A stretch of 64,000 nt of DNA from Candidatus Krumholzibacteriia bacterium (GTDB lineage: Bacteria; Krumholzibacteriota; Krumholzibacteriia; LZORAL124-64-63): assembly GCA_046484865.1 (NCBI GenBank), contig JAWOID010000071.1:14953-78952 (forward strand). The letters are read 5' to 3'. The stretch's first letter is position 1. Each line of letters opens with the position of its first letter. Below, one piece after another: positions 1-64,000 of this stretch. The position numbers and the translations under genes were made by a program. The notes under the pieces were generated by a model. The model did not search any database. It saw only the letters and a program-made list of their open reading frames with translations, and had not been told where the DNA came from.

Positions 1-67
1 CGGGAGGCCACCCGTTACCGGGCTCGCCTGCGACGCGCCCCTGCGGTCTGAGGAAAGGAGGACGACC

Positions 68-1147
68 GTGCTGAAGACGCGCAACCTGATCATCCTCGCC
101 GTCGTGCTCCTGGCGCTGCTGGGCGTGCGGCTGGTGCTGGATCGCGACCACGACCGGTCGGTGAACCGCGCCGGCGTGGACACGCTGCTCCCGGAGGACC
201 TGACCGCCGAGGATCTCGGCTCGGTGGTGGTGGGTTTCGGTGACGACGAGGAGGCGCTGGTGCTCGAGCGCCACCCGGACGGCTGGGTCGTGGCCACCGC
301 CTGGGACAGCCGCGCCAGCGAGCAGCGGATCGATTCGCTGCTCGACGGTCTGTCGGGGCTCGGCGGCGAGTTCCGCTCCGACAGCCCGGCCGTGCTGGCG
401 GATTATGGCTTCACCGACTCGACGACCGTCCGTATCACCGGTCGCGACCCGCAGGGCCAGGAGGTGTTCGCGATCGAGGTGGGGCGCAAGCCGGAACGCG
501 CGGTGGGCAATTTCGTGCGCCGGCCCGGCGACGACCGGGTGTACCTGGCCAGCAGGCCGGTGCTCGCCAATCTCGGCATCCACGGTGCGGAGCCGCAGGC
601 GCCGCAATCTCGCCAGTTCCTGGATCTGCAATTGCAGCAACTGGACCGCCAGGAGGTGGACGCCATCGCGCTGTACACCCCCGACGGCACCGTGAAGCTC
701 CGCAAGGAGTTCGCCGAGCCCGCGGCGGTCGCCGGCGACGCTGCTGCCGGAGACGCGGCAACCGACGGCGTCGGATTCGCTCCCGGCGAACCCGGACGCG
801 GCGTCTGGGAATGGCGCCTGGCCGAACCCCGCAGCGAACCGGCGGCCAAGACCAGGGCGGATGCCGTGCTCGGCGCCGTCACCTCGGTGCGGGCATCCGA
901 CGTGGCCGATCCGGATGCCGACCTCGCCACCTACGGCCTGGCAGAGCCAGAGCGCCGCGCGGTCGTCGAGTTGACCGGCGGACGCACGGTCACCCTCGCC
1001 TTCGGCGATCGCCGCGAGGCCGCCGAGGGAGCCACGGCCGGCGTCTACGCGCAGGTGGAGGGCGAGGACACCGTCTGGGTCGTGAGCGAGTACGTGGTGA
1101 ACAACATCTTCAAGAGCCGCGACGACCTGGTGCCGCCGCAGAGCTGA
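68..1147 (+). CDS. DUF4340-like exported/anchored protein
   Basis: 359-aa ORF with a GTG start 6 nt after AAGGAGG (55-61). N-terminal hydrophobic anchor LIILAVVLLALLGV. The anchor plus beta-rich repeat pattern matches my recollection of DUF4340, a family that usually follows GldG-type ABC auxiliary genes. Family call is from memory only. Confidence 0.55.
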   Translation: MLKTRNLIILAVVLLALLGVRLVLDRDHDRSVNRAGVDTLLPEDLTAEDLGSVVVGFGDDEEALVLERHPDGWVVATAWDSRASEQRIDSLLDGLSGLGGEFRSDSPAVLADYGFTDSTTVRITGRDPQGQEVFAIEVGRKPERAVGNFVRRPGDDRVYLASRPVLANLGIHGAEPQAPQSRQFLDLQLQQLDRQEVDAIALYTPDGTVKLRKEFAEPAAVAGDAAAGDAATDGVGFAPGEPGRGVWEWRLAEPRSEPAAKTRADAVLGAVTSVRASDVADPDADLATYGLAEPERRAVVELTGGRTVTLAFGDRREAAEGATAGVYAQVEGEDTVWVVSEYVVNNIFKSRDDLVPPQS

Positions 1148-1171
1148 GGCGGCGGCGAGGCTCTCGGTGCG

Positions 1172-1201
1172 GGACGCCGGCTTCCTTCGAAGCCGGCGTC
1201 C
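1172..1201 (+). terminator. Strong hairpin after the DUF4340-like gene (13-bp perfect stem, CTTC loop)
   Basis: GGACGCCGGCTTC (1172-1184) pairs perfectly with GAAGCCGGCGTCC (1189-1201). It lies 25 nt after the stop at 1147 and is followed by a modestly T-containing tract (gtgtttctg). Confidence 0.6.
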
Positions 1202-1289
1202 TGCAGATCGTGTTTCTGCCGGGACTCTGGCCGAGCTGGCGACGGACTGCGATCTCCCCCGGCGACCGGGGGTCGGAGAGAAGCGCGGC

Positions 1290-2888
1290 ATGATCGTACG
1301 AGAGACGCACGAGCCAGGTTCCCCGCGACCCGCCGGCGCCGACCCGACGCTGTGGTCGGCGGTCCGGCGTCTGGTCCCCAGCCTGCGGGGCGCGGCGGTG
1401 GCCGCCGTCCTGCTCCTGGGGCTGATCTGGGCCAAGAACCACAGTTATCTCCTCTTCCACAGCCTGGTCGAACTCACCAGCGTCGTCGTCGCCGGCAGCG
1501 CCTTCGTGGTGGCCTGGAACGCGCGGCGCTACCAGGAGGACAGTTTCCTCCTTTTTCTCGGCGCAGCGCTCCTCACGGTGGGTGGTCTCGACCTCGTCCA
1601 CACCCTCGCCTACACCGGCATGGGCGTCTTTGCCACGACGAGCGCCGATCCCGCCACCCAGCTGTGGCTCGCGGCGCGGTACGTCACCGCGGGATCGTTC
1701 CTGATCGCCCCCTTCCTCGTCGGCCGGCGGGTCCGGACCGGAGTGCTGGCGCTCGCCTTCGCGGCCATCCTGGCGCTGGCGCTGGCGACGATCCTGGTCT
1801 GGCGCGTGTTCCCGACCGCCTACGTCGACGGCCAGGGCCTGACGGCCTTCAAGGTCGTCAGCGAGTACGTCATCTGTGGGCTCATCCTGGTCGCCATGGC
1901 GGCGCTCTGGCGCCGGCGGCAAGCGTTCGAACCCGGCGTCCTCATCCTGCTGATCGCCGCCATGGGCGTGACGATCATCCAGGAACTGGCCTTCACGCTC
2001 TACGACGATCCCTACGCCACCTGGAACTTCGTTGGCCACTGCCTGAAGCTCCTGGCCTTCTTCCTGCTCTACAAGGCGATCGTCGAAACCGGGCTCCTCC
2101 GGCCCTTCGACCTGCTCTTCCGCGATCTGCGGCTCCGTGAGGAGGAGTTGCGAGCCCTCAACGAGACGCTCGAGCAGCGCGTTGCGCAGCGCACCGCCGA
2201 GGCCCGCGACCGCGCTCTCCAGCTGCAGAAGATGGCCGCCCAGCTGGCCGGGGCCGAGGAGCGGGAGCGCCACCGCCTCGCCCAGGTCCTGCACGATCAC
2301 CTCCAGCAACTGCTCGTCGCTGCCGTCATGCGGTCGCGTCGGGCCACCGAACGGACGGAGGACGCGGGCTGCCAGCAGAGCTTCCGGGAGATCACCGACC
2401 TGGTGGAACAGTCGATCGAGGCCTCGCGCTCGTTGACGGTCGAGCTCTCCCCGCCCATCGTCTACTCTGCCGGCCTCGTCGCCGGTCTGGAGTGGCTCCA
2501 GCGCACGACCCGCGAAACCCACCTGCTGGAGCTCGAGATCGCGGCCGATCCGCGGGTCGAGTCGCTGATCGCGCAGGACGAGAAGGTATTCCTCTTCCGG
2601 GCAGCACGAGAGTTCGTCTTCAACGCCGTCAAGCACTCCGGGTCGAAGCGGGCGACGGTCACGCTGTTCAGCGACGGCGCCGAGAAGGTCGGCATCAGCG
2701 TCGAGGACGAAGGCCGGGGCTGCGATCCGGAGCAGGCGCTGCGCGGACGCGCGGCCGGCGGCTATGGTCTGCTGAGCCTCAAGGAACGCGCCGACCTGCT
2801 CGGCGGGGAGCTGCAGTTCGCGAGCGTGCCCGGATCAGGCACCCGGGCGAGTCTCTGGCTCCCGGCCGGCGATCGTGCGCCGAGCTAG
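1290..2888 (+). CDS. Sensor histidine kinase: polytopic membrane sensor domain + HisKA_3 + HATPase_c
   Basis: ATG at 1290 follows GGAGAG; the ORF-track start at 1167 is unlikely. About 7 hydrophobic helices, with LFHSLVELTSVVVAGSAFVVAWNAR resembling MASE-type sensor domains. Coiled coil, then H-box ERERHRLAQVLHDHLQQLL (NarL-type HisKA_3). C-terminal GYGLLSLKERADLLGG G-box. Confidence 0.85.
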   Translation: MIVRETHEPGSPRPAGADPTLWSAVRRLVPSLRGAAVAAVLLLGLIWAKNHSYLLFHSLVELTSVVVAGSAFVVAWNARRYQEDSFLLFLGAALLTVGGLDLVHTLAYTGMGVFATTSADPATQLWLAARYVTAGSFLIAPFLVGRRVRTGVLALAFAAILALALATILVWRVFPTAYVDGQGLTAFKVVSEYVICGLILVAMAALWRRRQAFEPGVLILLIAAMGVTIIQELAFTLYDDPYATWNFVGHCLKLLAFFLLYKAIVETGLLRPFDLLFRDLRLREEELRALNETLEQRVAQRTAEARDRALQLQKMAAQLAGAEERERHRLAQVLHDHLQQLLVAAVMRSRRATERTEDAGCQQSFREITDLVEQSIEASRSLTVELSPPIVYSAGLVAGLEWLQRTTRETHLLELEIAADPRVESLIAQDEKVFLFRAAREFVFNAVKHSGSKRATVTLFSDGAEKVGISVEDEGRGCDPEQALRGRAAGGYGLLSLKERADLLGGELQFASVPGSGTRASLWLPAGDRAPS

Positions 2889-2974
2889 CGCTCCATTTTC
2901 CCTCGACCGATCCGTGTGTTACGTTAGCCGCGACCGGATCCGGTTGTCGGCAACCCCGCAGCGGGAGGACCCCC

Positions 2975-4381
2975 TTGAGCGATAGCAAGGCCACCGCGCG
3001 CGCGAGCGACAAGGACGCCCCGCGCCTGCTGCTGAAGAACGGCAAGGTGCTCGACTACTACCCCCTGGAGCTGGCGGCGGACCCTGCGCCACGGGTGGAG
3101 GCGGTGGACCTCCGGATGGCGGACGGACGCATCGCCGAACGCGGTCCCGACCTGGCGCCGGCCGAGGGCGAGCACGTGGTGGATCTCCGCGGTGCCGTCG
3201 TGCTGCCGGGCAACATCAACGCCCACACGCACCTCTTCAGCGCCCTCGCCTCCGGCATGCCCCTGCCGGACGACCCGCCGCATTCCTTCACCGACGTGCT
3301 GGCGGAGATCTGGTGGCCGCTGGACCGCGCCCTCGACGCCGAGACCATCTACCTGAGCGCGGCGGCCGGCGCCTGGGACGCGGTGCGTTGCGGGACCACG
3401 CTGCTCTTCGACCACCACAGCAGCCTCTCCTGCGTGAAGGACTCGCTGGACCGCGTGGAACAGGGCATCGCGACCGTGGGGCTGCGCGGGTGTCTCTGCT
3501 ACGAGGTGACCGACCGCGGCGGCAAGGGTCTGCGCGACATCATGCTCGAGGAGAACGAGCGCTACCTGCAGAAACTGCGCGACAAACCGCAGTCCGGGCT
3601 CCCGCGCTTCAAGGGCATGGTGGGCGCCCACGCCAGCTTCACGCTGGAGGAGCGGACGCTGGAGCTGCTCGCAGGCATCTGCCAGCGTCAAAACGCCGGC
3701 GTGCACATGCACCTGGCCGAGGGTTCGACTGACCGCGAGATCAGCCAGGAGCGGGGCTGGAAGGACCCGCTGGACCGGCTCGTGGGCTTCGGTCTCGTGC
3801 GTCCGCGCAGCATCTTCGTCCATGGCGTGGATCTCACGCCGCTCGACATGCAGACCCTCGAGGAACGCCGGGCCTGGCTGGTGCATTGCGGCCGCTCGAA
3901 CATGAACAGCGGCGTGGGTCGCGCGCCGGTGGACCGCTTCCCCTCGCGCTGCGCCCTCGGCACCGACGGTCTGGACGACAACATGTGGGGCGAGGTGCGC
4001 ACGACCTACTTCCGCGGCAACGAGGGTGGCCGCGGTCCGCTGAACATCCCGGGTGCCGCTCGCTTCTGGCTGGGAGGATACCGGCTCGCCCGCGAGGTGT
4101 TCGAGGAACCCTACGGCAGCCTCGACACCGGCGCCCCGGCCGACCTGGTGGTGCTCGACCAGTTCCAGAAGACGCCGCTGACCTCCCGCACCTGGATGAA
4201 CCACCTGCTCTACGATTTCCATCCCTGGGACATCGACTCCGTGTACGTGGGCGGCCGGCGCGTGTACCACAGTGGCGACGCTCCGCCGGTGGACCCGGAC
4301 GTGCTGCAGGAGGCGGCCGGACGGCTGTGGCGGGCGATGGGACTCGAGACGGAGCCGAGCCGCGAGCCGCCCCGAGCTTGA
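2975..4381 (+). CDS. ssnA: SsnA-like amidohydrolase (chlorohydrolase/aminohydrolase superfamily)
   Basis: In-frame TTG at 2975, 6 nt after GGGAGGA. Motifs PGNINAHTHLFS, WWPLDRALD, FDHHSS, HMHLAEG, VHCGRSNMN and ALGTDG align by eye along the whole length with E. coli SsnA as I recall it. The first 160 codons of track ORF 2492-4381 overlap the kinase gene and are rejected. Confidence 0.8.
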   Translation: MSDSKATARASDKDAPRLLLKNGKVLDYYPLELAADPAPRVEAVDLRMADGRIAERGPDLAPAEGEHVVDLRGAVVLPGNINAHTHLFSALASGMPLPDDPPHSFTDVLAEIWWPLDRALDAETIYLSAAAGAWDAVRCGTTLLFDHHSSLSCVKDSLDRVEQGIATVGLRGCLCYEVTDRGGKGLRDIMLEENERYLQKLRDKPQSGLPRFKGMVGAHASFTLEERTLELLAGICQRQNAGVHMHLAEGSTDREISQERGWKDPLDRLVGFGLVRPRSIFVHGVDLTPLDMQTLEERRAWLVHCGRSNMNSGVGRAPVDRFPSRCALGTDGLDDNMWGEVRTTYFRGNEGGRGPLNIPGAARFWLGGYRLAREVFEEPYGSLDTGAPADLVVLDQFQKTPLTSRTWMNHLLYDFHPWDIDSVYVGGRRVYHSGDAPPVDPDVLQEAAGRLWRAMGLETEPSREPPRA

Positions 4382-4402
4382 CGCCAGGCCTCGGAGACGA
4401 AC

Positions 4403-4442
4403 GACGGGGCCGGTCTGCACGCTGCTGCAGGCCGGCCCCGTC
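4403..4442. terminator. Bidirectional hairpin between convergent genes
   Basis: GACGGGGCCGG (4403-4413) is the perfect reverse complement of CCGGCCCCGTC (4432-4442). Inner CTGCA/TGCAG extends the stem. It sits between the stops at 4381 (+) and 4519 (-). Confidence 0.5.
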
Positions 4443-4518
4443 TCGTGGGCGCGATGATGCGCTGCGGCAGGGCGGCAGGCGGCCCCGGGAGCAACTGTCC
4501 GCTGGCAGCCGTCCCCCG

Positions 4519-7113
4519 TCACCGCATCAGCGTGACCTTGCGGTGGTCCACCCCGCCCGGCCCCTCCAGGCGCCAGATGTAGACACCGGCCGCCACGCGC
4601 CGGCCACCGCCGTCCAGGCCGTCCCATGACCGGGTGACCGGCCCCGGCGGCATCTCGTCGCGCATCAGATCACGCACCAGGCGCCCGCGGACATCGAACA
4701 GGCCGAGCCGCACCTGGCCCGCGGCGGGCACGACGAAGGCCACCACCTGCGCGCCGCTGTCGCCGGGCAGGAACGGGTTGGGCGCCGCGGCCGTGATGCG
4801 CGGCGCTGCGCCGGGAACCTCCGGGCCGACGGGCTCCACCTCGCCGAAGGCCACGATCTCCACGTCGTCGATGTTCCAGCCGCAGTAGCGACCGAAGGAG
4901 TCGGTGGGCCCCATGGTCCAGCGGACGAACACGCGCGGCTGATCGTCGGCCACCGCCGAGATGTCCAGGCTCACCGGAACCCACGTGCCGTCGGTGATCT
5001 GCACCGTGTTCTGCCAGATCGGGGTGAAGCGGATGCCGTCGACACTCACGGCCACCGCGGCCTGGTCGGGGGGCAAGCCCACGCCCAGCCAGCGCTGGAA
5101 GCGCAGCTGCACACCCGAGAGTCCGCGGCAATTCAGGGCCGTGGTGGTGAGGTGGCGCGCCGGCATGCCGTTGTCGTAGTCGCCGGCCAGGTTGAATCCC
5201 AGCACATTCTCTCCCGTGTGCCCGCTCGTGGGATCGGGAGGACCGAACTCGCCGCCCTCGCCCTGGGGAACCCCGAACTCCCAGCCCGGGTCGCGGAGCC
5301 ACCCCGGATCGGTCTCGAGATCGAAGACATGCTCAGCCTCCAGCGGCCCCACCTGCAGTTCCACCGCTCGGGACGTGTCGCCGGTACCGTCGGTGAGGTT
5401 CACGAAGCGCAGGCGCCCCCGGTAGAGCCCCGGCGGCTGGTCGGCGGCGCCGGCAGCGAGCGCCACCGTGACCGTGACCGTCTCGCCGGGCGGGACCACC
5501 CCGCTGCCGCCAGTCACCGTCAACCACTCCACATCGGCGGTGACGCTGTACTGCAGCAGCACCGAGGTGCCGTTGCTGACCGTGTACTCGAAGCTCGCGG
5601 GGGTGAAGGGTCCGCCGGGATCGCCGGCTGCGATCAGGACCCCGCCCGGCTGCACCGACAGGCCCATCGGGTCCAACAGGTCGAGCGTGAACACGCCCAG
5701 GTCCAGCGGGTCGAGCCAGTCGCGCAGACGCGCGCCCGGTGCACCGCCTCCATCCCAGGAGACCGACAGGCGGCCGTACCAGTCCGGAAGGACGTTGCCG
5801 CAGGCGGCGTATCCGCCGTGGAGCTGCCCGACCACGCGGCCGTTCTGGTCGAAGAGCGGCGAGCCGCTGGAACCGCGCTCGGTGGTGCCGATCTCCCAGT
5901 TCCCCACCCGGATGTGGCTGCCATCGCCGGGCGAGAGGTCGTCCAGGTAGGAGGTGGTGGTCGCGGGGTCGTGATCGAAGCTGATGGCCTTCTCGTCCGT
6001 GTTCGGATGGTGGATGGCCACGGACGATGACGGATCCTGAGCGCTCCGATCCCAGCCGGCGTAGCTGACGGCGAACTCGGGCCGCGGCGGATCGTCGAGT
6101 TCCACCAGCGTGAAGTCCGTCCGGAGGCTTCGCGCCCGCAGGTCGGCACCGGTCTGGTACTGGCCCAGGCTGCCGGGCGCGACGCCGCCGCACTCGGCGC
6201 GCTCGAAGTTCCAGTACACCACCATGCTCGGCGCGGTCACCTCGTCGATGGCACAGTGATAGGCCGTCAGGAAGTACGGCGTGGCGTCCTGGGCCGTGTT
6301 GTTCACCAGGAATCCCGTGCACACCGTCGAGCCGCCGCGGGAGTACACGGCCACGCTGCGGATGTGAGTCCGCCAGGGGTCACCTTCGGGACATGCCACG
6401 TCGACGTTGCAGGCACCCGACTTGTCCCCGTCGACCTCCCCGCCGCCGCGAGCGGCCCTGGTGAAGAAACGGTAGCCGCGGCCGACGGACGCCAGCTCCA
6501 GCTCCACGAGATGCGCCACGCCGGCGTCCACCTCCAGCTCCACCACCAGTTCGTCGCCCAGGACGACCGGAGTCCACAGCTCGCCGTGGGCCTCGTTGTC
6601 GTCCGCGGTGTAGGCCTGGACGATCCCCTCGCCGTCGGCCGGGTAGATCCTCAGCACCGCACCCCAGGGCAGGTGGAAGCGCCGGAACCCCAGGTTCAGA
6701 CTTTCGCTGCCCGGACAGCCGACCCGCAACCTCCACAGCCGACGGTCGGGTCCGAGCCACTCCCAGGCGCCCTGATCGGCGGGACTGATGGCCACGGTCT
6801 CGGGGACCGCGAAGCGGTAGGGTTCGCCGGCGGCCTCGCGCCGCGCATCCTCGGCGGCGAGTGCCGCCCGGTCGGGAAGCGCCAGCGCCCGCTGCGGCAC
6901 CTGGCCCAGCGGCTGAACCGTCCACCGGTCCGCCGCCGGCCGGGCCAGGTCTGCAGGCAGTCCGGGCGCGGCGGAGGTCCGCCGCTCGACGCCCGCGCGG
7001 TCGCGGGCGATCGGCTGGCCCTGGGCGACGTCGCAGAGGGCCGGCGCTCCCGCCAGGAGCGCCAGCAGAAACAGGACGACTGGGCGGCGCCGGGCCGGCC
7101 ACTCGGGTCGCAT
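4519..7113 (-). CDS. Secreted S1-family serine endopeptidase (lysyl-endopeptidase-like) with beta-sandwich module and FlgD-Ig/T9SS-type C-terminal tail
   Basis: ATG 6 nt after GAGAGGA. Signal peptide RRRPVVLFLLALLAGAPALC. Catalytic motifs CTGFLVNNTAQDATPYFLTAYHC (His) and GSSGSPLFDQNGRVVGQLHGG (Ser). C-terminal module ends CGWNIDDVEIVAF. Tail: PNPFLP...LGLFDVRGRLV...WDGLDGGG...GVYIWRL...KVTLMR. Confidence 0.85.
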   Translation of the reverse strand: MRPEWPARRRPVVLFLLALLAGAPALCDVAQGQPIARDRAGVERRTSAAPGLPADLARPAADRWTVQPLGQVPQRALALPDRAALAAEDARREAAGEPYRFAVPETVAISPADQGAWEWLGPDRRLWRLRVGCPGSESLNLGFRRFHLPWGAVLRIYPADGEGIVQAYTADDNEAHGELWTPVVLGDELVVELEVDAGVAHLVELELASVGRGYRFFTRAARGGGEVDGDKSGACNVDVACPEGDPWRTHIRSVAVYSRGGSTVCTGFLVNNTAQDATPYFLTAYHCAIDEVTAPSMVVYWNFERAECGGVAPGSLGQYQTGADLRARSLRTDFTLVELDDPPRPEFAVSYAGWDRSAQDPSSSVAIHHPNTDEKAISFDHDPATTTSYLDDLSPGDGSHIRVGNWEIGTTERGSSGSPLFDQNGRVVGQLHGGYAACGNVLPDWYGRLSVSWDGGGAPGARLRDWLDPLDLGVFTLDLLDPMGLSVQPGGVLIAAGDPGGPFTPASFEYTVSNGTSVLLQYSVTADVEWLTVTGGSGVVPPGETVTVTVALAAGAADQPPGLYRGRLRFVNLTDGTGDTSRAVELQVGPLEAEHVFDLETDPGWLRDPGWEFGVPQGEGGEFGPPDPTSGHTGENVLGFNLAGDYDNGMPARHLTTTALNCRGLSGVQLRFQRWLGVGLPPDQAAVAVSVDGIRFTPIWQNTVQITDGTWVPVSLDISAVADDQPRVFVRWTMGPTDSFGRYCGWNIDDVEIVAFGEVEPVGPEVPGAAPRITAAAPNPFLPGDSGAQVVAFVVPAAGQVRLGLFDVRGRLVRDLMRDEMPPGPVTRSWDGLDGGGRRVAAGVYIWRLEGPGGVDHRKVTLMR

Positions 7114-7227
7114 GGGGGATCCTCTCGCAGCGGGGTGGCGTTGCGGGTCCGCTTCAAGGATAAGCCGCAGCGGCCCCGGAGGACAACCCGAACCCCGGAC
7201 CCGGCCCCGCGGCGACGCGCCGGCAGG

Positions 7228-8232
7228 CTAAACGTGATTGCGCAGCATCAGTTCCTTCGGCGAGGGCCGCAGGTAGACCTGATCGAGGACGTAGCCCACG
7301 TCGTGCAACTCGAGATAATGATGGATCAGGGTGAGCGGCACGATCAGCGGGACGAGCTGGGCGCGGTAGTCCTCCACCACGGCGAGGATCTGCCGGCGCT
7401 CGGCAGCGTCGAGGTGCTCGCGCAGGTAGCCCAGGATGTGCTGCATGACGTTGACGTTCTTCGGCACCGTGGCATGCTGGGCCAGGGCGGACATGTAGAG
7501 TTCGCTGTACAGACGCCGGAACTCGGCCGGCTCGTGGTCCTTGACGGCCGCCACGAGACGCCCGAGTTCCTGGTAATGCTCGGGGCTGTGGGCGAGCAGC
7601 AGGTACTTCTCGGCGGCGTGGAACGCCACCACCTCGCCGCGCCGGAAGCGGCCGCGAAAGAGCGCCTGCAGGCGATGATAGGCGAAGACCCGCACCACGA
7701 AGTTCTCGCGCAGGGCGGGGTCGTTCAGGCGGCCCTCCTCCTCCACCGGCAAGTGCGGCATCATCTCCAGCAGCGCCGCCGCGAAGAGCCCGCGCCCCTG
7801 CTTCAGGGGCATCCCTTCGGCGGAGTAGACCTTCACGCGCTCCATGCCGCAACTCGGCGAGCGGTTCTTCAGGATGTACCCGCTCAGCTCGAGACGCTGC
7901 AACTGTTCCACGCGGCGGCGGCTGTATGCTTCCATGCGCTCGGTCCAGTCGTCTCCCGAACCGGTGCCGACCATGCGGACGCGCGAGGGGTCGTGCGGGT
8001 CGCCCACCAGCCTGACCGCCTCCCGCGGCACTCCCATCCCCACCTCGAGCTCGGGACAGACCGGCACGAACTCGAAGTAGCGCCCGAGCAGGTCGGTCAC
8101 GTAATGGTCGAGCTTGTGGCCGCCGTTGTAGCGCACCTCCCGCCCCAGCAGGCACGTGCTCACACCCACCCGCAGGGGCAGCGGAGGCTCCGGCGCGGCC
8201 CGGGGATCTCGTCGCTCTCCTGTCTCCGTCAT
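7228..8232 (-). CDS. ybgA: DUF523 (TudS-like) + DUF1722 (YbgA-like) fusion protein
   Basis: ATG at 8232 overlaps the photolyase stop as ATGA (8229-8232). N-terminal VSTCLLGREVRYNGGHK is the DUF523 signature. The C-terminal helical half (HYLELHDVGYVLDQVYLRP) resembles YbgA/DUF1722. Confidence 0.8.
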   Translation of the reverse strand: MTETGERRDPRAAPEPPLPLRVGVSTCLLGREVRYNGGHKLDHYVTDLLGRYFEFVPVCPELEVGMGVPREAVRLVGDPHDPSRVRMVGTGSGDDWTERMEAYSRRRVEQLQRLELSGYILKNRSPSCGMERVKVYSAEGMPLKQGRGLFAAALLEMMPHLPVEEEGRLNDPALRENFVVRVFAYHRLQALFRGRFRRGEVVAFHAAEKYLLLAHSPEHYQELGRLVAAVKDHEPAEFRRLYSELYMSALAQHATVPKNVNVMQHILGYLREHLDAAERRQILAVVEDYRAQLVPLIVPLTLIHHYLELHDVGYVLDQVYLRPSPKELMLRNHV

Positions 8233-9608
8233 CCGTCCGCCTCCCGCGCCAGCTCCTGTACCCGCTCGATGTAACGGTCCACGCGGAACTTGCGCCTGCA
8301 GCCGTTCGCGCTCATCGCCCGCACCTTCCCGAACACGGGCCGCTCGGGCCAGGGCCGATCGTGCAGCCCACCGACGCTCCACGCGCAGCCCACGTATCCA
8401 TTCGGGTCGCGCCCATCCAACTCGTACCGGTCGTTGAGGGTGATGGCCGCCTGCAGCGCCGCCTCGGGATCAGGCGACCAGGCCAGGATCATCTTGGCCC
8501 AGTACATCCGCAAGTACCCGTGCATCTTGCCACGAACCAGCAGCTCCTGCTGCGCCGCGTTCCAGAGCGGGTCGTGCGTGGCGGCCGCCTCCAGAGAGCC
8601 CAGATCGTAGACGTGTTCGCGCGGATCGTCGGCGTGCTCGTCCAGGGTACGCCGGCCCCACTCCGGCAGCGCCTCCCATGTATCGTAACGCGGCTCGTGA
8701 TGGCAGAAGTTGTCGGCCAGTTCACGCCGCACGATCAGCTCTTCCAGGAAGGCGTCGCGGTCGGCGGCCGGCGCCGCGGCCCGCTGCGCCTCCCACGCCG
8801 CCCGGCGCGGTGCGAGCTGTCCGAAGCGGAGATAGGGTGAGAGATCCGACTGCCCCTGCCACGCGGCATCGTTCCGGCCCCGGTCGTAACCCTCGAGGCG
8901 CTCGCGGAGGAACGCGGCCAGGGCCGCCCCGGCAGGTCCCTCTCCCGGTGGGAAGACGTCGTGGTCCCGGCCATCCGCCGCCGCCCGGGAGACGCTGGAC
9001 ACCGCGCCAGGATCGGGTGCGGCCGCCGCAGCCGGCCACGGGGCAGGCGCCGGGAGCGGCGCTCCGACCGGCTCCGTGAGGAACGCGGGCAGAAGCCGGC
9101 GCAGCTTCGGTCGCAGGGTGCGGGCGGCGTATTCTCGCCGGTCCGAAGCCCGCCAGACCGGCACCACGTTGTGCGCGTCGACCTCCTCGCAGAGGACGTC
9201 CAGCCGGTGCGCAGCGGCCTCGCTCCAGCGGCGGATCGGCCGCAAGGGCGAGTAGTCCGCCACCACGGCGCCCGCGCCCACCCGCGCCGCCAGGGCGGGC
9301 ACCTCCGCGCCCGGATCGCCCGTGAGCAGGAAGAACGGGATGCCCTGGCCCGCGAGCTCGCGGGCGCATCCGGCGAGCCCGTTCAGCAGGAAGCGGTCGT
9401 GCCGCCGCGAGACGCCCAGGCAGTCGGGGCCCAGGGCGAAGCAGACCCCCAGCGGCGCGCCCTGCTCCGCGGCCAGCTCCCAGGCGCGGCGCAGGGCGTC
9501 GTTGTCACGCGCCCGCTGATCGCGTCGCATCCAGTACAGGACCGGCCCCGGCCCCGGCGCCGCCGCGTTCAGCGGTCGCACCCGGTCCGGATGGACGGGA
9601 CTGGGCAT
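8229..9608 (-). CDS. phr: Deoxyribodipyrimidine photolyase, class II
   Basis: ATG at 9608 lies 5 nt after GAGGAG; the alternative ATG at 9623 lacks an SD. VLYWMRRDQRARDNDAL and KMHGYLRMYWAKMILAWS...NGYVGCAWSVGGLHDRPWPERPVFGKVR are class II CPD-photolyase hallmarks. Confidence 0.9.
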   Translation of the reverse strand: MPSPVHPDRVRPLNAAAPGPGPVLYWMRRDQRARDNDALRRAWELAAEQGAPLGVCFALGPDCLGVSRRHDRFLLNGLAGCARELAGQGIPFFLLTGDPGAEVPALAARVGAGAVVADYSPLRPIRRWSEAAAHRLDVLCEEVDAHNVVPVWRASDRREYAARTLRPKLRRLLPAFLTEPVGAPLPAPAPWPAAAAAPDPGAVSSVSRAAADGRDHDVFPPGEGPAGAALAAFLRERLEGYDRGRNDAAWQGQSDLSPYLRFGQLAPRRAAWEAQRAAAPAADRDAFLEELIVRRELADNFCHHEPRYDTWEALPEWGRRTLDEHADDPREHVYDLGSLEAAATHDPLWNAAQQELLVRGKMHGYLRMYWAKMILAWSPDPEAALQAAITLNDRYELDGRDPNGYVGCAWSVGGLHDRPWPERPVFGKVRAMSANGCRRKFRVDRYIERVQELAREADG

Positions 9609-9699
9609 GCCGACTCCTCGCATGGTCGGGGTCCGGGTGACCCTTCGAGGTCAACACGGAAGGGTAACTGCGACCGCCGCAGGTGGCCATTGCTGCGGG

Positions 9700-14235
<4,536 letters not shown>

Positions 14236-14362
14236 GCTTCGACTCCGGGGTGCGGACTGCGTCCTGGCCCGTGGACAAACCGATTCCGGAGTGATGTATC
14301 GTTCGATCGCGGAGAGGCTTTCGCGAAATCTCGCTCTCGTCCCGGCGGCCGCACCCGGTCCT

Positions 14363-15991
<1,629 letters not shown>

Positions 15992-16129
15992 GGTCGCCGT
16001 CCTCACGGAACTGCGGAGGTGCGTGGGGGAACCGTTCGAGTCGCGAATCTATCATCCGCCGGCTCGGTTGACCAGCCGGGCCGGCCGATGCGCAGCTCCG
16101 TCGCGGCGGGGCGTCAGCGCCGCCCGGGT

Positions 16130-16966
16130 TCAGCGCGTGGCCAGCGGCGACGGACCCGACGGCGGAGGCAAGGCCGTCTCCAGCTCACGACGATCGTCGT
16201 CGCCGAGCCTCAGGTCGCGAGCGGCGGCATCATCCTCCACGTGTTGCACGCTGCCCGCCTTCGGGAACGTCACCACGCCCTCCTGCTCGAGGAGCCAGGC
16301 CAGAGCCACCTGAGCCGGTGTGGCGCGGCGCCGCTCCGCCACCGCGCAGACGACCGGGTGGCGCAGCAGATCGCCGCCGTCGAAGGGGGAGTATGCCATC
16401 ACCGGCACGCCGTGCTCCCGGCACCACGGCAGCAGGTCCCATTCCGGGCCGCGCTCGCCCAGGCCGTAGTACACCTGGTTCACCGCCACGCTCTCGCCCC
16501 CCGGCAGCCTCTCGGCGCGCTCCATCATGGCCCGGTCGAAGTTGCTCACCCCGTAGTGGCGGATCTTGCCATCCCGCACCAGATCCGCGAAGGCCGCGAG
16601 GGTGTCCTCGAGCAGGTGCGGCCCGGGCCAGTGCAGGAGATAAAGGTCGAGATGATCGGTCTGCAGGCGGCGCAGCGACGCTTCGCAGGCGCGGCGGGTC
16701 CCCTCGCGCGAGGCGTTTACCGGCAGGACCTTGCTGACCAGCACCGCCTGGTCGCGCCGGCCGCGCAGTGCTTCTCCCACCAGCTCCTCCGCCGCACCGT
16801 CGCCGTACATCTCGGCGGTGTCCACCAGCAGCAGGCCGAGATCCAGCCCGCGCTGCAGGGCGGCCAGCTCCTTTCGCCGGCGGCTGCGGTCCTCCCCCAT
16901 GCGCCACGTTCCCAGTCCCAGGCGCGGGAGCGCCAGGCCGGTGCGTGTGGTCACCCTCTCGGTCAT
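16130..16966 (-). CDS. Aldo/keto reductase
   Basis: ATG 7 nt after AAGGGAG. LGLGTWRMG, DTAEMYGDG..EELVGEAL and LDLYLLHWP are AKR signatures. Confidence 0.9.
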   Translation of the reverse strand: MTERVTTRTGLALPRLGLGTWRMGEDRSRRRKELAALQRGLDLGLLLVDTAEMYGDGAAEELVGEALRGRRDQAVLVSKVLPVNASREGTRRACEASLRRLQTDHLDLYLLHWPGPHLLEDTLAAFADLVRDGKIRHYGVSNFDRAMMERAERLPGGESVAVNQVYYGLGERGPEWDLLPWCREHGVPVMAYSPFDGGDLLRHPVVCAVAERRRATPAQVALAWLLEQEGVVTFPKAGSVQHVEDDAAARDLRLGDDDRRELETALPPPSGPSPLATR

Positions 16967-17100
16967 CGCATCGCTCCCTTCGGCGGCAGGGCGCCGGCTC
17001 GCGTGGCTCCAGGCGAACGCCTGGCGCGCCCGGCCCGCCCCCCTGTATCATGGCAAGATCGGAGCGAGGGCCCCTCACGCGCCACCTGCGGGGAGAGGAC

Positions 17101-18171
17101 ATGCGCTACAAGCTGCTCGGCCGCAGCGGTCTTCGCGTCAGCGAGATCTGTCTGGGCACCATGACGTTCGGCACCGACTGGCCCATCGGCGTGGACGAGG
17201 CGACCGCGCGGGCCGTCTTCGATGCGTTCCGGGAGGCGGGCGGGAACTTCCTGGACACAGCCAACCGCTATACCGACGGCAGCAGCGAGGAGTTCGTCGG
17301 CCGCTTCGTCGCCGCCGAGCGCGATCGGTGGGTGCTCGGCACCAAGTACACGCTGGCCACCGATCCGTCCGACGTCAACGCCTGCGGCAACCACCGCAAG
17401 AACCTGGTCCAGGCCCTCGAGGCGAGCCTGCGGCGGTTGCGGACCGACCGCGTGGACGTCTTCTGGGTGCATGCCTGGGATGCGCTCACGCCGGTCGAGG
17501 AGGTCATGCGCGCGCTGGACGACCAGGTGCGCCTGGGCAAGGTGCTGTACGTGGGGATCAGCGACGCGCCGGCCTGGTGGATCGCCCGCGCGAACACGCT
17601 GGCCGAGCTGCGAAACTGGAGCCCCTTCGCCGCGGTGCAGTTGAAGTACAGCCTCCTCGAGCGTACCGCCGAGCGCGAGTTGCTGCCCATGGCGCAGGCG
17701 CTCGATCTGGCGGTCACCACCTGGGGTTCCCTGGGCGGGGGTTTCCTGTCCGGCAAGTACCACGACGCACAGGGCCGGCGCCGCCCGAAAGCGGACGTGG
17801 AGAGTCGACGCGAGGGCGTGGGCGAGCGCGAGAGCGAACGCGAGGACGCGGTGGTGCGCGCGGTCATGGACGTGGCCCGGGAGCTGGAACGTCCCGCGGC
17901 TCACGTGGCCCTGACCTGGGTCCGACAGCGGCCCGGGGTGATGATCCCGGTCGTGGGCGCACGCACGGCGGAACAGTTGCGGGAGAACCTGGGCTGCCTC
18001 GACGTGCGGCTGGACGACGACCAGCTGCGCCGCCTGGACGAGGCCGGCGCGATCGACCTCGGCTTCCCGCGCGCGTTCCTGCGGCAGGATGCGATCCGCC
18101 GCCTGGTCCACGGCGACGATCCGGAACGGGTGGACGACCACCGCCGCGGGCGGCGCGGACCGACCATCTGA
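17101..18171 (+). CDS. Aldo/keto reductase (Tas/YajO-like long form)
   Basis: Internal ATG at 17101 gives MRYKLLGRSGLRVSEICLGTMTFG. DTANRYTDGSSEEFVG and VDVFWVHAWD motifs. Divergent from the AKR at 16130-16966. The upstream 111 codons of the track ORF overlap that gene and are rejected. Confidence 0.9.
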   Translation: MRYKLLGRSGLRVSEICLGTMTFGTDWPIGVDEATARAVFDAFREAGGNFLDTANRYTDGSSEEFVGRFVAAERDRWVLGTKYTLATDPSDVNACGNHRKNLVQALEASLRRLRTDRVDVFWVHAWDALTPVEEVMRALDDQVRLGKVLYVGISDAPAWWIARANTLAELRNWSPFAAVQLKYSLLERTAERELLPMAQALDLAVTTWGSLGGGFLSGKYHDAQGRRRPKADVESRREGVGERESEREDAVVRAVMDVARELERPAAHVALTWVRQRPGVMIPVVGARTAEQLRENLGCLDVRLDDDQLRRLDEAGAIDLGFPRAFLRQDAIRRLVHGDDPERVDDHRRGRRGPTI

Positions 18172-18235
18172 GCTCGCCTGCCCTGCCGGCGTCGCCGTCC
18201 GTGCCCCGCAATTCGTCGCCGGCGGCGATGCAGCG

Positions 18236-18304
18236 GTCCCCGCCCGAGACGCGGCGGCGTTCCCCGCCGGACACGGCGGCGGTCCCCGCCCGAGACACGG
18301 CGGC
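18236..18304. repeat. Three tandem imperfect 23-nt repeats in the intergenic region
   Basis: gtccccgcccgagacgcggcggc (18236-18258) / gttccccgccggacacggcggcg (18259-18281) / gtccccgcccgagacacggcggc (18282-18304). They lie between the AKR stop (18171) and the C1 peptidase start (18392). Confidence 0.8.
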
Positions 18305-18391
18305 GCCCGGTTTCCCACCTGACAGTGCGTCTCCCGCCAGCTATGGTGGCAACCGTCCTGGGCACCCAACCCGTCCGCGAGGAGAGCCGTC

Positions 18392-19696
18392 ATGAACCAG
18401 CATCTGCATCGCGTAGCGCTGATCGGCGCGGTACTCGTCGCCGCGTCCGGCGGGGTCGCCGCCGCCGGAGACGAACCGCGACCGGAGCGCCGTGACCAGC
18501 CCGTCTACCGGCCGGCCAACCGCTACCCGGTCCTCGAGGAGATCGAGGCGGCGCGGGCCACGCAGCAGGCCATCCGCGACTCGCTGAAGGCCGCCGCCGA
18601 CGCCCGGCACGCCGCCGAGTCCGAGCGCCGCGAGGACGAGGCGCGCTCGCTGCGGGTGGACCTCTCCGCGTTCGATCTGCCGCCGTCCCCGGAGATCTTC
18701 CCGACCGCCTGGCACACCCCGCCCCTGCCGCAGTACTTCACGGGCACCTGCTGGGCCTTCTGCTCGGTTTCGCTGCTGGAATCCGAGATCCAGCGCCGAC
18801 ACGGCCGCGAGGTGAAGCTGTCGGAGATGTGGATCGTCTACCACGAGTACCTCGAGAAATCCCGCCGCTTCCTGCGCGAGTACGGCCACAGCGCGGTGGC
18901 CGAGGGGAGCCAGGATCACGGCACGCTGGAGGTCATGGAGAAGTACGGCCTGGTGCCCGCCGAGGCGTATCGCGGCGTCCTGCAGGAGGACGGCCGATTC
19001 GACCACGAGCCGCTGCTCCAGGAGCTGAAGGGCTATCTCGTCTGGGTGCGCGACAGCGGCACCTGGGACGAGCCGACCAATCTCGCCGCCGTGCGGGCGA
19101 TCCTCGACCGGCACCTGGGATCGCCGCCCGGCCGCTTCGCCTGGCGCGGCCGCGAGTACGAACCCGAGAGCTTTCGGGACGAGGTCGTCGGCCTCGACGC
19201 CGACGAGTACGTGAGCTGCGTGTCGCGGCTGGATGAGCCGTTCGGCGCCTTCGTCCTGCTGGACGTTCCCGACAACTGGCGGCGCAGATCCGACTACCTC
19301 AACCTGCCTCTCGACGCCTGGTACGGCGCGTTGCGCGGAGCGGTGACGGACGGTTACACGGTGACGCTGGGCGGCGACGTCTCCGAGCCCGGGCTCGACG
19401 GTCACCACGACGTCGCCGTGATCCCTTCCTTCGACATCCCGGCCGCCGCCATCGACCAGGGCGCGCGCGAGTTCCGCATCGCCACCCGCCAGACCACCGA
19501 CGATCACGGCGTGCACGCGGTGGGCTACGTGCGCCACGGCGGGGCCGACTGGTTCCTGATCAAGGACTCGAATCGCTCCAGCCGGCTGGGTCGCTTCGAG
19601 GGCTACTACTTCTACCACGGCGACTACGTCAAGCTGAAGACGCTCGCCTTCCTGGTGCACCGGGACCGGCTGCGGGACCTGCTGCCGCAGGAATGA
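18392..19696 (+). CDS. Secreted papain-like cysteine peptidase (C1 family, aminopeptidase C/bleomycin hydrolase-like)
   Basis: ATG after GAGGAGAG. Signal peptide HRVALIGAVLVAASGGVAAAG. Active-site Cys in FTGTCWAFCSV. His in DDHGVHAVGYV...DWFLIKDSN. Confidence 0.8.
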   Translation: MNQHLHRVALIGAVLVAASGGVAAAGDEPRPERRDQPVYRPANRYPVLEEIEAARATQQAIRDSLKAAADARHAAESERREDEARSLRVDLSAFDLPPSPEIFPTAWHTPPLPQYFTGTCWAFCSVSLLESEIQRRHGREVKLSEMWIVYHEYLEKSRRFLREYGHSAVAEGSQDHGTLEVMEKYGLVPAEAYRGVLQEDGRFDHEPLLQELKGYLVWVRDSGTWDEPTNLAAVRAILDRHLGSPPGRFAWRGREYEPESFRDEVVGLDADEYVSCVSRLDEPFGAFVLLDVPDNWRRRSDYLNLPLDAWYGALRGAVTDGYTVTLGGDVSEPGLDGHHDVAVIPSFDIPAAAIDQGAREFRIATRQTTDDHGVHAVGYVRHGGADWFLIKDSNRSSRLGRFEGYYFYHGDYVKLKTLAFLVHRDRLRDLLPQE

Positions 19697-19833
19697 CGGG
19701 AATGAGTCGATCCGGGGCGGCGGATCCGGTGCTTCGACCCGAGATTGTCCGGTGACCGCCAGGTGGTACGCTCGACCGAGCGCTCCGCTCGCCTGGGCGC
19801 GCCGGTCGGCGTGACTGCAACCGAGGACCAGCC

Positions 19834-20847
19834 ATGACGTATCTCCAGGAACCGCCCCCGCACGAGATCGTCCACGCTCGCCGTCAGGAGCGCGCACCGA
19901 CCATGGGCCAGAGAGCCTTGCTGCAGATGAGCGTGACGCTGGGCCTGCTGGCCGCCGCGGTCGCTGCCCTGCTCGTGTGGAAGGGCCGCGTCGTGATGGG
20001 GGTCTACCTCGCCGACCCGTTCGCCATGGTGCTGAACGGCCTCATCGTGGCGCTCTTCGTGCTGGGGCTCGTGCGACTCTTCCAGGGTCTGCGGCACTAT
20101 GCGCGGGAGGAGCGGGAAGTGAACCGCTTCCTGAGGATGCGCAGCGACGGCATGCCAGGCGCCGCGGCCTTCGACGACCTCGCCGACGACTCGATCATGG
20201 CTCGCCGCTACTTCACGATCCGGGGACTCTACGAGCGAGGCATCCCCATCGATCACGGAGCGATCTCGGCGATCATGGTGGCGGAGGAGTCGCTCTACCA
20301 GTCATTCCCCCGCTTCGTGAACAACGTGCTCATCCTCACCGGCGTGTTCGGCACGGTGACCTCGTTGATCATCGCCCTCGTGGGCGCCAGCGACGTGATC
20401 CAGACCGCCGTGCCCGGCGAAGGCATGGGGCTGATGCTGCTGGGCATGAACACGGCGCTCACCACCACGGCCACCGCCATCGTCTGCTTCTTCTTCTTCA
20501 CCTACTTCTACCAGAAGCTGGGCGACGTCCAGAGCTACCTCTTCAGCCGGCTCGAGCGTGCGACCTTGCTCTACCTGGTTCCCGAGTTCGCCTTCGACAC
20601 CGACGCCGTCAACCACGAGACCCGCCGCCTGGTCGAGGAGGTGCGCGGACTCACCCAGGACCTGCGCACCGGGCTCGGCGATCTCCAGCGCAGCACCGCC
20701 GCCCTGGCGATCCCGCAGCACGAGCGGCTGAAGGTGTGGTCCGGCCTGGCGGCCGGCCAGGAGGAGCAGGTCCGGCGGCTGGAAGGGCTCGGCTCCCAGC
20801 TCGAGGAGCTGCACCGCGTCCTGGTGGAGGGGTTCCGCCTGCGCTGA
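19834..20847 (+). CDS. MotA/TolQ/ExbB-family ion-channel subunit with MotA-like 4-TM topology and C-terminal coiled-coil tail
   Basis: ATG 7 nt after GAGGA. Four predicted TM helices with a ~75-aa loop between TM2 and TM3. Channel motifs LILTGVFGTVTSLIIAL and GMNTALTTTATAIV. The last ~110 aa are heptad-rich. Confidence 0.65.
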   Translation: MTYLQEPPPHEIVHARRQERAPTMGQRALLQMSVTLGLLAAAVAALLVWKGRVVMGVYLADPFAMVLNGLIVALFVLGLVRLFQGLRHYAREEREVNRFLRMRSDGMPGAAAFDDLADDSIMARRYFTIRGLYERGIPIDHGAISAIMVAEESLYQSFPRFVNNVLILTGVFGTVTSLIIALVGASDVIQTAVPGEGMGLMLLGMNTALTTTATAIVCFFFFTYFYQKLGDVQSYLFSRLERATLLYLVPEFAFDTDAVNHETRRLVEEVRGLTQDLRTGLGDLQRSTAALAIPQHERLKVWSGLAAGQEEQVRRLEGLGSQLEELHRVLVEGFRLR

Positions 20848-20868
20848 CCGCCGCCCGGAGGTGACCCC

Positions 20869-21828
20869 GTGCACGTGTTCCGCTCCTTCCCCGACCTTCA
20901 CCCCGGCGATCGCGGCGCTCGGTCGGGTTCCACGCTGTGGCCGTCGTTCGCCGACATCATGACGGTGATCCTGATGGTGTTCATGCTCACCATGGTGGCG
21001 GTGATCATCAAGAACGCGAGCCTGCTCGAGTCGGTCCGTCTGAGCCACGCCCGGCAGACCGAGGCGGAGGCCGCGCTCCAGGTGCAACTGGGCCGCTTGG
21101 CCGATCTGACGGCCGCCAACGTGGACCTCGAGGAACAGCTCCGCGACCGGGAGACGCAGATCATCGTGCTGACCGACGAACAGACCCGCCTGCAGGACCT
21201 GCTCGACGCCAGGATGCTGGTGATCGAGCGCCTGGAGGAGGAGCGCGCCGATCTGCAGGAGTCGGTGCGGGTCATCCGCATGCGCGTGGCCGAACAGGAG
21301 GAGGAACTGGCGGCGGCTCAGGGCCGCATCACCGAGGTCACGGCCGCGGCCGAGGCGCGCCGGGACGAGTTGCGACGGGAACTGGAGGCGCTCCTGCGGC
21401 AGTTGAACGAGAAGGACGCCTTCCTGATCACGCTGCAGGACGAGAAGAGCGACCTGCAGTCGCAGCTCGACCAGCAGCGGCAGGATTTCGCGTCGATGGA
21501 GGACGAGTATCTGCGCTTGCTGCGGCCCGCCCGCAGCCCCCACGGCAAGCAGGTGGCCACGGTGCAGTACTACCGGCTGGGGCCGGACTATCACATCCTC
21601 TTCAAGGACGTGGGCGCGACGGAGGCCGAGGAGGTGAGCCGGGACGAGTTGCACCGGCGTCTCGGCGCGCTGAAGGAGCGCCTGGGCGACGACCTCTACG
21701 TGAAGATCGTGATTCCCGACGCCAGCGGACTCTCGTTCAACGAGGCCTGGCGTTTCACCGACGACATCCTGTCGCGCTACGATTACTACCACGCCGAGAG
21801 TCCGCCGGAGCAGGCGCGAGGGCGGTGA
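20869..21828 (+). CDS. MotB/ExbD-like single-TM subunit with invariant Asp, long coiled coil and small C-terminal domain (no clear OmpA domain)
   Basis: GTG after GGAGGTG, 21 nt downstream of the MotA-like gene. LWPSFADIMTVILMVFMLTMV resembles the MotB/ZorB TM segment, with the Asp codon at 20953-20955. Residues ~55-215 are E/Q/R/L-rich heptads. C-terminal LYVKIVIPDASGLSFNEAWRFTDDIL. Confidence 0.5.
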   Translation: MHVFRSFPDLHPGDRGARSGSTLWPSFADIMTVILMVFMLTMVAVIIKNASLLESVRLSHARQTEAEAALQVQLGRLADLTAANVDLEEQLRDRETQIIVLTDEQTRLQDLLDARMLVIERLEEERADLQESVRVIRMRVAEQEEELAAAQGRITEVTAAAEARRDELRRELEALLRQLNEKDAFLITLQDEKSDLQSQLDQQRQDFASMEDEYLRLLRPARSPHGKQVATVQYYRLGPDYHILFKDVGATEAEEVSRDELHRRLGALKERLGDDLYVKIVIPDASGLSFNEAWRFTDDILSRYDYYHAESPPEQARGR

Positions 21829-21843
21829 CGCTCCGATCGCAGG

Positions 21844-23046
21844 TCACTCGGCTTCACCCCGGAACACCGCCAGCAGCCGCCGGGCGGCCGCCACCGGGGT
21901 GGTCTCCCCGCCGGTGACCCGCCGCTCCAGTTCGGGCAGCAGGCTCTGCACTCCCGGATGCGAGTGGAACGCGTCCTCGAGCTGTTCCCGCACCAGATCG
22001 TGGACCCACGCGCGCTCCTGCTCGCGGCGCCGCCGCTCCAGGGCGCCGGTGCGTCGGCCCCGGGCCGCGAACTCCTCCACCATCTCCCACACGACGTCGA
22101 TGCCCTCGCCGGTGACCGCCGAGCAGGTGAGGGCCCGCGTGATCCAGTCCTCGCTGGCGGGACGCAGGTAGTGCAGGGCGCGCTCGTACTCGGCGCGGGT
22201 GAACTCCGCAGCCGGCCGACCCGGTCCGTCGGCCTTGTTGATGACCACCGCGTCGGCCAGCTCGATCACGCCCTTCTTCAGTCCCTGCAACTCGTCCCCC
22301 GCCCCCGCAATGAGCAGGAGCAGGAAGAAGTCGACCATGCCCCGCACCTGGCTCTCGCTCTGTCCCACCCCCACCGTCTCCACGAGGACGACGTCGTAGC
22401 CGGCCGTCTCGAAGAGCAGGATGGTCTCGCGGGTCTTGCGGGTCACGCCGCCCAGGGTGCCGCCCGAGGGTGAGGGTCGGATGAAGGCGCCGGGGTCGAC
22501 GGACAGCCGCTCCATGCGCGTCTTGTCGCCGAGCAGGCTGCCGCCGGAGACGGAGCTGGAGGGATCGACGGCGGTCACCGCCACCCGGTGGCCGGCGCCG
22601 GTGAGTCGCGTCCCCAGGGTCTCGATGAAGGTGGACTTGCCGGCTCCCGGCACGCCCGTGATCCCCACCCTCAGCGCCGGCCGGCGGTGAGGCAGCAGCG
22701 CCTGAACCAGCTCCTGCGCCTGCTCGAAGTGGGCGGCCGCGTTGCTCTCCACCAGGGTGATGGCGCGGGCGAGGATTCCGCGATCGCCGGCCAGCACCCC
22801 CTCCACGTAGTCGCGCAGGCCGAGCTGGCGACGTCGCGGACCCGCGTCCCCGCCTTCGGGCAGGGCACGACCGGTGGCGCCGCGGACGCCCGCCCGCAGG
22901 CGCAGGGCAGAGGGCGGCGGAACCTCGCCGGAGCCGTCCGCCCGCCGGCCCGTATCGCCGTCTGCGGCCGGGTCGCCGTTACGGTCCGGCTCCGCGTCTG
23001 CCGGCGGCCGCCGCGGATCCCGATCGTGATTCCGGTCTTCGTCCAT
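21844..23046 (-). CDS. meaB: Methylmalonyl-CoA mutase-associated GTPase MeaB/ArgK
   Basis: P-loop GITGVPGAGKSTFIETLG, VAVTAVDPSS, VLVETVGVGQSE and INKADG. The N-terminal ~70 aa is a D/R/P/G-rich extension, so the start is uncertain. Confidence 0.9.
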   Translation of the reverse strand: MDEDRNHDRDPRRPPADAEPDRNGDPAADGDTGRRADGSGEVPPPSALRLRAGVRGATGRALPEGGDAGPRRRQLGLRDYVEGVLAGDRGILARAITLVESNAAAHFEQAQELVQALLPHRRPALRVGITGVPGAGKSTFIETLGTRLTGAGHRVAVTAVDPSSSVSGGSLLGDKTRMERLSVDPGAFIRPSPSGGTLGGVTRKTRETILLFETAGYDVVLVETVGVGQSESQVRGMVDFFLLLLIAGAGDELQGLKKGVIELADAVVINKADGPGRPAAEFTRAEYERALHYLRPASEDWITRALTCSAVTGEGIDVVWEMVEEFAARGRRTGALERRRREQERAWVHDLVREQLEDAFHSHPGVQSLLPELERRVTGGETTPVAAARRLLAVFRGEAE

Positions 23047-23059
23047 CGAATCGCGCCGC

Positions 23060-24562
23060 CTAGGCGCCGCCTGCGCGCCGGTTGGCCACCTCCCAGGCGG
23101 TGCGGAACCCGAGCCGGACCAGTTCCTGGAAGAGCGGACCGTTCAGGGTCTCCGGCCGGTCGCCGGGTCGGTGCAGGTGGGTATAGCTGCCGGTGGTGGC
23201 GAAGTAGAGGGTGGGGACGCCGCCCTGGTGGAATGGCGCGGCATCGGCGCCGCCGCCGCCCCAGGTGCGGGCCACGCTCCAGCCCGCGTGCCCGGCGTCG
23301 AGGTCGCGGGCCAGCCGCCACAGCTCCGGCGAGGTGTCGCCGCTGCCGAGCTGGATGCTGTCGCCGTGGGCCACGCAATCGAAGTTGAGCATGGCCGCCG
23401 TGCGCTCCAGCGGCAGCACCGGATGGTCCACGTAGTGGCGCGATCCGTTCAGCCCCTGCTCCTCGGAGGCGAACAGGACGAACACCAGGCTGCGGGCCGG
23501 GCGCTCGCCGGCGGTCGCGAACGCCCGCGCCAGAGCGATGATCGCGGCGGCGCCGCTGGCGTTGTCGTTGGCGCCCGGCAGGTACAGCTCGGGCGACTGC
23601 CGCCCGACGTGGTCGAGATGGGCGCCGAGCACGACGCACTCGCGGCTCAGCTCGGGATCGGCCCCCGGCAGCACGGCCACCACGTTGCACGTCTCGCGGG
23701 CGGCATCGTACCGGGCGCGCACGTCGATCTCCACCTGCGCCGCCAGGGGCCGAGGCGCGGGCGCTTTCCCGGCATCGAGGGCCTCACGAGCTGCCAGCAG
23801 GCGTCCCTCGCCGCCCAGCAACACGTCCGCGAACTCCATCGAGATCTCCAGCTGCGGGAAGTCCGGATCCTGCTCGCCGGAACCGTGCAGGACGCTCGCG
23901 ATGGGCGCCGACGGACGGTCACCCCGCGGCGGCTGCACCCAGAGCATCGCCCGCGCGCCGTGCGCCGCGGCCCAGGCGGCCTTGGGGCGAGGCGTGCTCG
24001 CGTCCCAGCCCCAGCTCTCGCCGTCGGCGGGCCGCCACGGCGGAGCCGGCTTGAGGCAGAGCACCACGTGGCCGGTGACGTCCGCCCCGGCGTAATCGTC
24101 GTGTCCCCGGTCGGGCAGCGATACGCCGTAACCCACGAACGTGACCGGCGCGACCACCCGGCCCGAACCGGTGAAGCCCCGGCAGAGGAAGTCCTCGCCC
24201 AGCACGGCGTGCCGCACCCGCCCGTCCGCGGTGGCCACCGTCAGGTGCGGCGTGCCCACGATCTCGTTGTACTCGACCGCGAGGGTCTGACGGAAGCCGG
24301 CGTCGCCCGCCGGCTCGAGGCCCAGCGCGGCGAACCGGTCCGTCGCCCAGCGCACGGCGGCCTCGTAGCCCCGCCCCCCGGACAGCCGGCCGTCGCGCTC
24401 GGGGGCGGCGAGCCAGGCCACGTCGTCCAGCAATTCGGCCGCGACGATGGTCTGCGCGCCGCGTTCCCGGTCGGCCGTGGTCGCCCCGGCCGCCGCCGTC
24501 CCCATCGACAAGACGGCGAGGGCCGCCAGGACCGATACCATCGACAACGTACCCTGCGCCAC
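23060..24562 (-). CDS. Secreted M28-family aminopeptidase with PA domain
   Basis: GTG start 6 nt after GGGAGAA. Signal peptide MVSVLAALAVLSMGTAAAG. Motifs GAHLDHVG, GANDNASGAAAIIALARAF, FASEEQGLNGS and HLHRPGD. Confidence 0.85.
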   Translation of the reverse strand: MAQGTLSMVSVLAALAVLSMGTAAAGATTADRERGAQTIVAAELLDDVAWLAAPERDGRLSGGRGYEAAVRWATDRFAALGLEPAGDAGFRQTLAVEYNEIVGTPHLTVATADGRVRHAVLGEDFLCRGFTGSGRVVAPVTFVGYGVSLPDRGHDDYAGADVTGHVVLCLKPAPPWRPADGESWGWDASTPRPKAAWAAAHGARAMLWVQPPRGDRPSAPIASVLHGSGEQDPDFPQLEISMEFADVLLGGEGRLLAAREALDAGKAPAPRPLAAQVEIDVRARYDAARETCNVVAVLPGADPELSRECVVLGAHLDHVGRQSPELYLPGANDNASGAAAIIALARAFATAGERPARSLVFVLFASEEQGLNGSRHYVDHPVLPLERTAAMLNFDCVAHGDSIQLGSGDTSPELWRLARDLDAGHAGWSVARTWGGGGADAAPFHQGGVPTLYFATTGSYTHLHRPGDRPETLNGPLFQELVRLGFRTAWEVANRRAGGA

Positions 24563-24677
24563 CTTCGGTTCTCCCGTCTGCAGGATGGCTTCCCCGCGGC
24601 GGCGGCCGCCATCACGGCGGCGGCCGAACTCTCCGCATGGTAACAGGCGGCCTTCCCCCGGGCAAATGGCGGCGGGA

Positions 24678-25136
24678 TCACTCCTCGTGAGCCGTGCGGG
24701 CCTGCTGCAACTCGGGCATCTGGTTCAGCACGCGAGCCACGGGCTCGTCGCCGGCGGTCGATCGGGCGAAGGCGACGAATCTCGCCACGAAGTGGGAGGC
24801 CTTCTCGCCACCGAGACCCGAGCGGCGCAGCAGACTGACGGCCTCCATGGTGGAGCCGGCGTTGCCGAGCACACGGCGCGCCTTGCCGAGGAACCCGCCC
24901 ATCAGGCCGCCTCCGGCCGGTTCCTGCTCCGCCGCGGCCAGGGCGCGATCGGCGCCCGGCAAGCGTCCGATCAGGACGTCGGCGTCGGCCCCCGCGCGTT
25001 GACGCGCATACTTCAGCAGGGCTCCGACCGCGCGCAGGGCGTCGTCCCGCCCGATGCCGAGCTCTTCTCCGGCCTGGTTCGCGAACTCCTCGACGGAGCC
25101 CGGTCCGCCGGCAGGAGGCGTGGTTCCGGTGGTCAT
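24678..25136 (-). CDS. DUF2780-like protein (VcgC/VcgE family), tentative
   Basis: ATG at 25136 follows GAGGAGAGG. Two similar halves (GIGRDDALRAVGALLKYAR... and GLGGEKASHFVARFVAFAR...) are separated by a Gly-rich GGGLMGGFLG segment, as I recall for DUF2780. Confidence 0.5.
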   Translation of the reverse strand: MTTGTTPPAGGPGSVEEFANQAGEELGIGRDDALRAVGALLKYARQRAGADADVLIGRLPGADRALAAAEQEPAGGGLMGGFLGKARRVLGNAGSTMEAVSLLRRSGLGGEKASHFVARFVAFARSTAGDEPVARVLNQMPELQQARTAHEE

Positions 25137-25188
25137 GATCCTCTCCTCGCTGGTTGCGCGGCGGACGCGCCGGGCGCTTCGCCGCCTG

Positions 25189-26046
25189 TCAGATCCCGTC
25201 GCGCAGTCGCTCGTAGTTGCGCTGCACGACCAGATGGCCGTAGCGCCGCTCCAGCCGCCGCACCGTGAAGTGCCCGCGCGCCACATCCTGGAAGTGGTCC
25301 ACGAACAGTAGATTGATGCCGGCCCCGCCGATCGCGCCCAGCACGGGGACGGCCTGGGCCGCCACCTTCTCCGAGACCACCACGCCGAAGCGTGCCGAGA
25401 TCTGGCTGACCAGCCGCGCCAGGACCGGCGCGCCCTTGCCGGCGAGGCCGCGCTCGGCGAGGTGGCGGCTGGCGTCGGTCACCGCCCGGGCGAGCGCGGC
25501 CCGCACGGCGTAGTAGCCCGTCTCGGCGCCGTCGTCGGCGACCGTTCGTCCGCCCAGCGCGAACACCTCCAGGCACGACAGGCGCGCCTCCACCCGCGTG
25601 AAGTCCTCGCCCTCGCTGCGGGCGATGTCGGCGATGGACCGCAGGATGATGGTGGTGGAGATGGGCAGTTCCACCAGCAGCGCCGGGGTGCCGAAGAACC
25701 CCCCGACCGCCCCGCTGGCGCCCGACGCCACGCGGTGGAACCTGGATCGTCCGCGAAGCGTACCGCCCGGCCGGCGGTCCTCGTCCTCCAGGGTACGGAT
25801 CGCCACGTCCAGCAGCTTCTCCAGGGTGATGCGGACCGCCTGCTGCACGCGCTCGGTCATCTGCCCCGGCAGGAAGCGCGCCGCCTTCTCCAGGGGCTCG
25901 CCCACGAGGTCGGTCAGCCGGGCGACGAAGCCGGGATTCTCCAGGCGGCGCACCGCCTCGCGCAGCGCCGCCAGGTCGGCCTCGGTCATCTCGTCGCCCC
26001 GGGCGACGTTCCCGCCCGCAAGGTCTTTCACGTCGTCGGCCGTCAC
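25189..26046 (-). CDS. EcsC-family protein
   Basis: GTG at 26046 overlaps the upstream stop as GTGA; the alternative start is ATG at 25989. GASGAVGGFFGTPALLVELPISTTIILRSIADIARSEGED and the Gly-rich GAIGGAGINLLF match my recollection of the EcsC family. The rest of the 941-aa track ORF is rejected. Confidence 0.65.
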   Translation of the reverse strand: MTADDVKDLAGGNVARGDEMTEADLAALREAVRRLENPGFVARLTDLVGEPLEKAARFLPGQMTERVQQAVRITLEKLLDVAIRTLEDEDRRPGGTLRGRSRFHRVASGASGAVGGFFGTPALLVELPISTTIILRSIADIARSEGEDFTRVEARLSCLEVFALGGRTVADDGAETGYYAVRAALARAVTDASRHLAERGLAGKGAPVLARLVSQISARFGVVVSEKVAAQAVPVLGAIGGAGINLLFVDHFQDVARGHFTVRRLERRYGHLVVQRNYERLRDGI

Positions 26047-26777
26047 GGTGTCGTCACCTCCACGACCCGGAAGGTCTCCTCGCCCGGCCGGGCCGCCGCG
26101 AGTACCGGGACGGACACGTTGTACACGGGGACGCCCCTGGCGGTGCGCCCCTCGGGTGATCCGTGATGGGCGTGTCCGTGGAAGACCGCCGCCACCTCGT
26201 GGCGGTTGAGCGGCTCCTCCAGCCGGGTGGTGCCGAGAAAGGGGTAGAGTTCGCGCGGTTCGCCCTCGACGGTGTCCGGCACGGGCGCGTAGTGGAGCAG
26301 GACCACCCGCGGCCCGTCGTCGAGCGTGGAGAGGGCCTGCTCGAGCTTGAGGACCTCGTCCACGGCCGCCTGGACGAACTGCTTGATGAGCGATTCGCCC
26401 CAGGCGCTCAGGACGTAACGCCCGAAGCCGCCGCCGAAGCCCGCCACGCCGGCGAACCCCACGTCGAGCACGCGGATGCTCTCCCCGTCCAGGATCCGTA
26501 GCCCGGCACCGCCGAGGATCTCGCGCACGACCGGCGCCTCCCCGCTCTCGAAATCGTGATTGCCCAGCACGCCGACGGCGGGGATGCGGACCACCTCGCG
26601 CAGGTCGGCCGCCATCAGTTCCGCCTCCGCGGGCGTCCCGTAGGCCGTCATGTCGCCGCAGACGAGCAGGACGTCGGCCGCCGCGGCTGCGGCCTCCAGG
26701 AGCCCCCGCTTGACCTCCCGTGATCCCTGGCCGTAGTGGATGTCCGCCAGCGCGGCGATCCGGACCTTCCCCGGCAT
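26043..26777 (-). CDS. Metallophosphoesterase (calcineurin-like)
   Basis: ATG at 26777 follows GGAAGGAG. Motifs ALADIHYG, VCGDMT, GNHDFE, LLHYAP and FHGHAHHG. Confidence 0.8.
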   Translation of the reverse strand: MPGKVRIAALADIHYGQGSREVKRGLLEAAAAAADVLLVCGDMTAYGTPAEAELMAADLREVVRIPAVGVLGNHDFESGEAPVVREILGGAGLRILDGESIRVLDVGFAGVAGFGGGFGRYVLSAWGESLIKQFVQAAVDEVLKLEQALSTLDDGPRVVLLHYAPVPDTVEGEPRELYPFLGTTRLEEPLNRHEVAAVFHGHAHHGSPEGRTARGVPVYNVSVPVLAAARPGEETFRVVEVTTP

Positions 26778-26883
26778 GCTGCTCCTTCCCTCTGAACCGC
26801 CCCGACTGCGGAGCGGGACGTTCATGGGTACATATACAGATCGTCGGGATCGCTGGCACCCGCACCTCCTGGGAGAGCGCCCC

Positions 26884-27780
26884 ATGACCCGCGACAAGGC
26901 CGACCACGGACTGCCCACCGGGGACGATGCGCAGTTCCCGGACACGGACCGGGCCGATACGCGTCGTGAGCTCGACGCCGATCCGGCGCCCTTCAGCGGC
27001 GGACAGGACGCCTTCTACCGCGAGGCGATGGAGTTGCTCGAGAGCGCCGGGGTGCCGTACCTGGTCGGCGGTGCGTATGCCCTGCGCACCTACACCGGGA
27101 TCGAGCGGGACACCAAGGATTTCGACGTCTTCATCCTGCGCGAGGACGTGGATCGCGCACTCGCCACCCTCGCATCCTCCGGCATGACCGCCACCATCCC
27201 CTTTCCGCACTGGCTGGCGAAGGCGTCGCGCGGCGAGGAATCGCTCGACCTCATCTTCAGCAGCGGCAACGGCGTGGCGGGAGTGGACGAGTCGTGGTTC
27301 TCCGAGGCTGCGGTCCACGAGGTGTTCGGACGCCCGGTGAAAGTCTGCCCCATCGAGGAGATCATCTGGTCGAAGGCCTTCATCATGGAACGCGAGCGCT
27401 TCGACGGGGCGGACGTCCTGCACCTGCTTCATCACCGCGCCCACGAGATCCGCTGGGATCACCTGCTCGAGCGCTTCGGCCCGAACTGGCGCGTGCTGCT
27501 GGCGCACCTGGTGCTGTTCGGCTTCGCCTATCCCAACGATCGCCAGCGCATTCCCCACGGCGTGGTGGACGGACTGGTCGATCGGCTGCGGCGGCAGGAG
27601 GCCCGCCGGCCGCCGACGGGTCGCGTCTGCCGCGGCACCTTGCTCAGCCGCGCGCAGTACCTGGTGGACATCGTCCGCTGGGGCTACAACGACGCCCGGC
27701 TGGCTCCGCACGGCTCGCTCACCGAGGAGGACGTCGAACGCTGGACCGCCCCCCTGGAAGACGGCGAGATCCCCCGCTGA
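26884..27780 (+). CDS. Pol-beta-superfamily nucleotidyltransferase-like protein (uncharacterised family)
   Basis: ATG at 26884 lies 6 nt after GGGAGAG; the alternative is ATG at 26824. VPYLVGGAYALRTYTGIERDTKDFDVFI has the G[GS]-x(n)-DxD minimal NTase pattern. Divergent from the phosphoesterase gene. Confidence 0.55.
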   Translation: MTRDKADHGLPTGDDAQFPDTDRADTRRELDADPAPFSGGQDAFYREAMELLESAGVPYLVGGAYALRTYTGIERDTKDFDVFILREDVDRALATLASSGMTATIPFPHWLAKASRGEESLDLIFSSGNGVAGVDESWFSEAAVHEVFGRPVKVCPIEEIIWSKAFIMERERFDGADVLHLLHHRAHEIRWDHLLERFGPNWRVLLAHLVLFGFAYPNDRQRIPHGVVDGLVDRLRRQEARRPPTGRVCRGTLLSRAQYLVDIVRWGYNDARLAPHGSLTEEDVERWTAPLEDGEIPR

Positions 27781-27789
27781 ACGTCGCGG

Positions 27790-27815
27790 GACGGCCGGCT
27801 TGCCATTCGGCCGTC
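27790..27815 (+). terminator. Weak hairpin (8-bp stem) after the nucleotidyltransferase-like gene
   Basis: GACGGCCG (27790-27797) pairs with CGGCCGTC (27808-27815), with a 10-nt loop and no T-tract. Confidence 0.3.
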
Positions 27816-27868
27816 GCTGCCGGCGCGGGTGTGGGCACGATCGGGGAGAACACGACGAGGCCGCGCGC

Positions 27869-30800
27869 ATGAGATCCCGACCGCTGCCGTCGACGCCACT
27901 CCCGGCGATGCCGCTCGCGGCGATGCTGTTCACGGCGGCGCTGCTCACGGCAGCGCTGCTCGCCGCGGCGATGCCGCCGGCCGCCGCGCAGGCGCAGGGC
28001 TTCGGCCGCAACAAGGTCCAGTACGAGCGCTTCGACTTCCAGGTCGTCGAGACCGAACACTTCCAGATCTACCACTACCTGGACGACCCCGCGGTGGTGG
28101 ACGACCACGCGCGCATGGCCGAGCGCTGGTACGCGCGCCTGCGCAGGGTGTTCGGGTCGGACCTGGAGCCCGGACAGCCGCTCGTCCTCTACGCGAACCA
28201 CGCCGACTTCCAGCAGACCAACGTGGTCAACGTGCTGCTCAACCAGGGTACAGGCGGGGTGACCGAGGGCCTCAAGAACCGCATCGTCCTGCCCCTGACT
28301 CCTCTTTACGAGGAGAACGACCACGTCATCGGCCACGAACTGGTGCACGCGTTCCAGTTCACCATCATGAACGAGCTGGGCCGGCGCTACGGAGCCCAGC
28401 GGCGTCTGCCGCTGTGGTTCGTGGAGGGCATGGCCGAGTACCTGAGCGTCGGCGGCAGCGGCGCCCTGACCGCGATGTGGCTGCGCGATGCGGCTCTGCG
28501 CGACGAGATCCCCACCATCGAGGACCTCGGCCATCCGCGCTACTTCCCCTACCGCTGGGGCCACGCCCTCTGGGCCTGGCTCGCCAGCCACTGGGGGGAT
28601 GAATCCGTGGACCTGCTCATGCGCCGGACCGTGCAACTGGGGTTCGACGCTGCGCTCGAGCAGGTGCTGGGTCTCACGCTGGACGACGCCGGCGAGCGGT
28701 TCCAGGAGGACGTCCGCCGCACGGCCGCCGCCCAGCTCACTGATCGCATCCCGCCGCAGGAGACCGGCGAGCCGCTCGCGCTGGAAGGTCTCGGCTACAA
28801 CTTCGCGCCGGCCCTGAGCCCGGACGGCCGCACCATGGCCCTGCTCTCGCAGCAGGAGATCCACTCGATCGACCTGTATCTCGTGGACGCCGTCACCGGC
28901 GAGGTGCAGGAGAAGCTCGCCGACTCGCGCACCGACGAACACTTCGATGCGTTGCGGTTCATGAATTCTGCGGGCGCCTGGTCGCCGGACGGCCGCCGGT
29001 TCGCCTTCGTCGTCTTCGCCGAGGGAGACAACCGGGTGGCCCTGCTCGACGTGGCGAGCCGGCAGGTGGAGCGCACCGTGGAACTGGACGGCGTGGACGC
29101 CATCACCGATCTGGCCTGGTCGCCGGACGGCACCACCCTTGCCGTGGCCGGCACGGCGCGCGGGCGCGGCGACCTGTTCCTGTACCGCCTCGACGACGGT
29201 TCGCTGGAGCAGCTCACCGACGACGCCCACGGCGAGATCATGCCCGCCTGGTCGCCCGACGGTCGCATGCTGGCGTTCGTCACCGACCGGGGCGCCGACA
29301 CCGACCTGCAGGAGCTGCGTTTCGGTAGCCTCAAGATCGGTCTCCTGGACTTCCGTACCGGGCGGATCGCCCTGGTGGCGCTGGACGGGCGCACGCGGCA
29401 CATCAGCCCGCAGTTCTCGCCGGACGGACACAGTTTGTACTTCATCGGCGCGCCCGACGGGTTCAGCGACGTGTTCCGGTACGATCTCGGCGACAGCACC
29501 TTCCACCGGGTCACGCGCGTGGCCACCGGGGTGACCGGGCTGACCGGGAACTCGCCCGCGCTCTCGGTCGCCCGGGAGACCGGCAGACTGGCGTTCACGG
29601 TCTTCCACGACACCGAGTACCTGGTACGCACCTTGCCGGCGGAGGCCGCGCAAGGCGAGCCGCTGCCGCCCGCCCCCGCCGCGGCCCTGGAGGCGGCCGA
29701 CGTCGTGCGTCCGGGAGCACGGCTGCCCCCCCTGGACGGCGAGCCCGGTCTGGTGGACGCCTACCTGTCCGAACCCCTGGAGGGCCTGCCCCGCACGGCG
29801 GACTACCCGCAGGAGGAGTACGATCCGGACATCAGCCTCGTCCACGTGGGGCAATCGGGCGTGGGCGTGTCGGTGGACCGGTTCGGAACCAACCTCGGCG
29901 GCGGCGCCACCTTCCTGTTCAGCGACATGCTGGGCAACCGGATCCTGAGCCTCACCGCCATGCTCCAGGGCAGCTTCGACAACGCCGGCGCCGAGGCCGT
30001 GTACCAGAACCTCGGCGGCCGCTGGAACTGGGGTGTGGCGGCCGGCCACATCCCGTACCGGTCGGCGTTTCTCTCGGTGCGGCGCGGTACCGAGGAGGTG
30101 GACGGCGAGGTGCGGGACACCCTCATCCAGGAGTTGATCATCGAACACACCGCGGTGGACCGGGCGGCGGGGGTGGTCGAGTACCCGCTGTCGGTGAACC
30201 GGCGCTGGGAACTGGCCGCCGGCTACAGCCGCATCAGCTACCACTACGAGAGCCAGGTGGTGGAGTATCTCGACGACGTGCTCATCCGGGCGGAGGAGCG
30301 CGACCTGCCGGATCCGGCCGGACTGGACCTCTTCGAGTCGTCGCTGGCGTACGTGGGCGACTACTCGTTCTTCGGCTTCACCAGCCCCGTCACCGGCAAG
30401 CGCTTCCGCCTGGAGGTCTCGCCCACCTTCGGCACGCTCGACTACGCCACGGTGCTGGCCGACTACCGGCACTACTTCCAGCTGGCGCCGGCGTTGACGC
30501 TCGCGATGCGCGGACTGCACTACGGTCGCTATCTGGGCGACGCGGAGGACCGCCGCCTCTCGAGCCTCTACGTGGGGCAGCCCACGCTGGTGCGCGGCTA
30601 CGAGCTGGAGGACATCAGGCTGGTGGAGTGCACCGAGGTGGGGCCGGACCGCCGCTGCGCGGAAGTGGACCGGCTCATCGGCTCGCGCCTCGGCGTGCTG
30701 AACCTGGAGCTGCGGGTGCCGGTGCTCGGGACCGAGGCGTATGGTCTGGTGGACTTCCCCTGGCTGCCCACCGAGCTGGCGCTGTTCCTCGACGGCGGCG

Positions 30801-30997
30801 TGGCCTGGACGGAGGCCGACGAACCCGTGTTCGAGCTGGTGCGGGAGTCGACCCAGCGGGTGCCGGTCTTCAGCGCCGGCGTGGCGGCGCGGATGAACCT
30901 CTTCGGGGTCCTGGTCCTGCAGACGTACCTGGCCCTCCCCTTCCAGCGCCCGCACGAGGACAGCACGTTCGGATTCGTGCTGGCCCCCGGCTGGTGA
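27869..30997 (+). CDS. Outer-membrane fusion protein: signal peptide + MA-clan HExxH peptidase-like domain + TolB/PD40 beta-propeller + C-terminal Omp85/D15-type beta-barrel
   Basis: ATG at 27869. Signal LAAMLFTAALLTAALLAAAMPPAAAQA. HELVH at 28334-28348, followed by WFVEGMAEY. At least 5 SPDG PD40 repeats. C-terminal region has alternating hydrophobic beta-strands (LNLELRVPV, VFSAGVAARMNLFG) and ends GFVLAPGW with a terminal aromatic residue. Confidence 0.75.
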   Translation: MRSRPLPSTPLPAMPLAAMLFTAALLTAALLAAAMPPAAAQAQGFGRNKVQYERFDFQVVETEHFQIYHYLDDPAVVDDHARMAERWYARLRRVFGSDLEPGQPLVLYANHADFQQTNVVNVLLNQGTGGVTEGLKNRIVLPLTPLYEENDHVIGHELVHAFQFTIMNELGRRYGAQRRLPLWFVEGMAEYLSVGGSGALTAMWLRDAALRDEIPTIEDLGHPRYFPYRWGHALWAWLASHWGDESVDLLMRRTVQLGFDAALEQVLGLTLDDAGERFQEDVRRTAAAQLTDRIPPQETGEPLALEGLGYNFAPALSPDGRTMALLSQQEIHSIDLYLVDAVTGEVQEKLADSRTDEHFDALRFMNSAGAWSPDGRRFAFVVFAEGDNRVALLDVASRQVERTVELDGVDAITDLAWSPDGTTLAVAGTARGRGDLFLYRLDDGSLEQLTDDAHGEIMPAWSPDGRMLAFVTDRGADTDLQELRFGSLKIGLLDFRTGRIALVALDGRTRHISPQFSPDGHSLYFIGAPDGFSDVFRYDLGDSTFHRVTRVATGVTGLTGNSPALSVARETGRLAFTVFHDTEYLVRTLPAEAAQGEPLPPAPAAALEAADVVRPGARLPPLDGEPGLVDAYLSEPLEGLPRTADYPQEEYDPDISLVHVGQSGVGVSVDRFGTNLGGGATFLFSDMLGNRILSLTAMLQGSFDNAGAEAVYQNLGGRWNWGVAAGHIPYRSAFLSVRRGTEEVDGEVRDTLIQELIIEHTAVDRAAGVVEYPLSVNRRWELAAGYSRISYHYESQVVEYLDDVLIRAEERDLPDPAGLDLFESSLAYVGDYSFFGFTSPVTGKRFRLEVSPTFGTLDYATVLADYRHYFQLAPALTLAMRGLHYGRYLGDAEDRRLSSLYVGQPTLVRGYELEDIRLVECTEVGPDRRCAEVDRLIGSRLGVLNLELRVPVLGTEAYGLVDFPWLPTELALFLDGGVAWTEADEPVFELVRESTQRVPVFSAGVAARMNLFGVLVLQTYLALPFQRPHEDSTFGFVLAPGW

Positions 30998-31142
30998 GCG
31001 GGTCGACCCGGACGGACCCCCGCCGGACGGCCCCGGGGCGACGGCGCAGCCAATCGGGCCTGCCCCGATGGGCGGTCGCCCGGCCCCCGACTGCGTTGTG
31101 GATGGTGCGCGCATTCCGGATCGTTGCGGAAGGAGACAGAGC

Positions 31143-31571
31143 ATGTGGTTCGCCGATCTGGTCGCCGTCTTCCTCGTCGCGCTCATCTTCACCGCCATCC
31201 TGGCGGCGGTCGTGGGGTGGAGACATCCGGCCCGCGCCGATGACGACGCCGGTGTGGCGGGCGCCGCCATCTTCCTCTTCGTGATCCTCTTCTTCGCCGT
31301 CTGGGCCGGCGGAGCGTGGATCGGTCCGTTCGGACCGGTGCTCTGGACGGGCTACTGGCTGCCCTTCCTGCTGGTGGGATTCGTGGTGGCCGCCCTGTTC
31401 GCCGCGGCTGCCGGTCCGCGGCGCCCGCGTAGCCGCGCCGAGGCCGCGGCCGAGGCCCGCGCGGAAGCGCGCCAGGCCGAGGCGGAACGGCGGGCGGCGC
31501 CCATCTTCGGCGCCTTCTTCTGGATCCTCGTGCTGCTGCTGTTGCTGGCTGTGATCGCAGCTTACGTGTGA
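31143..31571 (+). CDS. Small integral membrane protein (4 predicted TM helices), unknown function
   Basis: ATG at 31143 after GGAAGGAGA. Hydrophobic segments LVAVFLVALIFTAILAAVVGW, AAIFLFVILFFAVWAGGAW, WLPFLLVGFVVAALFAAAA and FFWILVLLLLLAVIAAYV. Contains an A/E/R-rich loop. Confidence 0.5.
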   Translation: MWFADLVAVFLVALIFTAILAAVVGWRHPARADDDAGVAGAAIFLFVILFFAVWAGGAWIGPFGPVLWTGYWLPFLLVGFVVAALFAAAAGPRRPRSRAEAAAEARAEARQAEAERRAAPIFGAFFWILVLLLLLAVIAAYV

Positions 31572-31599
31572 CGCGGCTTGTGACGCCTGCGTGTGACGC
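31566..31599. repeat. Three copies of (G/T)TGTGACGC at 12-13 nt spacing
   Basis: gtgtgacgc at 31566-31574 (contains the stop codon of the upstream gene), ttgtgacgc at 31578-31586, gtgtgacgc at 31591-31599. Located between convergent gene ends. Confidence 0.7.
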
Positions 31600-31604
31600 C
31601 TCCG

Positions 31605-32072
31605 CTATCCGCGCCCGCGACGGTACCGCCCCATGAGATCGGCCTCATCGAGGACATGGGAGGCGAGTGCCTCTTGCACCTCGACCCGGGTCGAGCCTTC
31701 GGGCAGTTCCAGCGTGGCCACGTCCAGGGCGTGGAGCCGGAAGACGTAGCGATGGCCGCCGTCGCCGGCAGGCGGGCACGGCCCGCGGTAGCTGGTGGTC
31801 TGGAAGTCGTTGCGGCCGGTCACGCCCACGCCGGCGACGCCCCTCGCCAGCTGGCGGGTGTCGGCGGGAATGTCGAACAGCACCCAGTGGGTGAAGATCT
31901 CGGACGAGGCGTCCAGGTCCTCCACCACGACGACGAAGCTGCGGGTCTCTTCGGCGACGTGCTCCCACGAGAGCGGCGGGGAGACGTTCGAGCCGTCGCA
32001 GGTATGGGTGCTCGGGATGTCGGCGCCATGCCGGAAGGCCGAGCTGACGAGGCGGAAGTTCTGCCGGGCCAT
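31605..32072 (-). CDS. YbhB/YbcL-family PEBP (Raf kinase inhibitor-like) protein
   Basis: SPPLSWEHV, FVVVVEDLDA, THWVLFDIP and GPCPPAGDGGHRYVFRLHALD are PEBP signatures. Confidence 0.85.
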   Translation of the reverse strand: MARQNFRLVSSAFRHGADIPSTHTCDGSNVSPPLSWEHVAEETRSFVVVVEDLDASSEIFTHWVLFDIPADTRQLARGVAGVGVTGRNDFQTTSYRGPCPPAGDGGHRYVFRLHALDVATLELPEGSTRVEVQEALASHVLDEADLMGRYRRGRG

Positions 32073-32114
32073 GAGTTCTCCTTTCGAGACGGCTGGCCGT
32101 CGGTGCGCTGCGGT

Positions 32115-32615
32115 TCAGCCGGAGAGCGACTGATCGGCATGGGGAGCGTCGGTGAAACCGAACACGCCGTCGGGGCGCAGAAGCAGGACGCGCCGGACCT
32201 GCGGCACAGGCGGCGACCAGGCGACCGGCGAGGAGGTGGGCGGCGGCTCCGCCGCGGGCCGGTCCGGATCCGCCGGCCCCGTCGCATCCGGCTCCCTCGC
32301 GGTGACGGGCCGCTCGCCCGGCACCCAGCCGTCGAGCATGGCGTCCTCGCTGACGCTCTCCACCGTACCGACGATCTGGTATCCGTGCGAACCGTCCGGC
32401 GGCCGGACCACGAGGGTCAGGCGCGGATTGGACGCGAGATTGTCCATCGTCGTGGCGCAGAACCAGGCGGTGACCTCGAGCCGGTCGGCACCGCTTCGCG
32501 CCAGGCTCGCCGCCGTGGCCACGTGCGGCGTGCCGTCCCGACCGGTGGTGGCGATGATCAGAGGTCCCTTGCGGCGCGCGATCGCCACGGCGTCCTCCAG
32601 GTGGCGGATATCCAT
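32115..32615 (-). CDS. Pyridoxamine 5'-phosphate oxidase-like (split-barrel flavin-binding) family protein, tentative
   Basis: ATG at 32615, only 2 nt after the upstream stop (32618). PLIIATTGRDGTPHVATAAS resembles the PNPOx-like N-terminal strand motif. It is only the last 166 codons of a 637-aa track ORF. Confidence 0.55.
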   Translation of the reverse strand: MDIRHLEDAVAIARRKGPLIIATTGRDGTPHVATAASLARSGADRLEVTAWFCATTMDNLASNPRLTLVVRPPDGSHGYQIVGTVESVSEDAMLDGWVPGERPVTAREPDATGPADPDRPAAEPPPTSSPVAWSPPVPQVRRVLLLRPDGVFGFTDAPHADQSLSG

Positions 32616-32617
32616 CG

Positions 32618-34669
32618 TCACACTCCGAAAGGATAGGTGTCGGGAACGCCGGCGAGATCGACCGTCGCCAGCGGGCGCACGGCCTCGGTCTCGGCCACGA
32701 AGATCCACTCGTCGAACTGCTCGGGCAGTACGGCCTGGAAGTAGTGGCTCGCCAGCTCGGATTCGGGGCGGTAGATGACACCGATGGCGCGCTCCAGACG
32801 CGGGTCGGACAGCGCACGGCGTACCTCGTCGGCCGCCGCGCCGCCCCTCAGGGGCAGCGCGAAGCGCTCGGCGCCGCTGTCGCGGCAGGCCGCCTCGTAG
32901 CTGTCGGGCAGAGCCGGACGCACACGCTTGATCTCCATCGGGCCGCCCCAGTCGGTGGCCGCGGCCACCGTGCCGCGATCGGTCCCGAACCCGACGAGGT
33001 AGGCGCCGTCCCCGTACTCGTCGCGGCAGAGCTGACCCACGTTGTGCTCTCCTCGCGCCCCCATCTCGGTGGCGCGGGCGTTGCCCACGTGGCTGTTGTG
33101 CTCCCAGACCACCGCGCGCGAACCGGCGCCGTGGAAGGACCGCAGCGCCTGCAGGGTCTCGAACATGTGGCTGTCGCGCAGATTCCACGACTCTCGCGAG
33201 CCGTAGTACATCACCCGGTAGTAACGCTCCGCGTTGCTCACCAGGCGCGCGTTCTGCATCGCATCGAGATAGCGGTGGCCGTCCTGCCCGATGTAGCGCA
33301 GGCGGTTCTCCAGCAGGTCGCCGAGGGTGGCCAGGACCTTCTGCTCGCATTCCCGGTAGCCCTTCGTGAGGGCCGCCCTCCCGTAAGCCGCGGGATCGCG
33401 CTCCCAGGGCTCGAGGCACTCGTAGCGGCGACGCGCCACCGACGCAGCCTCCGGGTCCACCTCGTCCAGATACCGCAGGACGGCGTCCATGGAGGTGTAG
33501 AGGCTGTACAGATCCAGGCCGTGGAATCCCACGCGCTCGGCCGGGGACAGCCCGGCGTTGTGGTGGCGCAGCCAGTCGACGAATTCGCGCACCTCCTGGT
33601 TGCGCCACATCCAGGTGGGAAACCGCGCGAAGGCCTGCCAGTCGGCCGGCGGCGACGCGAGGTCGCGGACCCAGTGGTCGATGCGCGCCGCGTCCGGCCA
33701 GTCCGCCTCCACCGCCACCATGCCGAAGCCGGCGCGCTCGACGAGGGCTCGCGTGAGCCGGGCCCGCAGGCGATAGAACTCCGACGTGCCGTGGGTGGCT
33801 TCGCCCAGCAGCACCACCCGCGCGTCTGCCACGCGCTCGAGGAACGCGTCCGTGTCCAGGTCGAGTCCGGTGAACGTCTGGGCGTGGCGGCCGATCACCT
33901 CGGGAGCACCGGCGGCGGGCCCGATCGCGGCCGGCGGCGCCATCCCGGGTTCCTGCGCCCGGGGAGCGGCCGCGGATCCGTGCGGGGCCGCCGGTCGGCC
34001 CACGTCCGCACTGCCGGCGTCGCTCCACCCCTCGGCGCCGATGAGAGGCACGAAGCGCACCGGAGCGAGCGTGCTCTCCTCGTAGCGCTCGACGCTCACC
34101 CGCGTCACCCTCACCAGCTGCTGCTCGTAGGCGTTGGGCCCCACCGGGATCACCAGCCGCCCGCCCACCGCGAGCTGTTCGCGCAGGCTGGCCGGGATCC
34201 GCGGGCCCGCGGCCGCCACCGTGATGGCGTCGAAGGGAGCCCGCTCCGGAAAGCCGCGGGTGCCGTCGCCGTGAACGATGCTCACGTTGTCGTAGCCGAG
34301 GTCGGTGAGCCGCCGCCGGGCGGCGTCGGCCAGCTCGGCGTGCCGCTCCACGGCCACGACCTCGGCCACCATGCGACTCATCACCGCCGCCGCGTAGCCG
34401 GAACCGGCGCCGATCTCCAGCACCCGGTCTTCCGGTTCGAGATCGAGCGCGTCGATCATCGCGGCCACGATGTACGGCTGGGAGATGGTCTGGTCGCTCC
34501 CGATGGGCAGCGGACCGTCTTCGTAAGCGTAGTCTCTCAGTTCGGGCGGAACGAACGCCTCCCGCGGGACCGTGCGCATGGCCTCCAGCAAGCGGGCGTC
34601 ACGAATACCCCGGCCGGCGATCTGGTGCTCGACCATGCGGCGGCGCTGTGTTGCCGGATCGCGGTTCAT
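32618..34669 (-). CDS. Fusion: protein-L-isoaspartate O-methyltransferase (N-terminal) + erythromycin esterase-like/ChaN-like domain (C-terminal)
   Basis: ATG at 34669 lies 7 nt after GGGAGG. PCMT motifs TISQPYIVAAMIDAL, VLEIGAGSGYAAAVMS and GRLVIPVG. A P/A-rich linker follows, then LLGEATHGTSEFYRLRARLTRALVE..GFGMVAVEADWPDA and VVWEHNSHVG, typical of the erythromycin esterase family. Confidence 0.8.
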   Translation of the reverse strand: MNRDPATQRRRMVEHQIAGRGIRDARLLEAMRTVPREAFVPPELRDYAYEDGPLPIGSDQTISQPYIVAAMIDALDLEPEDRVLEIGAGSGYAAAVMSRMVAEVVAVERHAELADAARRRLTDLGYDNVSIVHGDGTRGFPERAPFDAITVAAAGPRIPASLREQLAVGGRLVIPVGPNAYEQQLVRVTRVSVERYEESTLAPVRFVPLIGAEGWSDAGSADVGRPAAPHGSAAAPRAQEPGMAPPAAIGPAAGAPEVIGRHAQTFTGLDLDTDAFLERVADARVVLLGEATHGTSEFYRLRARLTRALVERAGFGMVAVEADWPDAARIDHWVRDLASPPADWQAFARFPTWMWRNQEVREFVDWLRHHNAGLSPAERVGFHGLDLYSLYTSMDAVLRYLDEVDPEAASVARRRYECLEPWERDPAAYGRAALTKGYRECEQKVLATLGDLLENRLRYIGQDGHRYLDAMQNARLVSNAERYYRVMYYGSRESWNLRDSHMFETLQALRSFHGAGSRAVVWEHNSHVGNARATEMGARGEHNVGQLCRDEYGDGAYLVGFGTDRGTVAAATDWGGPMEIKRVRPALPDSYEAACRDSGAERFALPLRGGAAADEVRRALSDPRLERAIGVIYRPESELASHYFQAVLPEQFDEWIFVAETEAVRPLATVDLAGVPDTYPFGV

Positions 34670-34883
34670 GCCTCTCCCTCCCGGAGCGGTATCGGCCCCG
34701 GGAGGCAAGTTAGAGGCGAAGCGGCCGCGGCCGCCAACGGCATGCGACCGCGCTCGCGCGGAGGTGGGAGGATCCCGGATTCTCGCCCCGGCGGGCCCCG
34801 GCGGACGATCGGCAGCGGCCCGGAACTCGCTGCGGGCTGCCCGAATCGCCCGCCTAGCCCGGATGATTCATGAATCATCCGGG

Positions 34884-37058
34884 CTAGTCGCCGAAGCCGA
34901 GCCGGCGGTTCAACTCCATGATCAGCTCCCGGGCCGCGTCCGGAATCACCGTGCCGGGCCCGAAGATCGCCGCGGCGCCGTGCTCGCGCAGCTGGGCGTA
35001 ATCCTGCGCCGGGATGACGCCGCCGCAGATGACGAGGATATCGTCCCGCCCGAGGCGGCGCAGCTCGGCCACGAGTTGCGGCAGCAGCGTCTTGTGCCCC
35101 CCGGCGAGGGAGGAGATCCCCACCACGTGGACGTCGTTCTCCACCGCCTGGCGCGCGGTCTCCTCGGGGGTCTGGAAGAGCGGCCCCACGTCCACGTCGA
35201 AGCCCAGGTCGGCGAGCGCCGTGGCCACCACCTTGGCGCCGCGGTCGTGTCCATCCTGGCCCATCTTCGCCACCAGGATACGCGGCCGGCGCCCCTCCCG
35301 CCGGGCGAAGCGGTCGATCAGCATGCGCACGTCGTCGATGTTCGCGTCCTTTCCGAAGGCTGCGCCGTAAACGCCTGATATCGTGCGGATTTCAGCCTTG
35401 TGGCGCCCGACGACCTTCTCCATGGCCCCGCTGATCTCGCCCAGCGTGGCGCGCGCCCGGGCGGCCTCCACCGAGAGGGCCAGCAGGTTCCCCGCCCCGG
35501 TCTCGGCACAGCGGCCGAGCGCCTCCAGGGACGACTCCACCCTGGCCGGATCACGCTCTCGCCGGAGCCGCTCGAGCCGCTCGAGCTGCTGCCGGCGCAC
35601 CTCGGTGTTGTCCACCTCGAGGATCTCGATGGGATCCTCGTGCTCCAGCCGGTAGCGGTTCAAGCCGACGATGATCTCCTGCCCCGAATCGATGCGAGCC
35701 TGACGCCGCGCCGCCGCCTCCTCGATGCGCAGCTTGGGCAGGCCGGTCTCGATGGCGCGGGCCATGCCCCCGTGCTCCTCCACCTCGCGGATGTGCCCCC
35801 AGGCACGGTGCATCAACTCGTGGGTGAGCCGCTCCAGGTAGTAGCTGCCGCCCCACGGATCCACCACGCGGGTGATCCCGGTCTCGTCCGCCAGGTAGAG
35901 CTGGGTGTTGCGGGCGATCCGCGCCGAGAAGTCCGTGGGCAGGGCGATGGCCTCGTCCAGCGCGTTCGTGTGCAGCGACTGCGTGTGTCCGAGCACTGCG
36001 GCCATGGCCTCGATGCACGTGCGCACCACGTTGTTGAACGGATCCTGCTCCGACAGCGACCAGCCGCTGGTCTGGGAGTGGGTGCGCAGGGCCAGCGACC
36101 GGCGATCGGCGGGAGCGAAGTCCTTCATCAATTTCGCCCACAGTAGCCGGCCCGCCCGCAGCTTGGCCATCTCCATGAAATAGTTCATCCCCTCGGCCCA
36201 GAAGAACGAGAGGCGCGGCGCGAAGCGGTCGACCGGCAGTCCGGCGCTCAGACCCGTGCGGACGTACTCCACGCCGTCGGCGAGGGTGTAGGCCAGCTCC
36301 AGGTCGGCCGTGGCGCCCGCCTCCTGCATGTGGTAGCCGCTGATGGAGATGGAGTTGAAGCGCGGCAGGTTCTGCGCCGTGTAGGCGAAGATGTCGCCGA
36401 TGATCCGCATCGAGAAGCCGGGCGGGTAGATGTACGTGTTGCGGACCATGTACTCCTTGAGGATGTCGTTCTGGATCGTCCCGCTGAGCCGGTCCAGACG
36501 CGCACCCTGCTCCTCGGCGGCCACGATGTAGAACGCCATCACCGGCAGGACGGCGCCGTTCATCGTCATGGAGACCGAGATCTCGTCGAGAGGAATGCCG
36601 CGGAAGAGGACCTCCATGTCGAGGATGGAGTCGATCGCCACGCCGGCCTTGCCCACGTCTCCGATCACGCGCGGATGATCGCTGTCGTAACCGCGATGGG
36701 TGGCCAGGTCGAAGGCCACCGACAGCCCCTTCTGCCCGGCCGCGAGATTGCGCCGGTAGAAGGCGTTGCTCTCCTCGGCGGTGGAGAAGCCGGCGTACTG
36801 CCGCACGGTCCACGGGCGGGTGACGTACATCGAGGCGTACGGGCCGCGCAGGTAGGGCGGGAACCCGGCGAGATGGTCCAGATGCTCGAGACCGGCCATG
36901 TCCTGCGGGCCGTACAGCGGCTTCACCGGGATCTGTTCGCCGGTGATCCAGGGCTCGTGCCGGCCGGCGGCGGCGATGCATGCCTGCCGCGATTCGCGGT
37001 CGCCGGCGGCGAGATCCGGATCGAGGGCGACGCGCGTGAAGTCGGGGATCCGGGTCAT
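34884..37058 (-). CDS. mutB: Methylmalonyl-CoA mutase large (alpha) subunit with C-terminal B12-binding domain
   Basis: [26 protein letters not shown] and [19 protein letters not shown]12 domain [19 protein letters not shown]. The ATG overlaps the mutA stop as ATGA (37055-37058). Confidence 0.95.
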
Positions 37059-39238
37059 GACTGCACCCCGCTCTCGGCGGCCAGCTCGTCCAGGACCGCC
37101 AGGGCGTCCGACTGCGCATGGATGAAGCGGTCAACCCCCGCGGCCTCCAGCTGCGGCACGAGGTCCTTCGGGTAACCGGCCAGGATGACCGTGCGTGGAC
37201 CGCCGTCGCGCTTCAGCTTCTCGGCGGTGGCCACCGCCAGCTCCTGATAGGTTTCGTCGCGTCCCACGATCACCACCCGGGGAGCACCGCCCCGCCGGGC
37301 CGCGGCCGCCGCCTCGGTGGGCGTGTCGAACCAGCCCCGCTCCTCCACCCGGAAGCCGCCCACCTGGAAGAAGGCGCGGGTGAAGTCGAGCCGGGGCGTG
37401 TAGCGCGCGACGTCCCCCAGGCAGCAGAGGTGGACGCGCACGGCATCCGGTTCCTCGGCCGCCCGCGCCAGCACCGCTCTGCGGAGCCGTTCGAACGGCT
37501 CGGCGGCGCGGCACGGCCGCAGCGGGGCGACCTGCGGGCCGGGCCGGACGTCGGACCGCAGCGCCGACGTCAGCTCGCCGAGCGTGGTGCCGCGTCCAGC
37601 CGCCGCCGCGAGGGCGGGCAGGAGCTGCGCCGGCTCGGCACGGAGCATCTCCTCCACGCGTTCGAGCTCCTGGCTGCGGTCCCGGCCGGCGGCGCCCCGC
37701 AGTCCCTGCATCGCGGCGGCCCGCTGCCGGTGCAGCGACCGGTAGTGGGGCACGTTGGGCGCGGGCGTCTTCTCCGTGGCGTCGGGGTACTGGTTGGTGC
37801 CGACGATGACGCTGCGCCGCAGGGCCGCCTTGCGCGCGCGCTCGTCGGCCACGGCTGCGATCCGACCCTGGATCTCGCCCGACGCCAGTGCCGCCATCAT
37901 GCCGCCGTCGCCCTCGATCTCCTGGAAGATGGACCAGGCCAGATCCCCGAGATCGGCGGTGAGCCGCTCCACGTACCACGAGCCGCCGGCCGGATCCACC
38001 ACCGCCGCCAGGTGCGACTCCTCGCGCAGGATGGTGTGGGTGTTCCGGGCGAGCCGGCGCGCCAGCTCCGACGGCAGCCCGAGGGGAGCGTCGAAGGGCA
38101 GCACGGTGAGGCTGTCCACGCCCCCCAGCACCGCAGCCATGGCCTCGGTGGTGGTGCGCAGGATGTTCACGTGACGGTCGTAGACGGTCTTGGTGAAGCT
38201 GCTCGTGCGCGCGTGCACCCGTGTGCGGCGCGCCAGGTCGTCGTCGCCGCCGCAGCTGCGCACGACCTGCGCCCACAGCACCCGCGCAGCGCGCAGCTTG
38301 GCGATCTCCATGAAGAAGTGCGTGCCCACGCCGAAGCCCAGCTGCAGGTGGGGGATGACCTCGCCGGGAGGCAGCCCCTCCCGCTCCAGGGCGCGCAGGT
38401 GCTCCACGGCCGCCGCCAGCGTGAAGGCCAGCTCCTGCGCCGCGTTGCCCCCGGCCTCGTGATAGGGATAGCCCCAGGCGGCCACGGTCCTCAGGTCCGG
38501 AGCCGAGGTGCGAGCCCAGCGCGTGAGCGCTGCCACCTCGCGGTAGAGACGGTCGGTGCGCACGGGTAACGTCCCACGCATCGCCAGCAGCGCCACCGGA
38601 TCCGCGCCCACGCAGCCGCGCAGGCGACGCGGGTCCTCGCCGCGACCCTCCACCAGTGCCAGCAGCAGCGCGGTCGCGGGCAGCGCCACGACGCCGGCGT
38701 CCAGGTAGACGGGATGCTCCTCGAGCGAGATGCCGTCGAGCGCGCGGGCGAGATCGGCCACGACGGCCACCGACAGCCCGTCGCGCCCCACTCCGCCCGG
38801 TTCGGCGTGGTCGGGATCGCGCCCGGAGCGCGACGCGGCGTCGAGCACCAGCGCCACCGCATCCTGGCCCCGCTCGAGGTCGTGGCGCAGCACCAGGTTC
38901 AGGTCCTCGGCGAGCGGGAAGAGCAGATCCTGCACGACGTCCCAGGAGCCGCGGCGGTGATCCAGCGGCCGCATCCCCCGCAGGAAGGGGTACTCGCCCG
39001 GACACGAGGCCGTCCAGGGCAGATCATCGAGATCGGACCGGGTGTAGATGGGTCGAAGAGTCACCCCCTCGTCGGTGGGAGTGAGCATCGCCTTCTCGAA
39101 GGGCACCCCCGCGAGCTGACGGACCACCTCGTCGTACCAGTCATCGAGACTCGCTGCTGCGAACCCCGCCAGCAGCCGCTCGCGCGGCTCGCCGGGGTCG
39201 CCGTCGCCGGCCGTTCCCCGCCTGGGATCTCCGTCCAT
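37055..39238 (-). CDS. mutA: Methylmalonyl-CoA mutase small (beta) subunit
   Basis: ATG at 39238 after GGAAGGA. MCM-like barrel ([26 protein letters not shown]), but the C-terminal domain lacks the DxHxxG B12 motif, as expected for MutA. Translationally coupled to mutB. Confidence 0.85.
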
Positions 39239-39402
39239 CTCGCCGCCGTCCTTCCGATAATGACCGCGCCGGTCATGGGTGCGACCGCCCGGCGCGTCCG
39301 GTCCAATGTAACAGGATCGGCGCCCCCGCACGACCACGACGGCCACCCGGCGGCGGAATGGATACGGGTGGGAGCGGGAGGGCGGGGAGGCGCCGGGACG
39401 AT

Positions 39403-39996
39403 TCAGTCCGCGCGCAGGCCGCCGAGCAGGAACCCGGCGACGGCCGTGGCCTTGCTCTCGAGACGGACGTTCCGGCGCGACAGCACCCAGTCGGTGGCCA
39501 TCTCGTCGAGGACGCCGAAGATGGCCTTGGCCGCGAACAGCGGGTCCAGTTCGGCACGGAACCGCCCCTCCGTCTGCCCCTGGACGACCACCTCGGCCAG
39601 GATGCCCAGGTACTCCCGCACCTGCTGGCGCGAGAGCTGTCCCATGAAGTGCACGCTGTGCCGCAACTCCACCTGGGTGATGATCGCCAGGTCACGATCT
39701 TCCCCCACCAGACCCAGGTGGAGCTCGACGATGCGCCTCAGCTTGCTCTCGGCGTCGGCCTCGCCGGGAAGCTGCGCGCGTCCCTCGTCGATGAACCGGC
39801 GCACGGCGCGATCGAAGAGCGAGAGCAGCAGGTCGTCCTTGCTGGCGAAGTAGAGATAGATGGTGCCGTCGGCGACGCCGGCCCGGCGGGCGATCATCGA
39901 GACGGTCGTCTGGTAGTACCCGCGTCGCGCGATCTCGGCCACCGCGGCGTCGAGGATCCGCTCTCGCTTTTCTCCGCTGTTGCGAGTCACCGCCAT
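39403..39996 (-). CDS. fadR: TetR-family fatty-acid degradation repressor, FadR(YsiA)-like
   Basis: ATG 5 nt after GGGGAG. HTH ILDAAVAEIARRGYYQTTVSMIARRAGVADGTIYLYFASKDDLLLSLF, and LAIITQVELRHS. Both resemble B. subtilis FadR/YsiA as I recall it. Divergent from the fadN-fadA-fadE genes. Confidence 0.8.
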   Translation of the reverse strand: MAVTRNSGEKRERILDAAVAEIARRGYYQTTVSMIARRAGVADGTIYLYFASKDDLLLSLFDRAVRRFIDEGRAQLPGEADAESKLRRIVELHLGLVGEDRDLAIITQVELRHSVHFMGQLSRQQVREYLGILAEVVVQGQTEGRFRAELDPLFAAKAIFGVLDEMATDWVLSRRNVRLESKATAVAGFLLGGLRAD

Positions 39997-40145
39997 GCCG
40001 GCTCCCCGGTCTGCCGCGCCGCCGAGGCCTGGGCAGACATGAACGACGATTCAGCGCCTCGGCCCGTTCTGCGGGCGCGTGCCGTCTTCATGATACACCA
40101 CCGCAATCGGCTCGCCAAGCCCCTCAAACGAGATCGCGGAGTTCG

Positions 40146-40174
40146 TTGACACTTCTTCGCAACTCGACTAGACT
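40146..40174 (+). promoter_or_regulatory. Sigma-70-type promoter candidate for fadN-fadA-fadE
   Basis: TTGACA (40146-40151), a 17-nt spacer, then TAGACT (40169-40174). It sits in a locally AT-richer patch ~110 nt upstream of the fadN ATG. Confidence 0.55.
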
Positions 40175-40176
40175 AC

Positions 40177-40194
40177 TGAATGGCTATTCATTCG
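40177..40194. promoter_or_regulatory. FadR(YsiA)-box-like operator
   Basis: TGAATGGCTATTCATTCG. The inverted arms GAATG (40178-40182) and CATTC (40189-40193) start 3 nt after the -10 element. It matches 14 of 16 specified positions of the B. subtilis FadR box TGAATGAnTAnTCATTCA as I recall it. Confidence 0.55.
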
Positions 40195-40282
40195 CGGCCG
40201 AAAAATGAGGCGCAGGTCGCTGTCCGTCCCGCCGTGAGGGCGCCGCGATGGACCGCACGCACAACCGACACGGGGAGGAGCC

Positions 40283-42685
40283 ATGCGCAGGCCAGTCCGC
40301 AAAGCCGCCCTGCTGGGCTCCGGCGTCATGGGCAGCGGCATCGCCGCTCACCTGGCCAACGCCGGTATCCGTTCGCTCGTCCTGGACATCGTCCCTCGCG
40401 AACCGAACGAGGCCGAGCAGAAGGCCGGCCTCACGCTCGAGGACCGGGCCGTGCGCGACCGCATCGCCCGCGACTCCATCCAGGCCCTGCTCAAGACGCG
40501 CCCCGCCCCGCTCTACGCTCCGGAGCGCATCGGGCTGATCGAGGTGGGCAACCTCGAGGACGATCTGGCGCGCCTGCAGGAGTGCGACTGGATCATCGAG
40601 GTCGTGAAGGAAGACCTCGACATCAAGAAGAAGGTGCTGGCGGCGGCGGCACCGCACATCCCGGCCGAGGCCGTCCTGTCGACGAACACCTCCGGGCTCT
40701 CGATCGCCGCCATGGCCGCGGTGCTCCCCGAGGAGCTGCGGCCGCGGTTCCTCGGCACGCACTTCTTCAACCCGCCGCGCTACATGCGCCTCTTCGAGCT
40801 CGTGCCGGGGCCGGACACCGACCCGCAGGTGGTGACGCAGGTGGCGGAGCTGGCCCGCGACCGCCTGGGCAAGGGCGTGGTGGTGGCCAAGGACACGCCG
40901 AACTTCATCGCCAACCGCGTGGGAGTGCACGCGATGATGGCCACCGTCGAGGTCATGCAGGAGCTGGGCCTCACCATCGAGGAGATGGACGCACTGTCGG
41001 GACCGGCAGTGGGCCGGCCGAAGACCGCCACCTTCCAGCTCGCCGACCTGGTGGGCCTCGATACGTTCCTGCACGTGGCGGACAACCTCTACCCCCTCGT
41101 TCCCGGCGACGAGGCCCGCGAGACCTTCAAGGCTCCGGACTACCTGCGGCGGATGGTGGAACGGGGCCTGCTCGGTCGCAAGAGCGGCGGCGGCTTCTAC
41201 AGCATGCAGAAGACGCCCGAGGGACGGGTCTTCCACACCCTCGACCTCGAGACGCTGGAGTACCGCGAGAAGCAGAAGGCCCGCTTCCCCGAGCTGGACC
41301 TGGCCAGGGGCAAGGACGACCTGGGCGAGCGGCTGCGGACGCTGGTGTGGGCCGAGGGACGCGCCGCGGAGGCCGTCTGGAAGCTGCTGGCCCCCACCTT
41401 CAGCTACAGCGCCATGCGTCTGGGCGAGATCTGCGAGCATGTCGCGGAGATCGACCGCGCGATGCGCTGGGGCTTCAACTGGGAGCTGGGCCCCTTCGAG
41501 GCGTGGGACGCGCTCGGATTCCGCAAGGTGACCGAGCGGCTGCGCGCCGACGGACGTCCGCTGCCCGCCTGGATCGACGCCCTGTACGACGCCGGCGACG
41601 AGAGCCTCTACGTGGTGGACGACGGCCGCAAGCTCGGACCCACCGCGGAACCGGGCCGCCGCGCTCCGCTGCCCGAGGACCCGCGCGCGCTGGACTTCGA
41701 GCTGCTGCGCCACGCCGGCGGCGAGGTGCGCCGCAACCCGGGCGCCAGTCTGCTGGACCTGGGCGAGGGCGTGCTCGGCCTCGAGTTCCACTCGAAGATG
41801 AACGCCATCGGCCAGGACACCATCAACATGATCAACACCGCCTGCGACGAGGCGGAGCGGAACTGGCGCGCGCTGGTCGTCACCAACCCGGCCGAGAACT
41901 TCAGTGTCGGCGCCAACCTCATGCTGCTGCTGATGGCCGCCCAGGAGGGCGACTGGGACGACGTGGACCTGATCGTGCGCGCGTTCCAGGGTGCCAACGA
42001 CCGCCTCGAGTTCTGCGGCGTGCCGGTGGTCACCGCTCCCGCGGGGCTGGCCCTCGGGGGCGGCTGCGAGGTGACGATGGCCGGCAACGCGGTACGCGCG
42101 GCCGCGGAGACCTACATCGGACTGGTGGAGTTCGGTGCCGGCGTGATCCCCGCGGGCGGCGGCTGCGTGCGTCTGTACCAGCGCAACGTGGAAGGCATCA
42201 CCGACGGCGTGGACATCTACCCCGCGCTGCGCAAGACGTTCGAGACCATCGGCATGGCGAAGGTGGCCACCAGCGCAGAGGAAGCGCGCGGCCTCGGCTT
42301 CCTGCGGCCGGGCGACGCGTGGTCGCTCAACCGTGCGCATCTGGCCCGCGACGCCCGGGATCTCGCTCTCGCCCTGGCCGACGCCGGCTGGATACCGCCC
42401 CACCCCCGGCAGGACATCCCGGTCCTGGGCACCGACGGCATCGCGCTGGCGGGCTCGTTCCTCTTCAACATGCGCGAGGGGCAGTACATCTCCGATCACG
42501 ACCAGAAGATCGGCATGGAACTGGGACGCATCCTCAGCGGCGGCGAGGTGCCGCCGCGCACCACCGTCACCCACGAACGGATGCTGGAACTGGAGCGCGA
42601 GAGCTTCCTGCGGCTCATGGGCGAGCGCAAGACGCTCGAGCGCATGCAGCACATCCTGAAGACGGGCAAGCCGCTGCGGAACTAG
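40283..42685 (+). CDS. fadN: 3-hydroxyacyl-CoA dehydrogenase / enoyl-CoA hydratase family protein (FadN-type, 800 aa)
   Basis: ATG after GGGGAGGAG. Rossmann motif [18 protein letters not shown], plus [11 protein letters not shown] and FIANRVG. C-terminal crotonase-like segment [10 protein letters not shown]...GGGCEV. Confidence 0.9.
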
Positions 42686-42711
42686 AACCGCGGTTGAAGG
42701 GAGAGATCGCG

Positions 42712-43911
42712 ATGAGGAACAACGGCATGCGGGACGTGGTGGTGGCCGTGGCGCGACGCACCGCCGTGGGTCGGGCCAAGAAGGGCACCCTGCGGCACAC
42801 CCGCCCCGACGATCTCGGCGCGGCCGTGATCAGGAGCATCCTGGCGGCGGCCCCGGGGCTCGATCCGGCGCGTCTGGACGACGTGGTGATCGGCTGCGCC
42901 ATGCCCGAGGCGGAGCAGGGCATGAACGTGGGACGCAACATCGCCCTGATCGCCGGACTGCCCGACTCGGTGCCGGGCATGACGGTGAACCGGTTCTGCA
43001 GTTCGGGTCTGGAGACGATCAACCTGGCCGCCAACTCGATCCGTGTCGGCCAGTACGACCTGGCCATCGCCGGCGGCGTGGAATCGATGACGATGGTGCC
43101 CATGGGCGGCTACCGCTACCTGCCCAACCCCACCATCATGCAGGAGGACCCGGCCACCTTCCTGGGCATGGGGCTCACCGCCGAGCGCCTGGCCGAGCGC
43201 GACGGGATCCCGCGCGAGGATCAGGATCGCTTCGCTCTGCGCAGCCACCAGAAGGCGGTGGACGCCATCGAATCGGGCCGCTTCGCGGAGGAGATCGCGC
43301 CGGTGACCGCGCGGCTGCCGGGCAAGGACCAGCGCGGCAGGCCCACCACCGTCGAGCAGGAGTTCAAGGTGGACGAGGGGCCTCGCGGCGACACGACCCT
43401 GGAGGCGCTGGCGAAGCTCAGGCCCGCCTTCAAGCAGGGCGGCACCGTCACCGCCGGCAACTCCAGCCAGATGAGCGACGGCGCCGCCGCGGTGCTGCTC
43501 TGCACCCCGGAGATGGCGAAGGAGCTGGGGCTGGAACCGCTGGCCCGCTTCGTGGGGTACGCCGTGGCGGGCGTGGAGCCGGAGATCATGGGCATCGGTC
43601 CGGTCAAGGCCGTACCGAAGGCGCTGGAACGCATCGGACTGACTCTGGACCAGATGGACGTCATCGAGCTGAACGAGGCGTTCGCCGCCCAGGGACTGGC
43701 CGTGTGCAAGGGGCTGGGCCTGGACCCGGAGGACCCGCGGCTCAACGCGAACGGCGGTGCCGTGGCCCTGGGCCACCCGCTGGGCTGCACCGGCGCCAAG
43801 CTCACCACCACCGCCCTGCACGAGTTGAAGCGACGCGACGGCAAGTACGCGCTGGTGACCATGTGCATCGGCACCGGCATGGGAGCGGCGGGAGTGTTCG
43901 CCGCGCTGTGA
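42712..43911 (+). CDS. fadA: Acetyl-CoA C-acyltransferase (thiolase)
   Basis: ATG after GAAGGGAGAG. Active-site Cys in [12 protein letters not shown], plus [24 protein letters not shown] and CIGTGMG. It is only the last 399 codons of the 1243-aa track ORF. Confidence 0.95.
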
Positions 43912-44002
43912 GCCCGACCGGGCGAGCTCCGGCCGGCGTGAACCGGAACGGCCGCTCGGACGACGCCTGGACGAGACGACGGACGACCAGAAGGAGACAG
44001 CC

Positions 44003-45796
44003 ATGGCCGAGACGAAGACTTCCCTCACGGGCGGCATGTTCCTGCTGCGGCCGACCGCACCGGCCGACGTGTTCACGCCCGAGGACTTCGACGAGAACCA
44101 GCGCATGATCGGGCAGGTCGTGGAGGAGTTCTGCACCAAGCACATCCACCCGGTGGCGGAGGAGCTGGAGTACGAGGGGAAGACGGAGCTGGGCGCCCGG
44201 TTGCTGAAGGAGGCGGGCACCACGGGTCTGCTCGCCGCCGACGTGCCCGAGGCCTATGGCGGCATGGGCTCGAACAAGGCCACCATCATGCTCATCAGCG
44301 AGAAGATGGCCAACGGCGGCAGCTTCGCGGTGACTCACGGCGCCCAGTCGGGCATCGGCACCCTGCCCATCGTGTACTTCGGCACCCCGGAGCAGAAGCA
44401 GTCGTACCTTCCGCGTCTGGCCACCGCCGATCTGCTCACCTGCTACGCTCTCACCGAGCCGGGCAGCGGCAGCGACGCCCTGGCCGCCGCCACCACGGCG
44501 AAGCTCAGCGCCGACGGCCGGCACTACGTGCTCAACGGCACCAAGCAGTACATCAGCAACGCGGCGTACGCCGAGATCGCCGTGCTCTTCGCGAAGGTCG
44601 ACGGCGAGCAGTTCACCGCGTTCATCGTCGACCTGAAGGCGGACGGAGTGAGCCTGGGTCTCGAGGAGAAGAAGATGGGGATCAAGGGGTCCTCCACCCG
44701 TGCCATCATCCTGGAGGACGTGCAGGTCCCCGTGGAGAACGTGCTCGGCGAGGTGGGCAAGGGGCACCTGATCGCCTTCAACATCCTGAACGTGGGGCGC
44801 TTCAAGCTGGGCGCCAGCAGCGTGGGCGGCTGCAAGATCGTGCTCGAGCAGGTGGTCCCCTACACCAGCGACCGCCACCAGTTCGGTCAGCCGCTCAACA
44901 GCTTCCCGCTGATCCGGCGCAAGCTGGCCCAGGTGGCGGCGCGGACGTTCGTCACCGAGGCCATGGTGTACCGCACCGCGGGGCTGCTCGACCAGGCCAT
45001 CGGCGAGCTGGACCGCGGCGCCGACGACTACGACCTGCAGAGCATCCTCAAGGTGCAGGACTTCTCGATCGAGTGCTCCCTGATCAAGGTCTTCGCCACC
45101 GAGAGCCTGGCCCTGGCCGCCGAGGAGGGAGTGCAGATGCTCGGCGGCTACGGCTACTGCCAGGAGTACCCGCTGGAGCGCATCTACCGGGACGAGCGCA
45201 TCAACCGCATCTTCGAGGGCACGAACGAGATCAACCGCATGATCGCACCGGGGATGCTGCTCCGGAAGGCAGCCAAGAACGAGCTGCCGTTCTTCGCGGC
45301 GGCCCAGCAGGTGGCCGAAGAGCTGACCGGAATGCCCGGTCTCGGCGACGGTGGCGAGCCCGGCTTCCTGGACGACGTGGAACGCATCGTCGCCAACATG
45401 AAGAAGGTGGTGCTGGCGACCCTGGGGCTGGCCGCGCAGAAGCACGGTCCGGCCATCAAGGACCAGCAGGAGATCCTCAGCGACGCCGCCGACATCATCA
45501 TGGAGGCATACGCCTGCGAGAGCGGGCTGCTGCGTGCTCGCAAGCGGGCGGCCGCCGGCGGCGAGGAGGCCGCGGCGACCATGGCGGACATGCTGACCCT
45601 GTACGCCCATGACGCGATCGAACGGGTGGCCGTGTGGGGCAAGAACATCCTGGGCGCCACGGTGGAGGGCGACGAGCTGCGCGCGTACCTGTCCGGCCTG
45701 CGCCGGCTCACGAAGCATGACCCGGTGAACCGTCCGCGGTTGCATGATATCATCGCCGGACGCGTGATCGACGCCGGCGGATACACCGTGGGCTGA
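44003..45796 (+). CDS. fadE: Acyl-CoA dehydrogenase (long FadE-type, 597 aa)
   Basis: ATG after AAGGAGA. Motifs CYALTEPGSGSDA, QYISNA, GGYGYCQEYPLERIYRDERINRIFEGTNEI. Has an extra C-terminal helical domain. Confidence 0.9.
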   Translation: MAETKTSLTGGMFLLRPTAPADVFTPEDFDENQRMIGQVVEEFCTKHIHPVAEELEYEGKTELGARLLKEAGTTGLLAADVPEAYGGMGSNKATIMLISEKMANGGSFAVTHGAQSGIGTLPIVYFGTPEQKQSYLPRLATADLLTCYALTEPGSGSDALAAATTAKLSADGRHYVLNGTKQYISNAAYAEIAVLFAKVDGEQFTAFIVDLKADGVSLGLEEKKMGIKGSSTRAIILEDVQVPVENVLGEVGKGHLIAFNILNVGRFKLGASSVGGCKIVLEQVVPYTSDRHQFGQPLNSFPLIRRKLAQVAARTFVTEAMVYRTAGLLDQAIGELDRGADDYDLQSILKVQDFSIECSLIKVFATESLALAAEEGVQMLGGYGYCQEYPLERIYRDERINRIFEGTNEINRMIAPGMLLRKAAKNELPFFAAAQQVAEELTGMPGLGDGGEPGFLDDVERIVANMKKVVLATLGLAAQKHGPAIKDQQEILSDAADIIMEAYACESGLLRARKRAAAGGEEAAATMADMLTLYAHDAIERVAVWGKNILGATVEGDELRAYLSGLRRLTKHDPVNRPRLHDIIAGRVIDAGGYTVG

Positions 45797-45834
45797 TCGA
45801 CGACGCCGCGCAACGCAGCACACGGAGGTCGAGC

Positions 45835-46602
45835 GTGCGCACATCACCCCTGATCCTGGCCGCCGCCCTCGTGGCGGCGGCCGGGGTACTCGCCGCCGGC
45901 CCGGCACACGGCCAGATCCTCAACACCCTGCGCGGATTCGCCGACCGGGAGCCGGGCTGGAGCGGCTCGGCGACCGGTTATCTGGCCGCGGCGGGCGGCA
46001 ACTCGGAGTACGAGGAATACGGCGGCGCACTCACGGTGCAGTGGCAGGGCGAGCACCAGCGGGTGCGGGCTCTGGGCTCGGGCGAGCTGAGGTCCAGCGA
46101 CGACGAGCGCACCGCCGAGAACACCACCGGGCACCTGCGGCACAACTGGTTCTTCCATCGCCGACTGGCGACGGTGGCCTTCGTGCAGATCCAGCGCAAT
46201 CCCTTCCAGCGGCTGGAGGAGCGCCTGCTCGCCGGCGGCGGCCTGCGCTTCGAGGTGCTGAGCCGCGAGCAGATGCGGTGGTTCCTGGGCGTGACGACGA
46301 TGTTCGAGGACGAGGCGATCGAGGACGTCGCCGGACGGGAGCGGCGGCACCGCATGTCCTCGTTCGTGTCCCTGGTGTACCGGGCGCGGGAAGGCCTCAG
46401 CGTGGACCTGACCGGCTTCTACCAGCCGCGCTGGAGCGACTTCGCCGACGCCCGCGCCACCGCGGCGGCAGCGGTGAAGGTGGCCGTGATCGGCACCCTC
46501 CATCTCGACGTCACCGCCAGCCTGCAGTACGATGCCCGGCCGGCGCCCGGCGTGGAGACCACCGACTGGACGGTGCGCAACGGCCTGGGCGTGGAGTTCT
46601 GA
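45835..46602 (+). CDS. Outer-membrane beta-barrel protein, DUF481/YdiY-like (tentative)
   Basis: GTG 7 nt after GGAGG. Signal peptide ILAAALVAAAGVLAAGPAHG. Alternating beta-strand pattern with a terminal GLGVEF (aromatic C-terminus). The RHNWFFHRRLATVAFVQIQRNPFQRLEERLLAGGGLRF segment resembles DUF481. Confidence 0.5.
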   Translation: MRTSPLILAAALVAAAGVLAAGPAHGQILNTLRGFADREPGWSGSATGYLAAAGGNSEYEEYGGALTVQWQGEHQRVRALGSGELRSSDDERTAENTTGHLRHNWFFHRRLATVAFVQIQRNPFQRLEERLLAGGGLRFEVLSREQMRWFLGVTTMFEDEAIEDVAGRERRHRMSSFVSLVYRAREGLSVDLTGFYQPRWSDFADARATAAAAVKVAVIGTLHLDVTASLQYDARPAPGVETTDWTVRNGLGVEF

Positions 46603-46629
46603 CCGCCGCGGCGGAGGTCCCGTCAGTCC

Positions 46630-47535
46630 ATGCTCGGCGCCTTGCTGCCCATCTTCGCCATCATCCTGCTGGGCTGGGCGCTGCGACGCCTGGGCTTCCC
46701 GGCCGCCGGCTTCTGGCCGCAGGCGGAACGCATCACCTACTACCTGTTCCTGCCCGCCCTCTTCGTCGGCAGCCTGGCGGTGGCCGATTTCGGATCGCTG
46801 GCCGCCGGCCGGCTCGCGCTGGCCCTCGCCCTCCCCATCGTCGTGATGTCCGCCGGTCTCCTGCTGGCGCGCCCGCACCTCCCGGTCTCCGGGCCCACCT
46901 TCACCTCGCTGTTCCAGGGCGCCGTGCGCATGAACACCTACGTGGGACTGTCCGCCGCCGCCGCCCTCTTCGGCACCGCCGGCGTGACGATGTCCTCGGT
47001 GGCCATCGTGGCCATGATCCCGCTGATCAACGTGCTCTGCGTGAGCGTGATCACGATGTACGGCGCGCGCGGCGGGCGACCGGGCGGACGGGTCCTGCTG
47101 GAGATCGTGCGGAACCCCCTGATCGTCGGCTGCGCCGTGGGTTACGCGCTGAACGCCAGCGGCCTGGTCTTGCCGCCGGCGGCGGTGGAGTTCTTCCGGA
47201 TCCTCGGTCGCGCCGCGCTGCCCATCGGCCTGCTGGCCGCCGGCACCGGCCTGCGCTTCGGCGCGGTGGGCCACGACCTGCGCGCGCTCGCCCTGGCGAC
47301 GTCGGCCAAGCTGGTCGGCTTGCCGCTGCTGACGGCGGCCGCCTGCGAGCTGCTCGGCGTGGCCGGTGACGAGCGGACCATCGCCCTCGTGTTCGCCGCT
47401 CTGCCCACCTCGGCGGCGTCCTACATCCTGGCCCGCCAGCTCGGCGGCGACGTGCCGGCCATGGCCTCCATCATCACCGTCCAGCACCTGGCGGCGGCGC
47501 TCACCATGCCGGCCATGGTGGCGTGGCTGGGGTAG
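46630..47535 (+). CDS. AEC-family (auxin efflux carrier-like) transporter
   Basis: MLGALLPIFAIILLGWALRR start and ~9-10 hydrophobic helices. C-terminal PTSAASYILARQLGGD is typical of the Mem_trans family. Confidence 0.8.
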   Translation: MLGALLPIFAIILLGWALRRLGFPAAGFWPQAERITYYLFLPALFVGSLAVADFGSLAAGRLALALALPIVVMSAGLLLARPHLPVSGPTFTSLFQGAVRMNTYVGLSAAAALFGTAGVTMSSVAIVAMIPLINVLCVSVITMYGARGGRPGGRVLLEIVRNPLIVGCAVGYALNASGLVLPPAAVEFFRILGRAALPIGLLAAGTGLRFGAVGHDLRALALATSAKLVGLPLLTAAACELLGVAGDERTIALVFAALPTSAASYILARQLGGDVPAMASIITVQHLAAALTMPAMVAWLG

Positions 47536-47550
47536 GTTCAGGCTGCGGGC

Positions 47551-48819
47551 TCAGCCCGCCGCCGCCCGATCCCGCACCCGGTAGCAGATCACCTGCATGG
47601 GCTCCGGCTCCACGCCGTCATCCTCGCCCCCGGCGCCGCCGAAACCGCTCAGCATCGCATCGCGGTAGCCGGTGATGCGGAAGACCAGGTCCGACCGGGC
47701 GAAGAGCAGGCCGTCCTGGCGCGGATCCCCCTCGCAGCGCACCAGCACCTGCTCCGCGAACCGGCCGTCGGGAGTGAAGACGTCGTAGCGGGTGAACACC
47801 CCCGGCGCCGGCTCCCAGAGGGCCCGGCTGGTCTGGACCCAGATGCGGCCGTGCTCGTCCACCCGGAGCGACGCGATGTCGGGCTCGGTATCCTCGAAGT
47901 GGATGGAGGCGTGGGGCGCCTGCCGGTCGCGCAACGTGGTCAGGATGCGACGCTGGATGTCGCGGGCCTGTTCGTTCCGCAGCCAGGGGCGGTAGTCACG
48001 AGTGAACACGCGCCGCAGCTCGCCGCCGGGCGCGTAGACCCGTACCTCGTAGCCGTTGCGGGCCTCGGCCGTCACGACCTCGCCCCGGGGCCCCACGGCG
48101 AAGCGGCGGTCCGGTCCCTCGCCCAGGATTACCTCGTCGTAGCTGAGGTTGCGGTGATCGATGACCGAGAGCCTCGAAGCGTAGGTCACCTTCCGCTGGC
48201 CGGACGTGTCGAAGGTCGCGATGAAGCTCTCGCGGGTGGCGCGCCCGGCAGCCTGATCGACGTGCTGCTCGGCGCCGCCGAGCACCACGTTCTCGCCGCC
48301 GCGCCGCAGCGCGCGGGCCATGTAGAACGCGCCCTGGGCCGGATCGCCCACGGTGATCGTCCCGGCCGGCGTGCCGTCCCGCGCCAGCCGGACGATCCGG
48401 CCGGGGAACATCTGCGTCACCGCCACCGTGCCGTCGGGCAGCAGGCAGAGATCGGTCGCGTTGCGGAACTCGCCGGGCCCCTCGCCCTCGCGGCCGAGGA
48501 CAGCCACCAGCTCGCCCTCGGGCGACAGGACCTTGACCTCGCTGAGCTGGCTGTCCAGCAGGTAGATGGTGTCGCTCTCGTCGACGACCGCCCGCCGGAC
48601 GGCGCCGAACATGACCTCCTCGTCGTCCCAGCCGCCGCGCCGCCACAACTCCTCCAGCTCGAGTGTGCGCACGCCCCCGTCCGGTACGGCACCGTTGCGG
48701 ACGTGAGGCACGCCGTCGATCACGGCGACCTCGCCGGCATGCGCAGTCGCGATGACGACGACCGCCGCCGGCAGGATGGCCATGGCGGCGAGGACGGTGG
48801 CATTGACGACGGCCGCCAT
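47551..48819 (-). CDS. Exported 6-bladed beta-propeller (NHL-like) family protein
   Basis: Start uncertain: ATG at 48819 gives the signal-like MAAVVNATVLAAMAILPAAVVVIATAHA; upstream GTG/ATG starts are also possible. Repeated blades with GEGPGEF-type motif (GREGEGPGEFRNATDLCLLPDG). Immediately downstream of the tailed phosphoesterase gene. Confidence 0.6.
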   Translation of the reverse strand: MAAVVNATVLAAMAILPAAVVVIATAHAGEVAVIDGVPHVRNGAVPDGGVRTLELEELWRRGGWDDEEVMFGAVRRAVVDESDTIYLLDSQLSEVKVLSPEGELVAVLGREGEGPGEFRNATDLCLLPDGTVAVTQMFPGRIVRLARDGTPAGTITVGDPAQGAFYMARALRRGGENVVLGGAEQHVDQAAGRATRESFIATFDTSGQRKVTYASRLSVIDHRNLSYDEVILGEGPDRRFAVGPRGEVVTAEARNGYEVRVYAPGGELRRVFTRDYRPWLRNEQARDIQRRILTTLRDRQAPHASIHFEDTEPDIASLRVDEHGRIWVQTSRALWEPAPGVFTRYDVFTPDGRFAEQVLVRCEGDPRQDGLLFARSDLVFRITGYRDAMLSGFGGAGGEDDGVEPEPMQVICYRVRDRAAAG

Positions 48820-49033
48820 TGAACCGAAGGAGAGGAGGGAACCGAGGGAGAGGATGGAACCGGCGGAGCCGGCTGCGATGCCGTGGCGATGGATGCGCAC
48901 GCGGAGCCTCCCGGTGGATGGGGACGAGACGCCGCCGTTGCGGCGCCTCCCCGAGTACGGGGCGGCTCGGTCCAGGTTGCAGGATGTTCGTGGTGTCCGA
49001 GCGCACGCGCCCGCGATCTCCCGGGCACTCACC

Positions 49034-50842
49034 TCACCTCGCCATCAGGATCTTCCGGGTGGAAACCGTTCCGTCCACGTCCAGACGCAGGAAGTACACC
49101 CCCGAAGGCGCCGACAGCCGTGTCCGGTCGAGGCCGTCCCAGGTGGCGGTATGCTCCCCCGCCGGCAGCGGCCCGTCCACCAGCACGGCCACCTCCCGCC
49201 CGCGCGCATCGTGGACGGTCAGCCGCACCAGACCCGCCCGTGGCAGCAGGCAGACGACCTCCGTGCGCGGATTGAAGGGATTGGGCCGGTTGGGCCCCAG
49301 GTGCGGTCGGGCCGGCAGAGCCGGGTCGATGGCCGAGAGCGCGTCGCGCCGCACCGTCACGGCGGTCGTCGCGCGCGCGGCGATGTCGACCTCCACGTGG
49401 CAGATGTCCTCCGAGCCGTCCGGCTCGACCTGCAGCAAGGTGCCGCCGGTCACCTGGATGGCGCCGTGACCGGCCACGAGGCGGAACTTCAGCAGACCGT
49501 TCTCGAACCGTTCGTCATACGCGTTGATGACCTCGGCGGTGACCTCTTCCGCCCGGCCGTCGTTGGCGGGCGACCAGGTCACGCTCAGGGTCTCGCCCGA
49601 GGACCCTGCGTCCGCGGTGGCACACGGATCCAGATCGCTGCCGACGACCCGTACCAGGCGCCAGCTGCGCCGGCCGTCGCAGACCGCGGCTGTCGAGAGG
49701 TCGAAGGGGCGCACGTTCAGGCTGCCGTCATCGCGGTGGGTGTGGCCCGAGAGCATCATCTCCAGGCCGAGGGCGGAGAGATCGAGCTGGTCGCCGAAGT
49801 CGCGGTGCGTGAAGAGGACCTGGGCCGCAGTTTCGCCGGCAGTTGCCGCCAGGTCGGCCTCCAGCCAGGAGATCTGGTCCGCGGTGAAGCTCTCGGTACC
49901 GTAGACGCTGAGGCGCCAGCGGTCGTAGTTCAGGTACGATTCCAGGCTCACGAAGTGGACCGGACCGTAGTCGAATGCGTAGTCCTGCGTGCGGGCGGGC
50001 GCGCCCGGGGGCGGGTCGTCCAGGCGCGACCAGCCGAAGAAGCGCCACCAGTCGCGGCGGGCCGTGCCGTCCGCGGGAGGCGTGTCGTCCCAGCCGCCGA
50101 GGTCGTGGTTGCCGGCCGTCACGTAGATCGGGACCTCGGACTCCGCGAGCAGACGCTGCGCCCGGGTGTAATACCGCCGCTCGAGGAAGTCTTCCAGCTC
50201 GCCCTCGTTCACCACGTCGCCGGTCAGCAGCACGAACTCGGGGTTGATGATGCCGAGGTCCTCGAGGACCGCGCGCAGGTCGTCCGTCTCGCTGCTGTCC
50301 GTCTCCGCGCCCGGCTGGTCCCAGTAGACATGGGTCGGCAGGTGCGGATCGGTGACGTGGACGAAGTACCAGCTGTCGCGGTAGGCGGGAATCACGCGCA
50401 CGGCGTTCCGGGTCGTATCCTGCAGGCCGCCGCCGGCCGTGACGACGAGGTCGTACAGTTCGCTCGGCGTGTCGCCGGGGACGCTCGCCTCGAGCCGCCA
50501 CCAGCGCGTCGAGGCGTCGAAGGCGGCAGCCGTGACCGGCAACTCCACGACCAGGCTCCGCCTGCGGATCTCCACCTGCCACCCGGCGGTGGCCGGGTCG
50601 GCGGCGCAGGAGACCGTCAGCGTGGCGCTCGGCGTCACGATCGCGGGGATGTTCAGCAGGGGACGCTGGATGACGGTGAGGGTGTCGCCGATGGCCTCGG
50701 CTGCGGCCGCCTCGGTCGGGCCGGCGCCGAGGACGGCGCCGAAGGTGGCTACGATCGCCACCATGCCGGCCAGGACGACGAGGACGTCGGACACGGTCCG
50801 CACGGGGCGCGGGGCCCGGCGGCCGGGAGAGCGATCTGGCAT
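49034..50842 (-). CDS. Exported metallophosphoesterase with FlgD-Ig/T9SS-type C-terminal tail
   Basis: ATG at 50842 after AGGAAG. TM/signal VLVVLAGMVAIVATFGAVLGAG. Motifs VHVTDPHL, LLTGDVVNEG, TAGNHDLGGW and LSGHTHRDD. Tail: PNPFNPRTEVV..LTVHDARGREV...WDGLD...GVYFLRL...KILMAR. Confidence 0.8.
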   Translation of the reverse strand: MPDRSPGRRAPRPVRTVSDVLVVLAGMVAIVATFGAVLGAGPTEAAAAEAIGDTLTVIQRPLLNIPAIVTPSATLTVSCAADPATAGWQVEIRRRSLVVELPVTAAAFDASTRWWRLEASVPGDTPSELYDLVVTAGGGLQDTTRNAVRVIPAYRDSWYFVHVTDPHLPTHVYWDQPGAETDSSETDDLRAVLEDLGIINPEFVLLTGDVVNEGELEDFLERRYYTRAQRLLAESEVPIYVTAGNHDLGGWDDTPPADGTARRDWWRFFGWSRLDDPPPGAPARTQDYAFDYGPVHFVSLESYLNYDRWRLSVYGTESFTADQISWLEADLAATAGETAAQVLFTHRDFGDQLDLSALGLEMMLSGHTHRDDGSLNVRPFDLSTAAVCDGRRSWRLVRVVGSDLDPCATADAGSSGETLSVTWSPANDGRAEEVTAEVINAYDERFENGLLKFRLVAGHGAIQVTGGTLLQVEPDGSEDICHVEVDIAARATTAVTVRRDALSAIDPALPARPHLGPNRPNPFNPRTEVVCLLPRAGLVRLTVHDARGREVAVLVDGPLPAGEHTATWDGLDRTRLSAPSGVYFLRLDVDGTVSTRKILMAR

Positions 50843-51080
50843 GGTGACGACTTCCTGTAGCGGACCTGGGTTGCCGGACGGTTCTGCAGGAGATCGTAGC
50901 ACACACGGTGCAGCCGGGGGAAGCGACCGGTGCTGCATCCACGCCGGTCCTGCGCCCGCGTGGCGCGCGCGCGCGGGCATCGTATCATGATCGTATGCCG
51001 ATGAGTTCCCGTTGCCGCTTCCCGGAAACCCCGGGCCTGCGACGAGGCGTTGCCGGCGATGAAACACGAGGAGAGCGGAG

Positions 51081-51404
51081 ATGGAAGAGATTGCGGTCAA
51101 CGCGACCGATCTGGCCTGGGAACCGGCCGAGGGTTACCCGGAAGGCACCATGCGCAAGGTCCTGCGGCGAGATGCGGACGACAAGCCCTTGACGGTCCTG
51201 CTCAAGCTCCCGGCAGGATTCCAGATGGCAGACCATACCCACGTGTGTACCGAACAGCACTATGTCCTGGACGGAGAGTACGAGGTCGCCGGCCGGCGCT
51301 ATCACTCCGGGCATTACCGGATGTATCCGGCGCAGACGTCGCACGGCCCCTTCCGGACCGAGATCGGGGCCGTGGTGCTGGTACTCTGGGAACTGTGCAC
51401 CTGA
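51081..51404 (+). CDS. Cupin-domain protein (ChrR-like cupin)
   Basis: ATG after GGAGAGCGGAG. ADHTHVCTEQHYVLDGEYEV..G..Y..PAQTSHGPF fits the cupin H-x-H...E...H pattern. Confidence 0.6.
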   Translation: MEEIAVNATDLAWEPAEGYPEGTMRKVLRRDADDKPLTVLLKLPAGFQMADHTHVCTEQHYVLDGEYEVAGRRYHSGHYRMYPAQTSHGPFRTEIGAVVLVLWELCT

Positions 51405-51447
51405 CGCTGTGCGGAGACGCAGGCGCCTCGCTGCCGCTAATCCGGGG

Positions 51448-51663
51448 CTAAGGGCCCCGGCGCGTGCCCGCCACGACCAGCACGACTCCGGCCAGCACCG
51501 CCACACCGGACGCGATCGGCCCGATCGGGATGGTCTCCGTTTTTTCTCTCTCGATCTCGAGTTCGCCCAGATCTGCAACCGTCTCGTTTCTCTCGAAGGA
51601 AATTCCTCCGAATATGAAACCGAGTATGCCGAGGACGATGAGCACGATGCCGAGGATCTTCAC
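51448..51663 (-). CDS. Small two-TM membrane protein (71 aa), possibly DUF3185-like
   Basis: GTG at 51663 lies 7 nt after GGGGAGG. KILGIVLIVLGILGFIFGG and GPIASGVAVLAGVVLVVAG flank a charged loop. The family name is a weak recollection. Confidence 0.45.
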   Translation of the reverse strand: MKILGIVLIVLGILGFIFGGISFERNETVADLGELEIEREKTETIPIGPIASGVAVLAGVVLVVAGTRRGP

Positions 51664-51778
51664 GTCAGGCCTCCCCGATTGAACTCCGCGCGGCACGCAT
51701 GACCAGCGAGCGCTTGTCCCGCTCCCTGCCAAGTAAGGTCCAGATCGCTGGCCGCGCACGCCTCGTCGTCGGGTGGTG

Positions 51779-53326
51779 CTATTCCCTCAGACGGAGTATC
51801 CAGACATCCTCTGCGCTCGTCGTCACCGGTTCGAAGTGCGCCAGCAGTTCTTCGCCGTCCAGAGGCCAGATCTCCGCCAGGCCTCTCACTCGCTTCGATG
51901 CACCCTCGTCATAGACCAGGTAGCGCTGGCCCCTGGCACGCATCCGCCCGGCGATATCCGCGACCGTTCCATACGGCGGAAACTCGTCTGCGTACCAGTC
52001 GATCGCGTACCGGTCCTTCGTCGGTCGCGTCATGTCGTAATAATCGAAAGACCATGCCAGGACTTCGTGCGGGCCGGGCGCCGACGGCTCGCTGGCCAGG
52101 GTTTGCGAGACGGCGATCCTGCCGAGATCGTGCGCGGATATCGGTTGTAGCCACATGGGCCTCACATGGTACCAGGCCAGCCAGAGACACAGCGAGACCA
52201 CCACGACGGTGCGGAACGGCAACGACTCCGCGAAGGCCAGCGGCAGTCGTGACGGGATGAGCCGGAAGCAACCGAACGCGGCATAGATCGCCAGCAAGGG
52301 AGCGAGGAACAGTAGCAAACGGGCATTGATGAAAGCCATGCTCAGCGTGGCCAGGAACGCGACCATGCACAGCACGATCAACAGCGATGCCTTGCGCACG
52401 ACGGTGGTCCGGAGCGAAAGGAGCGCCGCCGCAAAGGCCAGCAGTCCCAGCGGGTAATGGACCAGGTCCAGCCGGAAGGCGCCGGTCACGGTCTCGTACC
52501 AGTGCCGGACGAAGACGGTGGGCTCGCCGGCGACGATCCTCCCCAGGCTCGTGATCGAGCGGGCGGCGGGCATGTTCTGGCCCCAGTTGCCGCCGCCGTG
52601 CATCCCGAAATAGACATTGCGCGCCTGCAGGTTGTACAGCGGCTGGCCCTCGACGACCGTCGACATCACGAGTTGCGGCAGGGCCGCGAGCACGAAGGCT
52701 CCCAGGAGGATGGCGCCGTCCGCGACCCGACGCCCGCTCACCGGCCGTCCCTCGACCGCCATGATCCAGAACAGGATCGGCGGCACCATGATGAGGGCCG
52801 TGTACCTGAAGAGATAGGCGACCCCGAGCGCGAAGCCGGCGACGACGAGCTGGTCGCGACTGCGAGTCAGGGCATACGAAACGGCGTACGCCATCGCCAC
52901 CAGGAGGACCGCCACGGCAGCCAGGTCCGTCCCGGACGTGGTCGCGAACCGCAGGTACGAAGGGTTCGTGGCGCAGAAGAGGACGGCGAGCAACGCCACC
53001 CGGGCCTCGAAGAGCGTGCGGGCGATCCTGGCGACCATGAAGAGCCCGAGGATTCCCGCGAGGAGCGCGATGATCCGGCCGGCCAGCTCGTAATCCGTGA
53101 CGACGGCCGCGACGGCCCGCAGCAGAAGCGGGTAGCCGAGGGGATACAATCCGTCGACCCACGCGGAGGCATCCGACAGCGACAGGCTCTCGGCTCGCGG
53201 AATGAACCCGAAGACGTCGGTGAGGCCGATGGTGGGGTTGGCATACGAGAGACGAGCCGCGACCAGCGCCCAGACCGCGATGACGGCCAGGGTCGCCCAG
53301 CGATAGCGATGTCCTGCGTCGATCAT
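51779..53326 (-). CDS. Glycosyltransferase family 39 / ArnT-PMT-like polytopic membrane glycosyltransferase
   Basis: ATG at 53326. More than 10 TM helices. The N-terminal loop (GFIPRAESLSLSDASAWVDGLYPLGYPLLL) and overall layout are typical of PMT_2/GT39. ~130-aa soluble C-terminal domain. Visibly lower GC than the flanks. Confidence 0.75.
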   Translation of the reverse strand: MIDAGHRYRWATLAVIAVWALVAARLSYANPTIGLTDVFGFIPRAESLSLSDASAWVDGLYPLGYPLLLRAVAAVVTDYELAGRIIALLAGILGLFMVARIARTLFEARVALLAVLFCATNPSYLRFATTSGTDLAAVAVLLVAMAYAVSYALTRSRDQLVVAGFALGVAYLFRYTALIMVPPILFWIMAVEGRPVSGRRVADGAILLGAFVLAALPQLVMSTVVEGQPLYNLQARNVYFGMHGGGNWGQNMPAARSITSLGRIVAGEPTVFVRHWYETVTGAFRLDLVHYPLGLLAFAAALLSLRTTVVRKASLLIVLCMVAFLATLSMAFINARLLLFLAPLLAIYAAFGCFRLIPSRLPLAFAESLPFRTVVVVSLCLWLAWYHVRPMWLQPISAHDLGRIAVSQTLASEPSAPGPHEVLAWSFDYYDMTRPTKDRYAIDWYADEFPPYGTVADIAGRMRARGQRYLVYDEGASKRVRGLAEIWPLDGEELLAHFEPVTTSAEDVWILRLRE

Positions 53327-53593
53327 CGCTGACCTCGACGGTCCGTCGGCCCGCGACGACACGCCTGCCGGCCGGCCAGACCGATCAGAGACGGGGCAAT
53401 CGGCTAGCGCAACGTACGACAGAACGGCCGGACCGCACAACACCCGCGTGGGACCGGCGCCCGGGCAGACCATTCGCTGCGTCGGTCGTCTCGCCGGCGT
53501 CGCCGTACGATCCCCGACCTGCCGTTTCTCGACGACTTCGCCGACGCGCTCGATCCGTGGCGACGGCGCCTGGTCCTGGTCCGGTGAGGATGC

Positions 53594-54910
53594 TCACTCC
53601 CGATGCGGCAGGCGGGCCCAGATGATGAAGCTCGCCGCGGCCAGGACAGTCGCGAAGAGGGCGATGGTCAGGTAGGGCGAGATCAACTCGGCCACCCAGC
53701 CGGCCAGGAACGAGCCGAGGGGCAGCGAGCCGCCGAAACCCACGGCCCAGATCCCCATCACGCGGCCGCGGATGCCGTCGTCCACGCTGGTCTGGACCAG
53801 GGTGTTGCTGGTAGATAGGAACATCACCGCGCCGAAGCCGGCCACCATGATCCCCGCGCTCATGGGCAGCATGGCCCGCGACATCGACACGATCAGGCTG
53901 CCGGCGCAGAGGGTCCAGAGCCCGCCGAACACCTGCAGCCTCGAGGTCCCGCTGGTGGTCCTCGCCGCCACGATGAGCGCTCCCACGATGGCGCCCACGC
54001 CGAACATCGACATCAGCACGCCGTACTGCAGTTCGCTCAGGTGCAGGAGGTCCTGGGCGATGGCCGGCATGAGCGTCTGGAACGACCAGCCGAACACGCC
54101 CATCACGAACAGCAGCAGCAGCAGGATGCGCACCGGGCGGTTACGGCGCACCTCGCGAAAGCCCTCCAGCAGTTCCTGCCAGTGGCTGGTTCGCCGCGGG
54201 AGGATGGTGCGCGGCTGCAGGCGCATGGCCACGAGCGTCGCGATCACCGCCAGGTAGCTCACGGCATCCACCAGGAAGCAGAAGCCGATGCCGATCGTGC
54301 CCATGAGCAGTCCCGCCACGCCGGGACCGATGATCCGCGAGAGGTTGACCAGGGCCGAATTCAGGGCGATGGCATTGAGCAGGTGCTCGCGTCCCACCAT
54401 CTCCACCACGAAGGCCTGCCGTGCCGGCGCCTCGACGGCGAACGCCACGCCGCCGAGCGTGGCCAGGGCCATCAGGTGCCAGGTCTGCACCTGCCCGGAG
54501 AGGACCAGCGCCGCGATGGCCGCCGATGTCAGCGAGGCGAGCACCTGCGCGGCGATGATCATGCGGCGGCGGTCCACGCGGTCGGCGATGGCGCCGGCGG
54601 CCGGGGAGAGCACGAAGAGGGGCAGCAGCGACAGACCCATCACGGCACCCAGCAGGGCGCGCGAACCGGTCAACTCGTACACGAGCCACCCCAGTGCCGT
54701 GCGTCGCACCCAGGTGCCCACCAGGGACGTGCCCTGACCGATGTAGAAGAGGCGGAAGTTGCGCAGCCGGAGCGAGGCGAAGGTGCTGCGCAGCCACGAT
54801 CCCTCCAGCCCGACGGTCGCGAACGCATCCACGCCGCCCGCCGAGCGGGGCGGCTCGTCGGGGCGCGGGAGGTGCTCGTCGCGGTCCGGAGGATGCGTCA
54901 TGGTGCTCAA
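53594..54910 (-). CDS. MFS transporter (EntS/MFS_3-like)
   Basis: 12 predicted TM helices. FRLFYIGQGTSLVGTWVRRTALGWLV and GAIADRVDRRRM motifs are typical of the enterobactin-exporter-like MFS subfamily. Confidence 0.85.
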   Translation of the reverse strand: MSTMTHPPDRDEHLPRPDEPPRSAGGVDAFATVGLEGSWLRSTFASLRLRNFRLFYIGQGTSLVGTWVRRTALGWLVYELTGSRALLGAVMGLSLLPLFVLSPAAGAIADRVDRRRMIIAAQVLASLTSAAIAALVLSGQVQTWHLMALATLGGVAFAVEAPARQAFVVEMVGREHLLNAIALNSALVNLSRIIGPGVAGLLMGTIGIGFCFLVDAVSYLAVIATLVAMRLQPRTILPRRTSHWQELLEGFREVRRNRPVRILLLLLFVMGVFGWSFQTLMPAIAQDLLHLSELQYGVLMSMFGVGAIVGALIVAARTTSGTSRLQVFGGLWTLCAGSLIVSMSRAMLPMSAGIMVAGFGAVMFLSTSNTLVQTSVDDGIRGRVMGIWAVGFGGSLPLGSFLAGWVAELISPYLTIALFATVLAAASFIIWARLPHRE

Positions 54911-55063
54911 AGCTGTGTCGAACCGCGCCGGACCGCCAGCGACCGGGCCAGGAAGTCCTGGCCTGGCCGCCGATCCTCGCTATAATTGACGGGCGTACGG
55001 GTCATCGCCCGGACCGGGCAGCATCGGTCCGTGCGTCGTTTTCATGCCCGGAAGGAGTTGCGT

Positions 55064-55384
55064 GTGGACTGGCACGAGTTGAACAAGAAGCGGGTGGCCG
55101 ACCTGCGTGAACTGGCGCACGAACATGCGCCCGACGTCACCGGCGTCACCCAGATGAAGAAGCCCGAGCTGGTCGGCATCCTGGCCGAGCGCATGGGCAT
55201 CGAGCCCCCGAAGAAGATCGTCCGGGGCATCGACAAGACGAACATCAAGACGAAGATCGACGAGCACAAGCAGAAGCGGGACGCCGCGCTGGAGGCCCAC
55301 GACCACGCCGAGTTGAAGACGCAGCGGCGGGCGATCCACCGCCTGAAGCGCCGCCTGCGCCGCTCCGCGAGCCTCACCCGCTAG
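55064..55384 (+). CDS. Small basic protein with Rho_N-like (SAP-like) N-terminal domain
   Basis: GTG at 55064 lies 6 nt after GGAAGGAG (55050-55057). LNKKRVADLRELAHEHAPDVTGVTQMKKPELVGILAERMG resembles the Rho termination factor N-terminal domain. The C-terminal half is a K/R-rich helix. Confidence 0.55.
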   Translation: MDWHELNKKRVADLRELAHEHAPDVTGVTQMKKPELVGILAERMGIEPPKKIVRGIDKTNIKTKIDEHKQKRDAALEAHDHAELKTQRRAIHRLKRRLRRSASLTR

Positions 55385-55391
55385 ACGGGAC

Positions 55392-55419
55392 CCGGACGGC
55401 CGCCGAGGCGACCGTCCGG
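55392..55419. terminator. Hairpin (8-bp stem, 12-nt loop) just after the stop of the Rho_N-like gene
   Basis: CCGGACGG (55392-55399) pairs with CCGTCCGG (55412-55419). No T-tract. Confidence 0.35.
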
Positions 55420-55435
55420 ACGGCATCTGTCCTTC

Positions 55436-55468
55436 CGCGCGCCGGTGCCTGCGGGTGGCCGGCGCGCG
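55436..55468. terminator. Hairpin (10-bp perfect GC stem, 13-nt loop) between convergent genes
   Basis: CGCGCGCCGG (55436-55445) pairs with CCGGCGCGCG (55459-55468). Confidence 0.4.
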
Positions 55469-55490
55469 TGCGCTGGCGACCCGCGTGCGC

Positions 55491-55535
55491 CGTCACCGCC
55501 GTCACCGCCGCCACCGCCGCCACCGCCGCCGCCGC
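55491..55535. repeat. Five tandem 9-nt units CG(T/C)C(A/G)CCGC
   Basis: cgtcaccgc, cgtcaccgc, cgccaccgc, cgccaccgc, cgccgccgc read directly from the sequence. Located in the 3' region just beyond the dus stop (55547). Confidence 0.8.
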
Positions 55536-55546
55536 CGCGGTCCGAG

Positions 55547-56530
55547 CTACCGCGGCAGCAGCCGTCGCACGGCATCGGCGCCGTCGGCCTGCATCAACTC
55601 CGCCCGCAAGGTGGCGGCGCCGGGAAAGCCGGTGCAGTAGATCTTGTAGAACTTCTTGAGATTGTTGAAGTTGCGGACGCCGTCCCACACCTCGAGGTAA
55701 CGCTCGGTATGCTGCCAGAGCAGCGCCAGGCGCTCGCGGCAGTCCGGATCGGGCGGTGGATCGTTGAAGAGCCAGGCGTTCTGGAACACCCCGCGGCCCA
55801 CCATCACCCCCTCCACCCCGTGGCGAGCCGCCAGCGCGCGGCCCTGCGCCACCGACGTGACGTCGCCGTTGCCGATCATCACCGTCGAACTGCCCATCGC
55901 GTCGCGCAGCCGCACGGCCTTGCCGATCTCGTTCCAGTCCGCGGGCACCTTCGTCATGTCGCGCTGGGTACGTCCGTGCAGGGTGATGGCTGCGGGGCCG
56001 GTCTCGAGCAGCCGTCCGATCCACTCCTCCGTGATCGGCTCCCGCAGACCCGTGCGAGTCTTCACGCTCACGGGCAGGTGGGTGCCGTCCCGGGTGGCGC
56101 GCACGATCTCGCAGGCCAGGTCCGGGTCGCCGATCAGGGCCGAGCAGGCGGCCTGCTTGCCGGCGATCTTGCGCACCGGGCAGCCGAAGTTGATGTCGAT
56201 GCCGTCGAATTCGTGATCGCGGGTGATGATCTCGGCGGCGCGCCGGAAGTGCTCCGGATCCCGTCCCCAGATCTGCGCCACGATCCGCACGCCCGTGGCG
56301 CGCAGCAGGGCCCGCTCCGCCCCGGTGACGAGCAGCCGGGTGGCCACGGCGAATCGGCCCTCGGGATGGACGAGACCGTCCGTGCTGGCGAACTCGCCGA
56401 AGACGACGCGCAGGTGCGCGGGGTCGGAGATCCGCAGCACGATCTCGCGGAAGATCGTGTCGGTGACGTCTTCCATCGGCGCCAGGACGAAGAACGGCGC
56501 CGGCAACTCGGACCAGAAACTCCGGGTCAC
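55547..56530 (-). CDS. dus: tRNA-dihydrouridine synthase
   Basis: GTG at 56530 overlaps the upstream stop as GTGA. Motifs LAPMEDVTDTIFR, GIDINFGCPVRKI and ITLHGRTQ. The upstream 126 codons of the track ORF are rejected. Confidence 0.9.
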   Translation of the reverse strand: MTRSFWSELPAPFFVLAPMEDVTDTIFREIVLRISDPAHLRVVFGEFASTDGLVHPEGRFAVATRLLVTGAERALLRATGVRIVAQIWGRDPEHFRRAAEIITRDHEFDGIDINFGCPVRKIAGKQAACSALIGDPDLACEIVRATRDGTHLPVSVKTRTGLREPITEEWIGRLLETGPAAITLHGRTQRDMTKVPADWNEIGKAVRLRDAMGSSTVMIGNGDVTSVAQGRALAARHGVEGVMVGRGVFQNAWLFNDPPPDPDCRERLALLWQHTERYLEVWDGVRNFNNLKKFYKIYCTGFPGAATLRAELMQADGADAVRRLLPR

Positions 56531-57111
56531 GGATTCTCCCGCGGCGGACCGGACGGACGGGGCGATCGGCGAAGATTCCCCACCAAGAACGTCCGCATGC
56601 CGGCGGGATGCAAGCTCGACGCGCGAGGATCGGCGCCTGCCGCGGTCTCGTCGCTCGCCAGAGGCAGTTCGACCAGCTGGACAGCGACGCGACCGGCGAC
56701 CACCTCCAGGAGTGCGACCGTCGCCGGCAGCCGGAACCGGCGCGGTCCCGCGCTGCCGGGGTTCAGGTGAACGACTCCGTCGGCCTGCTCCAGGTGTGGC
56801 CGGTGCGAGTGGCCGGTGACGACCATGTCCACCCGATCGCCGTTCAGCGACACCTCCTCGCGGATGTGCCGCAGGTGGATGCGGACGCCGCCCACATCCT
56901 CCGTCACCCACTCGGGCAGGCGCCAGGCCCAGGCGCCCTCGTCCACGTTGCCGCGCACGGCCGTCACCGGCGCGATGCGCCCCAGGTGGGCGAGGATCTC
57001 GGGCCGCCCGATGTCGCCGGCGTGCAGGACCAGGTCGCTCCCGGCGAGGGCCGCCGCCGCTTCCGGACGCAGCAGCCCGTGCGTGTCCGAGATGATGCCG
57101 ACGCGGGTCAT
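56527..57111 (-). CDS. YfcE/MJ0936-type metallophosphoesterase
   Basis: GIISDTHG, LHAGDI, VRGNVD, VTGHSHRP and LNPGS motifs. Confidence 0.85.
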   Translation of the reverse strand: MTRVGIISDTHGLLRPEAAAALAGSDLVLHAGDIGRPEILAHLGRIAPVTAVRGNVDEGAWAWRLPEWVTEDVGGVRIHLRHIREEVSLNGDRVDMVVTGHSHRPHLEQADGVVHLNPGSAGPRRFRLPATVALLEVVAGRVAVQLVELPLASDETAAGADPRASSLHPAGMRTFLVGNLRRSPRPSGPPRENP

Positions 57112-57132
57112 GACCGCCTCACGGTGGTGTCC

Positions 57133-57540
57133 TCACACGAGCAGGGCGTGCACGCTGTAGACGCCCGGCCCGAACGCCAGCAGGACCAGGGCCAGAGCCA
57201 GCAGCAGCAGATCGTACGACCAGTCGGGAAAGCCCTTCTCGGTCCTGGTGATCTTCCAGACGGTGCCCGTCGCCATGTGGACCGCCAGCCCCGCCGCCAC
57301 CAGCCAGACCAGCAAGCCGACGATGACCGCAAGCCCGCCGAAGACCTCCAGGACCGCGATCAGGGTGCCCCACAGCATGCCCGGCCGGAACCCCATCTCC
57401 ACGAAGCTCTCGGCGTTCTGGCGCAGATCGCGGATCTTGGGCAGCCCGAAGTAGATGAACGATATCCCGACGACGAGTCGGACCAGCAGCAGCACCACGT
57501 CGGCGGCATCGGCGAGAGGTGCGGTCGGCAAGAAAGGCAT
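57133..57540 (-). CDS. DoxX-family membrane protein
   Basis: ATG at 57540 after GGAGG. LLLVRLVVGISFIYFGLPKI and LEVFGGLAVIVGL are typical of DoxX. Four TM helices. Confidence 0.8.
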   Translation of the reverse strand: MPFLPTAPLADAADVVLLLVRLVVGISFIYFGLPKIRDLRQNAESFVEMGFRPGMLWGTLIAVLEVFGGLAVIVGLLVWLVAAGLAVHMATGTVWKITRTEKGFPDWSYDLLLLALALVLLAFGPGVYSVHALLV

Positions 57541-57723
57541 GGCGGCCTCCGGCTGCAGCGTACGACGCGCGGCGAGCGACGGCGGGCAAGGACGACGAGG
57601 CACACGTTAGCCCCGCCGGGGCGGGTCGCATACCGGGCCTCCACCCATCCGGGAGCCGTGGCGGCGTCGGCGTTCCGGCGGCCCGGTCCATGACGCGGCG
57701 GTTACGACCGGACCCCGAGGCGG

Positions 57724-60345
57724 TCACTTCACGAGCGTGAGCTTCAGTGCCCGATCGCCGCCTCCTGCGCGCAGCCGCGCCAGGTAGACGCCGCTGGCCG
57801 CGGGCAGGCCGTCGTCGCCACGACCGTCCCAGTGGGCGGTCTGCTCGCCGGCCGGACGATGCTCGCTCAGCAGCGTTCGGATGCGGCGGCCCAGAGCATC
57901 GTGGATCGCCAGTTCCACCGGCCCGGCCCTCGGGTTGTCGAAGCGCAGGGTCGTCCCCGGGTTGAACGGGTTGGGGAACGCGGCCAGGGCCGGCCGGCGC
58001 GCGGGCGTATCGTCCACGCCGGTGGTGTCGTCCAGCGTCGCCACGGACACGGTGAAATCGTCCACGTACATGCCGTCGCGCTGCACGCTGCCGTCGCTGC
58101 GCAGGAGGAAGCGGAAGCGCACGTCCGGCTGTCCCAGATACGATGCGAGGTCGACCGTGTTCAGCAACCAGTTCGACTGGCTGCCGTCGAACAGCGGCGT
58201 GCCGGCGGGCTGCTGCACGCCCTGGCCCGATCCGGCACGCGTGAACTCGGTGGCCACGTTGTCCCAGGTGACGCCGCCGTCGGTGGAGATCTGGAAGAAG
58301 GCGGCGTCCCACGACGACTCGATGCTCCATCTGGCCTGGAACGAGACCTCTGCGCCGATCGCCTCGCCGAGATCCACCGCGGTCGCACAGACGGTGGCGA
58401 GATCGGCCCCGGACGGGTAATTGCCGCCGGGACTGTCGGTGAGACTGTTGCCGCCGTCGTAGCCATCGGGCGGAGAGGCAAGGCCCCAGTCGCCGGACCA
58501 GACGCCGGTGTCCGCGTCGAAGTCGCTGACGATCGGGTAGGCGACGACCATCGCCGCGAGCGCGAAGTCGGCGACCACGGACGCCGCGCCGATGGCGACC
58601 ACCTGGCTGGCGGGCGCGTACCCGTCGCTGCGTGCGGTCAGCTCGTACTCGCCATGAACCAGCGAGGCGGAGTAGCCGCCGCCGGGGCCGGTATCGATGG
58701 TGGCGACGAGATCGCCCATCGGATGGGTGCGCACCTCGACGGCGGCGGCCAGGCCGTTCCCCCGGAGATCGGCCACCACACCGCTGACATCGCCGTGGGC
58801 GGCCGGCTGCAACGCCACGTCCAGCACCGTGGGCGTGCCCCAGGCGGTGGTCACGCCATACTCGGTGTGGGTGACGTGCCCCTCGGCGCTGAACACGACG
58901 TCGTAGGTTCCCGTGTCCAGCAGCTTGTAGTAGTCGCCGTGGGCGGGATCGGTGCTCACCGGCTGGTCGATGCCCACCACGGTGACGGTGGCCGCGAGCG
59001 GCAGCCCGCTGTCGGCTGCCGTGACGACGCCGTTCACCCCGTAGCGGGCCGCCGCGATGAAGTGCACCAGGCTCTCGCGATTGTCGTTCCAGAGGTCCTC
59101 CAGCAGCGAGGCGTCGGGCCACTTCGAGCCGTACAGTTCCACGGTGAGGTCGATGCAGCCGGTCTCGTGATACGACCAGTCCTGCAGGCTGCCCTCGACG
59201 ACGTACCACTGGGCGCCGTTGGTGATCCCCTGATCGAACGGCCCGGTGTACATCGGCAGGTTGTACTGCGAGTACTCCAGCGCGAGCCGGACGATGGCCG
59301 CGTCGTCGGGCGTCAGCGCGTAGGTATGGTCCCAGGGGTAGTTCACCACGATCGCACCGCCGTGGCCGTTCTGGCTGACGACGAAATGATGCGCGAGGCC
59401 GTGATCCTTCAGCGCGATCGTCTCGACTTCCTCGGTCCAGGTGCCGTCGTCGCCGATGCTGCCGTCGGGCACCGGAAAGTTGCGGTTCAGGTCGCGGCCG
59501 TTGGCATTGTAGCGCGAGTGCGCGACGTATCCGTCCGGATTGTGCAGCGGCAGCACGTGGATCTCGTGGTCGTCCACCAGCGCCGTGACGTCCTCGAAGC
59601 CGGGCTGACCGTGGTTGTCGGTGAGGTACTCCACCAGGTTCAGCAGCATGACCATGCCGACGGGCTCGTCGCCGTGCATGGAGCTCGAGAGCCGGATCTC
59701 GGGCTCGGCCTCGTGCTGGTCGACGTGGTCCGAGATGACCGCGCCCCACAGCTCGCGTCCCTCCACCGAGGTGCCCCAGGTGTAGGTCCGCACGAGGGTG
59801 GGATGGTCGGCGGCGGCGGCGGCGAGGATGGCGCCGATCTGCGTGTGCGTGGGGTAGTAGAAGATGTCGCCCTTGACGGGCAGGTCGACCTCCCCCGCCG
59901 CCTCGGCCGCCCACAACCGCTCGGTCTCCTCGCGCATGGCCCGCTCGAGGTCGGGAAGCGGCTGCGGTGCGTAGCCCGCGGCCTCGAGCGCCGCCCGTTC
60001 CAGCTCGGTGACCCGCGGGGTGAAGACCACCCGGTACCCCTTCGGCTCCCGCCGCACCAGCTGGATCTGTTCGCGGTGGAACGAGGCGATGGGCACCTGC
60101 TGCAGCAGCGCGTCCAGCGCCGCCTGGTCCGGCAGCTCGATCCGCACCGGCACGTCGTTCCACTGTCGCACCTGCCACCGGGGCAGACCATTGGCGTCGA
60201 CGGGAATGGCGGGACCCTCGGCCCTGGAGGCACTGGATTCGCCGGCGTCGATGGAGGCGCTGGAGGCGATTGCAACATCGGTACCGACCGCGCCGGTGGC
60301 GATCAGCAGCATCGCCGCGAATCCGTGCGTCGTCGTCATCCTCAT
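57724..60345 (-). CDS. Secreted M14 zinc carboxypeptidase with CarboxypepD_reg-like domains, beta-sandwich module and FlgD-Ig/T9SS-type tail
   Basis: ATG at 60345 (MRMTTTHGFAAMLLIATGAVG signal). M14 motifs SSMHGDEPVG, NPDG and QNGHGGAIVVNYPWD. Pro-domain-like N-terminus. The module ends GMYVDDFTVSV. Tail: PNPFNPGTTL..LAIHDALGRRI...WDGRGDDG...GVYLARL...KLTLVK. It is only the last 873 codons of the 1321-aa track ORF. Confidence 0.9.
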   Translation of the reverse strand: MRMTTTHGFAAMLLIATGAVGTDVAIASSASIDAGESSASRAEGPAIPVDANGLPRWQVRQWNDVPVRIELPDQAALDALLQQVPIASFHREQIQLVRREPKGYRVVFTPRVTELERAALEAAGYAPQPLPDLERAMREETERLWAAEAAGEVDLPVKGDIFYYPTHTQIGAILAAAAADHPTLVRTYTWGTSVEGRELWGAVISDHVDQHEAEPEIRLSSSMHGDEPVGMVMLLNLVEYLTDNHGQPGFEDVTALVDDHEIHVLPLHNPDGYVAHSRYNANGRDLNRNFPVPDGSIGDDGTWTEEVETIALKDHGLAHHFVVSQNGHGGAIVVNYPWDHTYALTPDDAAIVRLALEYSQYNLPMYTGPFDQGITNGAQWYVVEGSLQDWSYHETGCIDLTVELYGSKWPDASLLEDLWNDNRESLVHFIAAARYGVNGVVTAADSGLPLAATVTVVGIDQPVSTDPAHGDYYKLLDTGTYDVVFSAEGHVTHTEYGVTTAWGTPTVLDVALQPAAHGDVSGVVADLRGNGLAAAVEVRTHPMGDLVATIDTGPGGGYSASLVHGEYELTARSDGYAPASQVVAIGAASVVADFALAAMVVAYPIVSDFDADTGVWSGDWGLASPPDGYDGGNSLTDSPGGNYPSGADLATVCATAVDLGEAIGAEVSFQARWSIESSWDAAFFQISTDGGVTWDNVATEFTRAGSGQGVQQPAGTPLFDGSQSNWLLNTVDLASYLGQPDVRFRFLLRSDGSVQRDGMYVDDFTVSVATLDDTTGVDDTPARRPALAAFPNPFNPGTTLRFDNPRAGPVELAIHDALGRRIRTLLSEHRPAGEQTAHWDGRGDDGLPAASGVYLARLRAGGGDRALKLTLVK

Positions 60346-60488
60346 CGGTCGCGTCCCTTCGCGGCGGAGGTCACGGCATCGGCCGGCCGACGACCGGCGG
60401 CCGGGGCACGTCGCTGCCACGGCAGGTCCAATGATACCAGCCACGCGAACGCGAGGGAAGGAGAGCGCAGTCGCGCGACGGCGGCCGG

Positions 60489-61952
60489 TCAGCCTTCGCG
60501 CAGCCGCTGCTCGAACCAGTGCCGTGTCGCGCTCCCGGCGCTTTCCTCGAGCAGTTGCAGCAGCGCGACCGTGGTCGAGACCCGCGCGTCGGCCACGCGG
60601 CGCAGGAAGGTCAGGTATTCGGCAGAGCCCAGCCGCGCCTCGAGGTCGGCCAGCAGGACCGGCCCCTTGCCGTAGAAGACCGTCTCCGCGTCCTCGCCGC
60701 TGCGCTCGTAGCCCCAGACGGGGGCCACGGACGCCGCGGCCTCGCGCTTGCGGTCGAGCCGGCGGCGGTAAGCCTCCTGCCCGTACAGTTCCCGCACCAG
60801 CAGCAGGGCCGTGTGCTCGGCGAAGCTCTCGTTGAGCCAGTCCTCCCACGTCGTGGCTCCCGCGTTGCGCCACCACGTGTGCGCCAGTTCGTGGCCGAGA
60901 TAGCGGACGTAACCCTCGCGGTTGCGCAGGTAGTCGGCGTCGACGAGCCCCGCCAGGAAGAGGGCCCCGGGCCGGGCATAGCCGCCCCCCCGTTCTCGAC
61001 GCGACTCCACCAGCACCAGTCCGCCCGGCCGTGAGCCGAGCCAGCCGCTGCAGAGGCGGTGGAGCCGCGCGAGGTCCGTCAGCATCGTATCGACCGTGGC
61101 GGCTTGCAGGGCATGATGGACCACCGACACGGCGACGTCTTCGCCCGGCTCGCCCTCGCCGGCCATGCCGCCACAGGCCGGAACACGCACCTTCAGATCC
61201 GGCGCGGCCACCACCACGATGTCCGTGGTCGGCGCGACGGTGCGAAACCGCCAGCCGGCGCCGTCGCGACCGCCCTGGCCGACGGCGAAAACGGTGACGT
61301 CGTCCGGCGCCTGGACGGTCAGGTCGTAGGTGAACGGGGTGCGGTCGGGGTGGAAGGGGAACCACGGGAAGTACAGGCCCATCTCCGTCCAGTCGGCGCC
61401 GAGCACGCTGGCGTTCCACTCCGGCCAGACGGTGATGGTGCCGACGCAGGCGAAGTCCACGGAGACCACCTGGCCAGGGGCGAGCGGCCGGGCGGGCGTG
61501 AAGACCACGCGGGTGGCCTCGGGCATGTAGCGGATCTCGCCGACCGTGGTGTCGCGCCGGCAGCTCCCGGCGACCGGCAGGGGATCCCCCGCCCGGGCCT
61601 CTCCGCCGATTTCCAGGCGAGTGACGGCGAGCTGGCGATGCAGGTAGAACTCCACCCTGTCCAGGCCCGCGGGCGGTACGACCAGACACACGGCCCCGGT
61701 GGCGGTCACGTGCCGGGCGGCCGGGTTCACATCCAGGTGGATCTCGTAATGGACATCGGCCACCGGCAGCGAGGTCGGCGCGGCCGGCGCCCGGACGCCG
61801 TCACCCGCCGCCGCGACCGGCGCGCTCCCGCCCGCGCCGGCCGCGGCCAGGCATGCGGTCGCCAGGCATGCGGTCGCCAGGCATGTCATCGTCAGCGCGG
61901 CGCCGCGACGACCCGCCGCCGGCCATTCAGGTGGAAGCATTCGCCCCTCCAT
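60489..61952 (-). CDS. Secreted M1-family (gluzincin) peptidase
   Basis: ATG at 61952 lies 7 nt after GGAGGG; alternative starts are 61940 and 61889. Signal region RRGAALTMTCLATACLATACLAAAGAGG. Zinc motif GHELAHTWWRN followed by WLNESFAEH. Confidence 0.85.
   Translation of the reverse strand: MEGRMLPPEWPAAGRRGAALTMTCLATACLATACLAAAGAGGSAPVAAAGDGVRAPAAPTSLPVADVHYEIHLDVNPAARHVTATGAVCLVVPPAGLDRVEFYLHRQLAVTRLEIGGEARAGDPLPVAGSCRRDTTVGEIRYMPEATRVVFTPARPLAPGQVVSVDFACVGTITVWPEWNASVLGADWTEMGLYFPWFPFHPDRTPFTYDLTVQAPDDVTVFAVGQGGRDGAGWRFRTVAPTTDIVVVAAPDLKVRVPACGGMAGEGEPGEDVAVSVVHHALQAATVDTMLTDLARLHRLCSGWLGSRPGGLVLVESRRERGGGYARPGALFLAGLVDADYLRNREGYVRYLGHELAHTWWRNAGATTWEDWLNESFAEHTALLLVRELYGQEAYRRRLDRKREAAASVAPVWGYERSGEDAETVFYGKGPVLLADLEARLGSAEYLTFLRRVADARVSTTVALLQLLEESAGSATRHWFEQRLREG
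61851..61885. repeat. In-frame 15-nt tandem duplication (2.3 copies) inside the signal-peptide coding region of the M1 peptidase
   Basis: gcatgcggtcgccag (61851-61865), gcatgcggtcgccag (61866-61880), gcatg (61881-61885). On the coding (minus) strand this encodes the repeated CLATA segment in TCLATACLATACLA. Confidence 0.85.
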
Positions 61953-62096
61953 GCGCCATCCCTCCCTCTGCCCCTTGCCTCGGGGTCGCGACGTCGCGGT
62001 CAGGTGAAGCACCTACGCACGAGGGCCGACGGCGGTTGCGCCGAGGAGCTCCGCCGCGGGGCAGACGCCCGTGAAGGGCCCCCCATCAGCGGCGAT

Positions 62097-62594
62097 CTAG
62101 CCGAGTATGCCGGGATTGAGCTGCCAGATCGCGAAGTTCAGGGCCGCGGCGAAGGTCACCCACACCAGGTAGGGGACCAGCAACGCCCCGGCCAGCGGAC
62201 GCAGGCGCCAGAAGGCGATCATCGTCAGCGAGATCAGAGTCCACAGCAGCAGGATGTCGGCGAAGGCCGCCGCGCCGAGTCGCCAGCCGAAGAAGAGCCA
62301 GCTCCACAGCGCGTTCACCGCGAGTTGCACCAGGAACAGGCCGAGTGGGGTTCGTGCGGCACGAAAGCCGTCGACACGCCAGACCAGCCAGGCCGCGACC
62401 CCCATGAGGGCGTACAGCACCGTCCAGACCGGGCCGAACACCGACGACGGCGGCGCCCAATCCGGACGTGCGAGAAGCGAGTAGAACGATCCGGCCCCGG
62501 CAGTGGCGACGGCACCGATGGCCGCAGCGGCGAAGCTGACCAGAAGCCACGCTGCGAGCCCGATGAACTGCGTGTGCCCGGCGATCCGGCTCAT
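62097..62594 (-). CDS. tspO: TspO/MBR tryptophan-rich sensory protein
   Basis: ATG at 62594 after GAGGAGG. PDWAPPSSVFGPVWTVLYALMGVAAWLVW, LAVNALWSWLFFG and VPYLVWVTFAAALN are canonical TspO motifs. Five TM helices. Confidence 0.9.
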   Translation of the reverse strand: MSRIAGHTQFIGLAAWLLVSFAAAAIGAVATAGAGSFYSLLARPDWAPPSSVFGPVWTVLYALMGVAAWLVWRVDGFRAARTPLGLFLVQLAVNALWSWLFFGWRLGAAAFADILLLWTLISLTMIAFWRLRPLAGALLVPYLVWVTFAAALNFAIWQLNPGILG

Positions 62595-62716
62595 CCTGAA
62601 CCTCCTCGTCCGGAGTGCCGCGGTTCGGCCGGAGCCGGACCGACCGCCGGACGAGCGGCTCCGCCACCGTCGTGACGGAGCCGCTCCCACCGCCGGTCAT
62701 GCACCGCGACGCCCGC

Positions 62717-64000
62717 TCACCTGACCAGCATCATCTTGGCGGTTCGCGTCTCGCCGCCCGCCTGCAGCCGGTACACATAGGTGCCGCTGGGGACCGCGCG
62801 CCCGGCGGCGTCGCAGCCCTGCCAGGTCACGGAATGATGGCCGGCGTCCAGCGACCCGTTCGCCAGGGTGGCCACCAGTCGGCCGCGCAGATCGAACACC
62901 TGCAGGTCCACCCGGCCGCGCACCGGCACGGCGAAGGTGATCGTCGTCGACGGATTGAACGGGTTGGGATGGTTGCCTTCCAGCATCACGGCCCGCGGCG
63001 CCCGATCCTCGATCCCCACCACCACCGCGTAGGTCAGACGCACGCACCATTCGTTCAGTGCGCCGACGTCTCCGCCGGCTCCATCGGATACGGTGAGCGT
63101 CCAGTCACCCTGCATCTCCTCGCCGATCAGCAGGTCCAGATCGCCCGCCGGGGTCAAGGTCGCGGGGTACCAGCCGACCAGGTCGTCGGCGCTGCCGCCG
63201 GAGCGAGCGTGCAGGACCACGTCCGTGCCGCGGGCCGACGTCAGCGTGACGGTGAGGTCGCCGATGTAAGTGTGGGTGATGTCCACCCAAACCTCGACGG
63301 CGGTGATGATGTGCGCATCGGGACAGCCGACCACGTCGATGAAGGTCTGGTGGTCGCCGATCGGTGCGCCGGGACTGCTGCACGCCTCCACGGTGGCCAC
63401 CGGCGAGAGCTGCAGGTCCACCCCGGTCAGGTGCTCGCCATCAACCAGGGTCACGTCGGTCCGGGCCGTCGACCAGCCCGCCATCGAGGCCGTGATCGCA
63501 TAGCTGCCGGCGAACAGTCCGTCCAGGGTATAGCTGCCGTCGGAGTCGGTGACGGTGGTGCCGCCTCCCGGCACGGCCGCCACGGTGATGCCGGCGTGGA
63601 CCGACTGGCCGGCGAGCGTGACGGTGCCGGACACCGACGCGGTCCCGAGTTCATCGGCCAGCAGCCAGTGGACGGCGTTCTCCAGCAGTTCGATGCGCTG
63701 CGCGCCCGCGGCCAGGTAGTTGAAGGTGAAGTACACGATCTGCCCGCCATCCGGCACGGGGTTCGGGTCGTAGCAGATGACGCTCGCTTCCGAGGGATAG
63801 TTGGACCAGGACGCGACCTGCACCGCGTCGGGCAGCGGCACCATGCCGTCGGAGTCGCCGTAGCCGGAGTACGCCAGCGAGATCTGTCCGCTCAGCACGT
63901 TGGGAACGTTCACCACGCGGTGATCGGTGACGTCGATGGTGACCTGCCCGCAACCGTCGTGGTTCCAGTCGTCGGTATGCATCACGTGGGCGGCGAAGTC
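62717..64000 (-). CDS. Secreted multidomain protein (5'-partial): CarboxypepD_reg-like + proprotein-convertase P-domain + FlgD-Ig/T9SS-type tail
   Basis: The reading frame stays open to the window edge and no signal peptide is present in the window. SGTVTLAGQSV..TDSDGSYTLDGLFAGSY (Cna/CarboxypepD_reg-like). HTYIGDLTVTLTSARGTDVVLHARSGG...GDWTLTVSD (P-domain). Tail: PNPFNPSTTI..LQVFDLRGRLV...WQGCDAAG...GTYVYRL...KMMLVR. Confidence 0.7.
   Translation of the reverse strand, partial: DFAAHVMHTDDWNHDGCGQVTIDVTDHRVVNVPNVLSGQISLAYSGYGDSDGMVPLPDAVQVASWSNYPSEASVICYDPNPVPDGGQIVYFTFNYLAAGAQRIELLENAVHWLLADELGTASVSGTVTLAGQSVHAGITVAAVPGGGTTVTDSDGSYTLDGLFAGSYAITASMAGWSTARTDVTLVDGEHLTGVDLQLSPVATVEACSSPGAPIGDHQTFIDVVGCPDAHIITAVEVWVDITHTYIGDLTVTLTSARGTDVVLHARSGGSADDLVGWYPATLTPAGDLDLLIGEEMQGDWTLTVSDGAGGDVGALNEWCVRLTYAVVVGIEDRAPRAVMLEGNHPNPFNPSTTITFAVPVRGRVDLQVFDLRGRLVATLANGSLDAGHHSVTWQGCDAAGRAVPSGTYVYRLQAGGETRTAKMMLVR

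Follow-up and report, generated by a model that had tools for sequence, protein, structure and literature searches.

The window, as we call the whole 64-kb stretch of DNA analysed here, contains two co-directional genes on the forward strand, referred to as A and B in the following, which encode a putative membrane motor. Gene A (19834..20847, +; 337 aa) was assigned to the pentamer-type (MotA/ExbB/TolQ/ZorA-like) motor subunits from its open reading frame, its homologues and Foldseek, and gene B (20869..21828, +; 319 aa) to the axle-type (MotB/ExbD/TolR/ZorB-like) subunits, here extended by a coiled-coil stalk that ends in an orphan head, from its open reading frame, homologues and AF2 model. 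As read from the sequence, a Shine-Dalgarno-like GAGGA (19823..19827, +) is located 6 nt before the ATG of gene A and a Shine-Dalgarno GGAGGT (20857..20862, +) 6 nt before the GTG of gene B, while the TGA stop codon of gene A (20845-20847) is separated by a 21-nt spacer from the gene B start at 20869, confirming the original prediction of two closely spaced genes, each with its own Shine-Dalgarno sequence. Both start codons are backed by alignment, since all homologues of B open with MHxF and the 22-aa N-terminal extension of A is common to its nearest relatives. The flanking genes encode a C1 peptidase and MeaB, as had been noted earlier. Flagellar genes were found neither in the window nor in the flanks of relatives, and no paralogue of A or B and no TolQ/TolR-like gene occurs elsewhere in the 64 kb.

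For A, 276 homologues were found, more than 100 of them full-length, with E-values of the A and B searches reaching down to 1e-147. Four membrane helices are predicted, which agrees with the MotA-like topology proposed for this protein; its fold and profile, however, are nearer to ExbB/TolQ/ZorA than to MotA. In the Foldseek comparison of the AF2 model to the PDB, the best 50 matches were all ExbB, TolQ or ZorA at probabilities of 0.99-1.00 (target-normalised TM-scores 0.41-0.67, best E 2.7e-4), with no MotA or PomA chain among them, and alignments covered 225-296 columns for ZorA (255-296 in four of five chains) compared to about 227 for ExbB. PF01618 (MotA_ExbB) scores 21.1 bits on the window protein, just under the cutoff of 22.9, and matches 26 of 36 family members at E<=0.01.

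From hydrophobic segments and AF2 helices (24-49 and 62-104), TM1 (residues 26-48), a short periplasmic loop and TM2 (62-84) could be placed at 19909..20085 (+), preceded by a segment with a net charge of about +2. The following loop (residues 85-160; 20086..20313, +), predicted to be cytoplasmic, is modelled as helical by AF2, occupies the position between TM2 and TM3 that the cytoplasmic domain has in ExbB/TolQ, and contains the invariant residues E93, R125, H141 and E152. The TM3-TM4 channel core (residues 161-233; 20314..20532, +), delineated by conservation and by hhalign comparison with TolQ, shows a mean column conservation of 0.88. Here the two expected channel motifs, G-x-x-G-T-V and A-L-x-T-T, are both present as GVFGTV (G170-V175) and ALTTT (A208-T212), with G170, G173, T174, A208, L209, T210, T211 and T212 invariant in 36 homologues. 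In the hhalign alignment with E. coli TolQ, T174 (codon 20353-20355) and T212 (codon 20467-20469) fall on T145 and T178, which constitute a polar ring around Asp23 of TolR (PMC12215075). The AF2 model shows an uninterrupted TM3 that lacks a kink proline, the TolQ kink proline P138 being aligned with Ile167. The C-terminal tail (residues 234-337; 20533..20844, +), putatively cytoplasmic, had been described as heptad-rich, in line with its helical AF2 model (helices 196-253, 256-290 and 299-333) and its hydrophobic period of 3.55 residues; it ends in an invariant G-F-R (G333, F334, R335).

For B, 139 homologues were retrieved, more than 100 of them full-length, and the AF2 model reached a pLDDT of 81.5. 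The predicted cytoplasmic N-terminal peptide (residues 1-23; 20869..20937, +), recognised by conservation, carries an MHxF...DLR motif with nearly invariant M1, H2, F4, D9, L10 and R11. It leads into the transpore helix (residues 24-49; 20938..21015, +), which is supported by conservation and profile matches and is, at 0.95, the most conserved segment. Its Asp29, encoded by GAC at 20953-20955, is invariant in the B homologue alignment; Asn is found in its place in two family representatives. The family profile matches the ZorB chains 8vvn_B (E 1.4e-4), 8vvi_A and 8qyd_F, PADLOC ZorB models match the same region at E 1.4e-5 (residues 14-99 only), and by hhalign the helix is related to ExbD (E 6e-4) and TolR (E 1.7e-3), D29 falling on D23 of TolR. 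The proposed resemblance of this N-terminus to MotB, ZorB and ExbD, including the position of the Asp codon, could thus be verified, while the charges flanking the helix remain ambiguous for topology.

Beyond the transpore helix, the roughly 160 residues of uninterrupted coiled coil predicted for B were recovered as a stalk (residues 50-217; 21016..21519, +) of about 168 residues, about 24 heptads and about 25 nm, delimited by the AF2 model, the period and the heptad lengths; its periplasmic location is inferred from homology. In the AF2 model residues 27-217 form a single unbroken helix with no plug and no linker (10-residue block means of pLDDT 88-97 for residues 31-180). The heptad register is unbroken from residue 50, the top hydrophobicity period of 3.50 was matched by only 5 of 2000 shuffles, and no proline occurs in the stalk, even in versions of 400 residues. 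Its length is kept precisely among close homologues, the distance from Asp to the RPARS motif being exactly 190 in 95 of 115, and spans 124 to 530 residues over the whole family, changing by whole heptads. Modulo 7, 73 of 112 spacers fall into one class and 18 more into a stutter class (chi-square p = 3e-10, on distinct lengths), and an independent set displays the same pattern (36/60 plus 13/60). The commonest Asp-to-head lengths of ~190-222 residues correspond to roughly 25-30 nm, close to the width of a Gram-negative periplasm, which favours the motor model proposed below. Stalks of Thiotrichaceae, with 400-530 residues, would extend over 60-76 nm if straight, more than a stalk that simply crosses the periplasm at right angles could have, and this speaks against that model. 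It should be noted that the best NCBIfam match to B, PRK09039 'peptidoglycan-binding protein' (residues 16-199, comprising transmembrane helix and coiled coil, E 1.7e-6), reaches 28 bits, far under the family cutoff of 305, and may be largely driven by coiled-coil composition.

The stalk is followed by a C-terminal alpha/beta head of ~85 residues (218-308; 21520..21792, +) with the motifs RPARS, GK, IPDxSGLSYNEAW and YDYY and a b-b-b-a-b-a topology in the AF2 model (10-residue block-mean pLDDT 82-88). It is found in 373 representative clusters and is C-terminal in all 150 of those listed. Comparison of the head with the PDB gave a best E of only 0.026 by Foldseek and of only 0.4 by profile, and Pfam returned no match, also for 26 head-only homologues. 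The suggestion that this domain is loosely OmpA-like could not be upheld: PF00691 is absent from the window protein, from 38 full-length and from 26 head-only homologues, and neither the 50 listed Foldseek matches nor the PDB profile matches included an OmpA-family chain. The periplasmic domain of ExbD/TolR could not be recognised either, with PF02472 (ExbD) matching two of the 26 head-only homologues, both at E>=0.12, hhalign giving E 0.56 for TolR and 0.52 for ExbD (TolR, ExbD and MotB all lying at about 0.5), and the 50 listed Foldseek matches for B including neither TolR nor ExbD chains. With no relatives detected, we consider the head an orphan fold, in which we detected neither a peptidoglycan-binding signature nor any other recognisable binding function.

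A relative of B is encoded in at least 490 species representatives, where it is annotated as hypothetical protein only. The neighbourhood of the two genes, which the original prediction proposed to check in related genomes, is strictly conserved, with direct A-B adjacency in 172 of 176 fetched loci from several phyla and three of the four exceptions visibly at contig ends; taken by set, B comes directly after A in 46/48 loci, and in the two other sets A stands immediately before B (56/57 and 70/71). A 4-nt overlap of the two genes is frequent in relatives, compared to the 21-nt gap in the window. The hosts include Krumholzibacteriia, Desulfobacterales, Nitrospinota, Nitrospirae, Zetaproteobacteria and many sulfur-oxidising Gammaproteobacteria, clam symbionts among them, with Thiotrichaceae, Sedimenticolaceae and Ca. 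Thiodiazotropha as gammaproteobacterial groups named in the record titles. These lineages are diderm. Identity of A and B across phyla amounts to 45-70%. No conserved third gene was observed in the clustered neighbourhoods (L005-L048 with the window, and L145-L204) or in individually viewed relatives; the Thiotrichaceae loci (L205-L283) were screened for A, B and Slp only. Neighbouring genes in relatives are housekeeping genes (tsaB, an lpxH-like gene and others), which show clade-level synteny and vary between lineages.

We propose that A and B constitute a distinct, previously undescribed and self-contained ion-driven inner-membrane motor of the 5:2 MotA/ExbB/TolQ-MotB/ExbD/TolR superfamily, in which the axle itself is the periplasmic output, and assign a probability of roughly 0.55 to this interpretation. 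Observed features of the pair are the fold, the conserved residues of the ion pathway, the uninterrupted heptad coiled coil and the orphan head, together with its strict two-gene conservation and broad distribution. The claim of an undescribed orphan motor with a coiled-coil-extended B subunit is thereby supported by fold, by the Asp and Thr residues, by adjacency, by the absence of partner genes and by a position outside the canonical families. Since hhalign similarity to single canonical motor sequences is weak (E 1e-2 to 1e-4), membership in the superfamily rests mainly on fold and key residues. By homology, from which the 5:2 stoichiometry is inferred, two transpore helices of B would be enclosed by a pentamer of A. 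With protons as the most likely drive, Asp29 of B would be protonated and deprotonated facing the ring that Thr174 and Thr212 of A provide, and this cycle would lead to a relative rotation of A5 and B2, which is likewise inferred. The transpore helix is predicted to run unbroken into a parallel dimeric coiled coil of ~25 nm with the conserved, novel head on top, and because plug, linker and peptidoglycan-binding domain are missing and the helix is continuous with the stalk, the axle would also be the element crossing the periplasm. The stalk could in this way deliver motor work to an envelope target gripped by the head, which would lie at the level of the peptidoglycan, past it or at the outer membrane; both its function as output rather than anchor and the target are inferences. 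Such an axle-as-output would correspond to the role of GldM in GldLM, and to that played by TonB and TolA as separate proteins.

The opposite polarity, known from Zorya, has to be weighed against this model: the head would anchor a B2 stator to peptidoglycan or outer membrane, and the A pentamer with its tail would be the rotating output, acting on or signalling to a target in the cytoplasm whose gene lies at another place in the genome. B is the anchored subunit in MotAB, TolQR and ZorAB, ZorB is the best match of the B transmembrane helix, ZorA is among the fold matches of A with the longest alignments, and the A tail is conserved and heptad-periodic up to its invariant GFR end. We nevertheless regard this polarity as rather unlikely, since the tail, at only ~100 residues, is far shorter than that of ZorA with its several hundred, no linked gene offers a cytoplasmic partner, the head lacks a peptidoglycan-binding signature, and a peptidoglycan anchor would need no rigid stalk of 25-76 nm whose length is precisely kept. 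Still, the evidence does not discriminate between a stalk acting as rotating shaft and a head-anchored B with turning A5. It is the same precision, 190 residues in 95/115 within a lineage and ruler-like whole-heptad steps between lineages, that would suit an envelope spacer, tether or mechanosensor, with the A-B core as membrane anchor or gated ion leak and the coiled coil as a ruler setting or sensing the distance between inner membrane and outer layer. The Asn replacing Asp in two members and the absence of partner genes would fit as well. This appears improbable to us, however, as the motor core and not the stalk is most conserved (0.95 for the B transmembrane helix and 0.88 for A TM3-TM4, with invariant Asp and Thr), which argues for selection on ion coupling, and a pentameric channel subunit would be needless in a passive tether.

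Two functional suggestions of the original prediction fared less well. A defence module, for instance a minimal Zorya relative against phages without ZorC/D-type effectors, could be conceived from the PADLOC ZorB matches to the B N-terminus (E ~1e-5) and from ZorB chains being the closest solved sequence matches, but these matches are confined to the transmembrane helix, and A does not match the ZorA model (E 0.17). The surroundings contain no effector or defence genes, and housekeeping neighbours with clade-level synteny together with 45-70% identity across phyla, unlike typical defence genes, render this idea weak and, in our estimate, very unlikely. Energisation of type 9 secretion, or of the anchoring of its cargo, was suggested by the genomic surroundings, and the nearest relatives of the window pair indeed lie on contigs encoding proteins with T9SS-type C-terminal domains. 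By record titles, however, most family members belong to Gammaproteobacteria, Desulfobacterales, Nitrospinota and Zetaproteobacteria, in which T9SS is not known, making a general role of this kind unlikely; moreover, the pair has no linked gld or por genes and GldL is not among the best 50 fold matches of A. We thus see hardly any room for a T9SS link.

Returning to the motor with an axle as output, five kinds of 5:2 ion-driven motors with a named output exist, namely the flagellar stator, Ton, Tol, the gliding/T9SS motor and Zorya, each of which represents a new route for energy from the inner membrane to elsewhere. A further-reaching and tentative reading, which we consider possible without favouring it, is that A-B constitutes a sixth functional class: a minimal two-protein trans-envelope machine with a heptad-tuned, torsionally rigid shaft of ~18-76 nm, which proton flow would spin or crank, and a novel head, whose unknown target would be located at the outer membrane, the peptidoglycan or a sheath. 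Within this reading, remodelling or sensing of the envelope is a possible task of the head in sulfur-cycling bacteria of sediments and in their filamentous relatives. The pair would be the simplest version of a trans-envelope motor so far, consisting of two genes with the axle itself as periplasmic element, and is therefore an attractive minimal system for studying rotation or force along a coiled coil, while its heptad-stepped stalk length offers a natural handle on how the dimensions of machine and envelope are matched. The family is widespread and strongly conserved, yet its cellular role is unknown; with Cocleimonas flava DSM 24830 as a cultured host, the question is directly testable.

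Membership of the pair in canonical MotAB, ExbBD/TolQR or Zorya systems was ruled out by Pfam, PADLOC, NCBIfam and hhalign. Neither of the outcomes that would have refuted the original prediction was encountered, that is, a placement within canonical clades with ordinary partner genes, or a lack of both a MotB/ExbD-type match of B and A-B adjacency. MotA-MotB and PomA-PomB share with the pair the four transmembrane helices of A, the continuous TM3 devoid of the kink proline and the Asp close to the cytoplasmic end of the B helix, but B has no plug (PF13677 gave no match), linker or OmpA-like domain, and of the three canonical pairs compared by hhalign MotA/MotB was the weakest, with the MotA alignment in the wrong region. 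ExbB-ExbD and TolQ-TolR are closest to A in predicted fold and resemble the pair in the aligned pore threonines and axle Asp and in having adjacent, co-directional genes in A-then-B order. In contrast to ExbB/TolQ, A features an additional N-terminal transmembrane helix and a C-terminal tail of ~100 residues, B lacks the periplasmic domain of ExbD/TolR, and no TonB or TolA (or pal/tolB) is linked, so that the periplasm-crossing element would be B itself. For ZorA-ZorB, ZorB provides the best profile matches of the B transpore helix, and ZorA, a fold match of A, likewise has a helical tail in the cytoplasm following its last transmembrane helix. That tail, however, is several hundred residues long in ZorA and ~100 in A, the OmpA-like peptidoglycan-binding domain of ZorB is missing in B, and zorC, zorD and zorE (or F/G) do not adjoin the pair, whose context is housekeeping and not a defence island. 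The PADLOC ZorA model does not match A (E 0.17), and NCBIfam ZorB1 reaches 15 bits on B compared to a cutoff of 400.

In GldLM and PorLM, the two-copy central subunit reaches through the periplasm towards the outer membrane as a rigid dimer, which is regarded as the rotating output. Hennell James et al. 2021 is the study cited on this motor in PMC12204202. The architecture is analogous to the rigid dimeric extension of B, which is a coiled coil in place of the globular periplasmic domains of GldM; gldK, gldN and sprA (or por genes) are not linked to A-B, no relationship in sequence or fold was detected, and no GldL, PorL, GldM or PorM chain is among the 50 listed Foldseek matches of either model. 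TPH-vWA proteins, finally, have an Asp-bearing transpore helix fused directly to an output domain on a TolQ-like motor and pair only with a TolQ-like gene, without separate tolR/exbD and without TonB/TolA (PMC12204202). The output of B is a long coiled coil with an orphan head of ~85 residues and not a vWA domain, for which Pfam gave no match in the window protein or full-length homologues, and a single B gene stands in place of the heterologous pairs found there. The design principle of the TPH-vWA motors and of the A-B pair is nevertheless the same.

Both genes lie on the forward strand of the window, gene A at 19834-20847 (337 aa) and gene B at 20869-21828 (319 aa), the GTG start of B at 20869 following the TGA stop of A (20845-20847) after 21 nt. 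The co-directional arrangement in the original prediction, with an SD-like site ahead of each gene, could be read directly from the sequence (GAGGA at 19823-19827 and GGAGGT at 20857-20862, both forward), and the flanks are as predicted a C1-family peptidase upstream on the same strand and a convergent MeaB downstream. We found 276 full-length homologues of A and 139 of B, with identities of 45-73% and E-values down to 1e-147, and both can therefore be considered real, conserved genes; both start codons are backed by the homologue alignments. Residues 1-22 of A (19834-19899) constitute an N-terminal extension, MTYLQEPPPHEIVHARRQERAPT, common to only a few nearest relatives, and most family members begin at the equivalent of Met23 without it. 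Scans for promoters and terminators in the vicinity of the two genes returned no sites. The window has a G+C content of about 70%, and the long reverse-strand ORFs over A and B (20302-21792, 496 aa) and over A and the peptidase gene (18341-19897, 518 aa) are high-G+C artefacts; similar antisense ORFs group across 41 loci merely because they mirror conserved genes.

The window contains no paralogue of A or B and, as predicted, no TolQ, TolR or TolA. About 5.5 kb downstream of gene B, a long stop-to-stop ORF on the forward strand (27341-30994) resembles the E. coli TolB beta-propeller in repeated BLASTP matches (E 2e-13, 2e-11 and 2e-8), with no TolQ, TolR or TolA nearby, and probably encodes a PD40-repeat protein. 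Additionally, CysS (14363-16006, reverse strand) finds its best species-representative match in the myxobacterium Nannocystis at 60% identity, the other matches lying at about 45%, and is thus of no help in placing the window taxonomically.

For protein A, the Pfam MotA_ExbB family matched residues 165-233 with 21.1 bits, just under the cutoff of 22.9, and was matched by 26 of 36 A-family members at E≤0.01. From the family alignment, AlphaFold2 produced an all-helical model (pLDDT 79, pTM 0.63) that displays the four membrane helices and helical C-terminal tail that had been anticipated. In a Foldseek comparison with the PDB, the 50 best matches were all ExbB, TolQ or ZorA chains (probability 0.99-1.00, target-normalised TM-score up to 0.67, best E 2.7e-4), MotA and GldL chains being absent from this set. 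Conservation is highest in the TM3-TM4 core (0.88), which contains the invariant residues G170, G173, T174, G204, N206 and T207-T212. Profile comparison with E. coli TolQ places T174 on TolQ T145 and T212 on TolQ T178, the two residues forming the pore polar ring beside the essential TolR Asp23 (PMC12215075). Ile167 aligns with the TolQ kink proline P138, and TM3 is modelled as an unbroken helix. In the tail (residues 234-337), which closes with an invariant G-F-R motif, hydrophobicity recurs with a period of 3.55 residues.

Protein B begins with a near-invariant N-terminal peptide (MHxF...DLR) and transpore helix, WPSF(T/A)DIMTVILMVFMLTM (conservation 0.95), and the Asp proposed for proton relay, Asp29 (codon 20953-20955), proved invariant. 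In two B-family representatives, P0249 (WPGFTNVV) and P0353 (FWSSFSNVM), Asn replaces the Asp that is invariant elsewhere; these may be non-conducting or differently gated variants. The family profile matched the same membrane region of solved ZorB chains (8vvn_B with E 1.4e-4, 8vvi_A and 8qyd_F), 8vvn and 8vvi being structures of Zorya ZorAB (PMC11890865), and PADLOC ZorB models match B at E 1.4e-5. Alignment with E. coli ExbD reached E 6e-4 and with TolR E 1.7e-3, the latter placing D29 on TolR D23. The topology of B rests on homology, since its charge pattern was ambiguous under the positive-inside rule.

Immediately after the membrane helix, the AlphaFold2 model of B (pLDDT 81.5) shows neither plug nor linker, forming instead a single helix over residues 27-217, with pLDDT means of 88-97 for 10-residue blocks over 31-180. 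The predicted coiled coil could be confirmed for residues 50-217, where the alignment-averaged hydrophobicity has a period of 3.50, reached by only 5 of 2000 shuffles. The a/d register is traceable over about 24 heptads with one shift near residues 160-170, and the stalk measures about 25 nm at 1.485 Å per residue. At Asn84 (21118-21120), a core heptad position of the stalk is occupied by Asn in 66% of aligned homologues. In GCN4-type coiled coils, a buried Asn specifies parallel in-register dimers; Asn84 resembles this residue by analogy.

The distance from Asp29 to the RPARS motif at the start of the C-terminal head is exactly 190 residues in 95 of 115 close homologues, while among representatives of the wider family the Asp-to-head distance covers 124-422 residues, and up to 530 in Thiotrichaceae. 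These lengths are quantised: 73 of 112 fall into one class modulo 7 and a further 18 into the class that differs from it by a 4-residue stutter (p 5e-51 by chi-square test overall and 3e-10 if each distinct length is counted once), and an independent set displayed the same pattern (36 and 13 of 60). Long stalks contain no proline and retain the 3.5 period. From the quantised lengths and these proline-free long forms, we conclude that the stalk is a continuous coiled coil that keeps its register and changes in length, over evolution, by whole heptads. With about 25-30 nm, typical stalks have a length that suits an element spanning the periplasm. Long-form B proteins occur in filamentous Thiotrichaceae, for example at 6001-7737 of a locus from Cocleimonas flava DSM 24830 (L210) and as a 648-aa protein at a second locus (L208), with spacers of 350-530 residues corresponding to about 50-76 nm if straight, more than the width of a typical periplasm. 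Thiotrichaceae stalks of 60-76 nm do not fit a periplasmic span, and their geometry is unexplained.

The stalk leads into a small alpha/beta domain (residues 218-308, order b-b-b-a-b-a, block-mean pLDDT 82-88 in the AlphaFold2 model) with invariant P220, A221, R222, S223 and K227 in its first half and S286, G287, L288, E292, A293, W294, F296, T297, D305, Y306 and Y307 in its second. The loosely OmpA-like C-terminus of the original prediction found no backing from Pfam, PDB sequence search or Foldseek. Foldseek with the B model gave nothing significant, the best matches being uS11, integrase-core and RuvX chains (E 0.026-0.1), which have an RNase-H-like topology; these matches may be distorted by the long helix of the model. 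A head-only profile matched no solved structure (best E 0.4) and no Pfam family. We additionally considered an ExbD/TolR-like head, suggested by the LYVKIVIPD-SGLSYNEAW motif together with the succession of strands and helices. In hhalign the expected TolR segment was picked, yet only with E 0.56 and a probability of 0.1%; ExbD (E 0.52) and MotB (about 0.5) scored comparably, and Pfam ExbD appeared in only 2 of 26 head homologues, at E≥0.12. In the absence of any significant structure, Pfam or profile match, both readings are unsupported, and the head is an orphan domain. A scan of 1.84 billion representative proteins with a head HMM recovered it in 373 clusters (50% identity), with E≤1e-10 for 346. 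Among the 150 matches listed, the head sits at the extreme C-terminus in all (proteins of 111-538 aa, the short ones being fragments) and the transmembrane Asp motif is present in 112, most others being N-terminal fragments and two having the Asn described above.

Scanning one genome per species with A motifs yielded 44 loci, all in metagenome-assembled genomes, from Krumholzibacteriia, Desulfobacterales, Nitrospinota, Nitrospirae/Thermodesulfovibrionia and a few Gammaproteobacteria. A B-motif scan revealed a much larger family of at least 490 loci, rich in sulfur-oxidising Gammaproteobacteria (Ca. Thiodiazotropha, Sedimenticola, Ectothiorhodospiraceae), Zetaproteobacteria and Desulfuromonadales, and a long-form B scan added Thiotrichaceae (Cocleimonas, Leucothrix, Thiothrix, Thiolinea), including the cultured Cocleimonas flava DSM 24830, whose A protein (WP_165874584.1) has no annotation beyond "MotA/TolQ/ExbB proton channel family protein". 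In 46 of 48 loci the gene immediately after A is B, and in 56 of 57 and 70 of 71 the gene immediately before B is A, three of the four exceptions being visibly contig ends; in other loci, the two genes frequently overlap by 4 nt.

Flanking-ORF clustering over 44 loci plus the window, and over 44 plus 57 gammaproteobacterial loci, revealed no third conserved gene beyond close relatives, and large minus-strand cross-locus "families" turned out to be antisense artefacts of A and B. The closest relative (70% identity) has different neighbours, as do other relatives, and small upstream genes in two Krumholzibacteria-type loci were discarded as partners, being unrelated to each other. In 16 of 183 loci, B is followed on its own strand, after about 90-300 nt, by two tandem genes for Slp-family outer-membrane lipoproteins, for example at 9149-10215 of a Ca. 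Thiodiazotropha endolucinida locus (L159; PF03843, E 8e-51 and 2e-32). This linkage is real and restricted to the Thiodiazotropha/Sedimenticolaceae clade; the lipoproteins may be a lineage-specific outer-membrane partner. T9SS-type CTD proteins are encoded on two related contigs (L286 and L001) and, like the relatives of A and B, point towards a lineage of FCB type, in contrast to the best CysS match.

Of the proposed ion-driven motor with a coiled-coil B subunit, the fold, ion-pathway residues and strict pairing were borne out, while the OmpA-like head was not and rotation is inferred only. The A5B2 stoichiometry is likewise inferred, as no multimer model, solved structure or experiment is available for the family. 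In the model we propose, proton flow via Asp29, Thr174 and Thr212 would drive relative rotation, and the output would pass along the B2 stalk through the periplasm to the binding target of the head, in the manner of GldM in GldLM. We favour the stalk as output since B has neither a flexible linker nor an anchoring domain and no TonB/TolA-like gene is present. The main rival, a reversed polarity as in Zorya in which B is anchored through its head and the tailed A pentamer delivers the output, cannot be excluded. We rank it below output through the B2 stalk because A has only a short tail, because there is no linked cytoplasmic partner, and because anchoring to peptidoglycan would not call for a stalk so long and so precisely conserved. 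A defence module and a link to T9SS, both raised speculatively before, we consider unlikely: compared with Zorya, the pair lacks full-length ZorA/B profile matches and effector genes, and it fails the defining features of GldLM.

The prediction that the pair stands outside flagellar MotAB, ExbBD/TolQR and Zorya holds, as defining features of each are absent. Flagellar MotAB differs by its plug, OmpA domain and flagellar context, and ExbBD/TolQR by the ExbD/TolR domain and a TonB/TolA partner. Profile comparison puts the pair marginally nearer to Exb/Tol than to Mot. A recent survey collects non-flagellar relatives, many without a known function, under the heading of "generic ion transporters" and describes them as structurally heterogeneous (PMC12505986); its main text makes no mention of a coiled coil. 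Our data establish an A of ExbB/TolQ/ZorA type, a B transpore helix of MotB/ExbD/ZorB type, invariant ion-pathway residues and strict pairing, together with a rigid coiled coil starting right at the membrane, a conserved orphan head and the lack of partner genes. Its fold, key residues and gene arrangement place the pair in the 5:2 motor superfamily. Our literature searches found no description of the A-B family, the nearest concept being TPH-vWA, in which an Asp-bearing transpore helix is fused straight to an output domain and a tolQ-like gene is the only partner (PMC12204202). The pair fails the defining features of TPH-vWA, but in the proposed model would resemble it in having the output placed directly on the transpore helix.
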